DNA of 64,000 nt from Minisyncoccota bacterium (lineage in GTDB: Bacteria; Patescibacteriota; Minisyncoccia; Phycocordibacterales; JABAAK01): contig OY764332.1 in the NCBI GenBank assembly GCA_963668425.1, positions 359,504 through 423,503 on the forward strand. Reading direction: 5' to 3'. How positions within the stretch are numbered: the first letter of the stretch is position 1; every line of letters starts with the position of its first letter. Below, in pieces: positions 1 through 64,000 of the stretch. The notes beneath the pieces are model-generated. The model searched no databases. It had not been told where the DNA came from and worked only from the letters and a program-made list of their open reading frames with translations. The translations under genes and the position numbers were made by a program.

Positions 1-1
1 T

Positions 2-925
2 GAGTATGATGGTGTTGGGGGTCAGCCGGCGTATTTCCGTTCTGATGTTCCGAAAAGTAAGCATATTTTTCTTCACACATTGTCACCTGGTCAGGTGCAG
101 GAGGAGGGGATTATTGTGCATAATCTTGATTCTTCGGGGTCTGATAAGGTTATTTTGATACATGGGGTAGATACCGTACACTCAAGCGGAGGAGGTGTGG
201 CGTGTGCACAGGTACTGGACACACAGAATGAGGTGGGATCCTGGATTGCATTTGAAACAAATGAAGTTATAATTCCTGCGCTAGGAAAAGAAAAAGTGCC
301 GTTTACCATTACTGTTCCAGAAGGTGTTTCTGCGGGTGAGTATAACGGGTGTGTTGTTATCCAGGAGAAAAAGGATGTGCAAGGATCCGGACTCTCTCTT
401 TCCACTCGTGTTGGATTGCGTGTTGCCATTACCGTACCTGGTGTGTTGCACCGAGAGATTGTTGCTCCGTCGGTTGTAATGCATACTCAGGATGATGGGG
501 ATTTTTCTTTTCAGGTTTCTGGTACAAATACAGGAAATGTTTCCGTTACTACGGAAGTTTCTCTGAAGACCCGCTCTCTTATAACTGGACTGTTGGTGTC
601 TGAGCAGGGTGGGGGATATCCCGTCTATCGTGGAAAAACACAGCGGTGGAATTTTGTTCTGGAGAAACCGTTTTGGGGAGGTCCTTACCTTGTTACCACA
701 CAGATTTCCTATGGTTCTAGTGATGATAGTGTGTATGATGTTGTTCTGAAGGCGTCTAATATTTTTTTGTTTGTGTTTCCCGCACCACTCGCGATTGGTA
801 TTGAGGTTGGAGTACTCTTTCTCATTGTCATTTCTCTTATCTTGCTTCGACGAAGGAGACGTGCGAGACGTGCGAGACGTGCACGTGGTGGTGCACGAAC
901 CACAAGGGTTGGTCGTGGCGAGTAA
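2..925 (+). CDS. Cell-surface/membrane-anchored hypothetical protein, 5'-truncated by the window edge. C-terminal TM helix followed by a poly-Arg tail (RRRRRARRARRAR).
   Basis: The frame of ORF 80..925 is open back to nt 2 with no stop, and the listed 'M' at 80 is a TTG codon. Hydrophobic C-terminal segment plus basic tail. No recognisable catalytic motif. Confidence 0.45.
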   Translation, partial: EYDGVGGQPAYFRSDVPKSKHIFLHTLSPGQVQEEGIIVHNLDSSGSDKVILIHGVDTVHSSGGGVACAQVLDTQNEVGSWIAFETNEVIIPALGKEKVPFTITVPEGVSAGEYNGCVVIQEKKDVQGSGLSLSTRVGLRVAITVPGVLHREIVAPSVVMHTQDDGDFSFQVSGTNTGNVSVTTEVSLKTRSLITGLLVSEQGGGYPVYRGKTQRWNFVLEKPFWGGPYLVTTQISYGSSDDSVYDVVLKASNIFLFVFPAPLAIGIEVGVLFLIVISLILLRRRRRARRARRARGGARTTRVGRGE

Positions 926-978
926 GATAGATCTTATACCCCATTCTTTTTTTGGTATACTTACTATGTTGAATCTGT

Positions 979-1599
979 ATGCAGTTACTGATGTTTTATA
1001 TTTTTGTACTCAGTGTGGTTTTTTTGGTAGTAGGGGGTGTTGTTGTACTTCCTTTTGCTGTGGAGGCAGTATCGGCGCGTGCCGTGATTGCTATTCAGGA
1101 TGATGAGGTTACGCCACCTCCTCCGCCCCCACCTACAACACCTACAAAGCGAACTTCTTCAGGGTTTTCTACTGTGGGTGGGTATTCTCTGCAATCTCTT
1201 TCAGATTGGTTTCTTTCCTTTTCCGAAGATCCACCTTCGCCGGTATCTGCACCTTCTGCGGATGTGCCTCCTGTTCCGGATACCTTCGTTGGTGTTCCTG
1301 AGCAACCTTCTTCTGTTGTGGTTGAAGAGATACGTCCATCACAGCCCGCGTTGACTCCTGTTACTGAGGATTCTTCCTCCACTGATTCTGATGCTGTGTC
1401 TTCCTCTGTGGAGTATCTGCGTGAAACTGTGCGTGATGTGGTTGATCTTCCGACACCTTCAGTTTCTACTTATGTCGGAAGCGTTGAGGAGCCACTGATT
1501 GTTTCTATTAAAGTGCTCTTTTCGAATGTGGAGTTAGAGGTGGTTGATCTTGATGTTGAGGAAGGTGCCGGCGTAGGATTCTTTTCCACACTGTTGTGA
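979..1599 (+). CDS. Hypothetical proline-rich membrane/secreted protein: N-terminal TM, PPPPPPPTTPT tract, acidic C-terminus.
   Basis: ATG start, N-terminal hydrophobic helix, low-complexity Pro/Ser/Val-rich body. Confidence 0.4.
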   Translation: MQLLMFYIFVLSVVFLVVGGVVVLPFAVEAVSARAVIAIQDDEVTPPPPPPPTTPTKRTSSGFSTVGGYSLQSLSDWFLSFSEDPPSPVSAPSADVPPVPDTFVGVPEQPSSVVVEEIRPSQPALTPVTEDSSSTDSDAVSSSVEYLRETVRDVVDLPTPSVSTYVGSVEEPLIVSIKVLFSNVELEVVDLDVEEGAGVGFFSTLL

Positions 1600-1626
1600 T
1601 GTGGTGCACAATACTATATACGGTCT

Positions 1627-2193
1627 ATGTTTATCTGGTGGAAATTTTTTAAAAAGAAAGGACTTGTAGCACTTGTGTTTCTTGTATTGGCGCTTTTGTC
1701 TGCGGTTTTTTCATTTCGTACGCACATTGTGAGTCGCGCTACTGCGTTTACGTCAGGTGTCACTATTGTTGTACAGAACCTTTCATTGTACGAAACGGCA
1801 CCTGTTGTGTTTACCTATGCTCTTTCTCAGGATGACACTGTGCTGTTTCTTGAGGAACGGGCAGTTGATGTTGTGCAGGAGCCAGTAGAAGCAATTCCTG
1901 GGACTAATCAGCATGCTCTATCTCTTTCACATACGTTCTATATCTCAAAGGAAGCCGTTCGAGGTTGGTATACCTTTACGGTTACCGCTCGGCAGCCACA
2001 TGAAACGGCGGGACAGGAGATAGCGCGGACAGATCTCTTTGTCGCTCCTTCACTGTTGGCGTTTCCTTTCTTCCGTTTCGGTATGTTTTTTTCCCTTCTT
2101 CTTTCACTCCTCCTTTTCTCGCTTTCTTTGCGTGATCGTTTTAATGCTCGGAGATATGCAGATTCTCCTGATACGGCGGGGACGGTTTCGTAA
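1627..2193 (+). CDS. Hypothetical membrane protein (TM helices at N- and C-terminus).
   Basis: ATG start. Hydrophobic N-terminal segment and C-terminal FPFFRFGMFFSLLLSLLLF helix. Confidence 0.35.
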   Translation: MFIWWKFFKKKGLVALVFLVLALLSAVFSFRTHIVSRATAFTSGVTIVVQNLSLYETAPVVFTYALSQDDTVLFLEERAVDVVQEPVEAIPGTNQHALSLSHTFYISKEAVRGWYTFTVTARQPHETAGQEIARTDLFVAPSLLAFPFFRFGMFFSLLLSLLLFSLSLRDRFNARRYADSPDTAGTVS

Positions 2194-2343
2194 GGAAATG
2201 ATGTGCACAAATCGTAACATCCTTGGTGTGTTATCTTGTTGCAGGTATGTGGTACTTCATCGTTGCTGTGGGATACGGTTTATTAGGTGATGTGCTGAGA
2301 GGTGTGCTTTTATGTGGTTCATCGTAGTGATATGCTGTAAATA

Positions 2344-2802
2344 ATGGATATTGCTATTCGGACACTTGAGGAGACGCGAATTTTTGCTGAGCAAATAGTA
2401 TTGGCGTTGCGTGGGGTGCCGTGGCGTTCTGATCGGGCAGTTGTGTTGGGGTTGTCCGGTCCACTTGGTGCAGGAAAGACCTCTCTTGTTCGGTGTGTTG
2501 CTGAAGTGTTGGGAGTTACTGATGTGGTAACAAGCTCTTCGTTTGTATTACGGTCTGATTACACCACAACTGATACTGTTTTTAAGCACTTAACTCATAT
2601 TGATGCATATAGATTTGAGCGCGCTGATGAGGTTGATACTATCGGTTGGGATGTAGTGCTTGCAGCACCGAACACTCTTGTGGCTGTTGAGTGGGCTGAC
2701 AAAGTTGCCGACCGTATCCCTGCTGATATGTTTTCTGTTGTTATCACTGTTCGTGGTGATGAGCGGGTTTTTACCACTACTATACTTTCGGATCATCAGT
2801 GA
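2344..2802 (+). CDS. tsaE: tRNA threonylcarbamoyladenosine biosynthesis protein TsaE (YjeE-family P-loop ATPase).
   Basis: Walker A 'LGLSGPLGAGKTSLVR' in the characteristic TsaE N-terminal context; ~150 aa. Confidence 0.7.
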   Translation: MDIAIRTLEETRIFAEQIVLALRGVPWRSDRAVVLGLSGPLGAGKTSLVRCVAEVLGVTDVVTSSSFVLRSDYTTTDTVFKHLTHIDAYRFERADEVDTIGWDVVLAAPNTLVAVEWADKVADRIPADMFSVVITVRGDERVFTTTILSDHQ

Positions 2803-2899
2803 AGAAATTGTTGCGTTTGATGTTTGTGGGTTTGTGGTAGTTGTGCCGGTGTTATACTGATTCTGTTTGGTGGCGGTGTGGTGTTGCCCGATGTTGTGT

Positions 2900-5254
2900 A
2901 TGATTTTGTATATAGATACCCTTGCCCTACTGTACCGTGCGTATTATGCATTTCCTGATTTGCGGGCGTCTGATGGTACACCTGCAGGAGCGTTATTCGG
3001 ACTGACGAATACACTTTTTCGTGTTGTTGCTGAGATGGAGCCGGATCATATTGTTGCGTGTTTTGACAGACCAGAGGAAACTTTTCGGCAGCAGTTGCAC
3101 GCTGAGTATAAGGCGAATCGTGAGATGCCGGAGGAGGATATGATTATGCAGATTGATTTGTCGCGGGAAATGTTGCAGTCGTATGGTGTGCATACTGTTG
3201 AAAAAGCAGGATACGAAGCGGATGATTTATTAGGGACACTTGTTGTTATTGATGCAAAACGTGAAGAAGAAGCGGTTATTGTCTCTGGTGATGGGGATTT
3301 GTTGCAGTTGACAGTGTATCCGAATGTGCGTGTGTATTTACTTCGGAAAGGGATGAGTGACTTTGTGTTGTATGACGAGAAGGAGGTAGAGAAGAAGAAT
3401 GGGTATCCGGCGAGGTATGTTATTGATTATAAAGGACTTGCGGGAGATAGTTCTGATAATATCACTGGTGTTCCGGGTGTTGGTGATGTCTATGCGAAGC
3501 GACTCATTACTGCTTTTGGTGATCTTGATGCGATTTATAAGGCGGTTGACGCCGAGGTTTTAGAAGGTGAGGGGTTTACAAAGCGGATTGTTACCTTGCT
3601 TGAGCAAGGTCGTGACAGCGCGTTTGCCTCGCGTGAGTTGGCGACTATTCATACTGATGTGCCGATTATTGCTCCACACACCAAGGCAAAGAAATGGAAA
3701 GATTTCATAGTATATTCTGATGCTCAGAAGATGCTTGAACGATATGCTTTCACATCACTCTTGTCGCGCTTGAGTGCTATTACTGGAGGTGGTGATGGTG
3801 CTGGAGGCAATAATGGATCTTCTGACGTTGTTGACACACCTTCTGGCGCTGTTTTTGAGGATGCTGCTACTCGGGCGGTGTCTGTCGCATTGTGGGTACT
3901 TGATGCGACCAAAACAAATGCAAGTTTTGAAGATGTGTGTGTTTGTACTGGTCAGCGTTCTCCAGAGGATGCACTTGCGTTTATTGAGAAGGAGTTGAAG
4001 GCGAATAACTTGTTGTCGGTGTGGAGGGATATTGAGCAACCACTTCTTCCTGTTGTTGAGGAGATGGAGCGGATTGGAGTTTGTTTTGACTTACAGGGTG
4101 CGAAAAGATTGAGCGGTATGTATCAGAAAAAGATTGCATCTTTGACAAAAGAAATATACAACCTTGTTGGCAAAGAGTTTAATATTAGTTCTCCGAAGCA
4201 ATTAAGTGAGGTGTTGTATGGTGATCTTAATTTAAAGCCAAGGCGTGCATCAAAGACCGCTTCTGGAGGAAAGACGACCAAGGAATCAGTGTTGTTGCAA
4301 ATGGTTGATGATCATCCTGTTGTGTCGTTGGTGCTTGAATATAGACGTTATGAGAAATTGCGCTCCACCTATGTTGATGCATTGCCTTCGTTTGTTGCTG
4401 CTGATGGGCGAATACACACAACCTTACAACAGAATGGGACAGTGTCAGGACGGTTTTCTTCTCGAGATCCGAATTTGCAGAATATACCAGCTGGTGGTGA
4501 GGATGGTATCGCTATTCGCAATCTGTTTGTTGCTGCTGATGGGTGGGAGATGGTGGCAATTGATTATTCGCAGGTGGAGTTGCGGCTCGCCGCTATTTTG
4601 TCGCAAGATAAGGCACTATTGGATGTTTTTCGACGAGGTGTGGATGTTCATCGGGCAGTTGCTGCGCAGGTTTTTTCGGTTTCGCAGGATGCTGTAACAC
4701 CAGAGCAGCGTCATAATGCGAAGACAATTAATTTTGGGGTTCTTTATGGCATGGGGGCACAGTCACTGAGTCGTTCGTTGGCTGTCCCGTTGACTGAAGC
4801 AGATGCATTTCTCACTGACTACAAAAAAGCATTTCCGGCGTTGTTTGATTACCTTGATGGACTCAAAGGAGAAGCGTTGACTTCTGGTTTTGTGACCACT
4901 GCGTTTGGGCGGGTGCGACCGATTAGTGGTATCACCTCTTCACTTGCTTTTGTGCGGGCACAAGCAGAGCGGACTGCTGCAAATACAGTGATACAAGGTA
5001 CCGCCGCTGATATCACCAAGATTGCGATGGTTCGTGTTGATGCGATGTTGAAAGAGACAGGGTTGGTGGAAGATGTGCGCATGCTGTTGCAAATTCATGA
5101 TGAATTGTTGTTTGAGATTCGCCCTCGTGTTGCTGATCGGGCGATAGAGAAGATTGTAGAGGTGATGGAATCGGTGTATCCGGAGAATAAGAAGCCAATA
5201 CCACTGTTGGCAAGTGTTGGCAGAGGGAAGTCGTGGGGGATGTTGAAAGAGTGA
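2900..5254 (+). CDS. polA: DNA polymerase I. It has a 5'-3' exonuclease domain plus a family A polymerase domain, with only a ~100-aa vestige where the 3'-5' proofreading domain would be.
   Basis: N-terminal 5' nuclease region (LYRAYYAFP, GDSSDNITGVPGVG). Pol A motifs 'RDPNLQNIPAGGEDGIAIRNLF', 'RHNAKTINFGVLYGMG', 'QIHDELLFE'. Start moved to the internal ATG (MILYIDTLALL). Confidence 0.9.
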   Translation: MILYIDTLALLYRAYYAFPDLRASDGTPAGALFGLTNTLFRVVAEMEPDHIVACFDRPEETFRQQLHAEYKANREMPEEDMIMQIDLSREMLQSYGVHTVEKAGYEADDLLGTLVVIDAKREEEAVIVSGDGDLLQLTVYPNVRVYLLRKGMSDFVLYDEKEVEKKNGYPARYVIDYKGLAGDSSDNITGVPGVGDVYAKRLITAFGDLDAIYKAVDAEVLEGEGFTKRIVTLLEQGRDSAFASRELATIHTDVPIIAPHTKAKKWKDFIVYSDAQKMLERYAFTSLLSRLSAITGGGDGAGGNNGSSDVVDTPSGAVFEDAATRAVSVALWVLDATKTNASFEDVCVCTGQRSPEDALAFIEKELKANNLLSVWRDIEQPLLPVVEEMERIGVCFDLQGAKRLSGMYQKKIASLTKEIYNLVGKEFNISSPKQLSEVLYGDLNLKPRRASKTASGGKTTKESVLLQMVDDHPVVSLVLEYRRYEKLRSTYVDALPSFVAADGRIHTTLQQNGTVSGRFSSRDPNLQNIPAGGEDGIAIRNLFVAADGWEMVAIDYSQVELRLAAILSQDKALLDVFRRGVDVHRAVAAQVFSVSQDAVTPEQRHNAKTINFGVLYGMGAQSLSRSLAVPLTEADAFLTDYKKAFPALFDYLDGLKGEALTSGFVTTAFGRVRPISGITSSLAFVRAQAERTAANTVIQGTAADITKIAMVRVDAMLKETGLVEDVRMLLQIHDELLFEIRPRVADRAIEKIVEVMESVYPENKKPIPLLASVGRGKSWGMLKE

Positions 5255-5280
5255 TATTGTAGTGTTATTATGGCAATACT

Positions 5281-5982
5281 ATGTTGTATGTGTTTTGTGG
5301 GGATCGATTTGGGGCGCGGGAGCTGAGTAAAGAGTTTGTTGCCGTGTGTCAGAAGAAGCGGGAGGGAGCTGAATATATCTATCTATCACCTGCAATTGCA
5401 TATCACTCCTTGGAGGAGTTGCTGTTTGGGCAGGGGTTGTTTGAACAGAAGTATATTGTGTTTTGTGATGAGATGTTGCATGATTCTTCAGGTCAGCACA
5501 TGATTGACAATTTGTCGCTCTATTCTGAGTCACCACATATGTTTGTGGTATTTGAGCCGTCTTTGTCCTCAGGGGATGAAAAAAAGCTTGTTAGCGCTGG
5601 TGCAGTGATTAAACGATGTGAGGAAGGAAGGGCAGTAGCAGAGGATGTTCGTCCAGTGTTTGCATTTGTTGATGTGTTTTTACGTGGAGATCGGGAGAAG
5701 TCGTTTGTTGCGCTGTATTCTTTGTTGGAGAGTGGAGCGTTGCCATCCTCGGTGTTGAATATGATGTTGTGGCAGTTGCGGATGTTGGTATTAGTGTCGC
5801 AATCTGATAGTGCCACCACCGCTGGTGTGAAGCCATTTGTATACACAAAGGCGAAAAAGGCACTCACTGTTGTCCGCGATCCCTTTGTTTTGTTTGTGCG
5901 AGCTGAAGAGGGTGTTCGTCAGAGTCGACTACGTGGTTTGCAGGATACGGAGATTGTAGAATGCCTTGTTTTAAGTTTGTAG
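5281..5982 (+). CDS. holA: Probable DNA polymerase III delta subunit (short HolA-like).
   Basis: The N-terminus 'MLYVFCGDRFGARE' resembles the delta-subunit 'IYLLYGEE' start. Size and position next to polA/ruvA are consistent. Assignment is by weak similarity only. Confidence 0.45.
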   Translation: MLYVFCGDRFGARELSKEFVAVCQKKREGAEYIYLSPAIAYHSLEELLFGQGLFEQKYIVFCDEMLHDSSGQHMIDNLSLYSESPHMFVVFEPSLSSGDEKKLVSAGAVIKRCEEGRAVAEDVRPVFAFVDVFLRGDREKSFVALYSLLESGALPSSVLNMMLWQLRMLVLVSQSDSATTAGVKPFVYTKAKKALTVVRDPFVLFVRAEEGVRQSRLRGLQDTEIVECLVLSL

Positions 5983-6064
5983 TTTTGCTTTGTGCCGTAA
6001 TTATTACCTGTGTTCTGCGTGTTTCTCTCGTGTGTGATTGTGGGTAGTATGGCATACTGGCTAT

Positions 6065-6637
6065 ATGATAGGAATACTTATGGGTACTGTTCGGGATGCG
6101 GGTAAGGATATGGTGGTGGTAGAAACAAAGGGAGGTGTTGGGTATGCGGTTGTTGTTTCGGCAGCAACAAAAAATAGCGCTCTTTCCAAAGAGCCCTGTA
6201 CCTTGTACACACATACTGCTGTTCGTAAAGATACAATAGATCTGTTTGGGTTTCTTGAGCAGGAGGAGTATTCTACCTTTTTACTACTTCTCTCTGTTTC
6301 TGGCGTTGGTCCGAAGAAGGCACTTGCAGTGCTTGATGCGATGCCGGTGCAGACACTTTTGTCAGCCATCCAAAAAGAGGATGTTGTCACCTTGGCTTCG
6401 TTTGGGGTAGGGAAAAAGCAGGCACAACGGATGGTGCTTGACCTGCAGAAGAAGATAGAGATTGATTCGGTTGATTCGGAGGTATCCAATGACCTTTTCG
6501 CTACTCTTATTGCACTTGGGTATGAGAAAAGGGAAATTTCAGAGGTCTTGAAGGATGTTGTTCTACAAGGTAATACAGTTGAGGAGCAGGTGCAGACATT
6601 TTTAAAACTTGTGCGTGAGGCGAAGGTTCGTCGCTGA
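6065..6637 (+). CDS. ruvA: Holliday junction DNA helicase RuvA.
   Basis: 'MIGILMGTV' start. HhH motifs 'LLLLSVSGVGPKKALAVLD' and a C-terminal domain III-like tail. ~190 aa. Confidence 0.85.
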   Translation: MIGILMGTVRDAGKDMVVVETKGGVGYAVVVSAATKNSALSKEPCTLYTHTAVRKDTIDLFGFLEQEEYSTFLLLLSVSGVGPKKALAVLDAMPVQTLLSAIQKEDVVTLASFGVGKKQAQRMVLDLQKKIEIDSVDSEVSNDLFATLIALGYEKREISEVLKDVVLQGNTVEEQVQTFLKLVREAKVRR

Positions 6638-6640
6638 GGT

Positions 6641-7627
6641 ATGAGGATTTTTCATAAGGTGTTTTTGGCTTTATGTGTTGTTGGTGTTATATTTTATTTT
6701 TCTTCATATCCGCAGCAACAGATTTCACTTACCTCATCAGAGCATCATCAAAAAAAACAGGAGGATTCATATACGATATTTTTTGCCGGTGATGTGATGT
6801 TGGACAGAGGTGTTGGTTTGCAAGTTGCACGGTACGGTGATGATGATTGGCGATTTCCGTGGCGTTTTATTGCTGAACAATTTTTATCGGCAGATGTGGT
6901 GTTTTTGAATCATGAGGGTGTGATGAGTGATGTTGGGCAGGATGCCGGTGGTGTGTATTCTTTTAATTTCCCTCTCGCCGCTCTTGATGGATTGTTATTT
7001 GCTGGTGTTGATGTGGTTAGCTTGGCGAATAATCATAGTTTTGATTGGGGAGGAGTGGCGCTATGTGACACAAAGAGACGGCTGAATGAGCATGATATCG
7101 GGACTGTTGGTGCTGGATGTTCGTATACAGAGGCAAATGCGCCATACGTTCATGCATTTGATGATGGGAGTAGTGTTGGTTTTCTTGGGTATACCTCATT
7201 TTATCCGAATGGTGTTGCCGGCAATACATACCCTGGTATTTCTGACTACACTCTGGAGAATATGCAACAGAATATTACTACTTTGAGGGAATCTGTTGAT
7301 GTGATCTTTGTTTCTCTACATTGGGGTGAGGAGTATCAGCCAAGGTCAAATGCAGAGCAGCAGATGATTGGGCGTGCACTTATTGATGCTGGAGCTGATA
7401 TTATTATTGGACATCACCCACACGTTATTCAGGAAGTTGAGGAGTATAATGGTGGGTGGATTTTTTATAGTTTGGGCAACTTTATTTTTGATCAGTATTT
7501 TTCTGCGGAGACGATGGAGGGTTTGGTTGCTATGGCAACTGTGCAAGGAGGTGCGATTGTGTCCGTTGATACTAAAAAAGTACTCCTTAATACCTATTTT
7601 CAGCCAATGTTTGTGGATGTGGAGTGA
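6641..7627 (+). CDS. CapA/PgsA-family calcineurin-like metallophosphatase (poly-gamma-glutamate capsule synthesis family).
   Basis: 'IFFAGDVMLDRGV', 'LANNHSFDWG' and 'GHHPHVIQEVE' are the conserved CapA motifs. N-terminal TM anchor. Confidence 0.75.
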   Translation: MRIFHKVFLALCVVGVIFYFSSYPQQQISLTSSEHHQKKQEDSYTIFFAGDVMLDRGVGLQVARYGDDDWRFPWRFIAEQFLSADVVFLNHEGVMSDVGQDAGGVYSFNFPLAALDGLLFAGVDVVSLANNHSFDWGGVALCDTKRRLNEHDIGTVGAGCSYTEANAPYVHAFDDGSSVGFLGYTSFYPNGVAGNTYPGISDYTLENMQQNITTLRESVDVIFVSLHWGEEYQPRSNAEQQMIGRALIDAGADIIIGHHPHVIQEVEEYNGGWIFYSLGNFIFDQYFSAETMEGLVAMATVQGGAIVSVDTKKVLLNTYFQPMFVDVE

Positions 7628-7674
7628 GTTTTATAATAGTATGTGCTGTTTCTAATATGTTATCTTGATGATGT

Positions 7675-8733
7675 ATGAAAGGTATGCAGTTAGGCACACT
7701 TTTGCCGATTTTTCTCTTCTTTTTACTCTTTGCTGGTATTCTCATTATCTACAGGGAAGAGATAGAAAAGATGGAGCTCTTTGGAAAATTGCACACGTCT
7801 CCGGTTCCCGCAACACGCATTGATCAACCTGCTGTCCCTTCTGCTCCGGTCATCCCACTATCTCTCACTTCTTCTGCGACTACTACATCAGTGTCCAATG
7901 TTCGTGTGATTTCTTTTGGGGATGGGCGTGTTGTTGATTCTACCTTACGTAATATTCCGATTGTTGATTTGCGTGCCGGTGTTGGATCGCTACACACCCT
8001 TTTACCAAACGTCAGTGATTATTACGCTCGAGCGTTTGTTGAAGAGTCGTCCGATTTGTATAATCCGTCTCCACATGTCGGTTCTGTTATTTTTCTTGAT
8101 AGGGTTTCTAATATCAAGGAAACAGACCCAGATCGTGAGTATTTTGTACTTCTTGTATCCAATGCTCTGTCAGCACCTATTACTATCACAGGTTGGAAGG
8201 TGCTTGATCGGCAGGACGGTGTTTCGTATACGTTTTCTCGTGGGGTTAAGGTATTTGGCTCAGGTGATGTTTCCTTGCCGATTGAGGTGTATTCTGGTGA
8301 CAGAATTTTTGTCTCTTCTGGGGATTCTCCGACCAACACTTCGTTTCAGGTGAATAAATGTTCTGGGTATCGTTCTCAGTTTGAGAACTTTACTCCGACC
8401 ATAAAAACATTTTGCTCAGATCCGGTTCAGGATTTTTCGGATTACGGAGATGTCCCTTTTTCTGATGCTGTGTGCTACTCAATGGTTTCCTCTCTTTCGC
8501 CTTGTACGACAGTGCGTACTATTCCTTCTGGTGTTACTGCAAAATGTCGTAGTTTTTTGCAGGACGTTTTGACTGAAAAAGGGTGTGTGTCCCGTCATCG
8601 CAATGATCCTGATTTTTTTACTGGAGAGTGGCGGTTGTTTTTAAAATCGGATAAAGAGATTTGGAAAAATCGTGATAATGTTTTGTATTTACTTGACGAG
8701 AATGACCTTCTCGTCGCCACTCTGGTGTATTAG
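7675..8733 (+). CDS. Membrane-anchored hypothetical protein with a lamin-tail-domain (LTD)-like segment.
   Basis: N-terminal TM. 'EYFVLLVSNALSAPITITGWKVLDRQDGVSYTFSRGVKVFGSGDVSL' matches the LTD pattern (EYIELxN...L.GW.L.D......F). Confidence 0.4.
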   Translation: MKGMQLGTLLPIFLFFLLFAGILIIYREEIEKMELFGKLHTSPVPATRIDQPAVPSAPVIPLSLTSSATTTSVSNVRVISFGDGRVVDSTLRNIPIVDLRAGVGSLHTLLPNVSDYYARAFVEESSDLYNPSPHVGSVIFLDRVSNIKETDPDREYFVLLVSNALSAPITITGWKVLDRQDGVSYTFSRGVKVFGSGDVSLPIEVYSGDRIFVSSGDSPTNTSFQVNKCSGYRSQFENFTPTIKTFCSDPVQDFSDYGDVPFSDAVCYSMVSSLSPCTTVRTIPSGVTAKCRSFLQDVLTEKGCVSRHRNDPDFFTGEWRLFLKSDKEIWKNRDNVLYLLDENDLLVATLVY

Positions 8734-8821
8734 TGCTACAAGTTGTACTACAGGGTCTGTGCACTCTTTTCAAATATTGTACATATTTCGTATTCCTATT
8801 TTTTCTTGATTTGAAAGTTTG

Positions 8822-8852
8822 TTAAAAAATATAAGATGAGGTGGTACATCTT
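8822..8852 (-). terminator. Rho-independent terminator downstream of tRNA-Lys (hairpin ATAAGATG...CATCTTAT followed by a U-run on the minus strand).
   Basis: 8-bp perfect stem with an 8-nt loop; A-run on the + strand (TTAAAAAAT) corresponds to a U-run in the minus orientation. Confidence 0.55.
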
Positions 8853-8863
8853 ATGTTATTGGG

Positions 8864-8936
8864 TCCGCCCACCAGGGCTCGAACCTGGGACCACCGGCTT
8901 AAAAGGCCGTTGCTCTACCAACTGAGCTATGGGCGG
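8864..8936 (-). tRNA. tRNA-Lys (anticodon UUU).
   Basis: Manual fold of the reverse complement: acceptor CCGCCCA/TGGGCGG, U8 A9, D-arm GCTC-AGTTGGTA-GAGC, anticodon stem ACGGC/GCCGG with loop CUUUUAA, T-arm CCAGG-TTCGAGC-CCTGG. CCA is not encoded in the canonical register. Confidence 0.85.
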
Positions 8937-9096
8937 AGTGAGTAGATAGTGAAAGGATACCACAGTATTCTTTCAATTCTACGAATGACAAGTTTATCAA
9001 ACTACGGCTTGATATGGGCGGAGTGAGTAGATAGTGAAAGGATACCACAGTATTCTTTTAATTCTACGAACGACAAGCTTATCAAACTACGGCTTG
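8929..9096. repeat. Tandem direct duplication (2 x 84 bp, about 4 mismatches) covering the 5' end of tRNA-Lys (TATGGGCGG...) and the region immediately upstream of it on the minus strand.
   Basis: Copy 1 is 8929-9012 and copy 2 is 9013-9096. Both begin with TATGGGCGGAGTGAGTAGATAGTGAAAGGATACCACAGTATTCTTT. Confidence 0.85.
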
Positions 9097-9244
9097 CTGT
9101 GTGCAGGGTTTGCTACCACTAGAATGATAGCATTGTTTCTGCTGTTGGCAAATTTATCAGAATATACCACACACTTTTGTCATTTGTATTGATTGCAGTG
9201 ATTTAGTGTTGCTATGTGCTGTTGTATGCGGTATAGTGTTTTTA

Positions 9245-9520
9245 ATGGCTAATACAGCTGCGGCTAAAAAGGCAATGCGCGTTTCTGCGCGGAAGAGGGT
9301 GTTTAACCTGCGTCGTTCGCGTACCATGCGGTCTCTTATGAAGGAGGTTGTTTTGAAGTATCGGAGTGGTGATGCTGAGGGTGCACGCACGCAGTTTCGT
9401 GAAGCACAGCAGGCGATTGACAAGGCGACAAAGCGGGGGGTGATTAAACAGCGGACAGCATCTCGCAGAAAGGCGATGTTGTCTCGGGCAATAAAGCCGG
9501 AGGTGGTAAGCAGTACATAG
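9245..9520 (+). CDS. rpsT: 30S ribosomal protein S20.
   Basis: 'MANTAAAKKAMRVSARKRVFNLRRS...' matches the S20 N-terminus (MANxKSAKKRA). Start taken at the internal ATG. Confidence 0.8.
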   Translation: MANTAAAKKAMRVSARKRVFNLRRSRTMRSLMKEVVLKYRSGDAEGARTQFREAQQAIDKATKRGVIKQRTASRRKAMLSRAIKPEVVSST

Positions 9521-9529
9521 GTGTGTTGT

Positions 9530-9874
9530 ATGGATATGATTGGTATTGAACATTTTTCTTCGGTTGAGATGGTTGTTGGTCGGATTGTGTTTGCTGAGAG
9601 TATGGACGGCTCTGATAAAATGTTGCGATTACTTGTTGATACTGGCGGTCCCAATAGCCGAACCATCCTCTCTGGCATCGCGCAGCACTATACTCCTGTT
9701 TCTCTGATTGGGCGGAAATGTGTTGTTGTGGTAAATTTGCAACCAAAGGACATTATGAATGTTGAGAGTAATGGTATGGTGATATGTGCAACGTACAAGG
9801 ATGGGTTGGGTGATGTCAGTGTACGGTTGATAGAGCCGGCACTTGGAATCCCTGTCGGATCTCGACTGTCGTAG
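9530..9874 (+). CDS. Standalone tRNA-binding OB-fold domain protein (Myf/EMAP/CsaA-like, as found at MetRS C-termini).
   Basis: 'MIGIEHF...VVGRIVFAESMDGSDKMLRLLVDTGGPNSRTILSGIAQHYTPVSLIGRKCVVVVNLQPK' is the tRNA-binding domain signature. Located directly upstream of metG. Confidence 0.6.
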   Translation: MDMIGIEHFSSVEMVVGRIVFAESMDGSDKMLRLLVDTGGPNSRTILSGIAQHYTPVSLIGRKCVVVVNLQPKDIMNVESNGMVICATYKDGLGDVSVRLIEPALGIPVGSRLS

Positions 9875-9903
9875 GTTTTTCTATTTTCTCTTGTTGCGGT
9901 AGT

Positions 9904-11643
9904 ATGGGTAGTATGAAGGGTGTTTCTGAATCAAAGCATGTTTTTGTCGCATCTGCGTGGCCCTATGCGAATGGGTTGTTGCACTTGGGACACATTGCTT
10001 CGCTTGTCGGGGCAGATGTGCTCGCGCGATATCATCGGCTGAAAGGGGATCAGGTATTATTTGTTTCAGGGAGTGATTGTTATGGCACTCCTGTTGCACT
10101 TGAGGCAGTTGCACAAGGTGTTGACCCTGCGTCCATTGCTGATAAGTACCATGCCGAATTTTGTAAATCATTTGATGCACTTTCATTTTCGTTTGATTTA
10201 TACACTAAAACTACCACACTGGAGCACCAAAAGGTAGTGCAAGATATTTTTTTACGTTTATATACATCTGGATATATCTACACCAAAGTTGATAAAGCAT
10301 TGTACTCTCCCGCTCTGCAACGATTTTTGCCGGATCGGTTTGTTGAAGGTGAGTGTCCTCACTGTGGTTTTGATGGTGCTCGAGGTGATCAGTGTGATGC
10401 GTGTGGTACGTTACTTGACTCATTGTTGCTTAAAAATCCTCGTGTTAACTCCAAGATGTTTGTAGGACAAGATGCTTCTGTTGACCAATCTCTTGAGGTG
10501 CGTGAGTCGGAACATTTTTATTTAAAACTTACCGCGTTTCAAGATGTGTTGGAGCAGTGGGTTGGTTCTGTGAGTGATTCATGGCGAGTACAGGCAGCAC
10601 AATTTACGAAAGGTTTTCTAAAGCAGGGGTTACATGATCGTGCTATTACACGAGATACTGATTGGGGGGTTCCAATACCGGTTGACGGCTATGATGATAA
10701 GCGGATATATGTGTGGTTTGAGGCAGTGTTGGGGTATTTGTCCGCGGCAATGCACTGTTGTCATGATCGGGGAGATGCTGCTGGTTGGAAGCAGTGGTTT
10801 TTTTCCGATGATGCGGTGCATTATTACGTACACGGTAAGGATAATGTGCCGTTTCATAGTATTATTTTGCCGGCGATTTTGAAAGGTGCAGGTACATATC
10901 ACTTACCGGATATGTTGTTTTCTTCGGAATATTTATCCCTTGAGGGAAAACAACTTTCTACTAGTCGCGGGTGGGCGATATGGGTTTCTGATTTTCTTGA
11001 GCAGTTTGATTCTGAGTTGTTGCGGTATTATATGTTGGCGCATGGTCCTGAGACCTCCGATACTGATTTTCGTTGGTCTGAATTTGGGCAGAGGGTGAAT
11101 GGGGAGTTGATCGGCACTTTTGGTAATTTGGTACATAGGATATGCTCATTTACACAGAAAAATTTTCCTGATGGAGTTTCCTTCAATGGTGAGGTTGATG
11201 ATTTTTCAAAGCAGCTACTTTCTGGTGCTGAGGGGGCGTTTGCTCTTGTTGGTGCACACATAGAATCTGGGCAGTTTCGGCAAGGGTTTCGTGAGGTGTT
11301 AAGGGTTGCTGAGGAGGCAAATCGTTTTGCACATACCAAGGAGCCATGGAAGCATTTGGATGATGTGGCTCGTGTTCAGACCGATCTTTCCGTGTTGTTG
11401 CATACTATTCGCACTCTTTCGGTCTTGGTGCAGCCGTTTTTGCCGAGGACTTCCGTTAAGATACAAGGTTTTTTTGGTTCTGATAGTATTGAGAGCACGT
11501 CTTGTGTTTCCCATGCACTTTCCACTTGGCGTTATTCTGAATTACCAAAAACTTTTACTTTGCAGGAGATTGAACCACTTTTTCAGAAGGTTGAAGATGA
11601 CGTGATACAGAAGCAGCAAGAAATATTACGTGCGCGTGGGTGA
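9904..11643 (+). CDS. metG: Methionyl-tRNA synthetase.
   Basis: 'WPYANGLLHLGH' (HIGH region), zinc knuckle 'CPHCGFDGARGDQCDACG', KMSKS-region 'GKQLSTSRG', and an anticodon-binding C-terminal domain. Confidence 0.9.
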   Translation: MGSMKGVSESKHVFVASAWPYANGLLHLGHIASLVGADVLARYHRLKGDQVLFVSGSDCYGTPVALEAVAQGVDPASIADKYHAEFCKSFDALSFSFDLYTKTTTLEHQKVVQDIFLRLYTSGYIYTKVDKALYSPALQRFLPDRFVEGECPHCGFDGARGDQCDACGTLLDSLLLKNPRVNSKMFVGQDASVDQSLEVRESEHFYLKLTAFQDVLEQWVGSVSDSWRVQAAQFTKGFLKQGLHDRAITRDTDWGVPIPVDGYDDKRIYVWFEAVLGYLSAAMHCCHDRGDAAGWKQWFFSDDAVHYYVHGKDNVPFHSIILPAILKGAGTYHLPDMLFSSEYLSLEGKQLSTSRGWAIWVSDFLEQFDSELLRYYMLAHGPETSDTDFRWSEFGQRVNGELIGTFGNLVHRICSFTQKNFPDGVSFNGEVDDFSKQLLSGAEGAFALVGAHIESGQFRQGFREVLRVAEEANRFAHTKEPWKHLDDVARVQTDLSVLLHTIRTLSVLVQPFLPRTSVKIQGFFGSDSIESTSCVSHALSTWRYSELPKTFTLQEIEPLFQKVEDDVIQKQQEILRARG

Positions 11644-11783
11644 TGAGTTGATTTGCTATTTCCATTCTTGCACCAAGAGAGATTACCTTATTTTGTTTGT
11701 TGCTTTATTGGTTGGTGCTTGGCGTTGTTAGAAGTGTTGGGTGTGTTTTTGCTGAAAACCCGATGTGCTATACTGTGTTTGTT

Positions 11784-12365
11784 ATGAGGAATTTGGTAAT
11801 ACCAACTGTTATAGAGCAGACCAGCACTGGGACTCGGGCATATGATATTTACTCTCGTTTGTTGAATGATAGAATAATTTTTCTTGGGGGGTCGATTGAT
11901 GATCAGAGTGCGAATTTGGTTGTGGCACAGTTGTTGCTGTTGGATTCGCAGAGTAAGGATAAACCAATGTATTTATATATCAATTCGCCGGGTGGCTCGG
12001 TAACAGCGGCCATGGCAATACTTGACACCATGAATCATGTGAAGGCGGATGTTGCAACGGTATGTGTCGGATTAGCTGCATCTGCGGGGTCAGTGATATT
12101 GTCAGCAGGGGAGCCGGGACATCGGTCAGCGTTGCGAAATGCGGAGATCATGATACATCAGCCACATGGTGGTGTTGAAGGACAGGTGTCTGATATTACT
12201 ATCGCTGCGAAGCGGATGCATGATGTTCGGGCTCGGCTGAATAAGATACTAGCGAAAAATACCGGTAAAACGGTGCAGCAGGTTGCTGAAGATGTTGAGC
12301 GGGATAAGTATATGATTGCTGAAGATGCAAAGAAATACGGGATAATAGACAAAATTCACGCTTGA
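11784..12365 (+). CDS. clpP: ATP-dependent Clp protease proteolytic subunit.
   Basis: '[36 protein letters not shown]...[11 protein letters not shown]...IMIHQPHGG', with the catalytic Ser/His contexts conserved. Confidence 0.9.
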
Positions 12366-12472
12366 TGACATTATATCCTCTTTTTGTGTAAGGTGTTTTG
12401 TTTTTTATTTCTTTGGTATACTCTGTATGTGGGCGAGAGCCCTCTTTTATCAGAAATATAAATCACATAGCT

Positions 12473-12751
12473 ATGATGAATAAGGCAAGTTTAGTAGAAA
12501 ATTTGCAGACGGAACAGGATTTGACCAAGGCGCAAGCTGAGCAGGTAGTTGAAGGTATTTTTGACTCAGTTGTAAAAGAAGTTGCAAAAGGTGAAACTGT
12601 TTCAATTGCTGGTTTTGGTATATTTGAGTCGAAAGAGCGAGCAGCGAGAATGGGAAGAAATCCAAAGACCGGTGAGGCAATACAGATTAAAGCATCGGTC
12701 AACCCAAAATTCCGACCTGCGAAGGCATTTAAAGATGCTGTTAACAGTTAG
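12473..12751 (+). CDS. hup: DNA-binding protein HU.
   Basis: 'MNKASLVENLQ...GFGIFESKERAARMGRNPKTGEAIQIKASVNPKFRPAKAFKDAVN' is the canonical HU/IHF fold sequence. Confidence 0.85.
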   Translation: MMNKASLVENLQTEQDLTKAQAEQVVEGIFDSVVKEVAKGETVSIAGFGIFESKERAARMGRNPKTGEAIQIKASVNPKFRPAKAFKDAVNS

Positions 12752-12770
12752 AGAGGAGTGGCATAATATG

Positions 12771-12812
12771 CAAAACAAACAACGACTGCACAGCAGTCGT
12801 TGTTTGTTTTGT
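12771..12812 (+). terminator. Rho-independent terminator after hup (AAACAAACAACGACTGC..GCAGTCGTTGTTTGTTTT).
   Basis: ~17-bp inverted repeat ending in a T-run. It lies inside the 5' part of ORF-track entry 12582..13451, which supports the later sodA start. Confidence 0.6.
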
Positions 12813-12859
12813 GTATCAAAAGGTGTGCGGTGTTATATCTGTTGTGTTATACTTACGGT

Positions 12860-13451
12860 AATGAAAGAATATCAACCAATGGAATTTGCTCTACCTGCCA
12901 TAGATGGTATTTCAGAGAAAACAATTGAAACTCATTTAGGTCTCTATAAGGGATATGTGACTCATCTGAATATGCAGTATCAGAAGATCAAGGAGATGTG
13001 CGAACAGGAAGCGGGCACCACAATCACCGTTTCCGCATTAACCAGAAGAATACCGTTTGAGCTTGCTGGGGTGATCAATCATGAGCGTTATTTCGGCGCA
13101 CTTGAAGGCGGAGCAACATCTCTGAGTGAGGGGAGTGCCTTTAGTGCTATAGTGCGTGAGCAGTTTGGTTCACTTGATGAATTTAAAATGGCAATACAAC
13201 ACACAGCGGCTGTTATGCGCGGGGTCGGGTGGGTAATTGTTGCATATGACAGTGCGCGCAGTGCACTACATATATACTGGGTTGTTGATCACGAGCTGGG
13301 GAACGTGAATTTGCCGACTGTCGTTGCGCTTGATATGTGGGAGCACTCGTATATGCTTGATTATTTACCGTCAGACAAGGGGAAATATGTTTCGGCATAT
13401 TTGGATGCGGTTAATTGGCACTATGTTGAGAAACAATTTGATTTGATTTAG
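12860..13451 (+). CDS. sodA: Fe/Mn-type superoxide dismutase.
   Basis: 'LPAIDGISEKTIETHLGLYKGYV', 'HERYFGAL' and 'DMWEHSYMLDY' are Fe/Mn SOD signatures. Start placed at the ATG after the hup terminator. Confidence 0.85.
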
Positions 13452-14122
13452 TAGCAGTCCTGTTGTTTTGCGATGTTTTTTGCGGGTGTTGTTAATGCTT
13501 CGTAGCTTTTCTTTTTGAACGGGGAAAGATATGCGGTTGCGATGGCATATCCTACGGAACACGCGGTGAATGGTGGTATTTTTTCTTTTTCATTACCCCA
13601 AAACCATTTTTCTATGTCTGGAGATGATGTGCTGTGCTCACTTTTTATTTTTTCCCATAGCCGTTTTATTTCCTTTTTTGGCAGTTGTGTGAAGCGACCT
13701 TTCGGCTTTGCGGACATTTTTTCTGTTACAAATGTCTCTGCAAGTCCTTCATTTATTACCTCTTCTAGTAGTCCACAGTCCGCATCAAGACCAATATGTT
13801 TTGTGCGTGCGGTTGTGTATAAGCTGCGGTAGCAGTGCTCTGTGATATTTTTTGTGATTATATTTTTGTTACTTGGTAGTGCCTTGTGTATCGTGTCAAC
13901 ATCAGCGAAGAGGTATATGGCAGTTTCATCACATGAGGATCCAAAAAACATTTCGCTATCAAGCATCTTTTTAGGGTTGGTGGAAATGAGTACTTCGCAT
14001 TCTGTGAGATTGAGATCGTTATGCGCTTCTTTATATATTTGGTCAATTGTTTGAGCAATGATATCCTGTGCAACTTTTTTGAGTGTTGTGATGTTGTTTT
14101 TTAAGAAGTGGATTCTATACAT
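13448..14122 (-). CDS. Hypothetical protein, possibly DUF2268-like (predicted metallopeptidase-like fold with a degenerate HExxH).
   Basis: The pattern 'EH..R...EGLAETF...W..L..EE.KRLWEKIK...WFWGN...P...GYAIATAYL' resembles DUF2268 members as I remember them. No intact HExxH. Confidence 0.3.
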   Translation of the reverse strand: MYRIHFLKNNITTLKKVAQDIIAQTIDQIYKEAHNDLNLTECEVLISTNPKKMLDSEMFFGSSCDETAIYLFADVDTIHKALPSNKNIITKNITEHCYRSLYTTARTKHIGLDADCGLLEEVINEGLAETFVTEKMSAKPKGRFTQLPKKEIKRLWEKIKSEHSTSSPDIEKWFWGNEKEKIPPFTACSVGYAIATAYLSPFKKKSYEALTTPAKNIAKQQDCY

Positions 14123-14213
14123 TGTCTTTATGGTACCAGATTTTGCTATTTTAGATTGTTGGCATGGTATGTTGGTAGTAATGGGCTTTTACAGCAGTTT
14201 CTTTTATGGAAAG

Positions 14214-17200
14214 ATGCGACGACCGGTGTTGTTTTTGTTATTGCTTATTTCTTGTTATTTGTTTTTTGTCACATTTGATGGCTTTGTGCATAACGATCAG
14301 ATTTTTGCTCATGCGCAGTCACTGAACACTGGCTCTTCTGATCAATCTTGGTCGGTACGATCGTTTATCTGGAATCAAAGGGGAAATACTTGGTTGCGTA
14401 CGCATTGTACGATGCGTATAGGTGGCTTGGGATCATTGGTGCCTGGTGAATCGTCTCGGTCGTCATGTAGTAATACCTCTGTGGATAAAAAATTGGGTTT
14501 TGTTCAATACTATCATGACATTGATCCTGATGACACTACACCGAATGATGATACTGATGATGTGTATGGTAAGTTGAAAGGTCGAGCGTGGTCTCCTTTT
14601 TATGGGGCTGTGTATTTTGATTTGTCTGATTTTCCCTCTTCTGGTAATGCCGCTTCTTGTTATGGACTCACTGGTGTCAGTAGGCAGGCGCGGGTACGGC
14701 GGTTGAGTGATGAGGTGAAGTTGGTTGGTTGTGCATATGTGCCGCTATTGAAGAATTATATTCTTTTTAATAAGTTTGGCACAACAGATTCTAGTATTCC
14801 TTCTTCTAGTTGGAATGGGGTTTCTGTTAGTGCTGTTGAAGATCCTGTCAGTGCGTATCTTACACTCTCTGGTTGTGCGTGGTCATCAAGGAGTGGTTTT
14901 TGGTCTGTTGGACCGAATAGATCTTCGGTGTTAAACAATGAGAACTGTTTGCCGCCAGGACATAACACTGCACTTCGGAGAGTGCTCCCTGAATCACGTA
15001 TTGGCTCTCCTGGTGGTGTGCTTACTACAGTCAGTCCGACTCGTACTTCCGCTAAAATTGGACAGGAGGTTGGATATCAGTATGTGTGCCCCGATGGTTA
15101 TTCTGCTCCATCTCTTCGTGTTGGTTCTAGGATTGTTTCCTCAATTCTTTCGTTTTTTCGTGGTTCATATCGTGAGATTTTCACTGATCCTGTTGACACC
15201 CTTTTACTCACTTGCACTGATAGAACAGGTGTTTTTACTACTTTACGAAATTCCTCTGGTGCAGTCAGCACCTCAGTTCAGAATTCCCTTTTTATTTCTT
15301 CATTTACTGCTACACCACCAGTGCTTACTGGAGGTGGCTTTATTTCGTTTGGTGGGCAGGTGAGCAATCAGGGTGGGTTTGCGAGCAGAACTTTTATTGA
15401 TACTGCTGTTGGACATTGTGATAATACCGTGCGGAACGGATGTCTTAACGGTGCTGTGAATGATGCAGTGATTGCTGATGATTCTCTGTATTATAAGTGG
15501 CGGTGTGAGGGGGTGGGTGGTGCAGCACACTCGGGAACTTGTCAATCTGTGAAGGTGCTATCTGTACCTACTCAGGCAAAGGTGGTTGCATCTGATAGAG
15601 CGGGCGATGATACTTTTGGCTACTCTGTTTCTATAGACGGAGACACCGCTATAGTTGGTGCTCACCTTGAGGATCACGATGCAAGTGGTAGCACTCCTAA
15701 ACCTGATGCTGGCTCCGCTTACATTTTCACCCGCACAGGAAGCACCTGGAGTCAGCAGGCAAAGATTGTTGCGTCTGATAGAGCGTCTTATAATTACTTT
15801 GGACACTCTGTTTCCATAGATGGAGATACCGCTATAGTTGGTGCTCACGCTGACGCCGGTTCCGCCTACATTTTTACCCGCACAGGAAGCACCTGGAGTC
15901 AGCAAGCAAAGATTGTTGCGTCTGATAAAGCGAGCGATGATACTTTTGGCTACTCTGTTTCTATAGACGGAGACACTGCTATAGTTGGTGCTTACAACGA
16001 AGATCACGATGTCAGCGGCGGCGCCTCTCAATTTAGTGCCGGCTCCGCTTACATTTTCACCCGCACAGGAAGCACCTGGAGTCAGCAGGCGAAGATTGTT
16101 GCGTCTGATAGAGCGTCTACTGATTATTTCGGCTACTCTGTTTCTATAGACGGAGACACCGCTATAGTTGGTGCTTACAACGAAGATCACGATGTCAGCG
16201 GTGGTGCTTCTAAAAATAACGCCGGTTCCGCCTATATCTTTACTCGTACAGGAAGCACCTGGAGTCAGCAGGCAAAGATTGTTGCGTCTGATCGATTTGA
16301 GAGGGACGATTTTGGTCGCTCTGTTTCCATAGATGGAGACACTGCTATAGTTGGTGCTCGCTTTGAGGACGACGATGTCAGCGGTGGCGCTTCTAAAAAT
16401 AACGCCGGCTCCGCTTACATTTTTACCCGCACAGGAAACGCCTGGAGTCAGCAGGCAAAGATTATTGCGTCTGATAGAGCGGTCAGTGATTCTTTTGGCT
16501 ACTCTGTTTTCATAGACGGAAACACCGCTATAGTTGGTGCTTACCTTGAGGATCACGATGTCAGTGGTGGCGCTTTTCAAACTAACGCCGGCTCCGCTTA
16601 CATTTTTACCCGCACAGGAAGCACCTGGAGTCAGCAGGCAAAGATTGTTGCGTCTGATAGAGCATCTAATGATTATTTTGGCCACTCTGTTTCCATAGAT
16701 GGTGGTATAGCCATGATTGGTGCTTATAATGAAGATCACGATGTCAGCGGTGGTGCTTCTAAAAATAACGCTGGTTCCGCTTATGCATTCACTTTTCCTA
16801 CTCAAGGGCTTTGTGATAACACTGTGCGAAATGGTTGCATGCTTGGTGTTGTGAATGACGCTGCGATTGTTGATACTGCCACACATTATCGTTGGCGGTG
16901 TGGTGGTGCTAATGGTGGTGGTGACTCTGGTGCTTGTCAGTTTTCTAAGGCGACTATTCCAGGTAATGAAGGGTATTGTGCTATTGTCAATAAGGTGACA
17001 GGGCGTGAGGTACACCGTTTTGACGTTGATGGATCTGCTGTTTCTGTTTCTGGCTCTGACTTGGTGGTGCGAGATACGGTGTATGACTTGCAGTGTCAAT
17101 ATAAAAAATTTACTGCTGATGGGCTGTTTGATAAATGGCAGTCGATCTCACCCCCCTCTGTTGTGGTGAAGGTGTTGCCGCGGAATGTTTCTGAGCGGAA

Positions 17201-18743
17201 TGTTTCTGGTTCTGTTGGTTTACCGGTTTTCTCTGAGACCAATGCTGCTGTTTCGGTTACTATTCCACCTAGTGCTGCCATGGTGTATGTGTATCGTCTT
17301 GATGTGTCCTCTTTGAGGCAGGTTACTCCGAACTCGTTGTATAAGATTTTTGTTGATCGAGATGCCGTTGAGTTGAGTGATAGTGAGACCATTAATGCTC
17401 TGAAGGCGCGATTGTTTGAGAGTGCGGTGCAGAGTAGGGTTGTGGTTGTTGGTTCTGGCTCTGGGAGTATTACCAGATCTGCTCTAACTGACAAATCTTT
17501 GGTTGCTGTTGCGCGAACTGTAGATGGTGCTTGGAGTCAGCAGGTCATATATTCTTTTTTGGTTGCCGGCTCTTGTGACAACGGTGTCCGTAACGGCTGC
17601 TCTGCCGGTTTCTTCAATGATTCAGCAGAGCCAGATACTGCTACTGAATACCGATGGCGGTGTGATGGAACGAGAGGTGGGGAAAATTCAGGTCAATGTT
17701 CCATCTTGAAATCCTCTGTTGTTGTCGGCTCTTGTGACAACAGTGTCCGCAACGGTTGCTCTTCTGGTACCCTCAATGATGCAGTAGAGTCAGATACTGC
17801 TACTGAATACCGATGGCGGTGTGATGGGGCTGGAGGTGAGAAAAATTCAGTCCAGTGTTCCATCGCTAAACCTGTTATCGGCTCTTGCAATAACAGTGTC
17901 CGCAACGGTTGTTCTACTGGAGTTGCTAATGATGCAGCAGAGTCAGATACTGCTACTGAATATCGATGGCGGTGTGATGGGGCTGGAGGTGAGAAAAATT
18001 CAGGTCAGTGTTCCATCTTGAAATCCTCTGTTTTCGCCGGCTCTTGCAATAACAGTGTCCGCAACGGTTGCTCTTCTGGTACCCTCAATGATGCGGCAGA
18101 GTCAGATACTGCTAGTGAATACCGATGGCGGTGTGATGGGTCTGGGGGTGGGCAAAATTCAGGTCAGTGTTCCATCTTGAAATCCTCTGTTGTTGTTGGC
18201 TCTTGTGACAACAGTGTCCGCAACGGTTGTTCTACTGGAGTTGCTAATGATGCAGCAGAGTCAGATACTGCTACTGAATATCGATGGCGGTGTGATGGGG
18301 CTGGGGGTGGTGTTCGTTCTGGTGTTTGTAAAAGAAACAAGCCAATTGATGGTGGCTGGAGTAAATGGGCACCACTCTCTGGAGCTAAAACTTGTGGTGA
18401 TGCATTTGTCCAGACGAGATCCTGCACTAATCCGGCACCGGCACATGGTGGTAAGGTGTGCTCTGGCTCTTCAAGTCGTCAGGATGTCGGTACGCAATGC
18501 TCATCCGGCAAGATTTGCAAGGATAAGAAGTGTGTGGTGTCGTCGATATCTTGTTCTGCTAACAATGCGTCTTTCAGACGCTGGGGCAGTAATGGCACCT
18601 GTTATGCTATTGGAGCTCGTGCTACTATTCCTGCCGGAGTGGTTGGAGGTCGCCACACAATTCAAGCTAATGTTGGAACTGGGAGGGCGGTATTTGAGTG
18701 TACGGATTCTGGTTGGACAGAAGTTAGCTCTACCTGTTCTTAG
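14214..18743 (+). CDS. Giant secreted/cell-surface protein (~1509 aa) with a signal peptide, 7 FG-GAP-type propeller repeats, 8 copies of a 4-Cys ~47-aa repeat, and a thrombospondin type-1-like module near the C-terminus.
   Basis: Start moved to the internal ATG giving 'MRRPVLFLLLLISCYLFF...'. Repeats 'FGYSVSIDGDTAIVGA...AGSAYIFTRTGSTWSQQAKIVASD' occur x7. 'GSCDNSVRNGCSxGxxNDAxESDTATEYRWRCDGxGG..SGQCSI' occurs x8. 'WSKWAPLSGAKTCGDAFVQTRSCTNPAPAHGGKVCSG' is TSP1-like. Confidence 0.7.
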   Translation: MRRPVLFLLLLISCYLFFVTFDGFVHNDQIFAHAQSLNTGSSDQSWSVRSFIWNQRGNTWLRTHCTMRIGGLGSLVPGESSRSSCSNTSVDKKLGFVQYYHDIDPDDTTPNDDTDDVYGKLKGRAWSPFYGAVYFDLSDFPSSGNAASCYGLTGVSRQARVRRLSDEVKLVGCAYVPLLKNYILFNKFGTTDSSIPSSSWNGVSVSAVEDPVSAYLTLSGCAWSSRSGFWSVGPNRSSVLNNENCLPPGHNTALRRVLPESRIGSPGGVLTTVSPTRTSAKIGQEVGYQYVCPDGYSAPSLRVGSRIVSSILSFFRGSYREIFTDPVDTLLLTCTDRTGVFTTLRNSSGAVSTSVQNSLFISSFTATPPVLTGGGFISFGGQVSNQGGFASRTFIDTAVGHCDNTVRNGCLNGAVNDAVIADDSLYYKWRCEGVGGAAHSGTCQSVKVLSVPTQAKVVASDRAGDDTFGYSVSIDGDTAIVGAHLEDHDASGSTPKPDAGSAYIFTRTGSTWSQQAKIVASDRASYNYFGHSVSIDGDTAIVGAHADAGSAYIFTRTGSTWSQQAKIVASDKASDDTFGYSVSIDGDTAIVGAYNEDHDVSGGASQFSAGSAYIFTRTGSTWSQQAKIVASDRASTDYFGYSVSIDGDTAIVGAYNEDHDVSGGASKNNAGSAYIFTRTGSTWSQQAKIVASDRFERDDFGRSVSIDGDTAIVGARFEDDDVSGGASKNNAGSAYIFTRTGNAWSQQAKIIASDRAVSDSFGYSVFIDGNTAIVGAYLEDHDVSGGAFQTNAGSAYIFTRTGSTWSQQAKIVASDRASNDYFGHSVSIDGGIAMIGAYNEDHDVSGGASKNNAGSAYAFTFPTQGLCDNTVRNGCMLGVVNDAAIVDTATHYRWRCGGANGGGDSGACQFSKATIPGNEGYCAIVNKVTGREVHRFDVDGSAVSVSGSDLVVRDTVYDLQCQYKKFTADGLFDKWQSISPPSVVVKVLPRNVSERNVSGSVGLPVFSETNAAVSVTIPPSAAMVYVYRLDVSSLRQVTPNSLYKIFVDRDAVELSDSETINALKARLFESAVQSRVVVVGSGSGSITRSALTDKSLVAVARTVDGAWSQQVIYSFLVAGSCDNGVRNGCSAGFFNDSAEPDTATEYRWRCDGTRGGENSGQCSILKSSVVVGSCDNSVRNGCSSGTLNDAVESDTATEYRWRCDGAGGEKNSVQCSIAKPVIGSCNNSVRNGCSTGVANDAAESDTATEYRWRCDGAGGEKNSGQCSILKSSVFAGSCNNSVRNGCSSGTLNDAAESDTASEYRWRCDGSGGGQNSGQCSILKSSVVVGSCDNSVRNGCSTGVANDAAESDTATEYRWRCDGAGGGVRSGVCKRNKPIDGGWSKWAPLSGAKTCGDAFVQTRSCTNPAPAHGGKVCSGSSSRQDVGTQCSSGKICKDKKCVVSSISCSANNASFRRWGSNGTCYAIGARATIPAGVVGGRHTIQANVGTGRAVFECTDSGWTEVSSTCS
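15570..16800 (+). repeat. Coding tandem repeats (~138 bp x 7) encoding the FG-GAP-like propeller blades.
   Basis: Near-identical nucleotide periodicity. The antisense ORF 15558..17099 is an artefact of this. Confidence 0.8.
17560..18330 (+). repeat. Coding tandem repeats (~141-150 bp x 6, plus 2 diverged copies upstream) encoding the 4-Cys module.
   Basis: Repeated GGCTCTTG(T/C)(G/A)ACAACAGTGTCCGCAACGG(T/C)TG(C/T)TCT...TACCGATGGCGGTGTGATGG units. Confidence 0.8.
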
Positions 18744-18770
18744 TTGATGTAATTACACTGCTTTCTGTTG

Positions 18771-19125
18771 GAGGGGGAGTAGTGTGCATAGTAATGCACG
18801 CCACTCCCCCTCCTTACTCCCCCTCCTTTTTTTAAAAACAAATATTTTTTACCTGCTTTTTTCTTCTTTTTTAAAAACAAATATTTTTTATCTGCGGAGG
18901 GGGAGGGATTCGGCGTCAAGTTTCTAAGCTCGCTATCGCTCACTAAGAACTTCCTGCCCGGGCTCGGCGACAATTTTGCTTCGCCCTGCTTCGCAAAATC
19001 GTAGACCGCCTCCGCCTTTCAAATCCCAACGTAGTGTGCATTACTATGCACACTACTCCCCCTCCTTACTCCCCCTCCTTTTTTTAAAAACAAATATTTT
19101 TTATCTGCGGAGGGGGAGGGATTCG
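18771..19125. repeat. Complex repeat region between the giant-protein gene and tRNA-Ser. Two ~250-bp-spaced copies of [palindromic hairpin GTAGTGTGCAT..ATGCACACTAC + CTCCCCCTCC T-rich tract + 17-nt tRNA-Ser 3' end]; the first copy lacks the rest of the tRNA.
   Basis: Copy 1 spans about 18771-18912 and contains an internal duplication of TTTTTAAAAACAAATATTTTTTA. Copy 2 spans about 19031-19125 and runs into the intact tRNA. 'TCTGCGGAGGGGGAGGGATTCG' is present at 18891-18912 and at 19104-19125. Confidence 0.8.
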
Positions 19126-19195
19126 AACCCTCGATACGGATAATCCGTATGCCGGTTTTCAAGACCGGTGCCTTCAACCACTCAGCCACCCCTCC
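19108..19195 (-). tRNA. tRNA-Ser (anticodon UGA) with a long variable arm.
   Basis: Manual fold: acceptor GGAGGGG/CCCCTCC, discriminator G, anticodon stem CCGGT/ACCGG with loop CUUGAAA, variable-arm hairpin ATACGGA-TTAT-CCGTAT, T-arm GAGGG-TTCGAAT-CCCTC. Confidence 0.85.
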
Positions 19196-19233
19196 AGTGT
19201 GTATGATACTGTATTTTGTCTGTGCGTGCTATT

Positions 19234-19791
19234 TTAGACAATCACTGTGGTGAGGCGATCTATGACAGTTGGTTCCAATGTTTCCTCTTTTGGTATTTCC
19301 ATCTCTGTTAAGGTGCGCTCTATGTCTTGTATGTGTACATCATAGATTGGGATAATTTCATTGATGTGTACTATTTTTTCTATTTTAAGTATGAGGCGGG
19401 CGCGGCTGCCTGGATCGTCTATAATATTGAATCCCTTGATGCATTTTGTTTCTATGAAGTCGTCATCCATGAACATGCCGATGGGTGTTATGTTGAATAG
19501 GAGGTGCTTGGGTTTTTTTCTCACAGTGCTTATGAGTGTGACGGTTGCAAGTGTAAGCAGTGCGCCGAATATGTAGTTTTTTGCGATGATTGTCAGTAGT
19601 ATTGCTCCAATGCCAATGATTATCATGAGCAGTTCCTTGTCTTTTGTGTACACCTTCTTTTCTTCGGTAAATTGCCACTTGATAAGTGACTTCATGTCTT
19701 CTGTGACATCTCTATTTTTTCTATTGCTACTTGTTTTTTCTGTTGTAGTGTGTTGTTTCATGTGCGTATGTAGGCAGTATACACCGCTCAT
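19234..19791 (-). CDS. Hypothetical membrane protein (two central TM helices).
   Basis: ORF with 'MIIIGIGAILLTIIAKNYIFGALLTLATVTLIST' hydrophobic hairpin. No family recognised. Confidence 0.35.
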   Translation of the reverse strand: MSGVYCLHTHMKQHTTTEKTSSNRKNRDVTEDMKSLIKWQFTEEKKVYTKDKELLMIIIGIGAILLTIIAKNYIFGALLTLATVTLISTVRKKPKHLLFNITPIGMFMDDDFIETKCIKGFNIIDDPGSRARLILKIEKIVHINEIIPIYDVHIQDIERTLTEMEIPKEETLEPTVIDRLTTVIV

Positions 19792-20059
19792 ACACAGTGA
19801 TTCGTCCGTCCGTTTTTATCTATGGCAGCATACTATTGTATGAGAAGGAGTATTTTTTCGTATCTCAATCTTTTTGTAACTTCGTTTCTATTTACGTATA
19901 GTATTGTGAATTTACTGGCACATTTTTTTGCGCGTTTTATATAGTTGGTGTACCTGTTGTTTGTGGATGGGGTGCTATTTGACTGTTGCGTGGTTAGATA
20001 GAGTGATTTTCGCTGTCGTTGGCACTGTGTTTTTGTTGTATTATGTATGATGTGGGTTT

Positions 20060-20133
20060 GGGCGATTAGCTCAGTTGGCTAGAGCGTCTGGTTTACACCC
20101 AGAAGGTCGCAGGTTCGAGCCCTGCATCGCCCA
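20060..20133 (+). tRNA. tRNA-Val (anticodon UAC).
   Basis: Manual fold: acceptor GGGCGAT/ATCGCCC, D-arm GCTC-AGTTGGCTA-GAGC, anticodon stem TCTGG/CCAGA with loop UUUACAC, T-arm GCAGG-TTCGAGC-CCTGC, discriminator A. No encoded CCA. Confidence 0.9.
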
Positions 20134-20156
20134 CCGAGGTCTGTAGTGTTATATGC

Positions 20157-20190
20157 GAAAAACCCTATGCAAATAGGGTTTTTATTTTGT
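20157..20190 (+). terminator. Rho-independent terminator after tRNA-Val (AACCCTAT-GCAA-ATAGGGTT + T-run).
   Basis: 8-bp perfect stem, tetraloop, followed by TTTTATTTT. Confidence 0.65.
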
Positions 20191-20294
20191 GCATCATCCA
20201 TACATTTGTGAATGATGCGTTTGTTGTTAAGCAACCTTTTGAGCTTTTTTGTGTGTGTGGTTGTGGTGGGTGGGGTATACTGGCGGTATAGAAT

Positions 20295-21035
20295 ATGTCG
20301 GATATGGAACCAGTGGTATTGTATGAGGACGCCTATATTGTGGCTATTGACAAGCCGTCGGGGCTAGTGGTGCATCAGGGAGTTGGGACTGATGAGACGC
20401 TGGTTGATTGGATTCTTGAGCGATACCCAGAGATGCGGGAGGTGGGGGAACGTGACTGCAACTTATTGCGACCTGGTATAGTGCATCGGCTTGACAAGGA
20501 GACCTCTGGGGTTATGGTGCTTGCAAGGCAGCAGGAAGTATTTGTGACATTGAAAAAGCATTTTCAGAAAGGGAAGGTTGAAAAGGAGTACCATGCTTTT
20601 GTGTATGGGAAGCCGCGGGAGTCGCGAGGGACGATTTCGTTGTCCATTGGGAAGAGCAGGTCTGACTTTCGGCGTTTTGCCACGCGACATATGCGAGGAG
20701 AGGTGCGTTCTGCGCGGACAGAGTACGTGGTCGTTGGATCGTGTGCGGAGGGGGTGTCGTTTGTGCGGTTTTATCCGAAGACGGGACGGACACACCAGAT
20801 TCGGGTGCATTCTCAATCGTTGCATACACCGATTGTGTGTGATTCACTGTATGCGGCAACGAAGTTGAAGATGTTGGGTTTCTCTCGGCTGGCATTGCAT
20901 TCACGGCGACTGTCGTTACAGGTGCATTGGTACAATAAAGTGTTGCATCTCGTTGCTCCACATCCTGCTGATTTTTTGCATGCACTTTCTTTTTGTGATG
21001 CTGCGGTGCAGAAGTCACTTTCGTTTCCGCGATAA
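20295..21035 (+). CDS. RluA-family pseudouridine synthase (no S4 domain).
   Basis: Catalytic motif 'VHRLDKETSGVMVLA' and overall RluA/RluC-family architecture. Confidence 0.8.
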   Translation: MSDMEPVVLYEDAYIVAIDKPSGLVVHQGVGTDETLVDWILERYPEMREVGERDCNLLRPGIVHRLDKETSGVMVLARQQEVFVTLKKHFQKGKVEKEYHAFVYGKPRESRGTISLSIGKSRSDFRRFATRHMRGEVRSARTEYVVVGSCAEGVSFVRFYPKTGRTHQIRVHSQSLHTPIVCDSLYAATKLKMLGFSRLALHSRRLSLQVHWYNKVLHLVAPHPADFLHALSFCDAAVQKSLSFPR

Positions 21036-21260
21036 TGGTATACTATTTTTGTTTAAAGTGGTGTATGGTTTTATTAGAGTCGTCACTGATTTTTAAAAAG
21101 TAGCTCTTTTAACTTGATGTAAAAAAAGGGGGTGATGGGTAGTGCGAATTTTTTTGCCACCTCTGGTTTTTTCGTTTTCTGAAACTATGGTTTGCATGCC
21201 CTGAAAGGGGGTGATCTAACATCTTAATGAGTGATTCTCTTGAGTCACTCATTATTTTTA

Positions 21261-21746
21261 TTAGTTGGCATTGTTGAATGCGGAGATGTAGGCATCTATA
21301 ATGGCACGGGTGGATTGTTGGACGGTCATACCAAGGTTATAGCATTTGAGTTGTCGCTCTTTTTCTTCGGTTTCTTGGTTGCGGAGGATGTTGTTTAGTT
21401 TTCCTGATGATTTCTGGAGATTGGTATATATTTTTTCGGTGAATTCGGCAAACTTTTCTCTTTCCTTGTGCAGATCTTCATTTTGTTCTACGTGACTTTT
21501 TATTTTTTCTATAGTTTGGGTTGCTGTTTCCATTATATTGTTACAGCGTTGGCGACAACTGTTGCCGTAGGTGGTTGCTTCAAAATCGCGTATCCTTGGA
21601 TCAATAAGAAGTTCTTCTGCGAAGATGTTTTTCAATTCGTTAAGGAGAGTATTCATTTTATCGACTGTGGTTGATTGTTCTTGTTTTGCTGTTGTTTGTC
21701 CAACATCCTTCTTCTTTTTTAATTTTGAAAGTATTTTTTTGAGCAT
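21261..21746 (-). CDS. Hypothetical coiled-coil protein, Lys-rich.
   Basis: Start moved to an internal ATG (MLKKILSKLKKKK) to avoid a 5' overlap with the divergent gene. Heptad-like charged sequence, no known motif. Confidence 0.3.
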   Translation of the reverse strand: MLKKILSKLKKKKDVGQTTAKQEQSTTVDKMNTLLNELKNIFAEELLIDPRIRDFEATTYGNSCRQRCNNIMETATQTIEKIKSHVEQNEDLHKEREKFAEFTEKIYTNLQKSSGKLNNILRNQETEEKERQLKCYNLGMTVQQSTRAIIDAYISAFNNAN

Positions 21747-21910
21747 ACGGCTGTAGTATATCTTATATTTTACTAAATATTGGTGTTGTGTTTTTGGCGT
21801 GGCACAATAGAGAATGTATGAGATTGCGCGATGTTTCACGAATGTTGTATTATGACAAGAGGAAGAGAGTGATTGATAAAAAGGCAAATCTTACCCGTCA
21901 GAAGGCAGAC

Positions 21911-23758
21911 ATGGATTCGCAATGGAGTGGTGAGGTTGAGCGACCGGTGCGGTCAAGGTACCTCGTGTATTTGACTATTGGAACTTTTTTGTTTTTTGTT
22001 ACAGCTGTTGCGACTGCATATTTTATTAGATATGCAGGCATTGATCGGACGGTTTCTCCGGAGAAGATCATGATTGTGACGCAGGGTGCAACTGCGGCTG
22101 ATGGTGGAGTTGCGGTGCCGTTGACGATACGGGTGGCAAATCAGAATTCTGTTGCTGTGGAAGGGGTGACTTTATACATTACGTATCCAAAAGGGGTTTA
22201 TATGTGGGAAGGTGATACTGTTGTGCCGCTTCAGAACAAAGATAAGGAATTGTTCTTGGGGGAAATACAACGAGGTGAGATACTAAATCGACATATTATG
22301 CCAGTGTTTTATGGAGAGAGTGGCGATGTGAAGGAGATTTCGTATTTGTTGGAGTATAAGGTTCCTGAGGTTGCGAAGCGACAGACGCGACGAGGATCGC
22401 ATGAGGTGTTGCTCCGCACCGCCCCTGTGTTGGTTAGTAAGCCGGAGTACAGTAGTGTGGTTGCAGGGAAGGAGGTGACTTTTACTTTTGATGTGCAGTC
22501 AAACTCTTCTTTTGTATTGCCAATGGTGTATGTTGATTTGCGATACCCTGTTGGTTTTACTCCGAAGCGTTTTTCACCACTTCCGGCTAATGTAGACGGG
22601 ACGGAGTGGCGGTTTCCTGGGTTGCGACCTGGCGCCAAAAAGACCATCACTATAACCGGCACGATTCGTGGCAAGGAACAAACACTACAAGCGATTTCCG
22701 CGCGTGCGCGCGTTGCGCCGTCTGGGGAAAAGTTTGTGGATGCTACTGTTGTTGCATCTGAAGAGGATGTTGTGGATGTTGGGGAGGCATTTCTTGACGT
22801 GCAGGTACGACTGAATGGTAAGATTTCTGATCGGATCATTGCTTCTCCTGGTGATGTGGTGCGGGGAGACGTTCGTTGGGTTAATCGGGATTCATCACAA
22901 CTGCATACTCTTGTTCTTACAGCGACCATTAGTGGGACAGGGTTAGATGAGAGTAGTATTGTTCCTGAAGATGGCGGGTACTTTGATGAGGTTAAGCGAT
23001 ATATCGTGTGGGATAAGGAGAGCGATAGGTCGTTTTCTTCTGTGCGTGTTGGCGATGGCGGTACTTCTTCTTTCACTTTTCGTGTTTTGCCGGATTTGGC
23101 TGAGTTTGTGCAGATGCAGCAGTCCATACAGGTGCATGTATCTGCGCAGGCACATCGGGTGAGCACCGGAGCGGTTGAGCGGATTGAGGATGTTGCGGTT
23201 GGTCAAGTAGATGTGCGGAGCGTGTTGCATGTCGTGGGGAATACACTATATTCAACGAGTGCGGTGCGGAATTCTGGACCGTTGCCGCCGCAGGTAGGGA
23301 AGGAGACTACCTATGTTTTGAAGTATTTTTTGAAGAACAGTGGTAATGATGTGTCTCAGATTGTGATTGTGGTGCCACTTGGGCGAGAGGTTGTGTTGAC
23401 AGATGTTACTTCGGGGATTGCGTTGAGTGAGTGGGAGTATGATGAAGATCAACATTTGGTGCTGGTACGTATACCACAGCTGGTGGCAGGTGGGCCTCGG
23501 TCAAGTCGATCGGTTGAGTTTCAGGTTGCGGTTAAGCCGCAGGGGCAGGATGTCGGTCGGCATCTTGTTTTGGCGAAGCGGGCAGAGTATAGCGCGCGGG
23601 ATGCTTATGTTGATGAAGTGTTTGAAGGCAGTGTTGATCCGTTAACTACAGAGATTACATCTGAGCCAGTAGGGGAGACAAGGGTTGTTGAATATCAGCG
23701 AGAGGTTGTTGAGCAGGGGCGGGTGGATATGGTTGATATTGTTACCCCTGTCCGCTGA
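21911..23758 (+). CDS. Large hypothetical membrane-anchored protein (~615 aa), N-terminal TM then a beta-rich extracellular-type sequence.
   Basis: Start placed at the ATG 'MDSQWSGE...' downstream of the overlap. 'YLVYLTIGTFLFFVTAVATAYFI' TM helix. No catalytic motifs. Confidence 0.35.
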   Translation: MDSQWSGEVERPVRSRYLVYLTIGTFLFFVTAVATAYFIRYAGIDRTVSPEKIMIVTQGATAADGGVAVPLTIRVANQNSVAVEGVTLYITYPKGVYMWEGDTVVPLQNKDKELFLGEIQRGEILNRHIMPVFYGESGDVKEISYLLEYKVPEVAKRQTRRGSHEVLLRTAPVLVSKPEYSSVVAGKEVTFTFDVQSNSSFVLPMVYVDLRYPVGFTPKRFSPLPANVDGTEWRFPGLRPGAKKTITITGTIRGKEQTLQAISARARVAPSGEKFVDATVVASEEDVVDVGEAFLDVQVRLNGKISDRIIASPGDVVRGDVRWVNRDSSQLHTLVLTATISGTGLDESSIVPEDGGYFDEVKRYIVWDKESDRSFSSVRVGDGGTSSFTFRVLPDLAEFVQMQQSIQVHVSAQAHRVSTGAVERIEDVAVGQVDVRSVLHVVGNTLYSTSAVRNSGPLPPQVGKETTYVLKYFLKNSGNDVSQIVIVVPLGREVVLTDVTSGIALSEWEYDEDQHLVLVRIPQLVAGGPRSSRSVEFQVAVKPQGQDVGRHLVLAKRAEYSARDAYVDEVFEGSVDPLTTEITSEPVGETRVVEYQREVVEQGRVDMVDIVTPVR

Positions 23759-23878
23759 ATATGTCTTGCTCCGTGCTGTAATTGTTACATGTTTGGCGTG
23801 TATTTCTTGCGAGAGGGTGGAGTGGCACTTGTTTGACATTATCTCAGTTGGCGTTTTGTGTGGTACGATAAAAGTGGC

Positions 23879-24925
23879 ATGAAGAGTAAGAATGTTACTA
23901 TACAGATTACTTCTGGCACGATTATTTTAGCACTGTTTTATTTGCTGGTTGCGTGGTTTTTGTATGAGATACGAGACATTCTTTTGATTGTTATCTCTGC
24001 AATTATATTTTCTATGGCACTAGCGCCGGGGAAACGTTTTTTTGCACGATTTAAGGTGCCGGAGCCGGTTACGGTGGTGCTGTTGTATGCAACAGCTTTT
24101 TTGGTGTTTTCTTATTTTTTGTATTCATTATTGCCGACCGTGCTGCAGCAGTATCAAGTGTTTTTAGAAACCTTGCCGAGTACCATTGACTCTATTAGAG
24201 GTGCAGCTGAAGGAACTGTTTTTGAAGGCATTATTGCCACGCACTCTATTGAGGCGTTGGCGAATTCACCGCAGCAGATAACAGAGACCGTACAGCGTCT
24301 GTTGCAGGTTGGCGGTGTCGGTGTCTTTTCTTTGTTTGGTGGGTTGGTGAACATAACGTTATTTTTTCTACTTACTTTCTTATTTGCGGTGAATCCAAAG
24401 TCATTGGACACCTTTTTGTTTGTTATGACACCTTTGAAATATCGGGAGTATGTGCTTGATTTGTGGGGTCGGGTGCAGGTGAAGATGAGTCAGTGGTTTC
24501 AGGGGCAGGCGTTGCTGATGCTTATCATCGGTGTCCTTACGTACTTGGCATTGGTTATTCTTGGCGTGCCAAATGCGCTGTTTTTATCAGTGTTTGCAGG
24601 TGTGATGGAGATTATTCCTATTTTTGGGCCGATTTTCGGTGCGATTCCGGCAGTTTTGATGGCATCAACAACCGGCAGTATCACTACGGTGTTTTTCGTG
24701 GTGGCATTATTTATTATTATTCAACAGCTTGAGAATAATCTGATCTATCCGTTAGTGGTGAGTAAGGTGGTTGGTATTTCATCTATACTTATTATTCTTG
24801 CTGCTGTGGTTGGAGGGGCGATTGCCGGGTTTGTTGGTGTGGTGATTTCAGTGCCATTGGCTGGGGTTATACAGGAGTTCTTTAGTGATGTGCGGGATGG
24901 GAAGTTAGAGAGGTTGCGATCTTGA
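23879..24925 (+). CDS. AI-2E/PerM-family (UPF0118) transporter-like polytopic membrane protein.
   Basis: ~8 predicted TM helices and a C-terminal conserved-looking 'GAIPAVL...VVSKVVGIS...VISVPLAGVIQEFF' region typical of the AI-2E family. Assigned by pattern memory only. Confidence 0.45.
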   Translation: MKSKNVTIQITSGTIILALFYLLVAWFLYEIRDILLIVISAIIFSMALAPGKRFFARFKVPEPVTVVLLYATAFLVFSYFLYSLLPTVLQQYQVFLETLPSTIDSIRGAAEGTVFEGIIATHSIEALANSPQQITETVQRLLQVGGVGVFSLFGGLVNITLFFLLTFLFAVNPKSLDTFLFVMTPLKYREYVLDLWGRVQVKMSQWFQGQALLMLIIGVLTYLALVILGVPNALFLSVFAGVMEIIPIFGPIFGAIPAVLMASTTGSITTVFFVVALFIIIQQLENNLIYPLVVSKVVGISSILIILAAVVGGAIAGFVGVVISVPLAGVIQEFFSDVRDGKLERLRS

Positions 24926-24979
24926 TTGTTGGTGAGCAGAGGTGTTGCGGTTTTGGTTTGCCCTGCTATACTGTGTAGT

Positions 24980-25468
24980 ATGGGAAATAAGAGTCCAGAG
25001 AAAGTGTATGAGGTGAGCTTTCATCTTATACCGACATTAGACGCAGATGGCGTTTTGAAAGTGTTTGAGCGAGTGAAGAAGGTTGTGTCGGAGACAGGGA
25101 AGGTGCTTAGTGAAGAGCATCCTGTGTTGCGTGATCTTGCATATATGATTCGACATACGGTTCGGCAACGTGATGGGTCGTATAATCGGTATACTGAGGC
25201 GCATTTTGGCTCTGTTAAGTTTTCGGCTCCTCGGGACAGTGTGAAGCAGGTTGAGCGGGCACTTTTAGATGATGATGAGGTGTTGCGATTTTTGATGCTT
25301 GAGACCTCTGCTGAGGATACTCGTGCCGGTGAGGTGTTGCCGGAGGATGAAGAGGAGAAAAAGGTGCGTGATGTTGCTGATACCTCTGGTGCGGATAAGC
25401 AGAAGCAGGAGGAGGGTGAGAGTGGTATTGCTGAACAGTCGAGCAAGGATAAGGATAGTGCAGAGTAA
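24980..25468 (+). CDS. rpsF: 30S ribosomal protein S6 with an acidic C-terminal tail.
   Basis: 'YEVSFHLIP...GKVLSEEHPVLRDLAYMI' matches the S6 fold pattern. It sits in the conserved rpsF-ssb-rpsR arrangement. E/D-rich tail. Confidence 0.65.
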   Translation: MGNKSPEKVYEVSFHLIPTLDADGVLKVFERVKKVVSETGKVLSEEHPVLRDLAYMIRHTVRQRDGSYNRYTEAHFGSVKFSAPRDSVKQVERALLDDDEVLRFLMLETSAEDTRAGEVLPEDEEEKKVRDVADTSGADKQKQEEGESGIAEQSSKDKDSAE

Positions 25469-25571
25469 GGACTCCTTTTAGTTTTTGATCTGTTATGGTG
25501 CGTAATAGGCGTTATTGTATGGGGGTAGCGTGAATATTATGTGGGTGGTATACTGATTGGCAAGGAAATAT

Positions 25572-26066
25572 ATGTTTGTAAACAAGGTAATGATATACGG
25601 CAACTTAACGCGGGATCCTGAACTTCGTCAGCTTCCGAGTGGTATTAATGTGGCGAATTTGGGTGTTGCGACTAATCGGTACTACAACAATCAGGAAGGG
25701 GAAAGAGTTGATGAGGCGGAATTTCATAACGTTGTGCTTTTTGGGCGATTGGCGGATCTTGCGCAGCAGTACTTGACAAAAGGTAGTGGGATTTTTATTG
25801 AAGGACGTTTGCGCACGAGCAGTTGGGATGATAAGGATACTGGACAGAAGCGATATCGGACGGAGATTGTTGGTGAACAGATGCAGTTTGGACCACGGCG
25901 GGATGGTGGTGGAGGTTCTGGGCAGGGTGGTGTTCAGCAGGCGACTCCTCCTGCACAGTCATCAACATCAAGAAGTGCGTCTGGTGCACCTAGTGCATCT
26001 AGTGCGCCTGCAAAAGCACCTGATTATCCTAAGGCGACTATTAACCCTGATGATATTCCATTTTAA
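25572..26066 (+). CDS. ssb: Single-stranded DNA-binding protein.
   Basis: OB-fold region 'MFVNKVMIYGNLTRDPELRQLPSG...VVLFGRLA', Gly/Gln-rich linker, and the C-terminal 'DDIPF' tip. Confidence 0.85.
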   Translation: MFVNKVMIYGNLTRDPELRQLPSGINVANLGVATNRYYNNQEGERVDEAEFHNVVLFGRLADLAQQYLTKGSGIFIEGRLRTSSWDDKDTGQKRYRTEIVGEQMQFGPRRDGGGGSGQGGVQQATPPAQSSTSRSASGAPSASSAPAKAPDYPKATINPDDIPF

Positions 26067-26081
26067 TATATTTATTTGCCT

Positions 26082-26300
26082 ATGCGTATGAAAAAAGGAG
26101 AACAATTTTGTTATTTTACAAAACATAACATACAATATGTTGACTATCGTGATGTACATCTGTTGACCCGTTTTGTTAATCCATATGGGAAGATGTTATC
26201 CCGACGCCGAAGCGGACTTTGTGCGAAATATCAGCGGAAAGTTAAGAAGGCAATAAAAAATGCACGGTATATGGCATTGATGCCATATATTAAGAAGTAG
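26082..26300 (+). CDS. rpsR: 30S ribosomal protein S18.
   Basis: 'MRMKKGEQFCYFTKHNIQYVDYRDVHLLTRFVNPYGKMLSRRRSGLCAKYQRKVKKAIKNARYMALMPY' is canonical S18. Confidence 0.8.
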   Translation: MRMKKGEQFCYFTKHNIQYVDYRDVHLLTRFVNPYGKMLSRRRSGLCAKYQRKVKKAIKNARYMALMPYIKK

Positions 26301-26331
26301 CGCTTGAGTATGTGCCTGATGTAGTGAGGTG

Positions 26332-26907
26332 CTAGTGGTTTTTTGTTATGCGCTCTGTATATTCGCCGGTTGTGGTGTTGATGCGGATACGATCACCTGT
26401 TTCTATGAAGAGGGGGGTGGTGATGGACGCACCGGTTTCTACCGTTACTTTTTTGGTGCCGCCTTGCGTGGTATTACCGCGGATGTTCGGTGGTGCCTCT
26501 TTGACGATGAGGTCAACCTTCATTGGTAGCTGTATTGTAATGATGGTGTCCTCCTCCTCCAGCGCAGTAACTTTTGTGCCGGATGGTATGAGGTGTATGT
26601 TTTGTATTGCGTCTGCAGGAACTGTTATTCTCTCCGATGGGTTGTTTTCAGGGTGTATCACCGCTTCATTATTACGAGTGTATACAAATATATAGCCCTC
26701 CTTTTTTAGTGATACTTTTTCAATTTTGTCTGATGTGTGGAGTGTTTTAACTGTTGTTGCACCCGTTTTGAGATTTTTCATACGGACTTGATTGGATCCT
26801 TTTTGACGACTCTTTTTGGAGAATGTTGCTGTAAGAGATTCATAGATGATACCATTCATTTTGAAATATGTACCCGCTTGTATTTCGGTGTAATCAAGAG
26901 ATGTCAT
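26332..26907 (-). CDS. efp: Elongation factor P.
   Basis: Three OB/KOW-like domains. 'GTYFKMNGIIYESLTATFSKKSRQKGSNQVRMKNLKTGA' contains the EF-P loop region. Confidence 0.85.
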   Translation of the reverse strand: MTSLDYTEIQAGTYFKMNGIIYESLTATFSKKSRQKGSNQVRMKNLKTGATTVKTLHTSDKIEKVSLKKEGYIFVYTRNNEAVIHPENNPSERITVPADAIQNIHLIPSGTKVTALEEEDTIITIQLPMKVDLIVKEAPPNIRGNTTQGGTKKVTVETGASITTPLFIETGDRIRINTTTGEYTERITKNH

Positions 26908-26913
26908 GGTGTG

Positions 26914-27972
26914 TTATTCACTGTTAGAGAGTTTTGTGTGAATTTCTTTTTCCAAATGTTCTTTAATTGGTTTGTTTTCTCGTAGGAATGTGCGTGCCGC
27001 ATCGTACCCTCTGCCGAGCTTATGCTCGCCGTAGCTGTATGATGCCGCTTTTTTGGTTATCAGGTCATATTTTTCTCCAAGCGCGAGAAGCTCACCTTCG
27101 CGTGTAATTCCCTCGTTGTACATTAGGTCAAACTCGGCACTGCGGTATGGTGCGCCGACCTTATTTTTTACCACCTTTACTCGCACGCGTCCTCCCATCA
27201 CTTCATCACCCTTTTTTATCTGTTGGATACGGCGTACATCAAGTCGCACGGAGCTGTAGAATTTTAATGCTTTTCCGCCTGATGTGGTCTCTGGATTGCC
27301 GAACATCACCCCAATTTGCATACGGATTTGGTTGATGAAGATAATGATTGTTGAGGAGCGGGAGACGATTGCTGTTAGTTTTCGTAGTGCCTGGCTCATC
27401 AGTCGCGCTTGACGACCGACATGATGTTCTCCCATGTCCCCCTCTATTTCTGCTTTTGGTGTTAGTGCTGCAACAGAATCAACCACGATGACATCCACAG
27501 TATTTGTGCGGGTTAATGAGTCAACAATGTCCAGTGCCTGCTCTCCGGTATCTGGTTGTGATACCAGCAACTCATCAAGTCGCACACCGATTCGTTTCGC
27601 GTAGCTCGGGTCAAGTGCGTGCTCTGCATCTACGAATGCGCAGATACCTTTCTGTTTTTGTGCTTCGGCAATGATGTGTAGTGCAAGCGTGGTCTTTCCG
27701 GATGATTCCGGTCCGAATATCTCAATGACTCTTCCGCGTGGCACACCACCGATGCCGATTGCAGTGTCAAGTCCAAGTGAGCCGGTTGGTATCGCTTCTA
27801 TTTTTTTGTGGGTTTCCTCGCCCATGCGTATGATGGACTCTTCGCCAAATTTTGTTTTGATGTCTGTCAATGCGTCATTCAGTGCGTTTGTATTTTTTGT
27901 GTTAGTATTCTTTCTTTTTTTCGGAAATACTTTCTTGTCTTTTTTTGTTGCTGTTTTCTTGAGTGGTGTCAT
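26914..27972 (-). CDS. recA: Recombinase RecA with a ~25-aa Lys-rich N-terminal extension.
   Basis: '[36 protein letters not shown]' (Walker A) and the L1/L2 loop regions are conserved. Confidence 0.9.
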
Positions 27973-28300
27973 AGGGCTGTATGTAGAGAGGTAGGTAAAT
28001 AATTCGTTCGCGTTTTTGTCGGTTGTGTGCGTACAGTTTCACTATAGTATATCCTGCTGACAATACCAAATCTTTTTCAAAAAAACCTTTTTTATCGGGA
28101 TATATTCTTTGATCGTTGATACTGAGGTAGGTGCTGTTTTTTGTGAATCCACGTAGGGTGAATGTGTGCTGAATGTGTTGATGCATCTTTGGGAACAGCA
28201 CTTCAAGTGTTGGTCCGAATAGGAATGATTGTGCTCGGAAGAATGCGTAGGCACCGACGATGAGAACTATGATGAGAGCGGCTATGGTGCTTATGCGCAT
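27902..28300 (-). CDS. Hypothetical small membrane protein (N-terminal TM). Its 3' end overlaps the recA 5' end by ~70 nt.
   Basis: ORF between ftsK and recA on the same strand. '[21 protein letters not shown]' helix. Uncertain whether it is really expressed. Confidence 0.3.
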
Positions 28301-28303
28301 ACG

Positions 28304-30487
28304 CTATAGATTGGTGTTGCCGAAGGTGTCAGATCCTGCATTGGTGTTGTCATGGTCTCTTTCTATTAGAATTTCGCGAGGTTTTGAGCCGACTTGTGGA
28401 CCCACTATACCATTTTCTTCCAACATATCAATCAGGCGGGCGGCACGGGAGTAGCCAATCTTTAATTTTCGTTGCAAGAGGGAGGTGGATGCTTTTTGTG
28501 CTTCTATGACGATGCGTAGTGCTTCAGGGTAGTGCTCGTCTTCATCATCTCCTCCTCCAAAATCAGTACTTCCTGCGACTTCTTGATTTTTGGTGATGTC
28601 AATGATACCTTCGGCGACACCGTTGTGTTTTAATAGATATGCGACCACCTTTTTTACTTCTATGTCAGTTACGAATGCTGATTGTGCCCGAACTGGTTTT
28701 TTGTTTTCAGAAGAGGAGAATAGCAAATCACCCGCGCCGATGAGATTTTCTGCCCCTGTTGTGTCAAGGATGGTGCGGGAGTCAATGTTTGAAGTGACTT
28801 GTAGTGCGATTCGTACTGGGATGTTCGCCTTTACGACACCGGTGATGATGTTGACAGACGGTCGTTGTGTTGAGATGATGAGATGAATGCCGACAGCGCG
28901 ACTTTTTTGTGCTATTCGAACAATGTTTGCCTCTATTTCTCGCGGGAAACTTTGCATCAGGTCTGCTAACTCGTCTATGACTACCACTAGGCAGGGTAGA
29001 TATCCTTCCTCATCGTCAATTGCTTCGTTGTATGCGCTTATGTTTCGTGCGCGGTGTGCTTCTAATAACTCGTAACGGCGTTCCATCTCTGAAACAATCC
29101 ATACTAATGCTTGTAATGCCTTCTTCGGGTCGGTGATAGGGTCGGTGTAGAGGTGTGGCACTCCTTTGTACAGTGTTAATTCCACCCGTTTCGGATCAAT
29201 GAAAATAAAGCGAAGGTCTCGTGGACCGTAATTGAACAGGAGTGAGAGGATGAAGTTGTGGATGAGTACACTTTTGCCTGATCCAGTAGTGCCGGCGACT
29301 AAAATGTGTGGCATTTTTTCTAAACTTTTCGCGAATATTGAGCCGTTGATGGTTTTTCCTATTACCAGTCCTAGGGAGTTTTTGATGCGGGTAAATTCTT
29401 TTGACTTTAGGAGGGTTTGCAGTCCTACTGTCGCCCGAGTGGAGTTTGGCACCTCAATGCCGATGAGCGATTGTCCCGGTATTGGTGCTTCAATGCGGAT
29501 TGGGTGCGCGGCGAGCGCTAACTCAAGATTTTGTTGTAAGCTGGTGATGCGAGAGACGCGTACCCCTTCTGCCGGGCGCACTGAATAGCGAGTGAATGAT
29601 GGTCCGACAGTCACTTCTTCAACCTCTACGTGTATTTTGAAGTTTTGTAGTGTTCGTTGTATGGCGAGTGACTGTGCCTTGGTGTTGTTTGCCGCTTGCC
29701 CCTTCCCTTTTTCGGCATTCAGTAGTGATGAAGGAGGGGCGATGTACGGGGGCGTCTCATTATCTGTGTGGTATTCTTCTTCATCCTCGTCGTCATCATT
29801 GTCCTCTTGCTCTTCATCATCATCATATTCATCCTCGTCATATTCATCCTCTTCATCATCCTCTTCATCTTCATCTTCCTCCTCTTCCTCTTCTTCATCC
29901 TCATCATCATATTCCTCATCTTCATCTTCATCCTCATCATATTCATCTTCCATGAAATCAAGATCGTTCAGCCATTTCCAGATGGTGAATGGTGAGAAAA
30001 TCTTAAGGATGTAGAGTGCACTGAGTAGTGCCAATGGCATCAACACGTATGAGAAAACCCCTAACACATCCTGCAGTGTACTGAAGATTGTCGCGCCGAG
30101 CACTCCGCCGGCAATTTCATCGGATCCTGCAGCGAAGAGTACTGATGCACTTACGATTGCCAGTATGCCACCGAGGATGAGTCGGATGTATGATAGTGGT
30201 TCTTTGACAAAGAGAAGATAGACCCCTCCTGTGGTTAGTAAGGTGATGAGGACAATGAAGCTCCAGCCGAGCAGTGCAGGAGAGCCGTCGGGTTTCATAA
30301 AGAGGTATTCGCGTATCCATGTGCCGAATGAGCCGGCGGTATCAAAGATGATAAGTGTGCAGAATAGTGCCGCGAGGAGGCATACGATGCTCACAGAGAC
30401 CGCGCGAAACCGTGATGATGTGTTTGTATACCAGTCGGCAGATCGCCGCAGCAGAGAATCTTTTCCTTTTTTTTTCTTTCGTGTCAT
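28304..30487 (-). CDS. ftsK: DNA translocase FtsK/SpoIIIE with an extremely acidic (~65-aa poly-D/E) linker.
   Basis: N-terminal TM helices. Walker A 'GTTGSGKSVLIHNFI'. Gamma winged-helix 'LLQRKLKIGYSRAARLIDMLEENGIVG'. Linker 'DEYDEDEDEDEEYDDEDEEEEEEEDEDEEDDEEDEY...'. Confidence 0.85.
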   Translation of the reverse strand: MTRKKKKGKDSLLRRSADWYTNTSSRFRAVSVSIVCLLAALFCTLIIFDTAGSFGTWIREYLFMKPDGSPALLGWSFIVLITLLTTGGVYLLFVKEPLSYIRLILGGILAIVSASVLFAAGSDEIAGGVLGATIFSTLQDVLGVFSYVLMPLALLSALYILKIFSPFTIWKWLNDLDFMEDEYDEDEDEDEEYDDEDEEEEEEEDEDEEDDEEDEYDEDEYDDDEEQEDNDDDEDEEEYHTDNETPPYIAPPSSLLNAEKGKGQAANNTKAQSLAIQRTLQNFKIHVEVEEVTVGPSFTRYSVRPAEGVRVSRITSLQQNLELALAAHPIRIEAPIPGQSLIGIEVPNSTRATVGLQTLLKSKEFTRIKNSLGLVIGKTINGSIFAKSLEKMPHILVAGTTGSGKSVLIHNFILSLLFNYGPRDLRFIFIDPKRVELTLYKGVPHLYTDPITDPKKALQALVWIVSEMERRYELLEAHRARNISAYNEAIDDEEGYLPCLVVVIDELADLMQSFPREIEANIVRIAQKSRAVGIHLIISTQRPSVNIITGVVKANIPVRIALQVTSNIDSRTILDTTGAENLIGAGDLLFSSSENKKPVRAQSAFVTDIEVKKVVAYLLKHNGVAEGIIDITKNQEVAGSTDFGGGDDEDEHYPEALRIVIEAQKASTSLLQRKLKIGYSRAARLIDMLEENGIVGPQVGSKPREILIERDHDNTNAGSDTFGNTNL

Positions 30488-30808
30488 AGATGGGAGTATA
30501 TCCTATTGTCAATATTGCTTTTATGTTGTTTATTATCACATGATTTTTTCCTTCTGGTTTCCATGCTGTTATTTGCGTGTTGTGTTACGTGTCAAACTCC
30601 TCTACTATTTAAAAAATGTGTGCCAAGTTCCTGGTAATAGTGTATTTTTGTGTTGGTTATTATCCACACGTCTCTTTTGACACTCCGAACATATCCTATA
30701 CAATACAATTGTCGTGTAGTGTTATGCAGTTTTTATATACCGTGTGTCATTTATGCGACACAAGAAATTATTAATTTTTTGTTAATTTAGTAAAATTCTT
30801 AATCGATT

Positions 30809-33800
30809 ATGAGTATTACAAATAAAGTAACCGTAGGGTTAGTTTCTTTTGCTTTCGTCTTTTCTTTTGTTGTGGTTAATTCTGTAACCGCACAGAACGA
30901 CGAAGATCAAATAGCCACTCTTCAGGCGCAGATTGCACAATTGCTTGAGCAAATCAAGGGATTGGAATCAGGGCAGACGAGTGGTGGTAGTAGCAGTACT
31001 TACACTGCCACTGCTACAGGAAGCAATGCAGCATGTTCATATACATGGACACGAAACCTTTCCATAGGATCTACTGGCGATGACGTCCGCCAGTTGCAAC
31101 GATTCCTCAATGGTAACCCTCAAACTCAAGTAGCTGTAACAGGTGTTGGTTCTCCTGGTAATGAGTCTAGCTACTATGGACCTGCAACCGCTCGGGCGGT
31201 GAGCAAGTTCCAAGAGATGTATGCTGCGCAAATCTTGACTCCGCTTGGTCTGACGAATGGTACTGGTGGTTTTTACACCTCAACACGTGCCCGCTTGAAT
31301 GAAGTGTGTCAGGGAAGCAGTGGAAGTGGATCTGGTATTTCAGTTAATCATGCTGGAACACGATCAGCGACTTCGCCTGCTGTTGTGCGGGTAACGGGTG
31401 ACGCCCTTGCAGTAACGGCTGGAAATCCAATCAGTGATTCATATGTTGTGCTTGGTGCGCAACGAGCGCCGTTTACCTCGGTTGTGTTGACCGCAGGATC
31501 TGATGATGTTCGGATAGAGAGTATTCGTATTAAGCGATTCGGACTCTCTTCATCTGACAACTTTGAGAGTATTGCGTTGGTTGATGCCAATGGTGTACAA
31601 GTTGGCTCCGCTCGATCGTTGAACAGTCGGGATGAGGTTAGCTTAGGTAGCAATTTTATAGTGCCGGCGAATCGATCAGTAACCTTGGCGGTCATTGGTA
31701 ATATGTCCAGTGATACTGACGAGTTTACTTCAGGATCTATCGCAGGTCTTGAGGTGGCAGAGGTTGTCGCTGATGCTCGGGTTCAGGGTACATTCCCAAT
31801 TCGTGGAGCAGCTCACGTTCTTTCGACGAGTATTGAACTCCAGAAAGTTGAGATTGAAGTGAGTGGAGGAGGTGGTAGTATTGAGTTTAATGAGGATACT
31901 GAGGTTGCCTCAGTTTCTATTGATTTGAGATCTGAGACCGTTGGAGGTGTTGATGCTGATAAGGAGGATGCGTATCTTCGGTCTGTTATTCTTGAGCAGA
32001 TTGGTAGTGTAGATGCTAGTGAAATCGGAGATCTCACAGTGTTTGTGGATGATGATAGAGTTGACCATGTTATTGCTGTTGATCGTGACCGTTTCATTAT
32101 CAATTTTGGTGGTAAGGGTGTAATGATTGAAGAAGGTGATGATGTGGAAATAACCGTTGAGGCGAACACCGATCGTGGCTATGAGGAGACCGTGCAGTTT
32201 GCTATTGATGACATGTCTGATGTGTATATTCTCGGTGCGAGTTATGGCTATGGTCTGCCGGTTTGTTTTGCAGGTGACGATAATTGTGATGGTAAGCAGG
32301 ATGAGACTGATTCATGGGACGATAACACCAAGACCTCTGTGGCGACTATTTCTTCCGGAAAGATTGCTAAAGGTGATCGTCTGAAGAAGTTTGAGGATGA
32401 AGTTCACTATGGCGACGATGTTATCCTTGGTGCGTATTCTGTTGAATTTGAGGGTGAAGATGTTTTGATGGAAGACCTAACTTTTGAAGTTTCGTTGAGC
32501 AATTATCCATGGACAAGCACCAGCGACAATGCGTGGGTAGACGCGGATGAGGACACTGTTCGTTTTGATAGTGTTCGTCTGCGAGTGGATGGTGAGAATG
32601 TCGCCTACGCTAGTGACAGTATTGACTTTGATGATTCGGATGCGGATGGTACTAGTATAGATTTGGATGTTGAATTTGATGGTGGTTTCACCGTTGATGT
32701 TCGTGATGATCGCGAAGTTATCTTTGAGATTGTCGCTGATCTTGATGCGGCATGGGGTCACTTCGAAGGCACATCTGTTGAATTTACCCTTACGGATGTT
32801 GATACTGCCGAGGGTGTGAGTTCTGAACGGGACTACACCGCTACGGGTGAGTACTTTGCGTCTGCTATTGAATTTGAAGATGTGAAGATTATGGGTAATG
32901 AGATTTCCTTTGATATTAACGATGATGGTGTTGATGGTACCAGTTTCGTTAGAGGTGCTGACAGTGTCGTGTTTGGTACCTTTGAAGTTGATGCGAAGGA
33001 TGCTATTGATGATGTGGAATTGCGTGATCTCTACTTGAGCTTCCAGATTCCATCTGACTCTGACCTTAGCACTGCTGTTGGTGACTTGAGTGATTTGAAT
33101 AACTGTCGCATTCTTGACGAAGGTGGTGATGAGATTGCCGATAGTCGTGGTGTTACAGGTGTGAAAGTAGCTGCTGACACTGATGTGGTAAATGATCAGG
33201 CGCGATTCCGATTTGACGACTATGTTGTTGAAGCAGGAGAGCGTGAGGATATGGATATCGTCTGTGATATTGATGACGGAGCTGACTCTGGAGATGCATT
33301 CAGGATTTCTGTTGATGTTAGTTCTACTGTGAATGACCGTGTGAAGTATAGAATTGGTCGAGATGAGGATGACATGTCGCTTGGTACTGGTTCGTCATCT
33401 ATTATTCAGATTGGTTCAAGTGGTGAGCTTACGATCTCAACAGATTACCCTGATGAGGATGAGGCTGTTATAGCAGTGGCAACTGGTAAGAGCGGTGCTG
33501 ATGATGTTGCTGTGCTTGAGATTGAGCTTGAGGCGGAGAAAGAAGATATAGAGATTTTAGATGTGTATCTCTCGCTCCCAACAAACATGGGTGCTCAAGT
33601 TGGCGGTAGTGCTGTTACTGTAGATGCAGATGAGCTGGAGGAGGTGTATGATCGCTTTACTCTGAAACTCGGTAACACGACCGCTGATGTGGATGATTAT
33701 ATGGCAACTGAGACATTTGCTGCGGCTGATTATGTCAATCAAAGTAGTGATGTTACTGGCACTAAATTAGTTATGTTTGAAGATGTGAATGAGATTGTTC

Positions 33801-34537
33801 GGGAAGGTGATGACAATGCGGAGACATTTGACCTGACATTTGACTTTAATGGTATTGACGATGATGATGGTGTTGCCGGTCAGTTTATTAAAGGATTCGA
33901 ATTGATTGTTGTTTGGGAAGGTGATGATAGTGGTACGGTTAACCTTACTAGACACACAATTGGTGATATCTTTACTGTTGCGTTGCCATTCCCAACTGTG
34001 CCGACTGTTTCAACGACGGAGACGAATCGCACATTGCAGGTAAGCGAGCAGAAGATCTATGAATTTACCGTGAATGCTGATGATGAAGGTGATGTGTATC
34101 TTGGTCAGGTTGGGTTTTCTATCAGCTTGAGCGATGGTGCCCAAATTGACGCAGGAGGTATTAAAGTCTATCGGGGTACTGGTAACAGTGGTGATTCTCG
34201 CGGTACGAATGCTTCTGCTGCTTCTGCTGCTACGAAGGTTGAGTTTACCACTCCTGAGCGAATTGACGCTGGTGAATCAAGAACGTACTCAGTGTATGCT
34301 GATGTGGGGGATGGTCTTGGGGAGAATGCTTCTGTAACTGTTCAGTTACTTCACGATGAGAAAGAGACCACTCCAGAGGCCGGTCGTCAGCATGGGGCAG
34401 CAAAAACAGCTGGTAACTTTGTTTGGTCACCGAATGCGCTTGACAATGACGGAGCGAAAACTAGCAATGCTGACTGGTTTACTGGTTGGACGGTTGTTAA
34501 GGACTCTGACACTAAGCAGTGGCGCCTTGAGAGATAG
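30809..34537 (+). CDS. Large (1242 aa) secreted, strongly acidic protein with an N-terminal signal/TM, a coiled-coil, a peptidoglycan-binding (PG_binding_1-like) domain and a long D/E/V/G-rich beta-type body.
   Basis: 'LSIGSTGDDVRQLQRFLNGNP...YYGPATARAVSKFQEMYAAQILTPLGLTNGTGGFYTSTRARL' fits the PG-binding domain pattern. The rest is low-complexity acidic. Confidence 0.5.
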   Translation: MSITNKVTVGLVSFAFVFSFVVVNSVTAQNDEDQIATLQAQIAQLLEQIKGLESGQTSGGSSSTYTATATGSNAACSYTWTRNLSIGSTGDDVRQLQRFLNGNPQTQVAVTGVGSPGNESSYYGPATARAVSKFQEMYAAQILTPLGLTNGTGGFYTSTRARLNEVCQGSSGSGSGISVNHAGTRSATSPAVVRVTGDALAVTAGNPISDSYVVLGAQRAPFTSVVLTAGSDDVRIESIRIKRFGLSSSDNFESIALVDANGVQVGSARSLNSRDEVSLGSNFIVPANRSVTLAVIGNMSSDTDEFTSGSIAGLEVAEVVADARVQGTFPIRGAAHVLSTSIELQKVEIEVSGGGGSIEFNEDTEVASVSIDLRSETVGGVDADKEDAYLRSVILEQIGSVDASEIGDLTVFVDDDRVDHVIAVDRDRFIINFGGKGVMIEEGDDVEITVEANTDRGYEETVQFAIDDMSDVYILGASYGYGLPVCFAGDDNCDGKQDETDSWDDNTKTSVATISSGKIAKGDRLKKFEDEVHYGDDVILGAYSVEFEGEDVLMEDLTFEVSLSNYPWTSTSDNAWVDADEDTVRFDSVRLRVDGENVAYASDSIDFDDSDADGTSIDLDVEFDGGFTVDVRDDREVIFEIVADLDAAWGHFEGTSVEFTLTDVDTAEGVSSERDYTATGEYFASAIEFEDVKIMGNEISFDINDDGVDGTSFVRGADSVVFGTFEVDAKDAIDDVELRDLYLSFQIPSDSDLSTAVGDLSDLNNCRILDEGGDEIADSRGVTGVKVAADTDVVNDQARFRFDDYVVEAGEREDMDIVCDIDDGADSGDAFRISVDVSSTVNDRVKYRIGRDEDDMSLGTGSSSIIQIGSSGELTISTDYPDEDEAVIAVATGKSGADDVAVLEIELEAEKEDIEILDVYLSLPTNMGAQVGGSAVTVDADELEEVYDRFTLKLGNTTADVDDYMATETFAAADYVNQSSDVTGTKLVMFEDVNEIVREGDDNAETFDLTFDFNGIDDDDGVAGQFIKGFELIVVWEGDDSGTVNLTRHTIGDIFTVALPFPTVPTVSTTETNRTLQVSEQKIYEFTVNADDEGDVYLGQVGFSISLSDGAQIDAGGIKVYRGTGNSGDSRGTNASAASAATKVEFTTPERIDAGESRTYSVYADVGDGLGENASVTVQLLHDEKETTPEAGRQHGAAKTAGNFVWSPNALDNDGAKTSNADWFTGWTVVKDSDTKQWRLER

Positions 34538-34571
34538 TGCAGTTCTGAGATTTGCCATCAACTATGGCAAT

Positions 34572-34728
34572 CAAAACCAAAAACCCGCTGAAAGAAAAGC
34601 GGGTTTTTGGTTTGTCTCGTAGGGGTTACTTGAGCAATCTATTGAACAGAGAATATTTGGATGGGATACTGTACTGCATTGCCCAACATCCTATGTGTTG
34701 GCAGAGAGTGCAAAACTGGTGCTTAGGT
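34572..34728. repeat. Direct repeat copy 1 (~150 bp incl. a 23-bp insertion). Contains a bidirectional terminator-like hairpin AAAAACCCGC-TGAAAGAA-AAGCGGGTTTTT followed by a conserved ~90-bp segment.
   Basis: Near-identical to 35744-35880, with about 5 substitutions in the shared ~130 bp. Confidence 0.85.
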
Positions 34729-35019
34729 TGCGTATTTTACAGTGTTGATTGCAATAACAATAAGTCCGGTAACCCCAGAAACCAATAGGATTGACTGAAT
34801 GGCAATATATAGCCAGCTCTTCTTGAGCGATTCTTTGATTTTTTGATCAATAGTATCACCAAACTTCCCACTATCTATGTGCTCTCCTATGATGGTTTTG
34901 ATTATTCTTTCAACCTCCTTGCTTTCAGAAAGCATGTGTAGCATGCGGCTTTCAAAGTCTTCATTAGCAACAAACGTGTCTCGTTGTTTATCTGTGATTG
35001 TTTCTTTATTTTTTGCCAT
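34723..35019 (-). CDS. Hypothetical small tail-anchored membrane protein (98 aa, single C-terminal TM).
   Basis: ORF with 'WLYIAIQSILLVSGVTGLIVIAI' C-terminal helix. A-rich codon usage unlike the flanking genes. Overlaps the upstream 73-aa ORF by 14 nt. Confidence 0.35.
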   Translation of the reverse strand: MAKNKETITDKQRDTFVANEDFESRMLHMLSESKEVERIIKTIIGEHIDSGKFGDTIDQKIKESLKKSWLYIAIQSILLVSGVTGLIVIAINTVKYAT

Positions 35020-35227
35020 CTTTCATTTCATCAGAGGGTGTGTATTTTTTGGAGCCAACAGATAACCCCTGTCCTTTTGACTGCTCTGCAACATCCAAGA
35101 GAAAGGCAATTGTGCTTGCATCTCCTTTCATTCCGTACTCTTTAGTGATGGTGCGAAGTTTGTCAAAGTGTCCGTTAGTGAATTCAACGTTAATCTTGTT
35201 GTCAGTGTTTTCTAAGTTGATAGCCAT
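35006..35227 (-). CDS. Hypothetical small soluble protein (73 aa), first gene of a two-gene minus-strand pair.
   Basis: ATG start. A -10-like CATACT lies immediately upstream, so the transcript may be leaderless. No recognised domain. Confidence 0.3.
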   Translation of the reverse strand: MAINLENTDNKINVEFTNGHFDKLRTITKEYGMKGDASTIAFLLDVAEQSKGQGLSVGSKKYTPSDEMKDGKK

Positions 35228-35340
35228 ACCAATAGTATGCCATGACTGCCTAATCTGTGCTATTCTGAAGACACAATAGTTTTCCCCACGTTAACCACAT
35301 TTTTTGTTGGTTGCCGTTGAAACTGAAAGCATTGAAATGA

Positions 35341-35358
35341 CTCCTCTACGGAGAGGAG
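35341..35358. promoter_or_regulatory. Perfect 18-bp palindrome CTCCTCT-ACGG-AGAGGAG in the divergent intergenic region between the small-gene pair and the STAS-like gene. Candidate operator or hairpin.
   Basis: 7-bp arms with a 4-bp spacer. Followed by a T-run and a TATACT -10-like box 7 nt before the ATG at 35391. Confidence 0.35.
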
Positions 35359-35390
35359 TAGGGGTATTTTTTCTTTTGTATACTAAATAT

Positions 35391-35723
35391 ATGAAAAAAG
35401 TGTTTCTTAAAGCATATGGCACTGTCTTGGTTGGTAGGAAAGATGGTACTGAGGCATTTGTTGCACTAGAGAGAAATATGCGGGACATGCCTGAGGGTGA
35501 GGTACTATTTTTTGATTTTTCAGACATTATCACCTTTGCACCAACATGGTGTGATGAGTTCTTTGGAGAAGCTACAATCAAATATCCTGGAAGAATAGTC
35601 ATTGATGAATCAATTGGCGAAGGATTAAGGAAGCCCTTTGAGGTTATAGCAGAAGCAAGAAAAATAGCATTCACTTTTGGATCGTTTGTTGAAACCAAGA
35701 ATGAGAAGATGAGCCAAGATTAA
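35391..35723 (+). CDS. Small STAS-like (DUF4325-like) domain protein (~110 aa).
   Basis: The pattern 'K.YGTVLVGRKDGTEAF..LE......EGEVLFFDFSDIITFAPTWCDEFFGE' resembles the DUF4325 STAS-like signature (..DF..V..isSSF.DEl.G.). Start moved to the internal ATG 'MKKVFLKAYG'. Confidence 0.35.
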   Translation: MKKVFLKAYGTVLVGRKDGTEAFVALERNMRDMPEGEVLFFDFSDIITFAPTWCDEFFGEATIKYPGRIVIDESIGEGLRKPFEVIAEARKIAFTFGSFVETKNEKMSQD

Positions 35724-35743
35724 GGAATGATACACCGGCAACC

Positions 35744-35880
35744 TAAAACTAAAAACCCGCTGAAAGAAAAGCGGGTTTTTGGTTTGTCTTCTATTGAACA
35801 GAGAATATTTGGATGGGATGCTGTACTGCATTGCCCAATATCCTATATGCTGGCAGAGAGTGCAAAACTGGTGTTTAGGT
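35744..35880. repeat. Direct repeat copy 2 (~130 bp); see copy 1.
   Basis: Shares the AAAAACCCGCTGAAAGAAAAGCGGGTTTTTGGTTTGTCT...GGCAGAGAGTGCAAAACTGGTG core. Confidence 0.85.
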
Positions 35881-35896
35881 GATATAGTAGAAGTAT

Positions 35897-36367
35897 ATGG
35901 GAGATATAGCATTTACTGTTAATGCACTAAATGTATTAATTGCGTGTGGAGGATTAATTGCACTCACTTTGGGGTGGTTATTCAAAATACACGGCAGGGT
36001 GTCAGAGCTTGAAGGCATAAACAAAGGTAAAGAATTAGCAAAAGAACAAAGCCCACTTACTCTCACAGATGCAGGCAATGCCTTATTGTGTGATAGTGGT
36101 GGTAAAAAATACATTGAAGATAACGAAAAATCATTGATAAAAAACTTTAATGACTTGGACAATGCTTTTGATATACAGGAGAAGGCAAAAGACATAATAC
36201 GGGAAAAGATGAAAGAGCCAAACGCTCTTAAAAATATCAAGATATACCTTTTTGATAATGGAAAGTCCGTTGAAGATATAGTTTTGGTGATGGGGTTGGA
36301 ATTGCGCGATGCTGTCTTTAAGCATAAAGGTATAGCAGTTGAGCAAGTGGACGCAGACAAAAGTTGA
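35897..36367 (+). CDS. Hypothetical membrane-anchored protein (N-terminal TM + ~120-aa soluble domain) immediately upstream of the MTase-HNH gene.
   Basis: 'VNALNVLIACGGLIALTLGWLF' helix. A-rich codon usage. No family recognised. Confidence 0.35.
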   Translation: MGDIAFTVNALNVLIACGGLIALTLGWLFKIHGRVSELEGINKGKELAKEQSPLTLTDAGNALLCDSGGKKYIEDNEKSLIKNFNDLDNAFDIQEKAKDIIREKMKEPNALKNIKIYLFDNGKSVEDIVLVMGLELRDAVFKHKGIAVEQVDADKS

Positions 36368-36463
36368 CCTTGCTCTATATAAGCAAAAGAACATACAAGT
36401 TTGAGTTCTTAACAATTCGCTCTTATAAACGCTGGCTGAATTGCCTGACTGCCATAGAGTAAA

Positions 36464-37915
36464 ATGCTTGTGGTTTATACTGTTTTCAAGATGTCTACTC
36501 CTAATTTCAAGCCGAATACACTCTTCACGAGAGATAATTTGTATATTTTGCGTGGCATGAACAGTGAGTGTGTTGACTTGATATATCTTGATCCGCCATT
36601 TAATTCAAAAAAAAACTATGTTGCACCTTTGCCTGTGAAGGATGAAGAAATACTTGCCTCATTCAAGGATGTATGGAAACTCATTGATATTGATGAAGCG
36701 TTGCATGAGGAATTGCAGGAGACTCAGCCATGTTTGTATGAGATTATTAAGGGTGTTGAAGCAGCACACTCCAAGGCGATGTTTTCATACTTGATATACA
36801 TGACCATGCGACTGGTTGAAATGCATCGTGTGCTAAAACCAACAGGAAGTATATTTCTGCACTGCGATCCAACGGCAAGCCACTACTTAAAAATAGTGAT
36901 GGATTGTATTTTTGGAAAGAGTAATTTTAGAAATGAGATTATTTGGTGTTACGGTGAAACGGCCAGAGGTGCAAAGGCAAAAGCCAGTCAGTTTGCACGA
37001 AATAATGATGTGATACTTTTTTACGGAAAAACAAGTCAACATCTCTTTAACAAAACATATTTTGAAAGGAAAATAAAGTTTGAGGGGTCAGGGTATCAGC
37101 GGGAGGATGATGGACGATGCTTTAGAACAGCACCACGAGGCGATTATACAGATGACAGTATTGAAAGGTTAAGAAGGGAAGGTAGGATTTATGAGACAAG
37201 AAACGGGACTATACGCATTAAATATCATGAAAAATGTGATGAAACCTTTGTGTATGAAAAAAAACTTTTTGGTAATGTTTGGTCAGATATACCTGATATG
37301 ATGCACGCAGAAGAGATAGAAAAAACCGGCTATTCAACTCAAAAGCCGTTAAAACTATTACAGCGAATCATCAATACAGGTAGCAAAAAAGGTGGTTGGG
37401 TACTTGACCCATTCTGTGGATGTGCAACTACCATGGTTGCCGCAGAAAAACTGGGGAGGAAGTGGGTTGGCATTGATGCCTCTCATTTTGCAAAATTTTT
37501 TGTTAAAAGCAGAATGGAAAAAGAATTGGAGAAAAAAATTCCTTTTATTTTTCTCAAGGATATATCTGGTAGGCAGTTCAGTGATGAAAAAGAATTGAGT
37601 GATTGGGAAAATAAGAAAAGGATGTATGAAGAGCAGGAAGGTGTATGCAATGGATGCGTTGGTCATTATCATGAAAAAGATATGACTATTGACCATATCA
37701 TACCAACATCAAAGGGCGGTCAAGACACACAAGATAACAAGCAATTACTTTGTTTTCACTGTAACACGACAAAGGGGACAGGAACAATGCCAACGCTATG
37801 GCAAAAACTTGCAAAAGGGCATGTATTGGAGTATCACGAAGCGGATAAACTCATACAAGAGCACAAAGACAGAAAAAAGAAACTTGAAAAAGAGTATGGA
37901 ACTAAAACACTATGA
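36464..37915 (+). CDS. DNA methyltransferase (beta-class N6-adenine/N4-cytosine type, motif IV before motif I) fused to a C-terminal HNH endonuclease domain.
   Basis: 'DLIYLDPPFNSKKNY' (DPPF catalytic motif) near the N-terminus and 'VLDPFCGCATTMVAAEKLGRKWVGID' (SAM-binding motif I) near residue 315. C-terminal 'CNGCVGHYHEKDMTIDHIIPTSKGGQDTQDNKQLLCFHCNTTKG' is a Zn-finger HNH motif. Confidence 0.8.
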   Translation: MLVVYTVFKMSTPNFKPNTLFTRDNLYILRGMNSECVDLIYLDPPFNSKKNYVAPLPVKDEEILASFKDVWKLIDIDEALHEELQETQPCLYEIIKGVEAAHSKAMFSYLIYMTMRLVEMHRVLKPTGSIFLHCDPTASHYLKIVMDCIFGKSNFRNEIIWCYGETARGAKAKASQFARNNDVILFYGKTSQHLFNKTYFERKIKFEGSGYQREDDGRCFRTAPRGDYTDDSIERLRREGRIYETRNGTIRIKYHEKCDETFVYEKKLFGNVWSDIPDMMHAEEIEKTGYSTQKPLKLLQRIINTGSKKGGWVLDPFCGCATTMVAAEKLGRKWVGIDASHFAKFFVKSRMEKELEKKIPFIFLKDISGRQFSDEKELSDWENKKRMYEEQEGVCNGCVGHYHEKDMTIDHIIPTSKGGQDTQDNKQLLCFHCNTTKGTGTMPTLWQKLAKGHVLEYHEADKLIQEHKDRKKKLEKEYGTKTL

Positions 37916-38063
37916 GCAAAAAAGCATTTCTAAAACTTTTGAACAAAACCCTTACACCCGTGAAAGCAAAACCTGAAACAAAGGAACAGAGGAAAGACGG
38001 TGGTTGTAATGTGTTTTTGCACAAGATGTGGACATCTGTGTAAGTGTGTTATACTTTTGGTAT

Positions 38064-39215
38064 ATGGAAGTAGGAAAAAAGGTTGGGGCAATTTTTATTA
38101 TTTTAATTGTATTAGCGGTGGGGTATTATGTGACGCAGGGTGGTGTTGGAGGTGATGGATCTGATAAGGTTCTTACCATCGGTTTTGTCGGTCCTTTGAC
38201 GGGAGATGCGGTGAGCTATGGTGAGCCAATTAGCAATGCTGTTCGTATGGCGGTGGATGACATTAATCAATCTGGTGGTGTGAATGGTATGATGCTTGAG
38301 GTTATTTATGAGGATGGTCGGTGTTCTAATGAGGATGCATTGAACGCAGCACAGAAGTTGGTGAATGTTGACCGAGTCAAGATGATTGTTGGTGGTGTCT
38401 GTAGTGGGGAGGCATTGGCTATGTTGCCGATTACTGAAGTAGCGGGTGTGATTATTGTCTCACCGTCTGCGTCAAGTCCTGATCTGACAGGGATTGGGCA
38501 GTACTTTTTCCGAAACGCTCCCTCTGATGATGCAGGTGGTAGAAAACTGGCAGAGATTGTAATGACATCCTATAAAAAAGTTGCGCTTATTTCTGAGGAG
38601 ACCGATTACGCGCAGGGTTTTGCGCGGGTGTTTAAGGAGAATGTGTTGCTTGCGGAAGGTGAGATCGTTGCGGATGAGAACTTTACCCCTGAGACCAGTG
38701 ACTTTAGGAGTATATTGACTAAAATAAAGGCAGCTGAGCCGGAGGCAATTTTTGTTAATCCGCAAACGGAGATTGCAGGTGGCACTGTTATCAAGCAGGC
38801 AAGAGAATTGGGTATCACGGTACCTCTGTTTGGTTCAAATGTGACCGGTGGTACGGCGTCAATAGAGATTGCCGGAGATCATATAGAAGGACTTGTGTTT
38901 GTTGATGCGCCAGGACTGAGCCCAGCTAATCCAAAAGCGGTTGCGTTTCTTGACCGGTATCGTGCGCGTTATGGAGAGCCGAGTATAGAATTTTACACCG
39001 GAGCCGCGTATGATGCTGTGCATATTCTTGCGTTGGCAGTAGAGATGGTTGGATCTGTGGAGGATATTGAGCCGGTGCGTAACTACCTTAGTACGATGGG
39101 TAATTTTGACGGTGTTGTTGGTAGTTACCGATTCCGACCCGATGGTGATCCTGAAGGCATTGGATTTATCACGAAGCAAATTGAAGGAGGGGAAATTGTA
39201 GTGACAGAGCAGTAG
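38064..39215 (+). CDS. Periplasmic binding protein type 1 (LivJ/LivK-like branched-chain amino acid/amide ABC substrate-binding protein), membrane/signal anchored.
   Basis: 'LTIGFVGPLTGDAVSYGEPISNAVRMAVDDINQSGGVNGMMLEVIYEDGRCSNEDALNAAQKLVNVDRVKMIVGGVCSGEA' is the typical Leu/Ile/Val-binding family N-terminal lobe. Confidence 0.7.
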   Translation: MEVGKKVGAIFIILIVLAVGYYVTQGGVGGDGSDKVLTIGFVGPLTGDAVSYGEPISNAVRMAVDDINQSGGVNGMMLEVIYEDGRCSNEDALNAAQKLVNVDRVKMIVGGVCSGEALAMLPITEVAGVIIVSPSASSPDLTGIGQYFFRNAPSDDAGGRKLAEIVMTSYKKVALISEETDYAQGFARVFKENVLLAEGEIVADENFTPETSDFRSILTKIKAAEPEAIFVNPQTEIAGGTVIKQARELGITVPLFGSNVTGGTASIEIAGDHIEGLVFVDAPGLSPANPKAVAFLDRYRARYGEPSIEFYTGAAYDAVHILALAVEMVGSVEDIEPVRNYLSTMGNFDGVVGSYRFRPDGDPEGIGFITKQIEGGEIVVTEQ

Positions 39216-39240
39216 AGCTTTGTCTTCTGTAGCAGTAAGA

Positions 39241-39272
39241 AAGCCGCCAAATGCATGTTTGGCGGTTTTTGT
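39241..39272 (+). terminator. Rho-independent terminator (GCCGCCAAA-TGCATG-TTTGGCGG + TTTTT) after the binding-protein gene.
   Basis: Perfect 8-9-bp stem followed by a T-run, and preceded by an A-run, so it may be bidirectional. Confidence 0.65.
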
Positions 39273-39326
39273 GTGTAGCAGTAGCATACTTTTTGGTGTT
39301 TTGTGTGCTGTATACTATCTTTATGT

Positions 39327-42044
39327 ATGGTTGCCGCTCCAAAGAAGAAAAAAACGCTCAACAGTAGAGTTGGTAAGCGTGTTGGTGTAGCAAAGAAGGG
39401 TATTGGGGTAGCGAAAAAGAAGGTCTCATCAACAAAATCTGTTACTAAGACATTGGTTGGTGGTGACAGTGGTTGGATACGGGTACATGGCGCGTCCACG
39501 CATAATTTGAAGCATATTGATGTTGCTATACCTCGGAACAAGATGACCGTGTGTACCGGTTTGTCGGGGTCTGGGAAGTCATCGTTGGCGTTTGATACTA
39601 TTTTTGCGGAGGGGCAGCGGCGGTATGTGGAGTCGTTGTCGGCGTATGCACGGCAGTTTTTGCGACAGATGCAGAAGCCGGAGGTGCGGGAAATCACCGG
39701 ATTGTCGCCTGCTATTTCTATTGATCAAAAAAGTCGTTCTAATAATCCGCGATCTACTGTTGCTACTATTACTGAGACCTATGATTATTTGCGAGTGCTG
39801 TTTTCTCGGGTTGGTGTCCCTTACTGTCCGACATGTGATACGATAATTGAGCGTGTGTCTAAAGATGAAATTGTCAAGCGGTTGGAGAAAAAGATACAGC
39901 AGGAGAAGTGGTTTGAAAAGAATACGAAGGTGGTCGGTGTTTCCTATAATGATCGGGCTATTGCAGTGTTTGCTCCGGTGGTGGTCGGGCGGAAAGGTGA
40001 GTATTACCAACTGTTGTATGATATGTTGCGGAAAGGGTATGAGATGGCACGGATTGATGGCAAAGAGTATAGTTTGCGGAACCGTATCACGCTTTCTAAG
40101 AATAAAAAGCATGACATTGATATTTTTGTTGATTCGTTGTACTTGAGTGATTATGCTAAGGATCCGAAGGTGTTTCGTGAGCGGCTTTCTGATGCGGTTG
40201 AGCGGTCGCTGCACGAGGCGGATGGATTGGTTCGATTTCAGTACCCGGATACCTCTGATGTGTTGGTGTCGTCACGTTTTTTGTGTCCGAAGTGTGGTTT
40301 TTCATTTCCTGAAATTGAGCCACGACTATTTTCTTTTAACTCGCCGTATGGGGCGTGTACTGCCTGTAATGGCTTGGGGCAGATTGATATGATTGATGAT
40401 TCTGAGTGCTCTGAGTGTGAAGGTGCGCGACTGCGTCCTGAAGCACTACATGTTTTTTTACTGAATAAAGATGGTGAGCGTTTTGCTATTAATACTCTTA
40501 TCGGCATGACCATTACTGACGCGATGGCGTTTTTTGAAAATTTGCAGGTTTCAAAACAGCAGCAGGAGATTGTTGAGCCGTTGCTTAATGAGATTGTCGG
40601 ACGGATTTCTTTTTTGTCGGATGTTGGTCTTGCGTATATGGCGCTTAATCGACGGGCGAATACCTTGTCTGGCGGAGAGGCACAGCGGATACGGCTTGCA
40701 TCTCAACTTGGTTCTGGGTTGGTTGGTGCGTTGTATGTGTTGGATGAGCCGACTATTGGCTTGCATCAGCGGGACAATGATAGATTGATACAGACGCTTA
40801 CACGTCTGCGGGACTTGGGGAACACGATTATTGTGGTTGAGCATGATGAGGATACTATTTTTGCTTCTGATTACCTTGTTGACATTGGTCCGGGGGCGGG
40901 AAAGCACGGTGGGGAGGTTGTGGTTTCAGGATTCCTTGATTCACTGTTGTCAGCGAAGCGGAATGTGTCCGGGTCGGTAACGTTGTCGTATTTGCGAGGG
41001 GATCGGCGGATTGAGGTACCGGATAGGAGGCGGAATACGCAGGTAGGGCGATTAGTGCTTGCCGGTGCATCAGCAAATAATATTAAAAATATGCACGTTG
41101 AGATTCCGCTCGGACGAATGACATCTATTACAGGAGTTTCCGGGTCGGGTAAGTCAACATTGTTGTATGATTTGGTGTATAAGAATTTGCGACATAAATT
41201 AGACAGGCGGCTGACTGTTGCGAAGGCGTTTAATGCAAAGCAGTTTACTGGGTATGAGTTTTTACATCGAGTGGTGTTGGTTGATCAATCGCCGATTGGT
41301 CGGACACCGCGATCCACGCCGGTTACCTATGTTGGGGCGTTCACCCATATTCGTGACTTGTTTGCCTATACTGAGGAAGCGCGATATCGTGGTTGGAAGC
41401 CGGGACGATTTTCGTTTAATGTTTTTGGTGGGCGATGTGAGAAGTGTCAAGGGAATGGATCGGTTGCGGTTGAGATGCACTTTTTGCCAACAGTGTATGT
41501 TACTTGTGATATGTGTTTTGGGAGGCGGTATAGTAAGGAAGTATTGGATATTTTGTATCGTGATAAAAGTATTTATGATGTTTTGTCTATGTCGGTTGAG
41601 GAGTCCGTGAAGTTTTTTCAGGATATACCGGCGGTTCATGATCGACTACGATCCCTGCAAGATGTTGGGCTTGGGTATTTGGAGCTTGGGCAGCCGTCCA
41701 CTACTCTTTCTGGCGGTGAGGCACAGCGGGTGAAGATTGCGTCTGAATTGTACCGACCGAATACCCACAAGACAATATACTTATTGGATGAGCCGACGGT
41801 TGGGCTGCATTATGAGGATGTGGCGCGGTTGATAGAGATACTGAATCAGTTAGTTGATCGTGGTAATACAGTGCTTCTTATTGAGCATAATCTTGATGTG
41901 ATAAAATGCTCTGACTATATCATTGATATTGGTCCCGAGGGAGGGTTGCAGGGTGGTAGTATTGTGGCAAAGGGCACACCTGAGCAAGTGGCAAATGTGA
42001 AGGAGAGTTATACGGGACAGTACTTAAAGAAAGCACTTGGTTAG
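39327..42044 (+). CDS. uvrA: Excinuclease ABC subunit A with a Lys-rich N-terminal extension.
   Basis: '[24 protein letters not shown]', '[30 protein letters not shown]', zinc-finger CxxC pairs, and two ABC signature/Walker sets (LSGGEAQR x2). Confidence 0.9.
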
Positions 42045-42378
42045 ATGGATGAGAGGGTTTGTGTGAGTTGCGTATTGGTTTTCTATCACCGTCTGCGGTG
42101 TTGCCAGATAGATTATTGAGTTGTTTTATGGTTACAGATATCATTTTCTATCTGTGATGGTGTGCTGTGTGTTGTTGTTGTTTGCCTATTTTGTTCTTGA
42201 CGATGATTTATAAACAGGTTAGTATATATATGTCGTGTGAACGACAGTAGTGCATGTGGCTCTTTTTTGCACAGCGCCCTTTTTGGTGTATCGGTATTTG
42301 GGCGTTGAGGTGGTTGTGGCGGAAGGCGAAAAATCCTTGATTGCAATAATTTTATTCATATACAGAAAAAGAAATACT

Positions 42379-43569
42379 ATGGCAGAAATGTTTGACAGAA
42401 GTAAACCACATGTTAATGTGGGAACAATCGGTCATGTTGACCACGGTAAAACGACACTCACTGCGGCTATTTTGAATGTTTTGGATAACGCAGAGGAGTA
42501 TAGTGCTCGAGTGAAAAATGTTGAAGGTATTGATAATGCGCCTGAAGAGAAGGCGCGTGGTATCACTATCGCGCTTTCGCATAATGAGTACGAGACACCG
42601 AAGCGACACTATGCGCACGTGGATGCTCCTGGGCATGCTGATTATATTAAAAATATGATTACTGGTGCGGCACAGATGGATGGTGCTGTTATTGTTGTTG
42701 CGGCGACGGATGGTGCTATGCCGCAGACAAAAGAGCACATCTTGCTTGCTCGGCAGGTAGGTGTACCGAATTTGATTGTATTTATTAATAAGTGCGATAT
42801 GGTTGATGATGAGGAGATTATTGAGTTGGTTGAGGCGGAGATGCGGGAATTGTTAACCAAGTATGAATTTGATGGGGAGAAAACTCCAGTGATTCGCGGT
42901 TCTGCGTTGAAAGCTCTTGAAGATCCGAGTGGTGAGTGGGGGCAAAAGGTGTTAGAGCTTGTGAATACTATGGATGAGTACTTTCCGGAGCCGAAGCGGG
43001 AAATGGATAAGCCATTTCTTATGCCGATTGAAGACATCTTTTCTATTGAGGGTCGTGGTTCTGTGGTAACTGGTAAGATTGAGCGTGGTGTGGTGAAGGT
43101 AGGAGAAGAAATTGAAATTGTCGGTATCAAGGAAACTGAGAAAACGATCGTTACTGGTGTTGAGATGTTTAATAAACAGTTGGAGGAAGGGCAGGCAGGA
43201 GATAATGCCGGCATTCTTCTCCGTGGTGTGAAGAAGGAAGATATTCATCGTGGGCAGGTTCTTGCAAAGACGGGATCTGTAACGCCACATAAGGAGTTTG
43301 AAGCGGAGATTTATATCCTCTCAAAAGATGAGGGTGGAAGACATACGCCTGTCTTGAATGGTTATAAGCCACAGTTCTATATCAGGACGACTGATGTGAC
43401 TGGTGAATTGAAATTGTCGGAAGGTACTGAGATGGCGATGCCTGGAGATACGATTAAAACAACTATTTCTCTAATCAACGCGGTTGCTTTGGAGGAACAA
43501 CAGCGATTTGCTATTCGTGAAGGTGGGAGAACAGTTGGTGCGGGAGTGGTAACAAAGATACTATCCTAA
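42379..43569 (+). CDS. tuf: Elongation factor Tu.
   Basis: '[31 protein letters not shown]', 'DAPGHADY', 'NKCD'. 396 aa. Confidence 0.95.
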
Positions 43570-43608
43570 TACCCTGTCCTTTTATTATTAACATAGGATT
43601 ACTATAGT

Positions 43609-43953
43609 ATGGCGAATACTAAAAAGCCCGCAAAAGGGTCACATATCAACAAGTTACGCATTCGTGTACAGGCGTATGAACCGAGAATATTGGACTCTTC
43701 TGTGAAGCAGATTATAGAAACAGCGACACGGCTTGAGACAGAGATTGCTGGCCCTATTCCACTTCCGACTAAGATCAAGAAACATTCAGTTAATCGTGCT
43801 TCATTCATCTTCAAATCCTCTCAGGAGCAGTTTGAGATGCGTACACACACTCGCCTCATTGATATTAAGCATCCATCACCGCAGGTGATAGAGGCACTCA
43901 GCAATCTTTCGTTGCCGGCTGGGGTGTCTATTGAGGCACGAATGCTTTCATAA
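43609..43953 (+). CDS. rpsJ: 30S ribosomal protein S10.
   Basis: 'RIRVQAYEPRILDSSVKQIIETATRLETEIAGPIPLPT...EMRTHTRLIDI' is canonical S10. First gene of the S10 operon after tuf. Confidence 0.85.
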   Translation: MANTKKPAKGSHINKLRIRVQAYEPRILDSSVKQIIETATRLETEIAGPIPLPTKIKKHSVNRASFIFKSSQEQFEMRTHTRLIDIKHPSPQVIEALSNLSLPAGVSIEARMLS

Positions 43954-43962
43954 GCAATCAAT

Positions 43963-44526
43963 ATGAAATTCGTATTAGGTAGAAAATTACAAATGACACA
44001 GCTGTTTGATGAGAACGGTGTTGTGCGACCAGTGACTGTTGTTGCACTTGAGCCGTTGGAGGTTTCGTTATGTCGCACTGACGAGCGAGATGGTTATGAG
44101 GCGGTGCAGGTTCAGTATGGCGATGGCAAGAGAAAGCAGCAGAGAAAAGAATTCAGAGGTGATACTTCGTCGTATAAGGTTGGAGAATCTATACATAGTG
44201 TTGAGGTTTTCAGCCCCGGGGATGTGGTGCGAGTGAGTGCTCAATCAAAAGGGAAAGGATTTCAAGGAGTTGTGAAACGTTACGGATTTGCTGGTGGACC
44301 GAGAACACACGGACAGAAGCATAATGAGCGGCAACCTGGCTCTATTGGATCTGGGTTGCGAAACCGTGTCCCAAAGGGGACTAAGATGGGTGGGAGAATG
44401 GGTGGTGATCGAGTAACTGCTCGCGGAACGCAGGTGATTTCTATTGATAAGGAGCGTGGATTGTTGCTATTGCAAGGTTCTATTCCTGGTAGGCGAGGTA
44501 CTCTTGTTGAAATTCAAGGCGTATGA
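43963..44526 (+). CDS. rplC: 50S ribosomal protein L3.
   Basis: 'GRKLQMTQLFDENGVVRPVTVV...GKGFQGVVKRYGFAGGPRTHGQ' matches L3. Confidence 0.85.
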   Translation: MKFVLGRKLQMTQLFDENGVVRPVTVVALEPLEVSLCRTDERDGYEAVQVQYGDGKRKQQRKEFRGDTSSYKVGESIHSVEVFSPGDVVRVSAQSKGKGFQGVVKRYGFAGGPRTHGQKHNERQPGSIGSGLRNRVPKGTKMGGRMGGDRVTARGTQVISIDKERGLLLLQGSIPGRRGTLVEIQGV

Positions 44527-45224
44527 TAGAGGTACCAATCTACAAACAGGACGGTAGTAAAAAGGGAGTAGCCCAACTTCCTGAACACTTGTTTACCCTT
44601 CCATGGGTAGATGCACTGGTGCATCAGGTGGTAGTTGGTATTGCGAGTAATCAGCGATCTGCTACCGCACACACGAAAGGTCGTTCTGAGGTTCGAGGTG
44701 GTGGGCGGAAGCCATGGCGACAGAAGGGGACTGATCGAGCGCGGCATGGGTCTATTCGGTCTCCACTATGGGTTGGAGGCGGTGTTACTTTTGGCCCGAA
44801 TAAGGAGAAGAAATACGCAAAGTCAATTAATAAAAAAATGCGAGCACAAGCATTTTTTATTGTACTGTCTCAAAAGATGCGCAATGGTGTACTTGCATTT
44901 GTTGATGACTTTGCTATGGAGATGCCGTCAACAAAAACCGCGGTGACTTGTATTGAAAAGATATGTGGTGAGCCGGTAGAGAAGAGAAAGAATATTTGTA
45001 CTGTGGTGTTCTCGGAACGTGATGCGGTGTTGCGAAAGAGTTTCGCTAATATACAGGGTGTAAACACTGTTGCATTAGAGGCGTTTAATGTTAAAGATGC
45101 GTTACGTGCGCGGAAAATTCTTTTTTTGGATTCAGAGAAGTCCATTGATTATCTGAAAAATCGTGGTGGAAGTATGCAGCAGCAAGTGGATGGACATAAC
45201 ACAAAACATAATACAGACGTATGA
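44523..45224 (+). CDS. rplD: 50S ribosomal protein L4.
   Basis: Operon position, ATGA overlap with rplC, and 'SNQRSATAHTKGRSEVRGGGRKPWRQKGTDRARHGSIRSPLWVGGGVTFGP'. Confidence 0.85.
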   Translation: MIEVPIYKQDGSKKGVAQLPEHLFTLPWVDALVHQVVVGIASNQRSATAHTKGRSEVRGGGRKPWRQKGTDRARHGSIRSPLWVGGGVTFGPNKEKKYAKSINKKMRAQAFFIVLSQKMRNGVLAFVDDFAMEMPSTKTAVTCIEKICGEPVEKRKNICTVVFSERDAVLRKSFANIQGVNTVALEAFNVKDALRARKILFLDSEKSIDYLKNRGGSMQQQVDGHNTKHNTDV

Positions 45225-45769
45225 TTTTTGATCGACTATTTAAGAGAAAAAAGGATTCGGTATCGGATCAGCAAGCCACACAGGATGATGATGTGCAGGC
45301 AACTGCATTGCATGAGGAGTATGGTGGCGATGTGTCTCCATTGACTGAACAGTTCACAAAGAAAACGAAGCAGGATAAAAAGAACACTGCGTTAGACAGA
45401 AAGCGAAAGAGACGGTCAAATAGGGTGGTGCACACAAAGCGATCATTTCATCGTGGAGAGCGGCATGAAGCGGGGCGTGTGAATGTGTATGATGTTATTG
45501 AGCGACCAGTCATCACTGAAAAAGCAGCGAATCAGTCCGAGGGCGGGGTGTATACTTTTCTTGTGCGCGGAAGTGCGAATAAGTATGCTATTGCGGATGC
45601 TATTGAGGTGCTGTACGGTGTGCGACCAAAGAAGGTTCGGATTGCAAAACGTCCTTCAAAAAGAAAGCGTATTCGTATTTCTGGAAAGGAGCGTGAATAT
45701 GGTATGACAACACAGAAGAAGAAGGCGTACGTGTTTCTGCGTGAAGGTGATACTATCAAGTTAACATAG
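45221..45769 (+). CDS. rplW: 50S ribosomal protein L23 with a ~90-aa basic N-terminal extension.
   Basis: The C-terminal 90 aa 'VYDVIERPVITEKAANQSEGGVYTFLVRGSANKYAIADAIEVLYGVRPKKV' is L23. ATGA overlap with rplD. No internal ATG to shorten it. Confidence 0.75.
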   Translation: MIFDRLFKRKKDSVSDQQATQDDDVQATALHEEYGGDVSPLTEQFTKKTKQDKKNTALDRKRKRRSNRVVHTKRSFHRGERHEAGRVNVYDVIERPVITEKAANQSEGGVYTFLVRGSANKYAIADAIEVLYGVRPKKVRIAKRPSKRKRIRISGKEREYGMTTQKKKAYVFLREGDTIKLT

Positions 45770-45774
45770 TGTGT

Positions 45775-46632
45775 ATGACAGCCAAGATAAAAAAATATAA
45801 ACCAAAGACACCCGGGCTTCGTGGTACTGTGTTGCCGTTGTATAGAAATCTGTTGTCGCAGGGGAATTTGCCGCATAGAAGTTTGACTAAAGGAATGAAT
45901 AGAAGTGTTGGTAGGAATAATGCTGGGCGAATTACCACTCGACACAAGGGTGGTGGACATAAGCGACTGCACCGTGCTATTGATTTTTTACAGGATAAAT
46001 TTGATGTTCCTGCGAAGGTTGAGTCAGTGGAATATGATCCAAACCGCTCATCGTTTATTTCACTTATTTGTTATACGGATGGTGAGCGACGATATGTCCT
46101 GACCCCTGATGGTGTTTCAGTTGGTGATACTTTAACTGTTGCGGAAAAGGCGCCGCTGAGACCGGGGAATAGGATGATGTTGTACAATATCCCAGTTGGC
46201 AGTGCGATTTATAATATTGAGATGAAGGTTCGTGGTGGCGCAAAGATTGCTCGATCAGCAGGGAATGCAGCAACATTACTTGGGTATGATGCTTCGTTTG
46301 CACATATTCGGATGCCGTCTCAAGAGGTGCGAAAGGTACCGGCACAATGTTTTGCGTCAATCGGTGCTGTTAGTAACAAAGGACATCGTTTGCGGGTGGT
46401 TGGGAAAGCAGGCAGGAGTCGTTGGATGGGGAAGCGTCCGACTGTTCGTGGAAGTGCAATGAATGCCGTTGATCATCCGCATGGAGGTGGTGAAGGGAAG
46501 CAGGGGCGTGGGCGGCGGCGGGCGGTGACGAAGTGGGGTAAACCGTCTGGAAAAGGGCAGAAAACAAGGAAACCGAAGCGATATTCAAATCCGCATATTG
46601 TGCGACGACGGCAGGTAACGAAGAGGAAGTAG
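45775..46632 (+). CDS. rplB: 50S ribosomal protein L2.
   Basis: 'MTAKIKKYKPKTPGLRG...' N-terminus, plus 'GGGHKRLHR', 'VDHPHGGGEGK'. Confidence 0.9.
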   Translation: MTAKIKKYKPKTPGLRGTVLPLYRNLLSQGNLPHRSLTKGMNRSVGRNNAGRITTRHKGGGHKRLHRAIDFLQDKFDVPAKVESVEYDPNRSSFISLICYTDGERRYVLTPDGVSVGDTLTVAEKAPLRPGNRMMLYNIPVGSAIYNIEMKVRGGAKIARSAGNAATLLGYDASFAHIRMPSQEVRKVPAQCFASIGAVSNKGHRLRVVGKAGRSRWMGKRPTVRGSAMNAVDHPHGGGEGKQGRGRRRAVTKWGKPSGKGQKTRKPKRYSNPHIVRRRQVTKRK

Positions 46633-46700
46633 ATAAGGTGTTTGACCAACGTGAGAAATATGAGTACCATATATAGTATTGTTATTATGTATACATATCT

Positions 46701-47036
46701 ATGACTAGATCAGTTAAGAAAGGTCCCTTTGTGGACGTAAAGTTATTGAAGAAAATACAGGGTAAAAAGCCGGAGGATGTCGGTGTTGTTCAAACGTGGG
46801 CTCGACAGAGTCAGATATCTCCTAAAATGATCGGGTTTACTTTTGGTGTACATAATGGGCGTGTGCATACTGATGTCTTTGTAACTGAGGAGATGGTTGG
46901 ACATCGTCTTGGTGAGTTTGCCTCATCAAAACGATTTGTTCGGCATGGTGGAAGAATACAGAAGGATGCAGATGACGCAAAGCGGGGTGCGGAGATACAG
47001 GCAGCAAAGGCAGCGCGTGCGGAGCCAGCCGCATAA
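46701..47036 (+). CDS. rpsS: 30S ribosomal protein S19 with a C-terminal basic/Ala-rich extension.
   Basis: '[20 protein letters not shown]...[24 protein letters not shown]' is canonical S19. Confidence 0.85.
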
Positions 47037-47056
47037 TGTATATATGATATATTTTT

Positions 47057-47377
47057 ATGAAAGCAACACTTAAAAATTTTAAACAGTCGCCAAGAAAGGT
47101 GTCTCTTGTTGCGAGATCATTGCGTGGAAAGCAGGTGAAGCAGGCGTTGGAGACGTTGCGTTTGGTTAACAAGAAGTCCTCTGACCCGTTGCGTAAGCTT
47201 ATTCTTTCTGCGGTAAATAATGCAGGGGAGAGTGGTGTGGAAAATATAGATACTTTATTGATTAGAGAGGTTCGGGTTGATCAAGGTATGTTGTTGAAGC
47301 GATGGCGACCGAGAGCGTTTGGCAGAGCGACATTGATTAGGCGACGGTCCAGTACTATACACATAGAATTACAATAG
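47057..47377 (+). CDS. rplV: 50S ribosomal protein L22.
   Basis: 'ATLKNFKQSPRKVSLVARSLRGKQVKQALETL' plus the beta-hairpin region 'RWRPRAFGRATLIRRRSSTIHIEL'. Confidence 0.85.
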   Translation: MKATLKNFKQSPRKVSLVARSLRGKQVKQALETLRLVNKKSSDPLRKLILSAVNNAGESGVENIDTLLIREVRVDQGMLLKRWRPRAFGRATLIRRRSSTIHIELQ

Positions 47378-47380
47378 CAT

Positions 47381-48052
47381 ATGACACATTCATCACATCC
47401 TTATGGTTTTAGATTAGGCATTACCCGGGACTGGCGTACCCAGTGGTTTGCTAGTGATCGCAAAAAGTATCAGTCGCTGTTGCGGGAGGATTACTATATT
47501 CGCACTTTTCTTGAGAAAGATCTGAGTAGTAAGATGGTGAGTAGTATTTTGTTTGAGCGGGAGCGGGATACCTTAGTTATTACTATTAAGACCGCTCGTC
47601 CAGGACTTATTATTGGTAGAGAGGGTGCCGGTATTGAAGATTTAATACTTCGTGTGAAACATCTTGCTCGCAAACGTGCCTTGAATGATGATATTAAGAT
47701 ACGTGTTGAGGAGGTTCGGTATGTTGAGCAGGATGCTATGCTGGTTGCTGAGTCAATCGTTGAGTCGCTTAAGCGGTATATGCATCCGCGCCGCTTGATA
47801 AAGCACACTGTTGAGAAAGTTATGGCAAATCGGAATGTGCGTGGGTGTCGGATTACTATCTCGGGGCGGTTAGGAGGTGCTGAGATTGCCCGGACTGAGA
47901 GTGTTAAAAAGGGGAGTATACCGTTGCAGACCCTGCGTGCTGATATAGATTATGCACAGAAAGAGGCCGTTCTTTCATACGGCACACTTGGTATCAAGGT
48001 TTGGATATACAAGGGGGATATTGAGAGAGAAAAAAAAGAAGATAAAGGGTAG
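47381..48052 (+). CDS. rpsC: 30S ribosomal protein S3.
   Basis: 'GFRLGITRDWRTQWFA', KH domain, 'GREGAGIEDL'. Confidence 0.85.
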   Translation: MTHSSHPYGFRLGITRDWRTQWFASDRKKYQSLLREDYYIRTFLEKDLSSKMVSSILFERERDTLVITIKTARPGLIIGREGAGIEDLILRVKHLARKRALNDDIKIRVEEVRYVEQDAMLVAESIVESLKRYMHPRRLIKHTVEKVMANRNVRGCRITISGRLGGAEIARTESVKKGSIPLQTLRADIDYAQKEAVLSYGTLGIKVWIYKGDIEREKKEDKG

Positions 48053-48053
48053 T

Positions 48054-48470
48054 ATGTTGTTTCCTAAGAAGGTAAAATATCGTAAATTTCAGCGGATGCG
48101 GAGTTTTCTCGGCAATAGGAATGCTGGTCGTGGTGCTACTGTTGTTTTTGGTACCTATGGCATGAAGGCGATGTCTCAAAAGCGGGTTCGTTCTAATCAA
48201 ATAGAGGCGGCGCGGAAAGTTATTGTGCGGACGCTCGGGAAGACCGGTCGGGTGTGGATTCGCATTTTTCCTGATCGTCCATGGACGCAGAAAGCAGCTG
48301 AAATGGGTATGGGTAAAGGGAAGGGAGACCCGCAAGGGTTTGAGGTTGAGGTTTTGCCGGGGCGAGTTTTGTTTGAAGTGTCGGGTGTTTCGGAGGATGT
48401 GGCGCGGAGCGCTATTGTGCAGGCGGGAAAGAAGTTGCCGGTGAAGGTAAAGCTTGTTACCAAGGTGTAG
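48054..48470 (+). CDS. rplP: 50S ribosomal protein L16.
   Basis: 'MLFPKKVKYRKFQRMRSFLGNRNAGRG...' canonical L16. Start at the ATG one nt after the rpsC stop. Confidence 0.85.
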   Translation: MLFPKKVKYRKFQRMRSFLGNRNAGRGATVVFGTYGMKAMSQKRVRSNQIEAARKVIVRTLGKTGRVWIRIFPDRPWTQKAAEMGMGKGKGDPQGFEVEVLPGRVLFEVSGVSEDVARSAIVQAGKKLPVKVKLVTKV

Positions 48471-48607
48471 CCCTTATCTGTCTGTGTATGAAATATGTTT
48501 GTTGCTATTTATTATTGGTAAGTAGTTGAGTGTATGTTCTTGATGGTTGTTGTGTGTAAAAAAATAATATGCGGCTTTGTGGTGGTTTTCCAAAGCCGCA
48601 ATTTATG

Positions 48608-49213
48608 TTACTTGTATAGGTTGAGTTCGGTGAGGAGATGGATCGCGTTATTGAAGACATCTTTCGGTAAGGGTATGTTTCTATCCGCCGCATGCCTCTT
48701 GATGTCTGAGATAGTACGTTCTATCGGTAGATTGTTCGGTTGGTGGTGGCTATGTAGCAGATGAGTTGCGACTGAAAGAGCGTGCCAATCTTTGCCGCTC
48801 GGATGCTCGTTGACTTGATCAATAACCCCTTGCCATCTCTTGAAATCGGGGTTGTTGGTGGTGAGGTATCGGTCTTCAATTTGTTCACAGGAAAGTGTTA
48901 CAAGTTTTTGGCGTAATTCACCACAATAGTTTTCTGTGCCTTCACTTTCCTTATTTACTATCTTTGCGAGATCAAACCATCCTATCATTCTTATTCTGTC
49001 TTGTATGAAATTGCTAGCTATGCCGCCGGTATGGTTCTGACTGAATCCGAATAGGTCAAGTTTGCGCATTTTCTCTACCAAGTAGCATTTCTTGGTTAGG
49101 TACGGAAATCCAAATAATCCCTCATTGCCCTCTGATCTTATAATTTCCAGCAGGACGGTTAGGGTGTAGGATGTGGATGTCTCTCCAAAAGAGTTGAACC
49201 TTTCAAATTTCAA
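48608..49213 (-). CDS. Hypothetical protein (201 aa) encoded antisense within the ribosomal-protein gene block, between rplP and rpmC. Family not recognised.
   Basis: TTG start preceded by a strong SD (TAGGAGGT, 7-nt spacing). Its own terminator hairpin GCGGCTTTG..CAAAGCCGC plus a U-run at ~48557-48599. Cytoplasmic-looking and His-rich (HLLHSHHQ). Confidence 0.5.
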   Translation of the reverse strand: MKFERFNSFGETSTSYTLTVLLEIIRSEGNEGLFGFPYLTKKCYLVEKMRKLDLFGFSQNHTGGIASNFIQDRIRMIGWFDLAKIVNKESEGTENYCGELRQKLVTLSCEQIEDRYLTTNNPDFKRWQGVIDQVNEHPSGKDWHALSVATHLLHSHHQPNNLPIERTISDIKRHAADRNIPLPKDVFNNAIHLLTELNLYK

Positions 49214-49574
49214 TATCGTAACCTCCTATGTAAAAGTGTTCAGTACTGTATTGGGTCTTTGTCAAGTATACCATATTTAGTTCCTTTGCCTTGAATGTAA
49301 ATAGCTACGTTGCCATTGGTATATAAAAGGCGATATTTGCATGATGTTTGGTTAGAGGAAATGCCTGTTGCCAGTACTGTTGTCCGAAAGCAGGTTGCTC
49401 TGTGTGGTGGTGCATGAAATGAGGTGGTAGGTGTGTGGGTTTTTGCTACTGGGTGTGGTAGTATGGAAATGTATGGTGAAGAAACGTGTTAGTAGCACGA
49501 AAAAGGAAATGACGGATCTCTCTTCTGGTGATGCTAAGAAGGCAACTGCCTCGCAACGCAAGAAAGCGTCAAAA

Positions 49575-49769
49575 ATGCCAAAGGTAATGAAGAAGGAGGA
49601 TTTAGTTGAGCAGATGCATAAGCACAAGAAAGGAGTGCAGGAGATGCGGTTTGGGCTTTCTAAAGAGGGGCAGCAGAAAGGTGATTCCCGTCAGAATTTG
49701 CGTAAGCAGATTGCTCGGACGGCGACACAGTTGACTGCGTTGCGAAAAAATGATGGTGTACGTGCGTGA
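49575..49769 (+). CDS. rpmC: 50S ribosomal protein L29. Start uncertain; upstream in-frame starts at 49509 or 49473 would add a basic N-terminal extension.
   Basis: 'MKKEDLVEQMHKHKKGVQEMRFGLSKEGQQKGDSRQNLRKQIARTATQLTALRK' is the L29 pattern. AAAGGA SD before the 49509 ATG. Confidence 0.6.
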   Translation: MPKVMKKEDLVEQMHKHKKGVQEMRFGLSKEGQQKGDSRQNLRKQIARTATQLTALRKNDGVRA

Positions 49770-49832
49770 TACTTGGTGTCGCGTAAAAATTGTATTTGTG
49801 CCATACTGTATGTATCTTATATACCTTTGTAT

Positions 49833-50081
49833 ATGGAAGAGAAAAAGAACAGAAAAACGTTGCGTGGGGTAGTGGTTTCAGACAAGATGCAGGACACTGT
49901 TGTAGTGGCAGTTGATAGGTATGTGCGACATCCTGTGTATGGCAAGTATCGGCGTATAACCAAGCGGTATAAAGCACATTGTCCGGGGAGTGATGTCCTT
50001 ATGGGTGAGCAGGTGGTCATAGAGTCGTGTCGACCTATTTCAAAAGAAAAGCATTTCCAAATAATTTCTGAGAACATATGA
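49833..50081 (+). CDS. rpsQ: 30S ribosomal protein S17.
   Basis: 'KTLRGVVVSDKMQDTVVVAVDRYVRHPVYGKYRRITKRYKAHC' is canonical S17. Start at the internal ATG. Confidence 0.85.
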   Translation: MEEKKNRKTLRGVVVSDKMQDTVVVAVDRYVRHPVYGKYRRITKRYKAHCPGSDVLMGEQVVIESCRPISKEKHFQIISENI

Positions 50082-50449
50082 TACAGCCACAGACCATTGT
50101 AAAAGTAACTGATAACTCGGGTGCAAAGATTGCGCGAGTGTTTAAGGTCTTGAGAGGGAGTAAGCGGCGGTATGCGCGGATTGGTGATGAGGTGGTGTGT
50201 GCGGTGCAGATTGCGGAACCTCGGAAAGAGGTGAAAAAGAAACAGGTGGTACATGCAGTGGTGGTGCGGCAGCGGAAGCCGTTTCGTCGGGAGGATGGGT
50301 CATATGTTTCTTTTAGCGAGAATGCGGTTGTGGTGGTGGATAGTAAAAAGAAAGAGCCGTTATCAACCCGTGTTTTTGGTCCGGTGCCGCGGGAGCTTGA
50401 AAAGGTTGGGTATGGCAGAATAACTTCTATGGCACCTGAGGTGGTGTAA
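50078..50449 (+). CDS. rplN: 50S ribosomal protein L14.
   Basis: 'MIQPQTIVKVTDNSGAKIARVFKVLRGSKRRYARIGDEVVCAV' is canonical L14. Confidence 0.9.
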   Translation: MIQPQTIVKVTDNSGAKIARVFKVLRGSKRRYARIGDEVVCAVQIAEPRKEVKKKQVVHAVVVRQRKPFRREDGSYVSFSENAVVVVDSKKKEPLSTRVFGPVPRELEKVGYGRITSMAPEVV

Positions 50450-50461
50450 TACAATACTATT

Positions 50462-50815
50462 ATGAAAATACATACTGGAGATATCGTGACTGTGTGCAAG
50501 GGCGTTGACCGTGGTAAGGAAGGTGCTGTTTTGCGTGTGTTGCAGGAGAGTGGCAAGGTTGTGGTTGCTGGTGTGAATATTCGTACCTTCCATAGGAAGC
50601 CACAAGCCGGCGAGGAAAAAGGTCGTATTGAAAAGAAAGAGGCGCCTATTGATTGTTCTAATGTGATGTTGCTTGATCCATCAGATAAGCAGCGGACGCG
50701 AGTTGGTTACACTGGGCTTGGTCGGGAAAAGAAGCGAATTGCTACGCGTACTGGTGCCGTGCTTAAAAATATTTCTAAGAAAAAGAAGAGTGCTTCTGTT
50801 CAAGAAAAAGTATAA
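50462..50815 (+). CDS. rplX: 50S ribosomal protein L24.
   Basis: 'MKIHTGDIVTVCKGVDRGKEGAVLRV...' KOW motif. Confidence 0.85.
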   Translation: MKIHTGDIVTVCKGVDRGKEGAVLRVLQESGKVVVAGVNIRTFHRKPQAGEEKGRIEKKEAPIDCSNVMLLDPSDKQRTRVGYTGLGREKKRIATRTGAVLKNISKKKKSASVQEKV

Positions 50816-50817
50816 TT

Positions 50818-51360
50818 ATGACTATAGTAGAGACAAAAATGAATAGTGCATTTGAAACATTGAAAACTTTGTTTCAATGGAAGAATGCTATGCAGGTGCC
50901 GAGAGTTGAGAAGGTTGTTATTTCAGTTGGTGTTGGGCGTGTGCGTAAAGATAAACAACGGATTGACTTAATACAGGATCGTTTGGCGAAGATTGCCGGG
51001 CAGAAGGTGGTTCCTCGAAAAGCGAAGAAATCCATTGCCTCTTTTAAGTTGCGGGATGGTGAATGTGTCGGATTTATGACTACTTTGCGTGGCAAAAAAA
51101 TGTATGCGTTTTTGGATAAGTTTATCAATGTTGCTATTCCCCGGACACGTGATTTTCGTGGCATACCAAGGCATTCCGTTGATGAGGTGGGTAATTTGAC
51201 TATCGGTGTGTCTGAACATACGATATTTCCTGAGACACCAGATGAAAACTTGCAGGATATTTTTGGCATGTCGGTAACTGTTGTTACCACGGCTCAGGAT
51301 AGGGAAGAGTCGTTGGCATTTTTGCGACACATTGGTGTACCTTTTGTTGATGCGAGTTAG
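50818..51360 (+). CDS. rplE: 50S ribosomal protein L5.
   Basis: 'NAMQVPRVEKVVISVGVGR...DFRGIPRHSVDEVGNLTIGVSEHTIFPE' is canonical L5. Confidence 0.85.
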   Translation: MTIVETKMNSAFETLKTLFQWKNAMQVPRVEKVVISVGVGRVRKDKQRIDLIQDRLAKIAGQKVVPRKAKKSIASFKLRDGECVGFMTTLRGKKMYAFLDKFINVAIPRTRDFRGIPRHSVDEVGNLTIGVSEHTIFPETPDENLQDIFGMSVTVVTTAQDREESLAFLRHIGVPFVDAS

Positions 51361-51509
51361 TGTTGTATTTGTGGTGTTGATTTATCTGTTTTTGATATAC
51401 GTGCCACCTATCATATTTTTTATTTTTGTCCAGTTTCCACAGATTTGATTTTGTTGTTGTGTGGGCGGGTGTTTTGGTGGTGCTATGGGTGTGTACACTA
51501 CTGTTGTTT

Positions 51510-52589
51510 ATGAGTGATATTGTGTTGCCATCTGGGTATCATTTTGGGTCGGTACCTTCGTCACCAACTGTGGCTGGTGACGGTGTTATTGCTGATATTA
51601 CTGATAGTGATGATGAACCGTTGTTGCGGGAGAATAAAGATCGGTTTGTCTTGTTTCCTATTGAGCATAATGATATTTGGGAGTTTTATAGACATGCGGT
51701 GGCGAATTTTTGGGTGCCGGAGGAAGTAAATTTTTCTGACGATATCAGTCACTGGCAGGAGCGGCTGAGTGATAATGAACGGCATTTTGTTAAGCATATT
51801 TTAGCGTTTTTTGCGGCTTCTGATGGGATTGTGAATGAGAATTTAGCAGAGGACTTTTTGGAGCGAGTGCAGTATACAGAGGCAAAATTTTTTTATGGGT
51901 TCCAAATTGCGGTTGAGAATATTCATTCGCACACCTATTCGTTGTTTATTGATACGTATATAAAAGATAGGTCCGAGCAGGATTATTTGTTACATGCCGT
52001 TGAAACAGTTCCATCGGTGAAAAAGAAGGCGGATTGGGCGTTGCGGTGGATTGAGCGGGGGAGTTTTGTGGAGCGTTTAGTCGCGTTTGCTATTGTTGAA
52101 GGTATTTTCTTTTCAGGGAGTTTTTGTTCTATTTTTTGGTTGAAACACCGAGGATTGATGCCGGGGTTGTCGTTTGCGAATCAGTTGATTTCTCGGGATG
52201 AGGGATTGCATCGTGATTTTGCGTGCTTGTTGTATCGTGATCATATTGAGCAGCAGATGCCGCGGGAGAAACTGATATCTGTTATACAGGAGGCGGTCGC
52301 ACTGGAGAAGGAGTTTGTTACAGAGTCGTTGCCGGTGCGGTTAATTGGTATGAATGCTGATAAGATGTCACAGTATATTGAATATGTGACAGATCACTTG
52401 TTGGTGGAGATGGGGTTGGAGAAGCTGTTTAATGCCTCCAATCCGTTTGATTTTATGGATATGATTTCGTTGGAGGGTAAGACGAATTTTTTTGAGCGGA
52501 GGGTGTCGGAGTATCAGAAGGCAGGTGTGGCAACTGGTGGTGAACAGGAAACCGCGCGGCTGGACTTTAATTTAGATCAGGATTTTTAG
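51510..52589 (+). CDS. nrdB: Ribonucleotide reductase class I small subunit (R2).
   Basis: '[29 protein letters not shown]', di-iron ligand contexts ([24 protein letters not shown]), and a C-terminal R1-binding tail ending '...DF'. Start moved to the ATG 'MSDIVLP', because the listed start is a TTG. Confidence 0.85.
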
Positions 52590-52590
52590 T

Positions 52591-55035
52591 ATGATGTATG
52601 TTCTTAAAAGAAGTGGAGAGCGGGAAGAAGTGCGGTTTGATGCCGTTTTGGAGCGAATTTCCGCGTTGACTGATGGTTTGGATAAGAGGTTTATTGATCC
52701 GGCGGAGATCACACAGCGAGTTGTTGATGGTTTGTATGATGGGATTAAGACAACTGATTTGGATGAGTTGGCGGCACAGGTGTGTGCATCTATGGCGACG
52801 GTGCATTTTGATTTTGCTCGTCTGGCGGCGCGAATTGCTATCTCTAATTTGCACAAGGAGACACATGCTTCTTTTTCTGAGACGGTGAAGAAATTGCATG
52901 CCTATGTTGAGCCGCGGACGGGATTGCATGCGCCGTTTGTGTCTGATGAGTTGCTTGAGTTGGTTACATTGCACGGTGAAAAAATAGATGCAGCGATTGA
53001 TCACAGTCGGGATTATGAGATGTTTGACTATTTTGGTATCAAGACCTTAGGGAAGGGATATCTCATGTCGTTTGGTGATGTTCCGGTTGAGCGACCGCAG
53101 CATATGTTTATGCGGGTTGCACTTGGGATACATGGTAGTGACTTTGATGCGGTGTTTGAGACCTATGATCATCTTTCTTTGAAGGATTTTACGCATGCCA
53201 CACCGACATTATTTAATGCAGGTACACCACTGCCGCAGATGAGTTCGTGTTTTTTGGTGGCGATGTCGGATGATAGCATTAAGGGGATTTATAAAACGTT
53301 GTCTGATGCTGCATTAATTTCACAGCATGCGGGTGGTTTGGGTATCAATGTACACAATGTTCGCGCAAAGGGGAGTTTCATTGCTGGATCTCGTGGATAC
53401 TCTAATGGATTGGTGCCAATGTTGCGAAATTTTAATGAAACAGCTCGATATGTTGACCAAGGGGGTGGTAAACGGAAAGGGGCATTTTGTGTGTATCTTG
53501 AGCCGTGGCATGCTGATGTGTTTGACTTTCTTGATTTGCGGAAAAATCATGGAGCAGAGGAGATGCGGACACGAGATTTGTTTTTGGGGTTGTGGATTCC
53601 TGATGAGTTTATGCGGCGTGTTGAGGTGGATGGTGAGTGGACACTGATGTGTCCGAAGGAGTGTCCGGGGTTGTATACCTCTCATGGGGAGGAGTTTGAG
53701 TCGCTGTATCGTCGGTATGAACAGGAAGGACGGGGACGTAAGACCATAAGAGCGCGGGATTTATGGCATACCATTATTGATTCGCAGATAGAAACAGGCA
53801 CACCGTTTATGCTGTATAAGGATTCGGCGAATCGGAAGTCCAATCAGAAGAATTTGGGGACGATTCGCAGTAGTAATTTGTGTACTGAAATTATTGAATA
53901 TTCTGATGAGAAGGAGACAGCGATGTGTAATTTGGCATCTATTTGTGTGAATAAATTTGTTCAGCCGGATGGATCATATGATTTTAAGCGGTTACATGCT
54001 GTGACAAAGGTGGCGTGTCGTAACCTGAACAAGGTGATTGATCGAAACCATTATGTGGTACCGGAGTCGTCATACTCTAATTTGCGGCATAGACCTATTG
54101 GTATCGGAGTGCAGGGGCTTGCTGATGCGTTTGCTTTATTGAAGTACTCGTTTGATGAGTCGCGAGCACGGGAGTTGAACAAAAGTATTTTTGAGACAAT
54201 TTATCACGGAGCAGTTGAGGCGTCTATTGAGTTGGCGAAGAAGGATGGAGCATATGAGACCTTTGCAGGATCTCCCGCATCTGAGGGGAAGTTTCAGTTT
54301 GATTTATGGGGAGTGATTCCTGATTCTGGATTGTGGGACTGGGAGGCAGTCCGGAAAGAAATGATTGAGCATGGTTTGCGGAATTCGTTGTTTTTGGCAC
54401 CGATGCCAACAGCGACGACGGCGCAGATATTTGGTAATAATGAGTCGGTGGAGCCGTTTACTTCTAACTTGTATGTGCGGCGAGTGTTGTCTGGAGAATT
54501 TATTGTGATCAATAAGCATTTGTTGCGGGATTTACAGGAGTTGGGTATTTGGAATGAGGATATGCGTATGCGGTTGATTGCTGCGCGCGGTTCAGTGCAG
54601 GATATTGTGGAGATTCCTGAGGAGGTGCGGCAGAGGTATCGTACGGTATGGGAGATATCACAACGGCATATTGTTGATATGGCAGCTGATCGAGGTCCAT
54701 ATATTTGTCAGAGTATGAGTTTGAATATTCATATGCGGGATGCGACTGCCGGGAAGTTGACTGCGTTACATTTTCACACATGGAAGCGTGGGTTGAAGAC
54801 CGGAATGTACTATTTACGTAATACGCCGGCTGTTGAGGCGGTGCAATTTACTGTTGATAAAACAAAGGTTGAAGGTGGTGTGGTGCAAAAAGTACGTGAT
54901 TCTGATGTTTCAGACGTGCCCTCATCGGTGACGGAGGTGGATTTGGCACAGGAGGTTGAGGAAGAGGTTGCTTCGGTGACGGCTTCTGGAGGAGATGATG
55001 AAGATAAGAATATGTGTATCTCTTGTGGGTCTTGA
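52591..55035 (+). CDS. nrdA: Ribonucleotide reductase class Ia large subunit (R1) with an N-terminal ATP-cone.
   Basis: ATP-cone 'MYVLKRSGEREEVRFDAVLERISAL'. Active-site regions 'NLCTEI' and 'PMPTATTAQIFGNNESVEPFTSNLYVRR'. C-terminal Cys pair 'CISCGS'. Confidence 0.9.
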   Translation: MMYVLKRSGEREEVRFDAVLERISALTDGLDKRFIDPAEITQRVVDGLYDGIKTTDLDELAAQVCASMATVHFDFARLAARIAISNLHKETHASFSETVKKLHAYVEPRTGLHAPFVSDELLELVTLHGEKIDAAIDHSRDYEMFDYFGIKTLGKGYLMSFGDVPVERPQHMFMRVALGIHGSDFDAVFETYDHLSLKDFTHATPTLFNAGTPLPQMSSCFLVAMSDDSIKGIYKTLSDAALISQHAGGLGINVHNVRAKGSFIAGSRGYSNGLVPMLRNFNETARYVDQGGGKRKGAFCVYLEPWHADVFDFLDLRKNHGAEEMRTRDLFLGLWIPDEFMRRVEVDGEWTLMCPKECPGLYTSHGEEFESLYRRYEQEGRGRKTIRARDLWHTIIDSQIETGTPFMLYKDSANRKSNQKNLGTIRSSNLCTEIIEYSDEKETAMCNLASICVNKFVQPDGSYDFKRLHAVTKVACRNLNKVIDRNHYVVPESSYSNLRHRPIGIGVQGLADAFALLKYSFDESRARELNKSIFETIYHGAVEASIELAKKDGAYETFAGSPASEGKFQFDLWGVIPDSGLWDWEAVRKEMIEHGLRNSLFLAPMPTATTAQIFGNNESVEPFTSNLYVRRVLSGEFIVINKHLLRDLQELGIWNEDMRMRLIAARGSVQDIVEIPEEVRQRYRTVWEISQRHIVDMAADRGPYICQSMSLNIHMRDATAGKLTALHFHTWKRGLKTGMYYLRNTPAVEAVQFTVDKTKVEGGVVQKVRDSDVSDVPSSVTEVDLAQEVEEEVASVTASGGDDEDKNMCISCGS

Positions 55036-55328
55036 CTCGGGTATCCGTTGTACACTTTTTTACCGTAAGCGGCACTCCACAATCTTTCTTTTGTAGGGGG
55101 AGATAAGCAGGAACTCCCAACAAAAGAAAATTGTTCCGTACCATAGATTTGTTGCTTGTTCAACGTGTACCTCTCGCATGTGGGTTGGGCGATATTTGGT
55201 TGGTGTTGGGTTGAATGGGGTGCTTGTCGCGGGTACTGTGTTTGGTTAAACGGGGTGATCTTCACTGGGTAAATATTGCCTGTGTTCTGCGTACTTATTT
55301 TTGTTTATTTTGATGGTAGTATGCAGAT

Positions 55329-55366
55329 GTAGGGTTGATAGGTGTATACACCCTACAAGATTTTTT
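55329..55366 (+). terminator. Hairpin GTAGGGT-TGATAGGTGTATACA-ACCCTAC followed by TTTTTT, ~290 nt downstream of nrdA.
   Basis: 7-bp stem containing an inner palindromic GGTGTATACACC, followed by a T-run. Confidence 0.5.
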
Positions 55367-55419
55367 ACGAGAGACGACTGTTAGTGCTTTGGTGTAGGCA
55401 CTCGGATATTTCGTCTCAA

Positions 55420-55456
55420 CAAAAGAGAGCCCTCCCTGGACTCTCTTTTGTTTTTT
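55420..55456. terminator. Bidirectional rho-independent terminator (CAAAAGAGAG-CCCTCCCTGGA-CTCTCTTTTG + TTTTTT) at the convergent nrdA/recG junction.
   Basis: Perfect 10-bp stem, A-run upstream and T-run downstream, 27 nt from the recG stop. Confidence 0.7.
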
Positions 55457-55482
55457 ATACGTGGGAAGATGTATATATTGCT

Positions 55483-57672
55483 TTATTCGTTGTGGATTTC
55501 TTTGCGCTTGAGGTAGTGTTTGAGAGTTTTGTGGTTTTGGAGTGTTGGGTCAATTTTTACGATATCTGCCGCTTCTTTTCTGGCAAAGGCGGTGAGTTTT
55601 TGGTTTTTGAGTCCTTCCATGACGAGATCGGGGATGCCGGATTGACGGAGTCCAGCGAGTTCACCACTGCCTCGAGTGTCTAGATCTTTTTGTGCAAGAG
55701 TGAATCCGTTGTGTGTGCTCTCAAAGATTTTGAGTCGATCTAGAGTTTGTTTGTTTTTGCTGTCGGTTATTGCATAACAGTATGATTGGTGATTGCTGCG
55801 GATAACTCTGCCACGGAGCTGGTGGAGTTGGGCAAGTCCGAATCGTTCGGCGTGGAGTATTGTGATAATGGTTGCGTTCGGGATGTTCATTCCTACTTCC
55901 ACAACTGTTGTGCATACAAGGATGTCTATGTCGCCATCACTGAACTGCCCCATTATTTTTTGTTTTTCACCTTGCTTCATTTTGCCGTGTATGCTGTTGA
56001 TAGTGAGATCGGGAAATATGTTTTTTGTGAGATGCTCGTACTCTTCTTCTACCGATCGGAGATTTGATTCTTCGCTTTCTTGTATGCGTGGGCAGAGGAC
56101 GTATGCCTGATGCCCTTTTTTGATTTCTTTGCGGATATAATCATATGCTTTTTGTATATGACCCGTTGAAAGGAGCTTTGTTTTGACTGTTTTTCGCCCC
56201 TTTGGCATTTCTTCAATAATGCTAATGTCCAGATCGCCGTATATAGTGAGTGCGAGTGTGCGAGGTATTGGTGTTGCAGTCATTGAGAGTAGATGTGGAA
56301 TATGGGTGTCTGTGGTGTTTATGAGTTTTTGTCGTTGTGCTACACCAAAGCGATGTTGTTCGTCTATGATGACCAGCGTGAGGCGTTTGAATTGTATATT
56401 TTTTTGTATGATTGCGTGTGTTCCGACAATAATTGCAAGTTCACCAGATGCTATCCATTTCTTCAGCTGTGTTTTTTCTATTTTTGTTGGCTCTTCTGAA
56501 TTTACCTTTGATGGATATTTGAGGCACTCTTTGCCACTAATAAAACCAATTTTTAGTGGGAGATGGTTGAACAGCTGCACAAGGGTGTTGAACTGTTGTT
56601 TTGCTAGTATTTCTGTTGGTGCAAGGTATGCGCATTGGGGCTTGCCACTTGTTCTTTCTTTAGCAGATGCTGTTACCACGCCGTGCATTATTGCTGCTGC
56701 GACCGCTGTTTTTCCTGATCCTACATCACCTTCCAGCAGGCGGGACATTGGTTGATTTCTGTGTATGTCTTTGAGAATTTCAGCTACAACTTTTTTCTGA
56801 TCTTCAGTCGGGGTGAATTCAAAGCGTTTTTGCATGAAAGCATCTGTTTTTTTTGTGTCTATTGATAGATTGTATGCTTGTGATGTAAGGCGGTTGTTTT
56901 TTGTTATCTGTTGTGCAATTTGTAGTGCGAATGTTTGTTCAAAAGAAAATCGCTTTCTTGCTGCCTCGTGTTCGTTTTGTGTCGTTGGTTTATGTATGTA
57001 GATGAGGGCGTTATAGCAGTTGGGGAGACGGAGACGATTGCGTATCTCTTTTGGTATTGGGTCTTCCATTTTCTTAATATCTTCTTCTGCAAGAATTTTC
57101 TCTATGTTGGCGCGAAGCCAGAGTGATGAGATACCCTTTGTTTCTGGATAAATAGCAATACGTTCCCTGCGGAGATCTGTATCTTCGGTGTTATTGCTTG
57201 TGGTTGGTGCACCTTCCTTTTGTCTTGTTGCGTGTTTGATAATTGGGTTTGCAAAGTATGGATTTTTCTCTCCTGTTACTTTACCTGTTATTTCTACCAC
57301 ATCTCCTTCAGTGTGTTGTCTTGCGATGTAGGGTTGGTTGAACCAGACGGCTCGTATTTTTTGTGTGTCTGTGTAGAGAGATGCCTCGGCTATCATGATT
57401 CTTTTTTTCCCACCAGTTCGACGCATGATTATCTTTTCTATGGTGCCTGTGAGTGCAGCTTCCTGCCCCTTTTTGAGTGTTCCATTGAATGTTTCTGCGG
57501 CATCTGTGTAGTGGCTTGGAAAGTGGTAGAGGAGGTCGTGTGTAGTTTCTATGTTTAGTTTTTTAAGTGCACTTATTTGTGTTTTTTTGATAAATGGTAG
57601 GTAGTGAGATATTGGAGATGACTCCTGCATAGTATCATTAGTATACTTTGTGTTTCGCTGTATATTTCTCAC
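55483..57672 (-). CDS. recG: ATP-dependent DNA helicase RecG.
   Basis: N-terminal wedge/OB region. Helicase motifs 'LLEGDVGSGKTAVAAAIM', 'VIIDEQHRFGVAQR', 'QLHQLRGRVIR'. ~730 aa. Confidence 0.85.
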   Translation of the reverse strand: MRNIQRNTKYTNDTMQESSPISHYLPFIKKTQISALKKLNIETTHDLLYHFPSHYTDAAETFNGTLKKGQEAALTGTIEKIIMRRTGGKKRIMIAEASLYTDTQKIRAVWFNQPYIARQHTEGDVVEITGKVTGEKNPYFANPIIKHATRQKEGAPTTSNNTEDTDLRRERIAIYPETKGISSLWLRANIEKILAEEDIKKMEDPIPKEIRNRLRLPNCYNALIYIHKPTTQNEHEAARKRFSFEQTFALQIAQQITKNNRLTSQAYNLSIDTKKTDAFMQKRFEFTPTEDQKKVVAEILKDIHRNQPMSRLLEGDVGSGKTAVAAAIMHGVVTASAKERTSGKPQCAYLAPTEILAKQQFNTLVQLFNHLPLKIGFISGKECLKYPSKVNSEEPTKIEKTQLKKWIASGELAIIVGTHAIIQKNIQFKRLTLVIIDEQHRFGVAQRQKLINTTDTHIPHLLSMTATPIPRTLALTIYGDLDISIIEEMPKGRKTVKTKLLSTGHIQKAYDYIRKEIKKGHQAYVLCPRIQESEESNLRSVEEEYEHLTKNIFPDLTINSIHGKMKQGEKQKIMGQFSDGDIDILVCTTVVEVGMNIPNATIITILHAERFGLAQLHQLRGRVIRSNHQSYCYAITDSKNKQTLDRLKIFESTHNGFTLAQKDLDTRGSGELAGLRQSGIPDLVMEGLKNQKLTAFARKEAADIVKIDPTLQNHKTLKHYLKRKEIHNE

Positions 57673-57834
57673 CTGATGTGGGTGAGTTGCCTTATTGGCT
57701 TGATTATGGTGTAGCTCTGTTGATTATTCAATATATATTGTCAATGGTTGTTTTTATACTGTTTTTAGGTGATACTACTGGTGTATTGACGGTGTTTGCT
57801 AGTTATGTAACGTGTAAAGAAAAGGAGGTGCAAA

Positions 57835-58335
57835 ATGCGTAGTTTTGCTGTTTATGTATGCTCTTTCCTCTTTTTGGCCTTTTTGGCTGGGTGCAGTGGT
57901 ATGAATAACCCTCTTCAATCCACGCCTACCACCACCTCTTCCCGTATTTCTTCTGGAGGAGAAGGTGCTGCTTCTGATGAGGCGGAGGATGAGGGTACTG
58001 TTATTTTCAATGATCATCTTGTTATATCTTCTGGGGGATTGGTGAATCCTATCCCATCACTACTAGAACAGGGTATGGAGAGGGGTGGCACTAATGATGA
58101 CGGTGATATATGGCCTGATGAGGTGCGAAATCCTGTTGATGAGGCACCGGAGCCCGATGCGATTGAAGATAGCAGTGGCGGTATTAATCCTGATGATGTG
58201 GTTGAGGATTCTGATGATGATGATGGTTTAATTCCTGAAGTCATTAATGATGCCTCTTCGGATGATGATCAACCAGGTGAGCCCGATGAAGTTATTGAAG
58301 ATGACGGGGAAATTTGGGGTGAAGTTGTTGATTGA
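57835..58335 (+). CDS. Acidic lipoprotein (lipobox LAGC), D/E-rich, no recognised domain.
   Basis: 'MRSFAVYVCSFLFLAFLAGCSG' is a signal peptidase II-type signal. The rest is Asp/Glu/Pro-rich. Confidence 0.5.
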   Translation: MRSFAVYVCSFLFLAFLAGCSGMNNPLQSTPTTTSSRISSGGEGAASDEAEDEGTVIFNDHLVISSGGLVNPIPSLLEQGMERGGTNDDGDIWPDEVRNPVDEAPEPDAIEDSSGGINPDDVVEDSDDDDGLIPEVINDASSDDDQPGEPDEVIEDDGEIWGEVVD

Positions 58336-58347
58336 GGGGGATATTAT

Positions 58348-58515
58348 ATGTATCAGAAAAGAAGTCGGTCAAAAAGAAGGGTATTTTTTCGCTCTACTTC
58401 TGTGACGCACTTGAAGCGATGCAGAGAGCATTGTGATGATGATACTTGCGCTTGTTACGTCCGAGATCGGAAAGGTAACCGTCATAGATCACGGCAACGG
58501 AAGCGTTTACGGTAG
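58348..58515 (+). CDS. Unlisted small ORF: a 55-aa extremely basic protein with four Cys (C-x3-C-x4-C-x-C): MYQKRSRSKRRVFFRSTSVTHLKRCREHCDDDTCACYVRDRKGNRHRSRQRKRLR.
   Basis: Strong SD GAGGGGG 7 nt upstream of the ATG. Followed by a terminator hairpin (AATGCCGGTTGTG-TTTTA-CACAGCCGGCATT + T-rich) at ~58528-58567. Below the 60-aa cutoff of the ORF track. Confidence 0.45.
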   Translation: MYQKRSRSKRRVFFRSTSVTHLKRCREHCDDDTCACYVRDRKGNRHRSRQRKRLR

Positions 58516-58557
58516 ATAATCACATATAATGCCGGTTGTGTTTTACACAGCCGGCAT

Positions 58558-58818
58558 TTATTGATTTAGAACACGGATGGTTTGTGAGTTGTTGAGTATG
58601 TTTTCACTTGGTTTTTTGTTACTACTGTATGTAACCATTGAGCTGATGCTAATGAATATGAGGGCGATCATCAGAAGTCCGATGGTTGTCGTCTGTAGTG
58701 GTGTTAATCGTTTTCTGCTTGCTACAATTTTGCTTGATGCATCTTTTTTAACTATGTTTATTTTTTCGTTCATACACTTCTGTACCTTTTTGTATATATG
58801 TAGTATATAGTCATACAT
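58558..58818 (-). CDS. Hypothetical small membrane protein (single TM 'IGLLMIALIFISISSMV').
   Basis: ORF only; no family recognised. Confidence 0.3.
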   Translation of the reverse strand: MYDYILHIYKKVQKCMNEKINIVKKDASSKIVASRKRLTPLQTTTIGLLMIALIFISISSMVTYSSNKKPSENILNNSQTIRVLNQ

Positions 58819-58879
58819 TTTTTTTTACGATAGTAATCCACAATGGTATTATGGTGTTGTTTTATCTCCCTGTTTATTT

Positions 58880-60754
58880 ATGTTAAACAAAGAACAAGAA
58901 GAGGCGGTGCAAAAAAATGATTGTTCTCTTTTGATTGTTGCGGGCGCGGGTACTGGGAAGACGCGAGTGTTAGTTGAGAAGGTTGTGTATTTATTGCAGA
59001 GCTCTGTTGCGGCTCATCGTATCCTTGCACTCACCTTTACCAACAAGGCAGCGGATGAGATGCTTTCTCGGGTGCGTGAGAGATGTCCATCTGTACAACT
59101 TCCTTTTGTGGGTACCTTTCACTCGGCTTGTGTAACTCTCTTGCGGGAGTTTTATGTTGATGCCGCAGTTCCTGAGAGATTTGTTATTTTTGATCGCGAT
59201 GTTTGTCGGCGGATTCTGAGGCGATGTATGAAGCAGGTTGGTATTACTGCTATAACACCGCGAGTTATGCAGCATGCTGTTGGTAAGTTGAAGACCGGTC
59301 TTGCATCTGGAGAGGCGGATGATCTTATTGTTGCTGCGGAACAGGTTTTGCCGTTGTATGCGCGTGCTCTAGAGCAGGAGCATGCACTTGATTTTGATGA
59401 TTTGTTGCTAAAGGTGATTGCACTGTTGCAGCGTAGTGCTTCTGTGCGGGAGCGGGTGCAGTCCCGCTATGCATACATTTTAGTTGATGAATTTCAGGAT
59501 ACCGATGGTATACAGAGCCGTCTCATTTCTCTTTTGAAGGGTGAACAAACATTTGTTATTGCGGTCGGAGATACTGATCAGACCATTTATTCGTGGCGTG
59601 GTGCTAGTATTCATACCATGCTTTCTTTTGCTGAGCGGTATGATCCGGTTTCTACTATTTTTCTTACGCAGAATTATCGTTCAAGCGGCAGAATACTTGC
59701 TGCTGCTAATGCTGTTATTGCACAGAATGTATTTCGTCAGGATAAGGATCTTGTCGCCACTCGTGCTGAAGGAGATCGAATTGGCCTGTTAATTTCTGAT
59801 GATGGAGAGAGTGAGGCAATGACCATTGCACAAACCATTGTTGATTTGCGCGCGCGCGGTGTCTCGTACAGTGATATTGCCATCTTGTTCCGTGCTAATT
59901 TTCAGGCGCGTGTACTTGAGTCGCAGATGCTTGCGGAGCGGATACCTTATATTGTCCTCGGCACTCGTTTTTTTGAGCGTTCGGAGGTGAAGGATTTACT
60001 TGCGTATCTTGAATTGGTGCAGAATCCGAATTCTCGTGAGGCATTTACTCGCGCTGCTAGTGTGCCACGGCGTGGTATTGGCGCACGCACGCTTGAGCGG
60101 ATTTTTGCTGGTCAGGAGCATTTACTTTCTGCGGCGGCTGCCTTAAAAGTCGCAGAATTACGTTCTTGTATTGTTCGCATTGCTGCTCTTGCAGAGACAC
60201 AACCTGCCGTTGCGCTATTGCAGGAGTTGCTGGTTGTGCTTGAGTACCCGAAGTATCTTGCCGGTGCGTATGATAATCCTGATGAGCGGATGCAAGAAGT
60301 TGGGGAGTTACTCTCTTTTGCTGACCGTTTTTCGCACCTTTCTGGCATTGTTGGTATTTCGCAGATGCTTGCTGAAGTCGCGTTGAGTAGTGAGCAGGAT
60401 TCTTTGCGTGCTAACACAAAGGATAGTGTTCGGCTCATGACGATACATGCGGCAAAAGGGCTTGAGTTTCCATGTGTGTTTATTGCCGGTATGGAAGAAG
60501 GATTGTTTCCGTTTTTTCATGATGAGGATGGCGTGCGTGATGGGGAAGAGGAGCGGCGATTGTGCTATGTTGCGATGACACGGGCAAGAGATAGATTGTA
60601 TTGCTCGTATGCGCAACGGCGCAACATATTTGGTTCATGGCGCAGTATGCGGCCATCTTCGTTTCTTTCTGATATTCCTGAATACTTGATTGCTGATGTT
60701 GGTGATGTTTCAGGGTGTGATGGTGTGGAGGAGGAGGATGCTATTGCATGGTAG
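58880..60754 (+). CDS. UvrD/PcrA/Rep-family superfamily 1 DNA helicase.
   Basis: 'LIVAGAGTGKTRVLVEKVVYLL' (Walker A), 'ALTFTNKAADEM', 'ILVDEFQDTD', 'TIHAAKGLEFPCVFIAG', 'YVAMTRARDRL'. Confidence 0.85.
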   Translation: MLNKEQEEAVQKNDCSLLIVAGAGTGKTRVLVEKVVYLLQSSVAAHRILALTFTNKAADEMLSRVRERCPSVQLPFVGTFHSACVTLLREFYVDAAVPERFVIFDRDVCRRILRRCMKQVGITAITPRVMQHAVGKLKTGLASGEADDLIVAAEQVLPLYARALEQEHALDFDDLLLKVIALLQRSASVRERVQSRYAYILVDEFQDTDGIQSRLISLLKGEQTFVIAVGDTDQTIYSWRGASIHTMLSFAERYDPVSTIFLTQNYRSSGRILAAANAVIAQNVFRQDKDLVATRAEGDRIGLLISDDGESEAMTIAQTIVDLRARGVSYSDIAILFRANFQARVLESQMLAERIPYIVLGTRFFERSEVKDLLAYLELVQNPNSREAFTRAASVPRRGIGARTLERIFAGQEHLLSAAAALKVAELRSCIVRIAALAETQPAVALLQELLVVLEYPKYLAGAYDNPDERMQEVGELLSFADRFSHLSGIVGISQMLAEVALSSEQDSLRANTKDSVRLMTIHAAKGLEFPCVFIAGMEEGLFPFFHDEDGVRDGEEERRLCYVAMTRARDRLYCSYAQRRNIFGSWRSMRPSSFLSDIPEYLIADVGDVSGCDGVEEEDAIAW

Positions 60755-60846
60755 GTTTGGCATTTACCTCTTGTGTGTTGTTGGGCCGTTTGGTAGGCAG
60801 ATTTTTCTTTTTTGGTATATGTGGTAGTGTTGTGTAAAATAGGGGT

Positions 60847-61620
60847 ATGAGGAGAAAACTTGGTCAGTATTTTTTGCGATCGCGCGAAGCGTTGCGAGCA
60901 GTTGTGGGAGCATTGGATATTTCGCAGGATATGTTGGTTGTTGAGGTTGGTCCGGGGAAGGGGGCGTTGACCGAGCATATTCTTGAGGGGTATGATTTTG
61001 TGGTTGCGATTGAGCGGGATCCTGCTCTCGTGGAAGTATTGCAGAGGCGTTTTTCTGATGCCATCTCTGAGGGACGATTGGTGCTTGTTGCCGGAGATGT
61101 ACGTGATGGTGAGTGGTTAGGAGTGGTGGGGGACAGGTCGTATGCTGTTATTGCGAATATTCCGTACTATCTTACTGGTTCGCTTATACGGGACTTGCTA
61201 ACCGGCGGACATGCGCCGACTGCGATGTCGCTTGTATTGCAGAAGGAGGTTGCGGAACGAATCACCAGACGGAACAGTGATAAGGAGTCATTGTTATCGC
61301 TTTCAGTGCAGTTGTTTGGCACTGCAACATACGTTCGGACTATTTTACGATCGGCATTTTCTCCGCAGCCACAGGTTGATTCGGCAATTATTGCTATTAC
61401 TGGTATACAGCAACCACCTCGGTATATTCAGGATACTTTTTTTAGCATTATTAAGATTGCGTTTCAGGAGAAGCGGAAGACCGTTTTGAAAAAGTTCAGA
61501 TATATTCCGGGTGTTCAGGACAAACTTTTGCAAAGTGGTGTTTCTCGCACTGAGCGTGCAGAAGACATTCCTTTTGATGTGTGGTTTGCTGTAGCTCGAT
61601 CTATTGTAGGTGATAGTTAG
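60847..61620 (+). CDS. rsmA: 16S rRNA (adenine1518/1519-N6)-dimethyltransferase.
   Basis: 'KLGQYFLRSREALRAVV...VVEVGPGKGALTEHIL...ANIPYY' are KsgA/Dim1 signatures. Confidence 0.85.
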   Translation: MRRKLGQYFLRSREALRAVVGALDISQDMLVVEVGPGKGALTEHILEGYDFVVAIERDPALVEVLQRRFSDAISEGRLVLVAGDVRDGEWLGVVGDRSYAVIANIPYYLTGSLIRDLLTGGHAPTAMSLVLQKEVAERITRRNSDKESLLSLSVQLFGTATYVRTILRSAFSPQPQVDSAIIAITGIQQPPRYIQDTFFSIIKIAFQEKRKTVLKKFRYIPGVQDKLLQSGVSRTERAEDIPFDVWFAVARSIVGDS

Positions 61621-62006
61621 AGTCCAAAGGCGGTGCCGTAGAAAATGCTCATTCTGCCAGTGAGCGTTACTGGTGGGATTGTTGGTGTGGTGCAATCAAT
61701 AAACGCGCCGATGAGTCCAAGTGTTGTGACTCCGAGGATTGGTGGCAGGTAGTTTCTTCTCATACGTTGGCTCGGGTAGAGGTAGACGATGGGTGTGGGA
61801 TTATTTACTTTCAGTGTCCAGAATCCGGGACCCATTGATGAGATACATGGTGTGGAAAATGCTATTGTTCCACCTTCGGGGCTTGTGAAAAAGGCGCCTG
61901 TTATTGGGGATGTGATAACGCTGATACCTATTGTTAGTGGTACCAGCACTTTTACAATGTTTTTTGATACATTTTTATAATTCATAGTTATTGGGTATGG
62001 TAGCAT
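61617..62006 (-). CDS. Hypothetical small membrane protein (2-3 TM). Start uncertain: the listed 62135 start is a GTG that would overlap the divergent gene.
   Basis: 'IVKVLVPLTIGISVITSPITGAFF' and 'LPPILGVTTLGLIGAFIDC' helices. Overlaps the rsmA stop by 4 nt. Confidence 0.3.
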   Translation of the reverse strand: MLPYPITMNYKNVSKNIVKVLVPLTIGISVITSPITGAFFTSPEGGTIAFSTPCISSMGPGFWTLKVNNPTPIVYLYPSQRMRRNYLPPILGVTTLGLIGAFIDCTTPTIPPVTLTGRMSIFYGTAFGL

Positions 62007-62013
62007 ACCATTA

Positions 62014-62883
62014 GTGAAGCGAGTTTTTTTACTTATAATTGGTGTATTTTTTGTGTTGTTGCTTTTGGTTTCCTTGTTGCTGGTTTTTCGTTCTGGTGAT
62101 GGTGATGAGCCAATTGTTTTTCTTGAAACACACACTGCGTTTTCTGGTACGACAGACAGCGATGGCGACGGTGTTCCTAACTGGCTTGAGGAAGTTACTG
62201 ATTCTGATGCGTTGAATGCGGAATCTTTTCCCTATGACAAGGATGTTGTTCGGGCGAAGAAGAGTACCGCTAATGCACTACTGTATGATGGTCCAGGTGA
62301 TTTTACTGAGGAGATTATTCAGCGATTTCTTTTTGATGTTGATGGGTCTGCCTCTGTTACCGAGGAGGAGCGTCGTCAATTTGCTGATGAATCGGCCGCT
62401 TATTTTTTACGTGCTGTTGAGAAAAGGGGTTTGCCTGATGTTGTTTTGTCTGTTGATGATACTGTTTCTCGCTCGGTGGTTTTGAATCGTTTTGTCTTAT
62501 CTATACGACGGTTTTCTGATGCGAAGAAGCCAATTGACGTTTTTGTTTTTGATGTTTTTTCAAAAGATGCCTCAGCGATTGAGTATGCTCGTCAGGCGCG
62601 CGTGTCTTGTGATTATGCCTTACAAACACTGCCAAGAGAGGTGCCGCAAGATGTGTATACGCCGTACCGTCTTGTGCTTGAGCGAGTTACTTATTTGTGT
62701 GAGTCCTTATCTATTGCCCTTACTTCTGCCACCGCTGAGAACTTCTTTTATGTTTTGCGACTGCTGAGTGCTGGTTTGTTGTTTGAAAATCTTGATTCAA
62801 GTCAGGTTTCTCAGCCCTCTGATGACCGCTCCAATGAATTTGCTCTTGCGGTTGATCAGGTTATTCGGCTGTTGCAGGAGTGA
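62014..62883 (+). CDS. Hypothetical membrane-anchored protein (N-terminal TM, acidic extracytoplasmic domain). GTG start.
   Basis: 'VFLLIIGVFFVLLLLVSLLLVF' helix. No family recognised. Confidence 0.35.
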   Translation: MKRVFLLIIGVFFVLLLLVSLLLVFRSGDGDEPIVFLETHTAFSGTTDSDGDGVPNWLEEVTDSDALNAESFPYDKDVVRAKKSTANALLYDGPGDFTEEIIQRFLFDVDGSASVTEEERRQFADESAAYFLRAVEKRGLPDVVLSVDDTVSRSVVLNRFVLSIRRFSDAKKPIDVFVFDVFSKDASAIEYARQARVSCDYALQTLPREVPQDVYTPYRLVLERVTYLCESLSIALTSATAENFFYVLRLLSAGLLFENLDSSQVSQPSDDRSNEFALAVDQVIRLLQE

Positions 62884-62921
62884 TGGTCGTAAATACACGA
62901 AAACCTTGGTTATACTAAAGG

Positions 62922-64000
62922 TATGTTTTCGTCTGACACTCAGCGTGGAGGTTTTGCTACTATTGTTATTATCGGCGGCACTGTTGTTGCGGCTGCACTC
63001 GGGGGAGTGTTTTATTTTTTGCGCAGTGAGCCAGTTGAAATTGATACTATTGTAACAGAAGAATCTGTTGCTGTTATTGGTGATGGTTCTGAGTTATCTG
63101 TTGATGCGGAGCGTGTTTTGCTTAGAGGTTTGCCGCGTGGGCGTGGCTCTAACTACTGTTCATTGCTTGGACTTGATCGGGATTCTTGTGCAGATGGTGC
63201 TGCGCGTGCATGTCGGGATTTGTTCGGTGCTTGTAGTGTTGATTTACGTAATGATGTGCCTGAGGTCCAACAACATCTTGCTGAGGCGTGCTTGGTCTTA
63301 GGGGACCCGGATGGGCAATCTATGTATTTTGCGTGGCTTGATAGTGATGATCCCAGCCCATTCCCGCTGTACTATGCTATTTTTGGCTTATCTTCGGACA
63401 CCTTTAGTCAGAAGAAGATTTCTGATGCGTACCAGGCACTATTGGATTCGTATTTTTCCACTTCATCTTGTGATAATCGTGATGCTGCTCGTCTTTTGAC
63501 CGAGGGGTATCTTGTACTTTCTGATTCTGAGGGGCGGGATATGTATGATGAATGGTTTGATGATGGTGCCAACAATCCATTTCCGCTTTATTGTGCATCT
63601 CTTGGGTTGCGTAGAGATGCTTTTGCTCGGGATGAAGTCACTGTTGCTTATAGAGAGATCTTGGATCGATATTTTGCTGGGTATTATGGTAGTAATACAG
63701 AGATTTTGCGATTGGCAACGGAGGCATATACGGTGTTACATACGTCGCCATCTTTTTCTACTTGTAGTGAAGCTCTTGATGATGGTTTGCTAACTGTTTT
63801 TTCTAACCCCTCTTTTAACCTTCCTTCTGGTGATTTAGATAATCTTCTTTCTCCTCTCAACCTTTCTTCTGGCGATCTCGGCACTCTGCTTGGCAATCTC
63901 AACCTTCCTCCTAGTGACCTCGGTACTCTACTTGGCAATCTCAACCTTCCTCCTAGTGACCTCGGTACTCTACTTGGCAATCTCAACCTTCCTCCTAGTG
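62922..64000 (+). CDS. 3'-truncated hypothetical membrane-anchored protein with three degenerate J-domain-like segments (no HPD motif), followed by at least 3 tandem 14-aa repeats (DLGTLLGNLNLPPS) that run off the window.
   Basis: Not in the ORF track because it has no stop within the window. The frame is open from the ATG at 62922 to nt 64000. 'LYYAIFGLSSDTFSQKKISDAYQALL' and 'LTEGYLVLSDSEGRDMYDEWF' resemble J-domain helix II and helix IV (DYYEILGV.., ..AYEVLSDPEKRAIYDQ). 42-bp DNA repeats at ~63870-64000. Confidence 0.5.

Follow-up and report, generated by a model that had tools for sequence, protein, structure and literature searches.

The ribosomal gene cluster and the rplP/rpmC junction

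The window analysed here (the whole stretch of 64,000 nucleotides) carries a ribosomal gene cluster on the plus strand, with a 201-aa minus-strand gene, hereafter the orphan gene, between rplP and rpmC. According to the ORF list and the Pfam labels of syntenic loci, the upstream block reads rpsJ-rplC-rplD-rplW-rplB-rpsS-rplV-rpsC-rplP and the downstream block rpmC-rpsQ-rplN-rplX-rplE. The first of these starts with rpsJ at 43609 and includes tuf in the same unit (tuf/rpsJ...rplP), and the cluster stops after rplE, where ribonucleotide reductase genes follow. The non-ribosomal segment between the blocks spans 48471-49472 (1002 nt), and the features found in and around it are given in Table 1. 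These results indicate that the orphan gene cuts the S10-spc supercluster in two, the upstream part (tuf/rpsJ-rplP) ending at a hairpin shared with the orphan gene.

Table 1. Coordinates of the features at the rplP/rpmC junction, as positions in the window
Feature	Position	Strand	Basis
rplP (L16), last gene of the upstream unit	48054..48470 (start most likely)	+	Pfam Ribosomal_L16, E 8.8e-38
Probable intrinsic terminator common to the convergent rplP and orphan gene	48558..48599	.	RNA fold, pattern search, conservation
Orphan gene, 201 aa, TTG start, TAA stop	48608..49213	-	ORF list and homologues
Shine-Dalgarno site AGGAGGT of the orphan gene	49221..49227	-	Sequence; 7 nt 5' of TTG
Conserved 5' leader of the orphan gene	49228..49264	-	Upstream sequences of compared loci
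Extended -10 of the orphan gene, TATGGTATACT (TGn-TATACT)	49265..49275	-	Single match in the window
Spacer between the two divergent promoters	49276..49455	.	Upstream-region comparison
Extended -10 of rpmC-rplE, TGGTAGTAT	49456..49464	+	Motif search; 8 nt before ATG 49473
rpmC (L29), 98 aa, Lys-rich N-terminal extension	49473..49769	+	Pfam Ribosomal_L29
rpsQ-rplN-rplX-rplE, remainder of the downstream unit	49773..51360	+	ORFs; Pfam labels in syntenic loci

The start of rplP was placed most likely at the ATG at 48054, because the Ribosomal_L16 match begins only at residue 38 of the longer ORF 47952-48470; in relatives, L16 has 138 aa. The Ribosomal_L29 match of rpmC covered residues 39-88 with an E-value of 0.0013, under the gathering cutoff. 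Its N-terminal extension is conserved as protein in loci L007 and L001, and L012 has a 98-aa gene call at the same position.

We then compared the sequences upstream of rpmC. The element TGGTAGTAT was found 6-8 nt 5' of the L29 ATG in every relative, and a Shine-Dalgarno site was absent from the rpmC upstream region, so that rpmC shows the pattern of a leaderless extended -10 start (TGnTAnnnT 6-9 nt before the start, without Shine-Dalgarno). Since the element lies just 8 nt before the rpmC ATG in the window, this spacing implies that rpmC-rplE is transcribed as a leaderless mRNA. Across the window, TGNTANNNT occurred 7-9 nt before the ATG of long ORFs in 11 cases, compared to about 1 per other spacing. 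It therefore appears that this genome normally also starts genes on leaderless mRNAs made from extended -10 promoters.

On the minus strand, the GGAGG core of the orphan gene's Shine-Dalgarno site was kept in all relatives when upstream sequences were compared. The motif TATGGTAYAMT (core TGGTAYAMT) stands at a constant distance from the gene in the loci with ribosomal context, two of which (L001 and L009) carry the variant -10 TATGATATACT, without the TG. The leader, about 45 nt long from the predicted transcription start, contains in most relatives an inverted repeat (CTCAAT-N4-6-ATTGAG) just 3' of the -10. Because this repeat is degenerate in the window, as it is in L008, and the RNA folds of the leader showed no significant stability (z -0.5 to -2.8), we make no claim for an RNA element or an operator. 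Of the loci read, just the window and L008 had about 120 nt of the spacer between the two promoters; no function was found for the spacer, and Rfam gave no match in 47500-50500 at E ≤ 1.

Downstream of the orphan gene, a hairpin with 9-bp arms (GCGGCTTTG-N11-CAAAGCCGC, 48571-48599) starts 8 nt past the stop codon. It is followed on the minus strand by ATATTATTTTTTT; read on the plus strand, the corresponding T-tract of the minus-strand gene is an A-run/TAATAT stretch at 48558-48570 that precedes the hairpin, and AATTTATGTT, a weak T-tract, comes after it. The predicted fold had an energy of -18.2 kcal/mol (z = -5.4; no shuffle equalled it), and the hairpin pattern occurred once in the window, where 0 occurrences were expected. 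The hairpin 3' of the orphan gene was kept in every one of the 10 loci, L010 showing a compensatory exchange of C and G; in the window and L002 it is the single hairpin between the rplP stop and the orphan gene, and the plus-strand terminator scan also flagged it. A GC-rich hairpin, a U-tract and conservation in relatives, as expected of an intrinsic terminator, were thus all found at this site. Flanked by an A-tract and, at its other end, by a T-rich stretch, the shared hairpin probably terminates both the rplP-side and the orphan-gene transcripts, and a strong hairpin common to both strands argues for insulation and against collision of convergent transcription, which an earlier note had raised as a possible means of regulating ribosomal-protein expression. 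As the plus-strand T-tract is weak, a part of the rplP transcripts may run on, antisense to the orphan gene, into rpmC.

Much of this had been anticipated in the same note, which described a complete antisense gene with TTG start, its own Shine-Dalgarno site and a terminator, splitting a ribosomal block of otherwise universal order, and which held that rpmC-rplE must have its own promoter. The AGGAGGT site and the hairpin bear out the first point, the ORFs, the Pfam labels in syntenic loci and the L16 and L29 scans the second, and the conserved TGGTAGTAT before the L29 ATG the third. The note also placed the antisense gene correctly in the gap; the extent of the segment needs correction, as rpmC starts at 49473 and not at about 49575, so that the segment ends at 49472.

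Conservation and distribution of the gene family

A search of 5.8 billion proteins returned 11 relatives of the orphan protein, and a profile search extended the family to 18 members, with no match to anything more distant. A phmmer, filter-only HMMER scan of 1.84 billion cluster representatives recovered 3 family members, and the family was present in 1 of 185,579 species representatives. No member was found in IMG/VR, JGI metagenome contigs or GenBank phages. The window protein had no match in Pfam, NCBIfam or PADLOC at E ≤ 10, in agreement with the earlier view that the product fits no sequence family, and none of the 18 members had a Pfam match at that threshold. The sole PHROGs match (phrog_8145, E 0.073) was dismissed as noise, and PDB sequence searches with the family profiles gave nothing relevant. 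The protein family is thus undescribed and extremely narrow, whereas the phenomenon in general, like the predicted fold, is of a kind already known.

The alignment of the 18 full-length homologues contains 27 invariant columns. In 7 pairwise comparisons, the dN/dS of the gene ranged from 0.07 to 0.34, with dS saturated between subclades, which indicates purifying selection. The GC content of the gene is 43.1%, compared to 44.5% for the window.

We located the gene antisense at the rplP/rpmC junction in nine loci (the window, L012, L008, L007, L001, L009, L002, L005 and L011), one of which lies on a chromosome of 661 kb that bears the label Candidatus Paceibacterota. Among the nine, protein identity falls to about 40%, and in eight of them the gene is adjacent to and divergent from rpmC. 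The most distant members, L004 and L010, have the gene between an AmiA-like gene and an MreB gene, away from ribosomal genes, with two tandem copies in L004. True Panacea (DUF4065) genes occur in antisense orientation in L001 and L005, at the second break of the cluster, which separates rplE from the ribonucleotide reductase genes.

As an outgroup, we used 80 metagenomic loci in which L16 shares 58-68% identity with that of the window; 67 of these also contain rplN. In all 67 of these related CPR loci, the distance from the rplP end to the rplN start was 254-963 nt, compared to 1607 nt in the window, and therefore leaves no room for a 600-nt gene beside rpmC and rpsQ. Since the gap is too small throughout this set, the split is a derived trait of one small clade. 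Together with the nine loci, this comparison indicates that the gene has been at the rplP/rpmC junction of a small Candidatus Paceibacterota clade since before the clade diversified. A recent horizontal insertion was ruled out by the native GC content and the conserved synteny.

The earlier note had called for such a comparison of rplP-rpmC junctions, and its outcome (the gene in nine loci, no room in 67 others) agrees with the note's judgement that the arrangement is unusual. Its word "inserted", which suggests a recent event, does not fit a gene of native GC that has been kept in the clade down to about 40% identity. The note had also stated that its reading would fall if relatives carried the gene as a ribosome-associated factor of known function; of this, conservation in relatives was found, and a factor of known function was not. 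Taken together, these results indicate that the locus is a genuine, clade-restricted, monocistronic gene with its own promoter, leader, strong Shine-Dalgarno site, TTG start and terminator.

Predicted fold and candidate roles of the product

The AF2 model of the product, built on an 11-sequence alignment, had a pLDDT of 81.4 and a pTM of 0.81, with 2 of 5 models confident. In this model, a winged helix at the N-terminus (helices 14-27, 35-50 and 68-79; strands 83-87 and 103-107) is followed by a C-terminal helical bundle (residues 111-196). The pI lies between 5.1 and 7.8 in 17 of the 18 family members. From these data we infer a soluble protein of near-neutral pI in which a winged helix packs against a helical bundle. 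The description of the product as His-rich applies modestly (9 of 201 residues, 4.5%). In the family, conservation is limited to H151 and H154, and the HSHH run is unconserved. A HEPN identity, the spacing for which the earlier note had raised and already discounted, was rejected: no conserved Rx4-6H motif is present, and the predicted fold is a winged helix with a bundle.

Searching with Foldseek, we obtained a single full-length match, 7yk3_B (TM 0.60/0.63, probability 0.98); no viral structure matched at E ≤ 0.001. PDB 7YK3 is the DarTG complex of M. tuberculosis, in which the C-terminal domain of the antitoxin DarG neutralises DarT by sequestration (PMC7003065). The fold of this toxin-binding domain was found in the predicted model, and we infer that the architecture of the orphan protein matches it. 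A Macro domain was not detected by Pfam, and the model consists of the winged helix and bundle only.

DUF4065 (Panacea) proteins have been reported as homologous to the DarG C-terminal domain in a 2026 paper (PMC13621843), a link that stands on a marginal E-value in that one paper; our narrow Panacea profile did not find 7YK3 in the PDB. Panacea is a promiscuous antitoxin or sensor domain (PMC8832971, PMC10440598), built as a compact helical domain with two strands (PMC10440598) and carrying a conserved GPV motif (PMC8832971), and about half of Panacea proteins were undetected in conserved two-gene (toxin-antitoxin-like) loci (PMC8832971). We compared the family with Panacea by hhalign, using profiles of low power (6-7 sequences each, from same-lineage Panacea proteins and one phage member). 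Against these narrow profiles, the probability was 0.2-0.3% and the E-value 0.25-0.33, and only the signature helix region was aligned (LtKKCYLvE with LLKLLYLVDR, GasS with GPVS). The alignment to the Panacea signature helix (KLxKLLYL) is thus suggestive and not significant. The GPV signature itself is absent: the aligned position reads G-[AIVT]-[ASTF]-S, without Pro, and S67 alone is invariant. A true Panacea protein, modelled by AF2 as a control, reached a pLDDT of 39, too low for a direct comparison of the folds.

We also scanned the neighbourhood of the gene for a toxin. No adjacent DarT gene was found in 11 contexts, nor was a DarT gene or any toxin family found among the 30 window ORFs scanned, and the neighbours in L001, L004 and L010 had no match to a toxin or defence family. 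An adjacent toxin partner was therefore rejected, as the contexts have no conserved small ORFs and the neighbours scanned lack toxin and defence matches. A two-gene operon with a toxin was likewise not found, the gene being monocistronic and its neighbours varying between loci. Because the sequence tests were negative and no toxin lies beside the gene, we describe the protein as one that resembles the DarG C-terminal domain/Panacea scaffold and do not file it as a Panacea member.

We tentatively favour the view that the product is a stand-alone protein-binding module of antitoxin type at a tolerated break-point, while giving this somewhat less than an even chance. Such a product would work by binding another protein, as neutraliser or sensor, and would be neither an enzyme nor a classical DNA-binding repressor. 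As no toxin gene is adjacent, it would act as a solo module from its own promoter. Its site beside the ribosomal genes would be a tolerated break-point that also collects variable cargo, with no ribosomal function implied. Against this, the gene is in most loci tightly paired with rpmC in divergent orientation, which could instead mean a regulatory link.

That link is the core of the main rival explanation, in which the product is a winged-helix factor of PadR/MarR type that binds the 260-nt divergent promoter region and controls its own and possibly the rpmC-rplE promoter. The position beside rpmC in eight of the nine ribosomal-context loci favours it, as does the conserved leader with its inverted repeat just 3' of the gene's -10 in most relatives. 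However, the repeat is degenerate in the window and L008, and helix 68-79, the would-be recognition helix, varies among the members and lacks conserved basic residues, even though the loci share a similar repeat. Pfam gave no PadR or MarR match for the window protein or for the 18 members, the pI is near neutral to acidic, and the best and sole full-length structural match is a protein-binding antitoxin domain. Moreover, L011 has another gene before rpmC, and L004 and L010 are far from ribosomal genes. On balance we regard regulation by DNA binding as rather unlikely; if true, the clade would have a dedicated switch for the second half of its ribosomal cluster.

The junction itself is variable. 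The orphan gene stands alone between rplP and rpmC in three loci (the window, L012 and L002), and in six others (L001, L005, L007, L008, L009 and L011) it is separated from rplP by extra genes that lie on the ribosomal strand. This cargo comprises a 250-aa unknown protein, 370-400-aa beta-propeller-like proteins and Amidase_3/FlgD_ig proteins of about 500 aa, and in L005 it includes an IS1595 transposase. L008, whose orphan protein is 90% identical to that of the window, and L012 come from one sample and represent strains about 90% identical, and they differ by a 523-aa cargo gene. The orphan gene keeps the rpmC-proximal edge in all ribosomal-context loci but L011, in which the insertion of a 396-aa membrane/propeller gene came with second copies of the rpmC promoter and of the first ~13 rpmC codons. 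These results indicate that the rplP/rpmC junction is a hotspot of cargo turnover.

The same observations allow the gene to be read as a passenger of a variable islet, for example an immunity or regulatory protein for cell-envelope cargo, with the window as a remnant after cargo deletion. The cargo in six loci, the transposase, the difference between close strains of one sample and the AmiA-like amidase genes found within a few genes of the family members in L004 and L010, whose contexts are non-ribosomal, are all in its favour. Against it, purifying selection acts on the gene where cargo is absent (the window, L012 and L002), and the cargo lies on the opposite strand, varies in content and offers no constant neighbour. 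We consider a passenger role unlikely.

A further reading, in which the protein is a clade-specific switch on an antitoxin-like scaffold that couples leaderless rpmC-rplE expression to the upstream S10 unit, seems improbable to us. The coupling could act through protein binding at the divergent promoters, or read-through from rplP, a highly expressed gene, across the weak plus-strand side of the terminator could silence the gene and re-join the ribosomal units. Ultra-small bacteria are not known to have the classical leader-based feedback for the rpmC-rplE unit, and such a switch, if real, would be a previously undescribed control of ribosomal-protein stoichiometry in these organisms.

Still less probable, in our judgement, is a lineage-specific factor that associates with ribosomes or takes part in their assembly and that has stayed in the cluster for co-regulation. 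Throughout the clade the gene keeps its place within the ribosomal cluster, and the ribosomal proteins of this lineage do carry unusual extensions (L23 182 aa, L29 98 aa). However, the gene runs opposite to the ribosomal genes and has a promoter and a terminator of its own, which means that it is not co-transcribed, and its product has a near-neutral pI compared to the basic pI typical of ribosomal proteins. It is missing from the 67 related CPR loci and from all but 1 of the 185,579 species representatives, its most distant members stand outside the ribosomal context, with a tandem duplication in L004, and none of the Foldseek matches to ribosome factors exceeded the generic winged-helix matches. 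Finally, that ORF 48608-49213 is a chance open frame in non-coding spacer, as the absent family match and a public annotation (P0002) calling just a 126-aa fragment might suggest, is excluded for practical purposes by the 18 full-length homologues with their invariant columns, the low dN/dS despite saturated dS between clades, the conservation of the Shine-Dalgarno site, promoter and terminator alike, and the confident predicted fold.

Significance and comparison with known systems

Few gene arrangements of bacteria are as conserved as the S10-spc ribosomal cluster, which also forms the backbone of the marker sets used to place uncultured lineages. A stable antisense cut within it in one clade shows that the rplP-rpmC link is dispensable once rpmC gains its own leaderless promoter. 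The split and this promoter would be a curiosity for those who work on CPR genomes and by themselves open no major question. The orphan gene defines an undescribed family of 18 sequences without a Pfam model. If the resemblance to the DarG C-terminal domain and Panacea holds, that scaffold would also occur in reduced-genome symbionts, as a solo form fixed in the chromosome. In practice the findings are of modest value: the orphan family receives an annotation, a rule for promoters and leaderless starts is available for this genome, and a site of frequent cargo turnover is marked.

Compared to known systems, the protein is closest in predicted structure to the DarG C-terminal domain of PDB 7YK3, with a sequence identity of 11%, a relation that the sequence search did not detect. 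DarG itself is a two-domain antitoxin whose N-terminal macrodomain has ADP-ribosyl glycohydrolase activity, and it is accompanied by a DarT gene, whereas the orphan protein stands alone and lacks both. The signature helix of the Panacea/SocA/DUF4065 domain (PF13274), KLxKLLYL, resembles LTKKCYLVE at the equivalent position of the orphan protein; a Pfam match at E ≤ 10, the GPV motif and an adjacent toxin are all absent from the orphan gene. PadR/MarR regulators align over about 85-100 residues, but the orphan protein is not basic and its recognition helix is unconserved. In gene order, the canonical S10-spc supercluster is unbroken; its universal order is preserved here on both sides of the orphan gene, whereas the cluster is cut at rplP/rpmC by the antisense gene and again after rplE.

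Genes at the second break of the ribosomal cluster

In the window, rplE was the last ribosomal gene of the cluster and was directly followed by the class I ribonucleotide reductase (RNR) genes; rplE and the RNR genes together span 50818-55035. The remaining spc operon genes (rpsN, rpsH, rplF, rplR, rpsE, rplO and secY) were absent from the 64-kb window. The break after rplE was also kept in six relatives carrying the orphan gene between rplP and rpmC (L001, L002, L005, L008, L009 and L012). In L001 and L005, a bona fide SocA_Panacea (PF13274) gene lay antisense between rplE and the RNR genes, and no counterpart was found in the window at 51361-51425. Since the orphan gene occupies one break and Panacea genes the other, either break-point of the ribosomal cluster can carry an antisense antitoxin-type gene in this lineage. 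A 73-aa ORF followed the Panacea gene in L001.

Several ribosomal proteins of the window (L23, L29 and L4) were lengthened by extensions. Additionally, an N6_N4 DNA methyltransferase-HNH endonuclease fusion gene preceded tuf in two loci, at a distance of about 5 kb in the window (36464-37915) and immediately upstream in the relative L007 (8547-9169).

Features and regions in the window and in related loci (L numbers)
Feature	Locus	Coordinates	Strand
SocA_Panacea (PF13274) gene	L001	5288-5713	antisense
SocA_Panacea (PF13274) gene	L005	5430-5984	antisense
Class I RNR small subunit gene	window	51426-52589	
Class I RNR large subunit gene	window	52591-55035	
Orphan-family copies	L004	7268-7915 and 8001-8747	
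Regions compared for 523-aa gene indel	L008 vs L012 and window	8726-10297 vs 9625-9762 and 48471-48607	
396-aa membrane/beta-propeller gene between orphan gene and rpmC	L011	446-1636	(-)
Region compared with 396-aa gene for duplicated rpmC start	L011	107-364	(-)
ATG starts with TGNTANNNT (examples)	window	2344, 5281, 7675, 11784, 12861, 23879, 24980, 35897, 38064, 49473	
ATG start with TGNTANNNT (example)	window	14122	(-)
GTG start with TGNTANNNT (example)	window	62014	
L23, 182 aa, N-terminal extension about 90 aa	window	45221-45769	
L29, 98 aa, Lys-rich N-terminus	window	49473-49769	
L4 with C-terminal tail	window	44523-45224	

Insertion and duplication around the orphan gene

Strains of sample ERZ21861969 differed by the presence of a gene for 523 aa that separates rplP from the orphan gene, and the orphan proteins of these strains were about 90% identical. 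The similarity between the window and L008 stopped about 33 nt beyond the terminator T-tract; that point marks an indel breakpoint. On the rpmC side, the 396-aa gene inserted in L011 starts with MTKKRTVKKVKGGD and is preceded by TGTGGTAGTAT-N8-ATG, which together duplicate the promoter of rpmC and roughly the first 13 codons of that gene; the 396-aa gene apparently acquired its promoter and start through this duplication. In L004, the most distant genome (1.1-Mb contig), two tandem copies of the orphan family adjoined an N6_Mtase/Eco57I gene, and both copies were followed by the same terminator type, GCGGCTTTGA...TCAAAGCCGC.

Extended -10 motifs and probable leaderless starts

Across the window, the extended -10 motif TGNTANNNT ended 7-9 nt before the start codon of many genes, with 11 cases at this spacing versus about 1 at each other spacing. 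This concentration suggests, from motif position, that many genes of this Paceibacterota genome are expressed from leaderless mRNAs. Beyond the end of the gene for the RNR large subunit, TGGTAGTAT occurred in a second intergenic copy (55314-55375), followed within about 10 nt by the hairpin GTAGGGT...ACCCTAC and then a T-run; this arrangement could yield a transcript of very short length or act like an attenuator.

What the first reader, a model, noticed from the sequence alone, without database searches (positions are those of the whole stretch)
58348..58515. Unannotated 55-aa hyper-basic four-cysteine protein with a strong ribosome-binding site and its own terminator
'MYQKRSRSKRRVFFRSTSVTHLKRCREHCDDDTCACYVRDRKGNRHRSRQRKRLR' is about 40% Arg/Lys, has a C-x3-C-x4-C-x-C cluster, a near-consensus SD (GAGGGGG) and a downstream terminator hairpin. 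That is stronger expression evidence than many longer ORFs here. Its composition recalls ribosomal or nucleic-acid-binding zinc-ribbon proteins. Its ends loosely recall L34 (MKRTYQ...GRKRL) but the cysteine core does not. It follows an acidic secreted lipoprotein.
Basis: seen in the sequence. Interest (0 to 1): 0.5.

Follow-up and report, generated by a model that had tools for sequence, protein, structure and literature searches.

The report
Orphan hyper-basic small protein, often lost
The 55-codon reading frame is real and belongs to a tiny family of very positively charged mini-proteins found only in one group of sponge-associated ultra-small bacteria, but it is neither a zinc-binding nor a ribosomal L34-like protein, and the closest relatives of this genome have deleted or broken it.

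Summary
The genome is a sponge-associated Paceibacterota/Kaiserbacteria (CPR) bacterium. The same slot, between an acidic lipoprotein gene and a conserved terminator, holds a 48-55 aa ORF in six other relatives. All have net charge +13 to +16, pI 11.4-12 and an SD-like motif. In the L001/L021/L023/L007 clade the frame is under purifying selection (dN/dS 0.14-0.34; other frames 0.6-1.5). ORF retention across five lineages is far beyond chance (joint P about 5e-10). So this is a genuine coding gene family.

It is an orphan: nothing in Pfam, NCBIfam, PDB or PHROGs, and only two members among 1.84 billion representative proteins. The four cysteines occur only in the window's copy and in its dead sister copy. 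AlphaFold gives no confident fold. The zinc-ribbon and L34 readings therefore fail.

The gene is dispensable. In the window's own subclade three genomes lack it entirely. The nearest relative (97% identical over the first 200 residues of UvrD) has lost the SD and ATG and carries an in-frame stop.

Most likely it is a disordered polycation that binds a polyanion (RNA or ribosome), an accessory and fast-evolving protein. That function is inferred, not shown. Modest interest.

The parts
57822..57830 (+). Strong Shine-Dalgarno (AAGGAGGTG) of the lipoprotein gene, the first cistron of the two-gene operon
   Evidence: Sequence read; ATG at 57835.
57835..58335 (+). Poly-acidic lipoprotein gene (166 aa). 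Signal peptide with lipobox LAGC. The mature part has 42 D+E against 3 K+R, net charge -39. This is the upstream cistron.
   Evidence: There are 19 homologues, all from the same clade and none with a Pfam domain. dN/dS is 0.28-0.39.
58334..58340 (+). SD-like G-rich run GAGGGGG. It overlaps the lipoprotein stop codon and ends 7 nt before the ATG.
   Evidence: Equivalent purine-rich motifs (GAGGAGG, GGAAGGAGGGTGA, GAAGGAG, GGAAAGGGG) sit upstream of all six orthologues. The run is deleted in the dead copy of L017.
58348..58515 (+). The small ORF: 55 aa, net charge +15, pI 11.4. It is the window's copy of a clade-restricted hyper-basic small-protein family.
   Evidence: Positional orthologues in L001, L003, L007, L021, L022 and L023. 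Coding signature.
58420..58455 (+). Cysteine cluster C-x3-C-x4-C-x-C (codons 25-36). It is specific to the window lineage.
   Evidence: Absent from all six intact orthologues. The codons are retained only in the pseudogenised sister copy L017.
58459..58482 (+). The only sequence motif shared with the other members: V-R-D-R-K-G-N-R (family pattern [VT]RD..G[ND]R). In the low-confidence model it forms a beta-hairpin turn.
   Evidence: Arg39 is encoded by CGA, CGC, CGT, AGA or CGG in different genomes (sequences). Strands E36-39 and E45-48 appear. Taken alone, the motif is not statistically significant.
58528..58568 (.). Conserved intrinsic-terminator hairpin (14 bp stem, 3 nt loop) with a T-rich tail. 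It lies between the operon and the convergent gene.
   Evidence: In 11 loci, 7 of 12 pairs show compensatory changes. It is present whether or not the small ORF is there.
58558..58773 (-). Convergent gene for a 71-aa single-pass membrane protein (the longest ORF reaches 58818). Its stop codon abuts the hairpin.
   Evidence: dN/dS is 0.04-0.14 in this frame, against 0.13-0.47 with stops in the best opposite-strand frame.

Best explanation
The ORF is the window's copy of a genuine but taxonomically restricted (orphan) protein-coding gene.

It is the second cistron of a two-gene operon: poly-acidic lipoprotein, a 12-20 nt gap with an SD-like run, the small ORF, then a conserved hairpin terminator. 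The operon occurs in a clade of sponge-associated Paceibacterota/Kaiserbacteria.

Selection keeps the reading frame, the length (48-55 aa), the extreme positive charge (+13 to +16) and one short motif ([VT]RD..G[ND]R). Almost nothing else is kept. This is the behaviour of an intrinsically disordered polycation whose activity depends on charge rather than on a fold.

The most likely mode of action (inferred, not shown) is electrostatic binding to a cytoplasmic polyanion, namely rRNA, the ribosome or other nucleic acid. This would resemble the small hyper-basic accessory ribosomal proteins bS22, bL37 and Thx.

The gene is accessory. It has been deleted or inactivated at least three times in the window's own subclade. 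The window copy, with its unique Cys-rich insert, may therefore be under relaxed selection.

Shown: the ORF and its signals, positional orthology, purifying selection in one clade, orphan status, non-conservation of the Cys cluster, and recurrent loss.
Inferred: operon co-transcription, disorder, the polyanion target, and whether the window copy is still functional.
For: Same slot, same orientation, same charge in seven genomes.

L001 versus L007: 49 codons with no indel and 41 substitutions distributed 10/11/20 by codon position. dN/dS is 0.175, against 1.48 and 0.63 in the other two frames. There are 16 amino-acid changes against 24.1 +/- 2.3 expected (P = 4.5e-4). All pairs in that clade give dN/dS 0.14-0.34.

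The ORF is longer than in dinucleotide shuffles in each of five lineages (P = 0.003-0.057; product 4.5e-10).

In L001 and L023 a second frame is also open, but it is interrupted in L021 and L007, so only the basic frame is kept.

The intergenic gap is 210-230 nt where the ORF exists and 34-66 nt where it does not.

The terminator is conserved with covariation.

There is no homologue outside the clade in 5.8 billion or 1.84 billion proteins.

Low-confidence AlphaFold model.

Precedents: prokaryotic orphan genes are on average shorter, more disordered and of higher pI (PMC11293555). bS22 (33 aa, pI 12.75) and bL37 (24 aa, pI 12.02) are non-essential hyper-basic ribosomal proteins, and bL37 is unannotated in M. 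tuberculosis (PMC10081302).
Against: Sequence homology between the window copy and the other members cannot be demonstrated once composition is controlled. An HMM built from the six others scores it E = 2.4 with 16 bits of bias. Shuffle-controlled Smith-Waterman gives at best P = 0.07. Membership therefore rests on position, charge and one 8-residue motif.

Window versus nearest relative L017: the ORF region differs at 9 of 150 nt (6.0%). That equals the synonymous divergence of the flanking genes (0.058-0.092). The changes are 1 synonymous, 7 non-synonymous and 1 nonsense, so no constraint is visible in this pair.

L017 is clearly dead, and L018, L019 and L020 have no ORF at all.

There are no expression data.

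Nothing ties the protein to RNA or ribosomes except its composition.
Confidence: 0.55

Rival explanations
1. The window copy is a still-open relic. The family is real, but in the subclade containing the window the gene has become dispensable. This copy is drifting toward loss, and its Cys-rich, partly acidic middle section is neutral decay rather than innovation.
For: There are three deletions (L018, L019, L020) and one triple-hit pseudogene (L017) in the window's subclade.

Window-L017 divergence in the ORF equals the neutral rate, with only 1 of 9 changes synonymous.

The window protein is the most aberrant member, with a 9-residue insert, the sequence DDD, four Cys and an extended tail.

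At a dS of about 0.57 to L018, a neutral 55-codon frame surviving intact would be unlikely but not impossible.
Against: The start codon, SD-like run, full length, charge of +15 and the VRDRKGNR motif are all intact. The motif is kept through synonymous codon differences relative to genomes at saturated dS. This indicates selection along most of the window's lineage.

ORF length against shuffles gives P = 0.008.

All nine window-L017 differences could lie on the dead L017 branch.
Confidence: 0.28
2. Charge-matched partner of the co-transcribed lipoprotein. The polycationic peptide (+15) acts together with the polyanionic lipoprotein (-39). It could be a cytoplasmic holdase for the precursor. 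Alternatively it could be an exported cationic peptide whose binding or immunity protein is the surface-anchored acidic lipoprotein, as LanI-type lipoproteins are for cationic lantibiotics. That last comparison is from my own knowledge.
For: The small ORF is seen only directly downstream of this lipoprotein gene, 12-20 nt away, and never elsewhere.

Both genes are absent together from the outgroup L002.

Both evolve fast.

The charges are opposite and extreme.
Against: The lipoprotein is kept intact without the small ORF in L017-L020, so it does not need it.

The small protein has no signal peptide or leader.

There is no transporter or modification gene nearby. The neighbours are RecG, UvrD, KsgA and ribonucleotide reductase.
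Confidence: 0.1
3. One reading: a zinc-ribbon-like four-cysteine nucleic-acid-binding or ribosomal (L34/L36/L32-like) protein.
For: Four Cys and two His lie within 12 residues of the window copy, and the composition is basic.
Against: The cysteines are absent from all six intact orthologues.

The spacing C-x3-C-x4-C-x-C does not form two CxxC knuckles.

There is no hit to any Pfam, NCBIfam or PDB sequence at E <= 10.

pLDDT is 57.

The gene is lost in close relatives, and its context is not rpmH-rnpA.
Confidence: 0.03
4. Not a gene at all: either a chance ORF in a 3' untranslated region or a non-coding RNA element.
For: Nothing positive beyond two absences. There are no expression data, and no gene with exactly this product is on record in the assembly collection, although neither neighbouring protein of this genome is on record there either.
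Against: Frame-specific purifying selection is seen.

The ORF is retained in five lineages.

A conserved SD-like run is present.

There is no Rfam family in the region.

The whole segment is cleanly absent where the ORF is absent.
Confidence: 0.04

Closest known systems
bS22 and bL37 (also Thx): lineage-restricted hyper-basic accessory ribosomal proteins
   Same: Very small (24-33 aa, against 48-55 here). pI about 12. Restricted to some lineages, non-essential and often unannotated (PMC10081302). Probably act through Lys/Arg contacts with a polyanion.
   Different: No sequence relationship: there is no PF08213 match and no PDB match at E <= 10. The ORF is longer. It is encoded behind a lipoprotein gene. 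It evolves much faster and is lost among close relatives. Ribosome association is untested.
Ribosomal protein bL34 (RpmH)
   Different: No HMM match. The context is not rpmH-rnpA. It is neither universal nor conserved: 25-39% identity between genomes whose UvrD is 77-80% identical.
Zinc-ribbon small ribosomal proteins (bL36, and the Cys-containing forms of bL32/bL33/bL31)
   Same: Small and basic, with four Cys in the window copy.
   Different: The Cys are not conserved in orthologues, the spacing is different, and there is no HMM or fold support.
Prokaryotic species- or clade-specific orphan genes (PMC11293555)
   Same: Short, predicted to be disordered and of high pI. Confined to a narrow clade, of native genomic context and fast-evolving.
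   Different: Here the coding status is supported by dN/dS and by multi-lineage ORF retention, which most orphan calls lack. The pairing with an oppositely charged lipoprotein is particular to this case.
Arginine-rich RNA-binding peptides (for example BIV Tat beta-hairpin, lambda N) - from my own knowledge
   Same: A short Arg-rich segment around a Gly/Asn turn, which the low-confidence model draws as a beta-hairpin.
   Different: This is only an analogy of shape and charge. No homology exists and no RNA target is known.

Membership tests
Ribosomal protein bL34 (PF00468 / NCBIfam rpmH) | Significant match to the family profile | tested here: not met
   There is no Pfam or NCBIfam hit at E <= 10 for the window protein or any of the seven members. 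No PDB chain is matched at E <= 10, although the PDB holds many L34 chains.
Ribosomal protein bL34 (PF00468 / NCBIfam rpmH) | Near-universal presence and slow evolution | tested here: not met
   Identity to orthologues is 25-39% where UvrD is 77-80% identical. The gene is absent from L018, L019, L020 and L002 and broken in L017.
Ribosomal protein bL34 (PF00468 / NCBIfam rpmH) | Usual rpmH-rnpA gene neighbourhood | tested here: not met
   The neighbours are RecG, an acidic lipoprotein, a small membrane protein, UvrD and KsgA.
Zinc ribbon / four-Cys zinc-binding small protein | Metal-ligand cysteines conserved among orthologues | tested here: not met
   Five of the six intact orthologues have no Cys. 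L022 has one, at an unrelated position.
Zinc ribbon / four-Cys zinc-binding small protein | Two CxxC/CxxH knuckles on beta-hairpins; a confident fold | tested here: not met
   The spacing is C-x3-C-x4-C-x-C. AlphaFold gives mean pLDDT 57 and pTM 0.25, and places the Cys region partly in a helix.
Zinc ribbon / four-Cys zinc-binding small protein | Binds zinc | not testable with these tools
   This needs metal analysis of the synthetic or recombinant peptide.
bS22 (PF08213) / bL37 / Thx-type accessory ribosomal proteins | Sequence match to the family | tested here: not met
   No Pfam or PDB match.
bS22 (PF08213) / bL37 / Thx-type accessory ribosomal proteins | Very small, pI about 12 | tested here: met
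   48-55 aa, pI 11.4-12.0.
bS22 (PF08213) / bL37 / Thx-type accessory ribosomal proteins | Found in purified ribosomes | not testable with these tools
   The organism is uncultured. This needs ribosome purification or cryo-EM from enrichments, or heterologous binding assays.
Clade-restricted (orphan) protein-coding gene | No detectable homologue outside a narrow clade | tested here: met
   Word-indexed search of 5.8 billion proteins found none for the window protein. The profile found only P0001 and P0002. Exhaustive hmmsearch of 1.84 billion representatives found the same two. The genome-collection tblastn scan found none.
Clade-restricted (orphan) protein-coding gene | Evidence that the frame is coding (purifying selection, ORF retention) | tested here: met
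   dN/dS is 0.14-0.34 in one clade, against 0.6-1.5 in the other frames. For the window copy itself the test is inconclusive.
Clade-restricted (orphan) protein-coding gene | Transcribed and translated | not testable with these tools
   No expression data are available here.
The small-ORF family itself (window + L001, L003, L007, L021, L022, L023) | Statistically significant sequence similarity of the window protein to the other members | tested here: inconclusive
   The HMM of the six others gives E = 2.4 after a 16-bit bias correction. Composition-controlled Smith-Waterman gives P = 0.07 to L001 and more than 0.2 to the rest. Positive control: L022 versus L007 gives P = 0.0002.
The small-ORF family itself (window + L001, L003, L007, L021, L022, L023) | Same genomic slot between orthologous flanks | tested here: met
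   In all seven genomes the ORF lies between the orthologous lipoprotein stop codon and the orthologous terminator and membrane-protein gene.
Intrinsic (rho-independent) terminator | GC-rich hairpin plus T tract, supported by covariation | tested here: met
   In 11 loci, 7 of 12 pairs show compensatory changes.

The most novel reading that the evidence does not exclude
The lipoprotein and the small ORF form a charge-matched two-gene module invented within sponge-associated Paceibacterota. It pairs a surface-anchored polyanion (-39) with a +15 polycationic peptide. The peptide would leave the cell by a non-classical route and act on neighbouring cells or on the host bacterium of this episymbiont, with the acidic lipoprotein serving as its binding or immunity partner. 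Recurrent loss of the peptide while the lipoprotein is kept would then be the familiar 'orphan immunity' pattern.
Probability: 0.06. Interest if true: 0.6.

Novelty: new member of a known kind. Interest (0 to 1): 0.33.

Why it matters
If the reading is right, this is a well-documented case of a lineage-restricted small protein in the candidate phyla radiation. It is demonstrably coding, is selected for charge rather than sequence, and is gained and lost over short evolutionary distances.

Such genes are routinely missed or dismissed in MAG annotation. In several of the public gene calls fetched here the neighbouring small membrane gene is called on the wrong strand.

The case gives a concrete target for asking what polycationic mini-proteins do in ultra-small cells with reduced ribosomes. 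It does not open a long-standing question, and its function remains conjectural.

Tried and rejected
1. Direct homology searches with the 55-aa protein found nothing: the word-indexed protein search, the exact-sequence contig look-up and the genome-collection tblastn scan.

2. Exact look-ups of the neighbouring UvrD and lipoprotein also found nothing. This genome is not in the assembly collection.

3. The metagenome scan with the membrane-protein alignment returned only two contigs, both identical to L003.

4. The profile search of 1.84 billion representatives returned only the two sequences already in the profile.

5. Pfam, NCBIfam, PDB-sequence and PHROG scans of all seven members found nothing below E = 0.07. 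Rfam has no family here.

6. The AlphaFold confidence was too low to justify a fold search.

7. Origin by frame-shifted duplication of the acidic lipoprotein gene, or a paralogue elsewhere in the window: blastn and tblastn against the window gave only chance-level matches.

8. Stop-codon readthrough fusion with the lipoprotein is rejected. The ORF shares the lipoprotein's frame in the window, L001, L021 and L023, but not in L003, L007 and L022.

9. The alternative overlapping 51-aa frame in L001 (containing CxxC) is rejected. It is interrupted in L021 and L007 and has dN/dS 0.63 to 1.48.

10. I checked that the + strand ORF 58577..58810 is only the antisense shadow of the membrane-protein gene.

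11. Literature searches for small basic proteins in Patescibacteria found nothing specific.

Full report
**Observation.** The ORF is exactly as described: 58348..58515 on the + strand, ATG start, 55 aa. K+R is 20/55 (36%), net charge +15 and pI 11.4. The cysteines are spaced C-x3-C-x4-C-x-C.

- The run GAGGGGG (58334-58340) overlaps the TGA of the upstream gene and ends 7 nt before the ATG. Only GAGG matches the anti-SD complement exactly. SD use in this window is weak in general: 7 of 31 long ORFs have a match of 5 nt or more.
- A 14-bp hairpin with a T-rich tail follows at 58528-58558. It folds at -26.9 kcal/mol, z = -6.2.
- An ORF this long arises in 0.8% of dinucleotide shuffles of the gap.
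- It is the most K+R-rich of the 335 ORFs of 40-90 aa in the window.

**Context and organism.** The gene order is ribonucleotide reductase (+), RecG (-), a 166-aa lipoprotein (+, 57835..58335), the small ORF (+), the hairpin, a convergent small membrane-protein gene (-, 58558..58773/58818), UvrD (+) and KsgA (+).

- The lipoprotein has lipobox LAGC, and its mature part has net charge -39.
- The best genome matches to UvrD are MAGs of Candidatus Paceibacterota/Kaiserbacteria.
- Several related contigs come from sponge metagenomes.

**Relatives.** Ten further distinct versions of the locus were obtained through UvrD, through the small-protein profile and through 19 homologues of the lipoprotein.

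- Six carry an ORF in the same slot and orientation: L003 (48 aa; annotated at NCBI as hypothetical protein OXB96_01290), L022 (51 aa), L007 (49 aa), and L001, L021 and L023 (49 aa, TTG start).
- All have net charge +13 to +16, pI 11.5-12.0 and a purine-rich SD-like run upstream.
- Where the ORF is present, the distance from the lipoprotein stop to the end of the convergent gene is 210-230 nt. In L018, L019 and L020 it is 66, 34 and 57 nt, and the lipoprotein stop is followed directly by the hairpin.
- The more distant L002 lacks both the lipoprotein gene and the small ORF.

**Is it coding?** In the L001/L021/L023/L007 clade the answer is clear.

- L001 and L007 differ at 41 of 147 positions, with no indel. 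The differences fall 10/11/20 by codon position.
- dN/dS is 0.175 in the ORF frame, against 1.48 and 0.63 in the other two frames.
- Random placement of the same substitutions gives 24.1 +/- 2.3 amino-acid changes, against 16 observed (P = 4.5e-4). It keeps the frame open only 21% of the time.
- All six pairs in the clade give dN/dS 0.14-0.34.
- A second open frame in L001 and L023 is interrupted in L021 and L007.
- Across five lineages at saturated synonymous divergence, each gap holds an ORF longer than expected from shuffles (P = 0.003-0.057; product 4.5e-10).

The family is therefore a real protein-coding gene, not a chance ORF or an RNA element. No Rfam family lies here.

**What is conserved.** Very little beyond frame, length and charge is conserved.

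- Identity of the window protein to the others is 25-39%, while the first 200 residues of UvrD are 77-79% identical and the membrane protein 72-77%.
- The only shared motif is [VT]RD..G[ND]R (VRDRKGNR in the window, 58459-58482). Its invariant Arg is encoded by five different codons in different genomes, which points to conservation at the protein level.
- The four cysteines are not conserved. Five intact orthologues have none, and L022 has one elsewhere.

**Caveat on homology.** Once composition is controlled, the window protein's similarity to the others is not significant.

- An HMM built from the six others scores it E = 2.4 among the window's 1154 open segments, after a 16-bit bias correction.
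- Shuffle-controlled Smith-Waterman gives P = 0.07 against L001 and worse against the rest. L022 against L007 gives P = 0.0002.

The window ORF is therefore assigned to the family by position, orientation, charge and one short motif.

**Decay in the window's own subclade.** A neighbour-joining tree of the first 200 residues of UvrD gives three groups: (L022, L003), (L020, (L018, (L017, window))) and (L007, (L001, L021, L023)). L002 is the outgroup. L019 is misplaced by a frameshift in its low-coverage assembly.

- The ORF occurs in all three groups, so it is ancestral. L020 and L018 (with different deletion end-points) and L017 must have lost it independently.
- L017 is 97% identical to the window in that UvrD segment. 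It has three lesions confined to this ORF: a 15-nt deletion that removes the G-run and the ATG, a CGA-to-TGA change at codon 24, and a rearranged 3' end. Its RecG, lipoprotein, membrane-protein and UvrD genes are intact.
- Between the window and L017 the ORF region differs at 9 of 150 nt (6.0%). That equals the synonymous divergence of the flanking genes (0.058-0.092). The changes are 1 synonymous, 7 non-synonymous and 1 nonsense.
- Without an outgroup these changes cannot be assigned to a branch. Whether the window copy is still under selection is therefore open.

**Operon and terminator.** The gap between the lipoprotein stop and the ORF start is 12-20 nt. The hairpin is conserved in all 11 loci, and 7 of 12 pairs show compensatory changes. 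It is present with or without the ORF. It is therefore the terminator of the lipoprotein transcript (and probably of the convergent gene), not a private terminator of the small ORF. The convergent gene is real on the minus strand: dN/dS is 0.04-0.14, against 0.13-0.47 with stops in the best opposite frame.

**Databases.**
- No Pfam, NCBIfam or PDB-sequence match at E <= 10 for any of the seven members, and no PHROG match below E = 0.07.
- No relative of the window protein in the word-indexed search of 5.8 billion proteins.
- Only P0001 and P0002 found with the profile there and in an exhaustive search of 1.84 billion representatives.
- AlphaFold gives mean pLDDT 57 and pTM 0.25, with a tentative helix and a beta-hairpin around the conserved motif.
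- No paralogue in the window, and no DNA similarity to the lipoprotein gene.

**Mechanism.** Selection on charge, length and one turn motif, with free divergence elsewhere and no confident fold, fits a disordered polycation acting by electrostatics. With no signal peptide it should be cytoplasmic, where the abundant polyanions are rRNA, other RNA and DNA.

- The nearest functional analogues are the hyper-basic accessory ribosomal proteins bS22 and bL37 (33 and 24 aa, pI 12.75 and 12.02). Both are non-essential, and bL37 is unannotated in M. tuberculosis (PMC10081302). There is no sequence relationship to them, and ribosome association is untested. I put about 0.3 on this specific target.
- The oppositely charged lipoprotein partner is the main alternative. 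It is weakened because the lipoprotein is kept without the ORF in four genomes, and because no export signal or transporter is present.
- The properties also match what is reported for prokaryotic orphan genes in general: short, disordered, high pI (PMC11293555).

**Verdict.** The claim of a 'real, expressed-looking small gene' is supported for the family. The zinc-ribbon and L34-like interpretations are not supported. The window copy is either a functional but dispensable accessory gene or a late-stage relic. This is a new member of a known kind (a clade-restricted small polycationic protein), of modest interest.

Noticed in passing
window 58343-58372, minus strand: A near-consensus sigma-70-type promoter-like site (TTGACC, 18 nt, TATAAT; 11 of 12 matches) lies inside the 5' end of the small ORF. 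It points antisense into the lipoprotein gene. Its -10 element is the ATTATA just upstream of the ORF's ATG, and it is removed by the 15-nt deletion in L017. The L001 and L003 sequences show no equivalent.
   Followed up: partly
window 58558-58818 (-); L017 3709-3924, L018 3583-3798, L019 3563-3895, L021 and L023 equivalents: The conserved 71-aa single-pass membrane-protein gene (C-terminus NNSQTIRVLNQ) is also present in the outgroup L002. In the public gene calls for L017, L018, L019, L021 and L023 it is replaced by a call on the opposite strand of 67-96 aa. dN/dS favours the minus-strand frame. It has no significant Pfam match.
   Followed up: partly
window 57835-58335 (+) and homologues P0003-P0021: The poly-acidic lipoprotein is itself an uncharacterised, clade-restricted family. 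There are 19 members and none has a Pfam domain. The mature part is 27-34% D+E. It contains repeated EPD/PDxV-like units, and an IWGEVVD C-terminus is shared by part of the family. dN/dS is 0.28-0.39.
   Followed up: partly
L001 5483-5638; L023 equivalent: A second ORF of 51 aa (containing FLCADCS) overlaps the small gene in another frame and starts at the lipoprotein stop codon. It is open in L001 and L023 but interrupted in L021 and L007, so it is not conserved.
   Followed up: yes
L021 700-2900 and L023 700-2950: In these two genomes no RecG gene is called upstream of the lipoprotein gene. In its place are four + strand genes of 85, 88, 122 and 230-243 aa, none with a Pfam hit on record.
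   Followed up: no
L019 3797-5748: UvrD is split into two calls (150 + 508 aa) on a contig labelled 2x coverage. This is probably an assembly frameshift, and it distorts L019's position in the UvrD tree.
   Followed up: no
window 29719-29961 (-): An 80-aa Met/Lys/Arg-rich low-complexity ORF (net charge +28) lies in an alternative frame of the 727-aa ORF 28304..30487 (-). This indicates a repetitive purine-rich stretch inside that gene.
   Followed up: no
whole window: Shine-Dalgarno use is weak in this genome segment. Only 7 of 31 long ORFs have a match of 5 nt or more to the anti-SD complement near a possible start, against 8.4% of all ATGs by chance. The lipoprotein gene is one of the few with a strong site.
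   Followed up: partly
L018 3517-3550: The short remnant between the lipoprotein stop and the hairpin (GGAGTTCAGAAAAGCAATTGTG...) contains TCAGAAAAG and ATTGTG. Both also occur in the window ORF. This suggests an internal deletion of a window-like ancestor, but it was not tested against chance.
   Followed up: no
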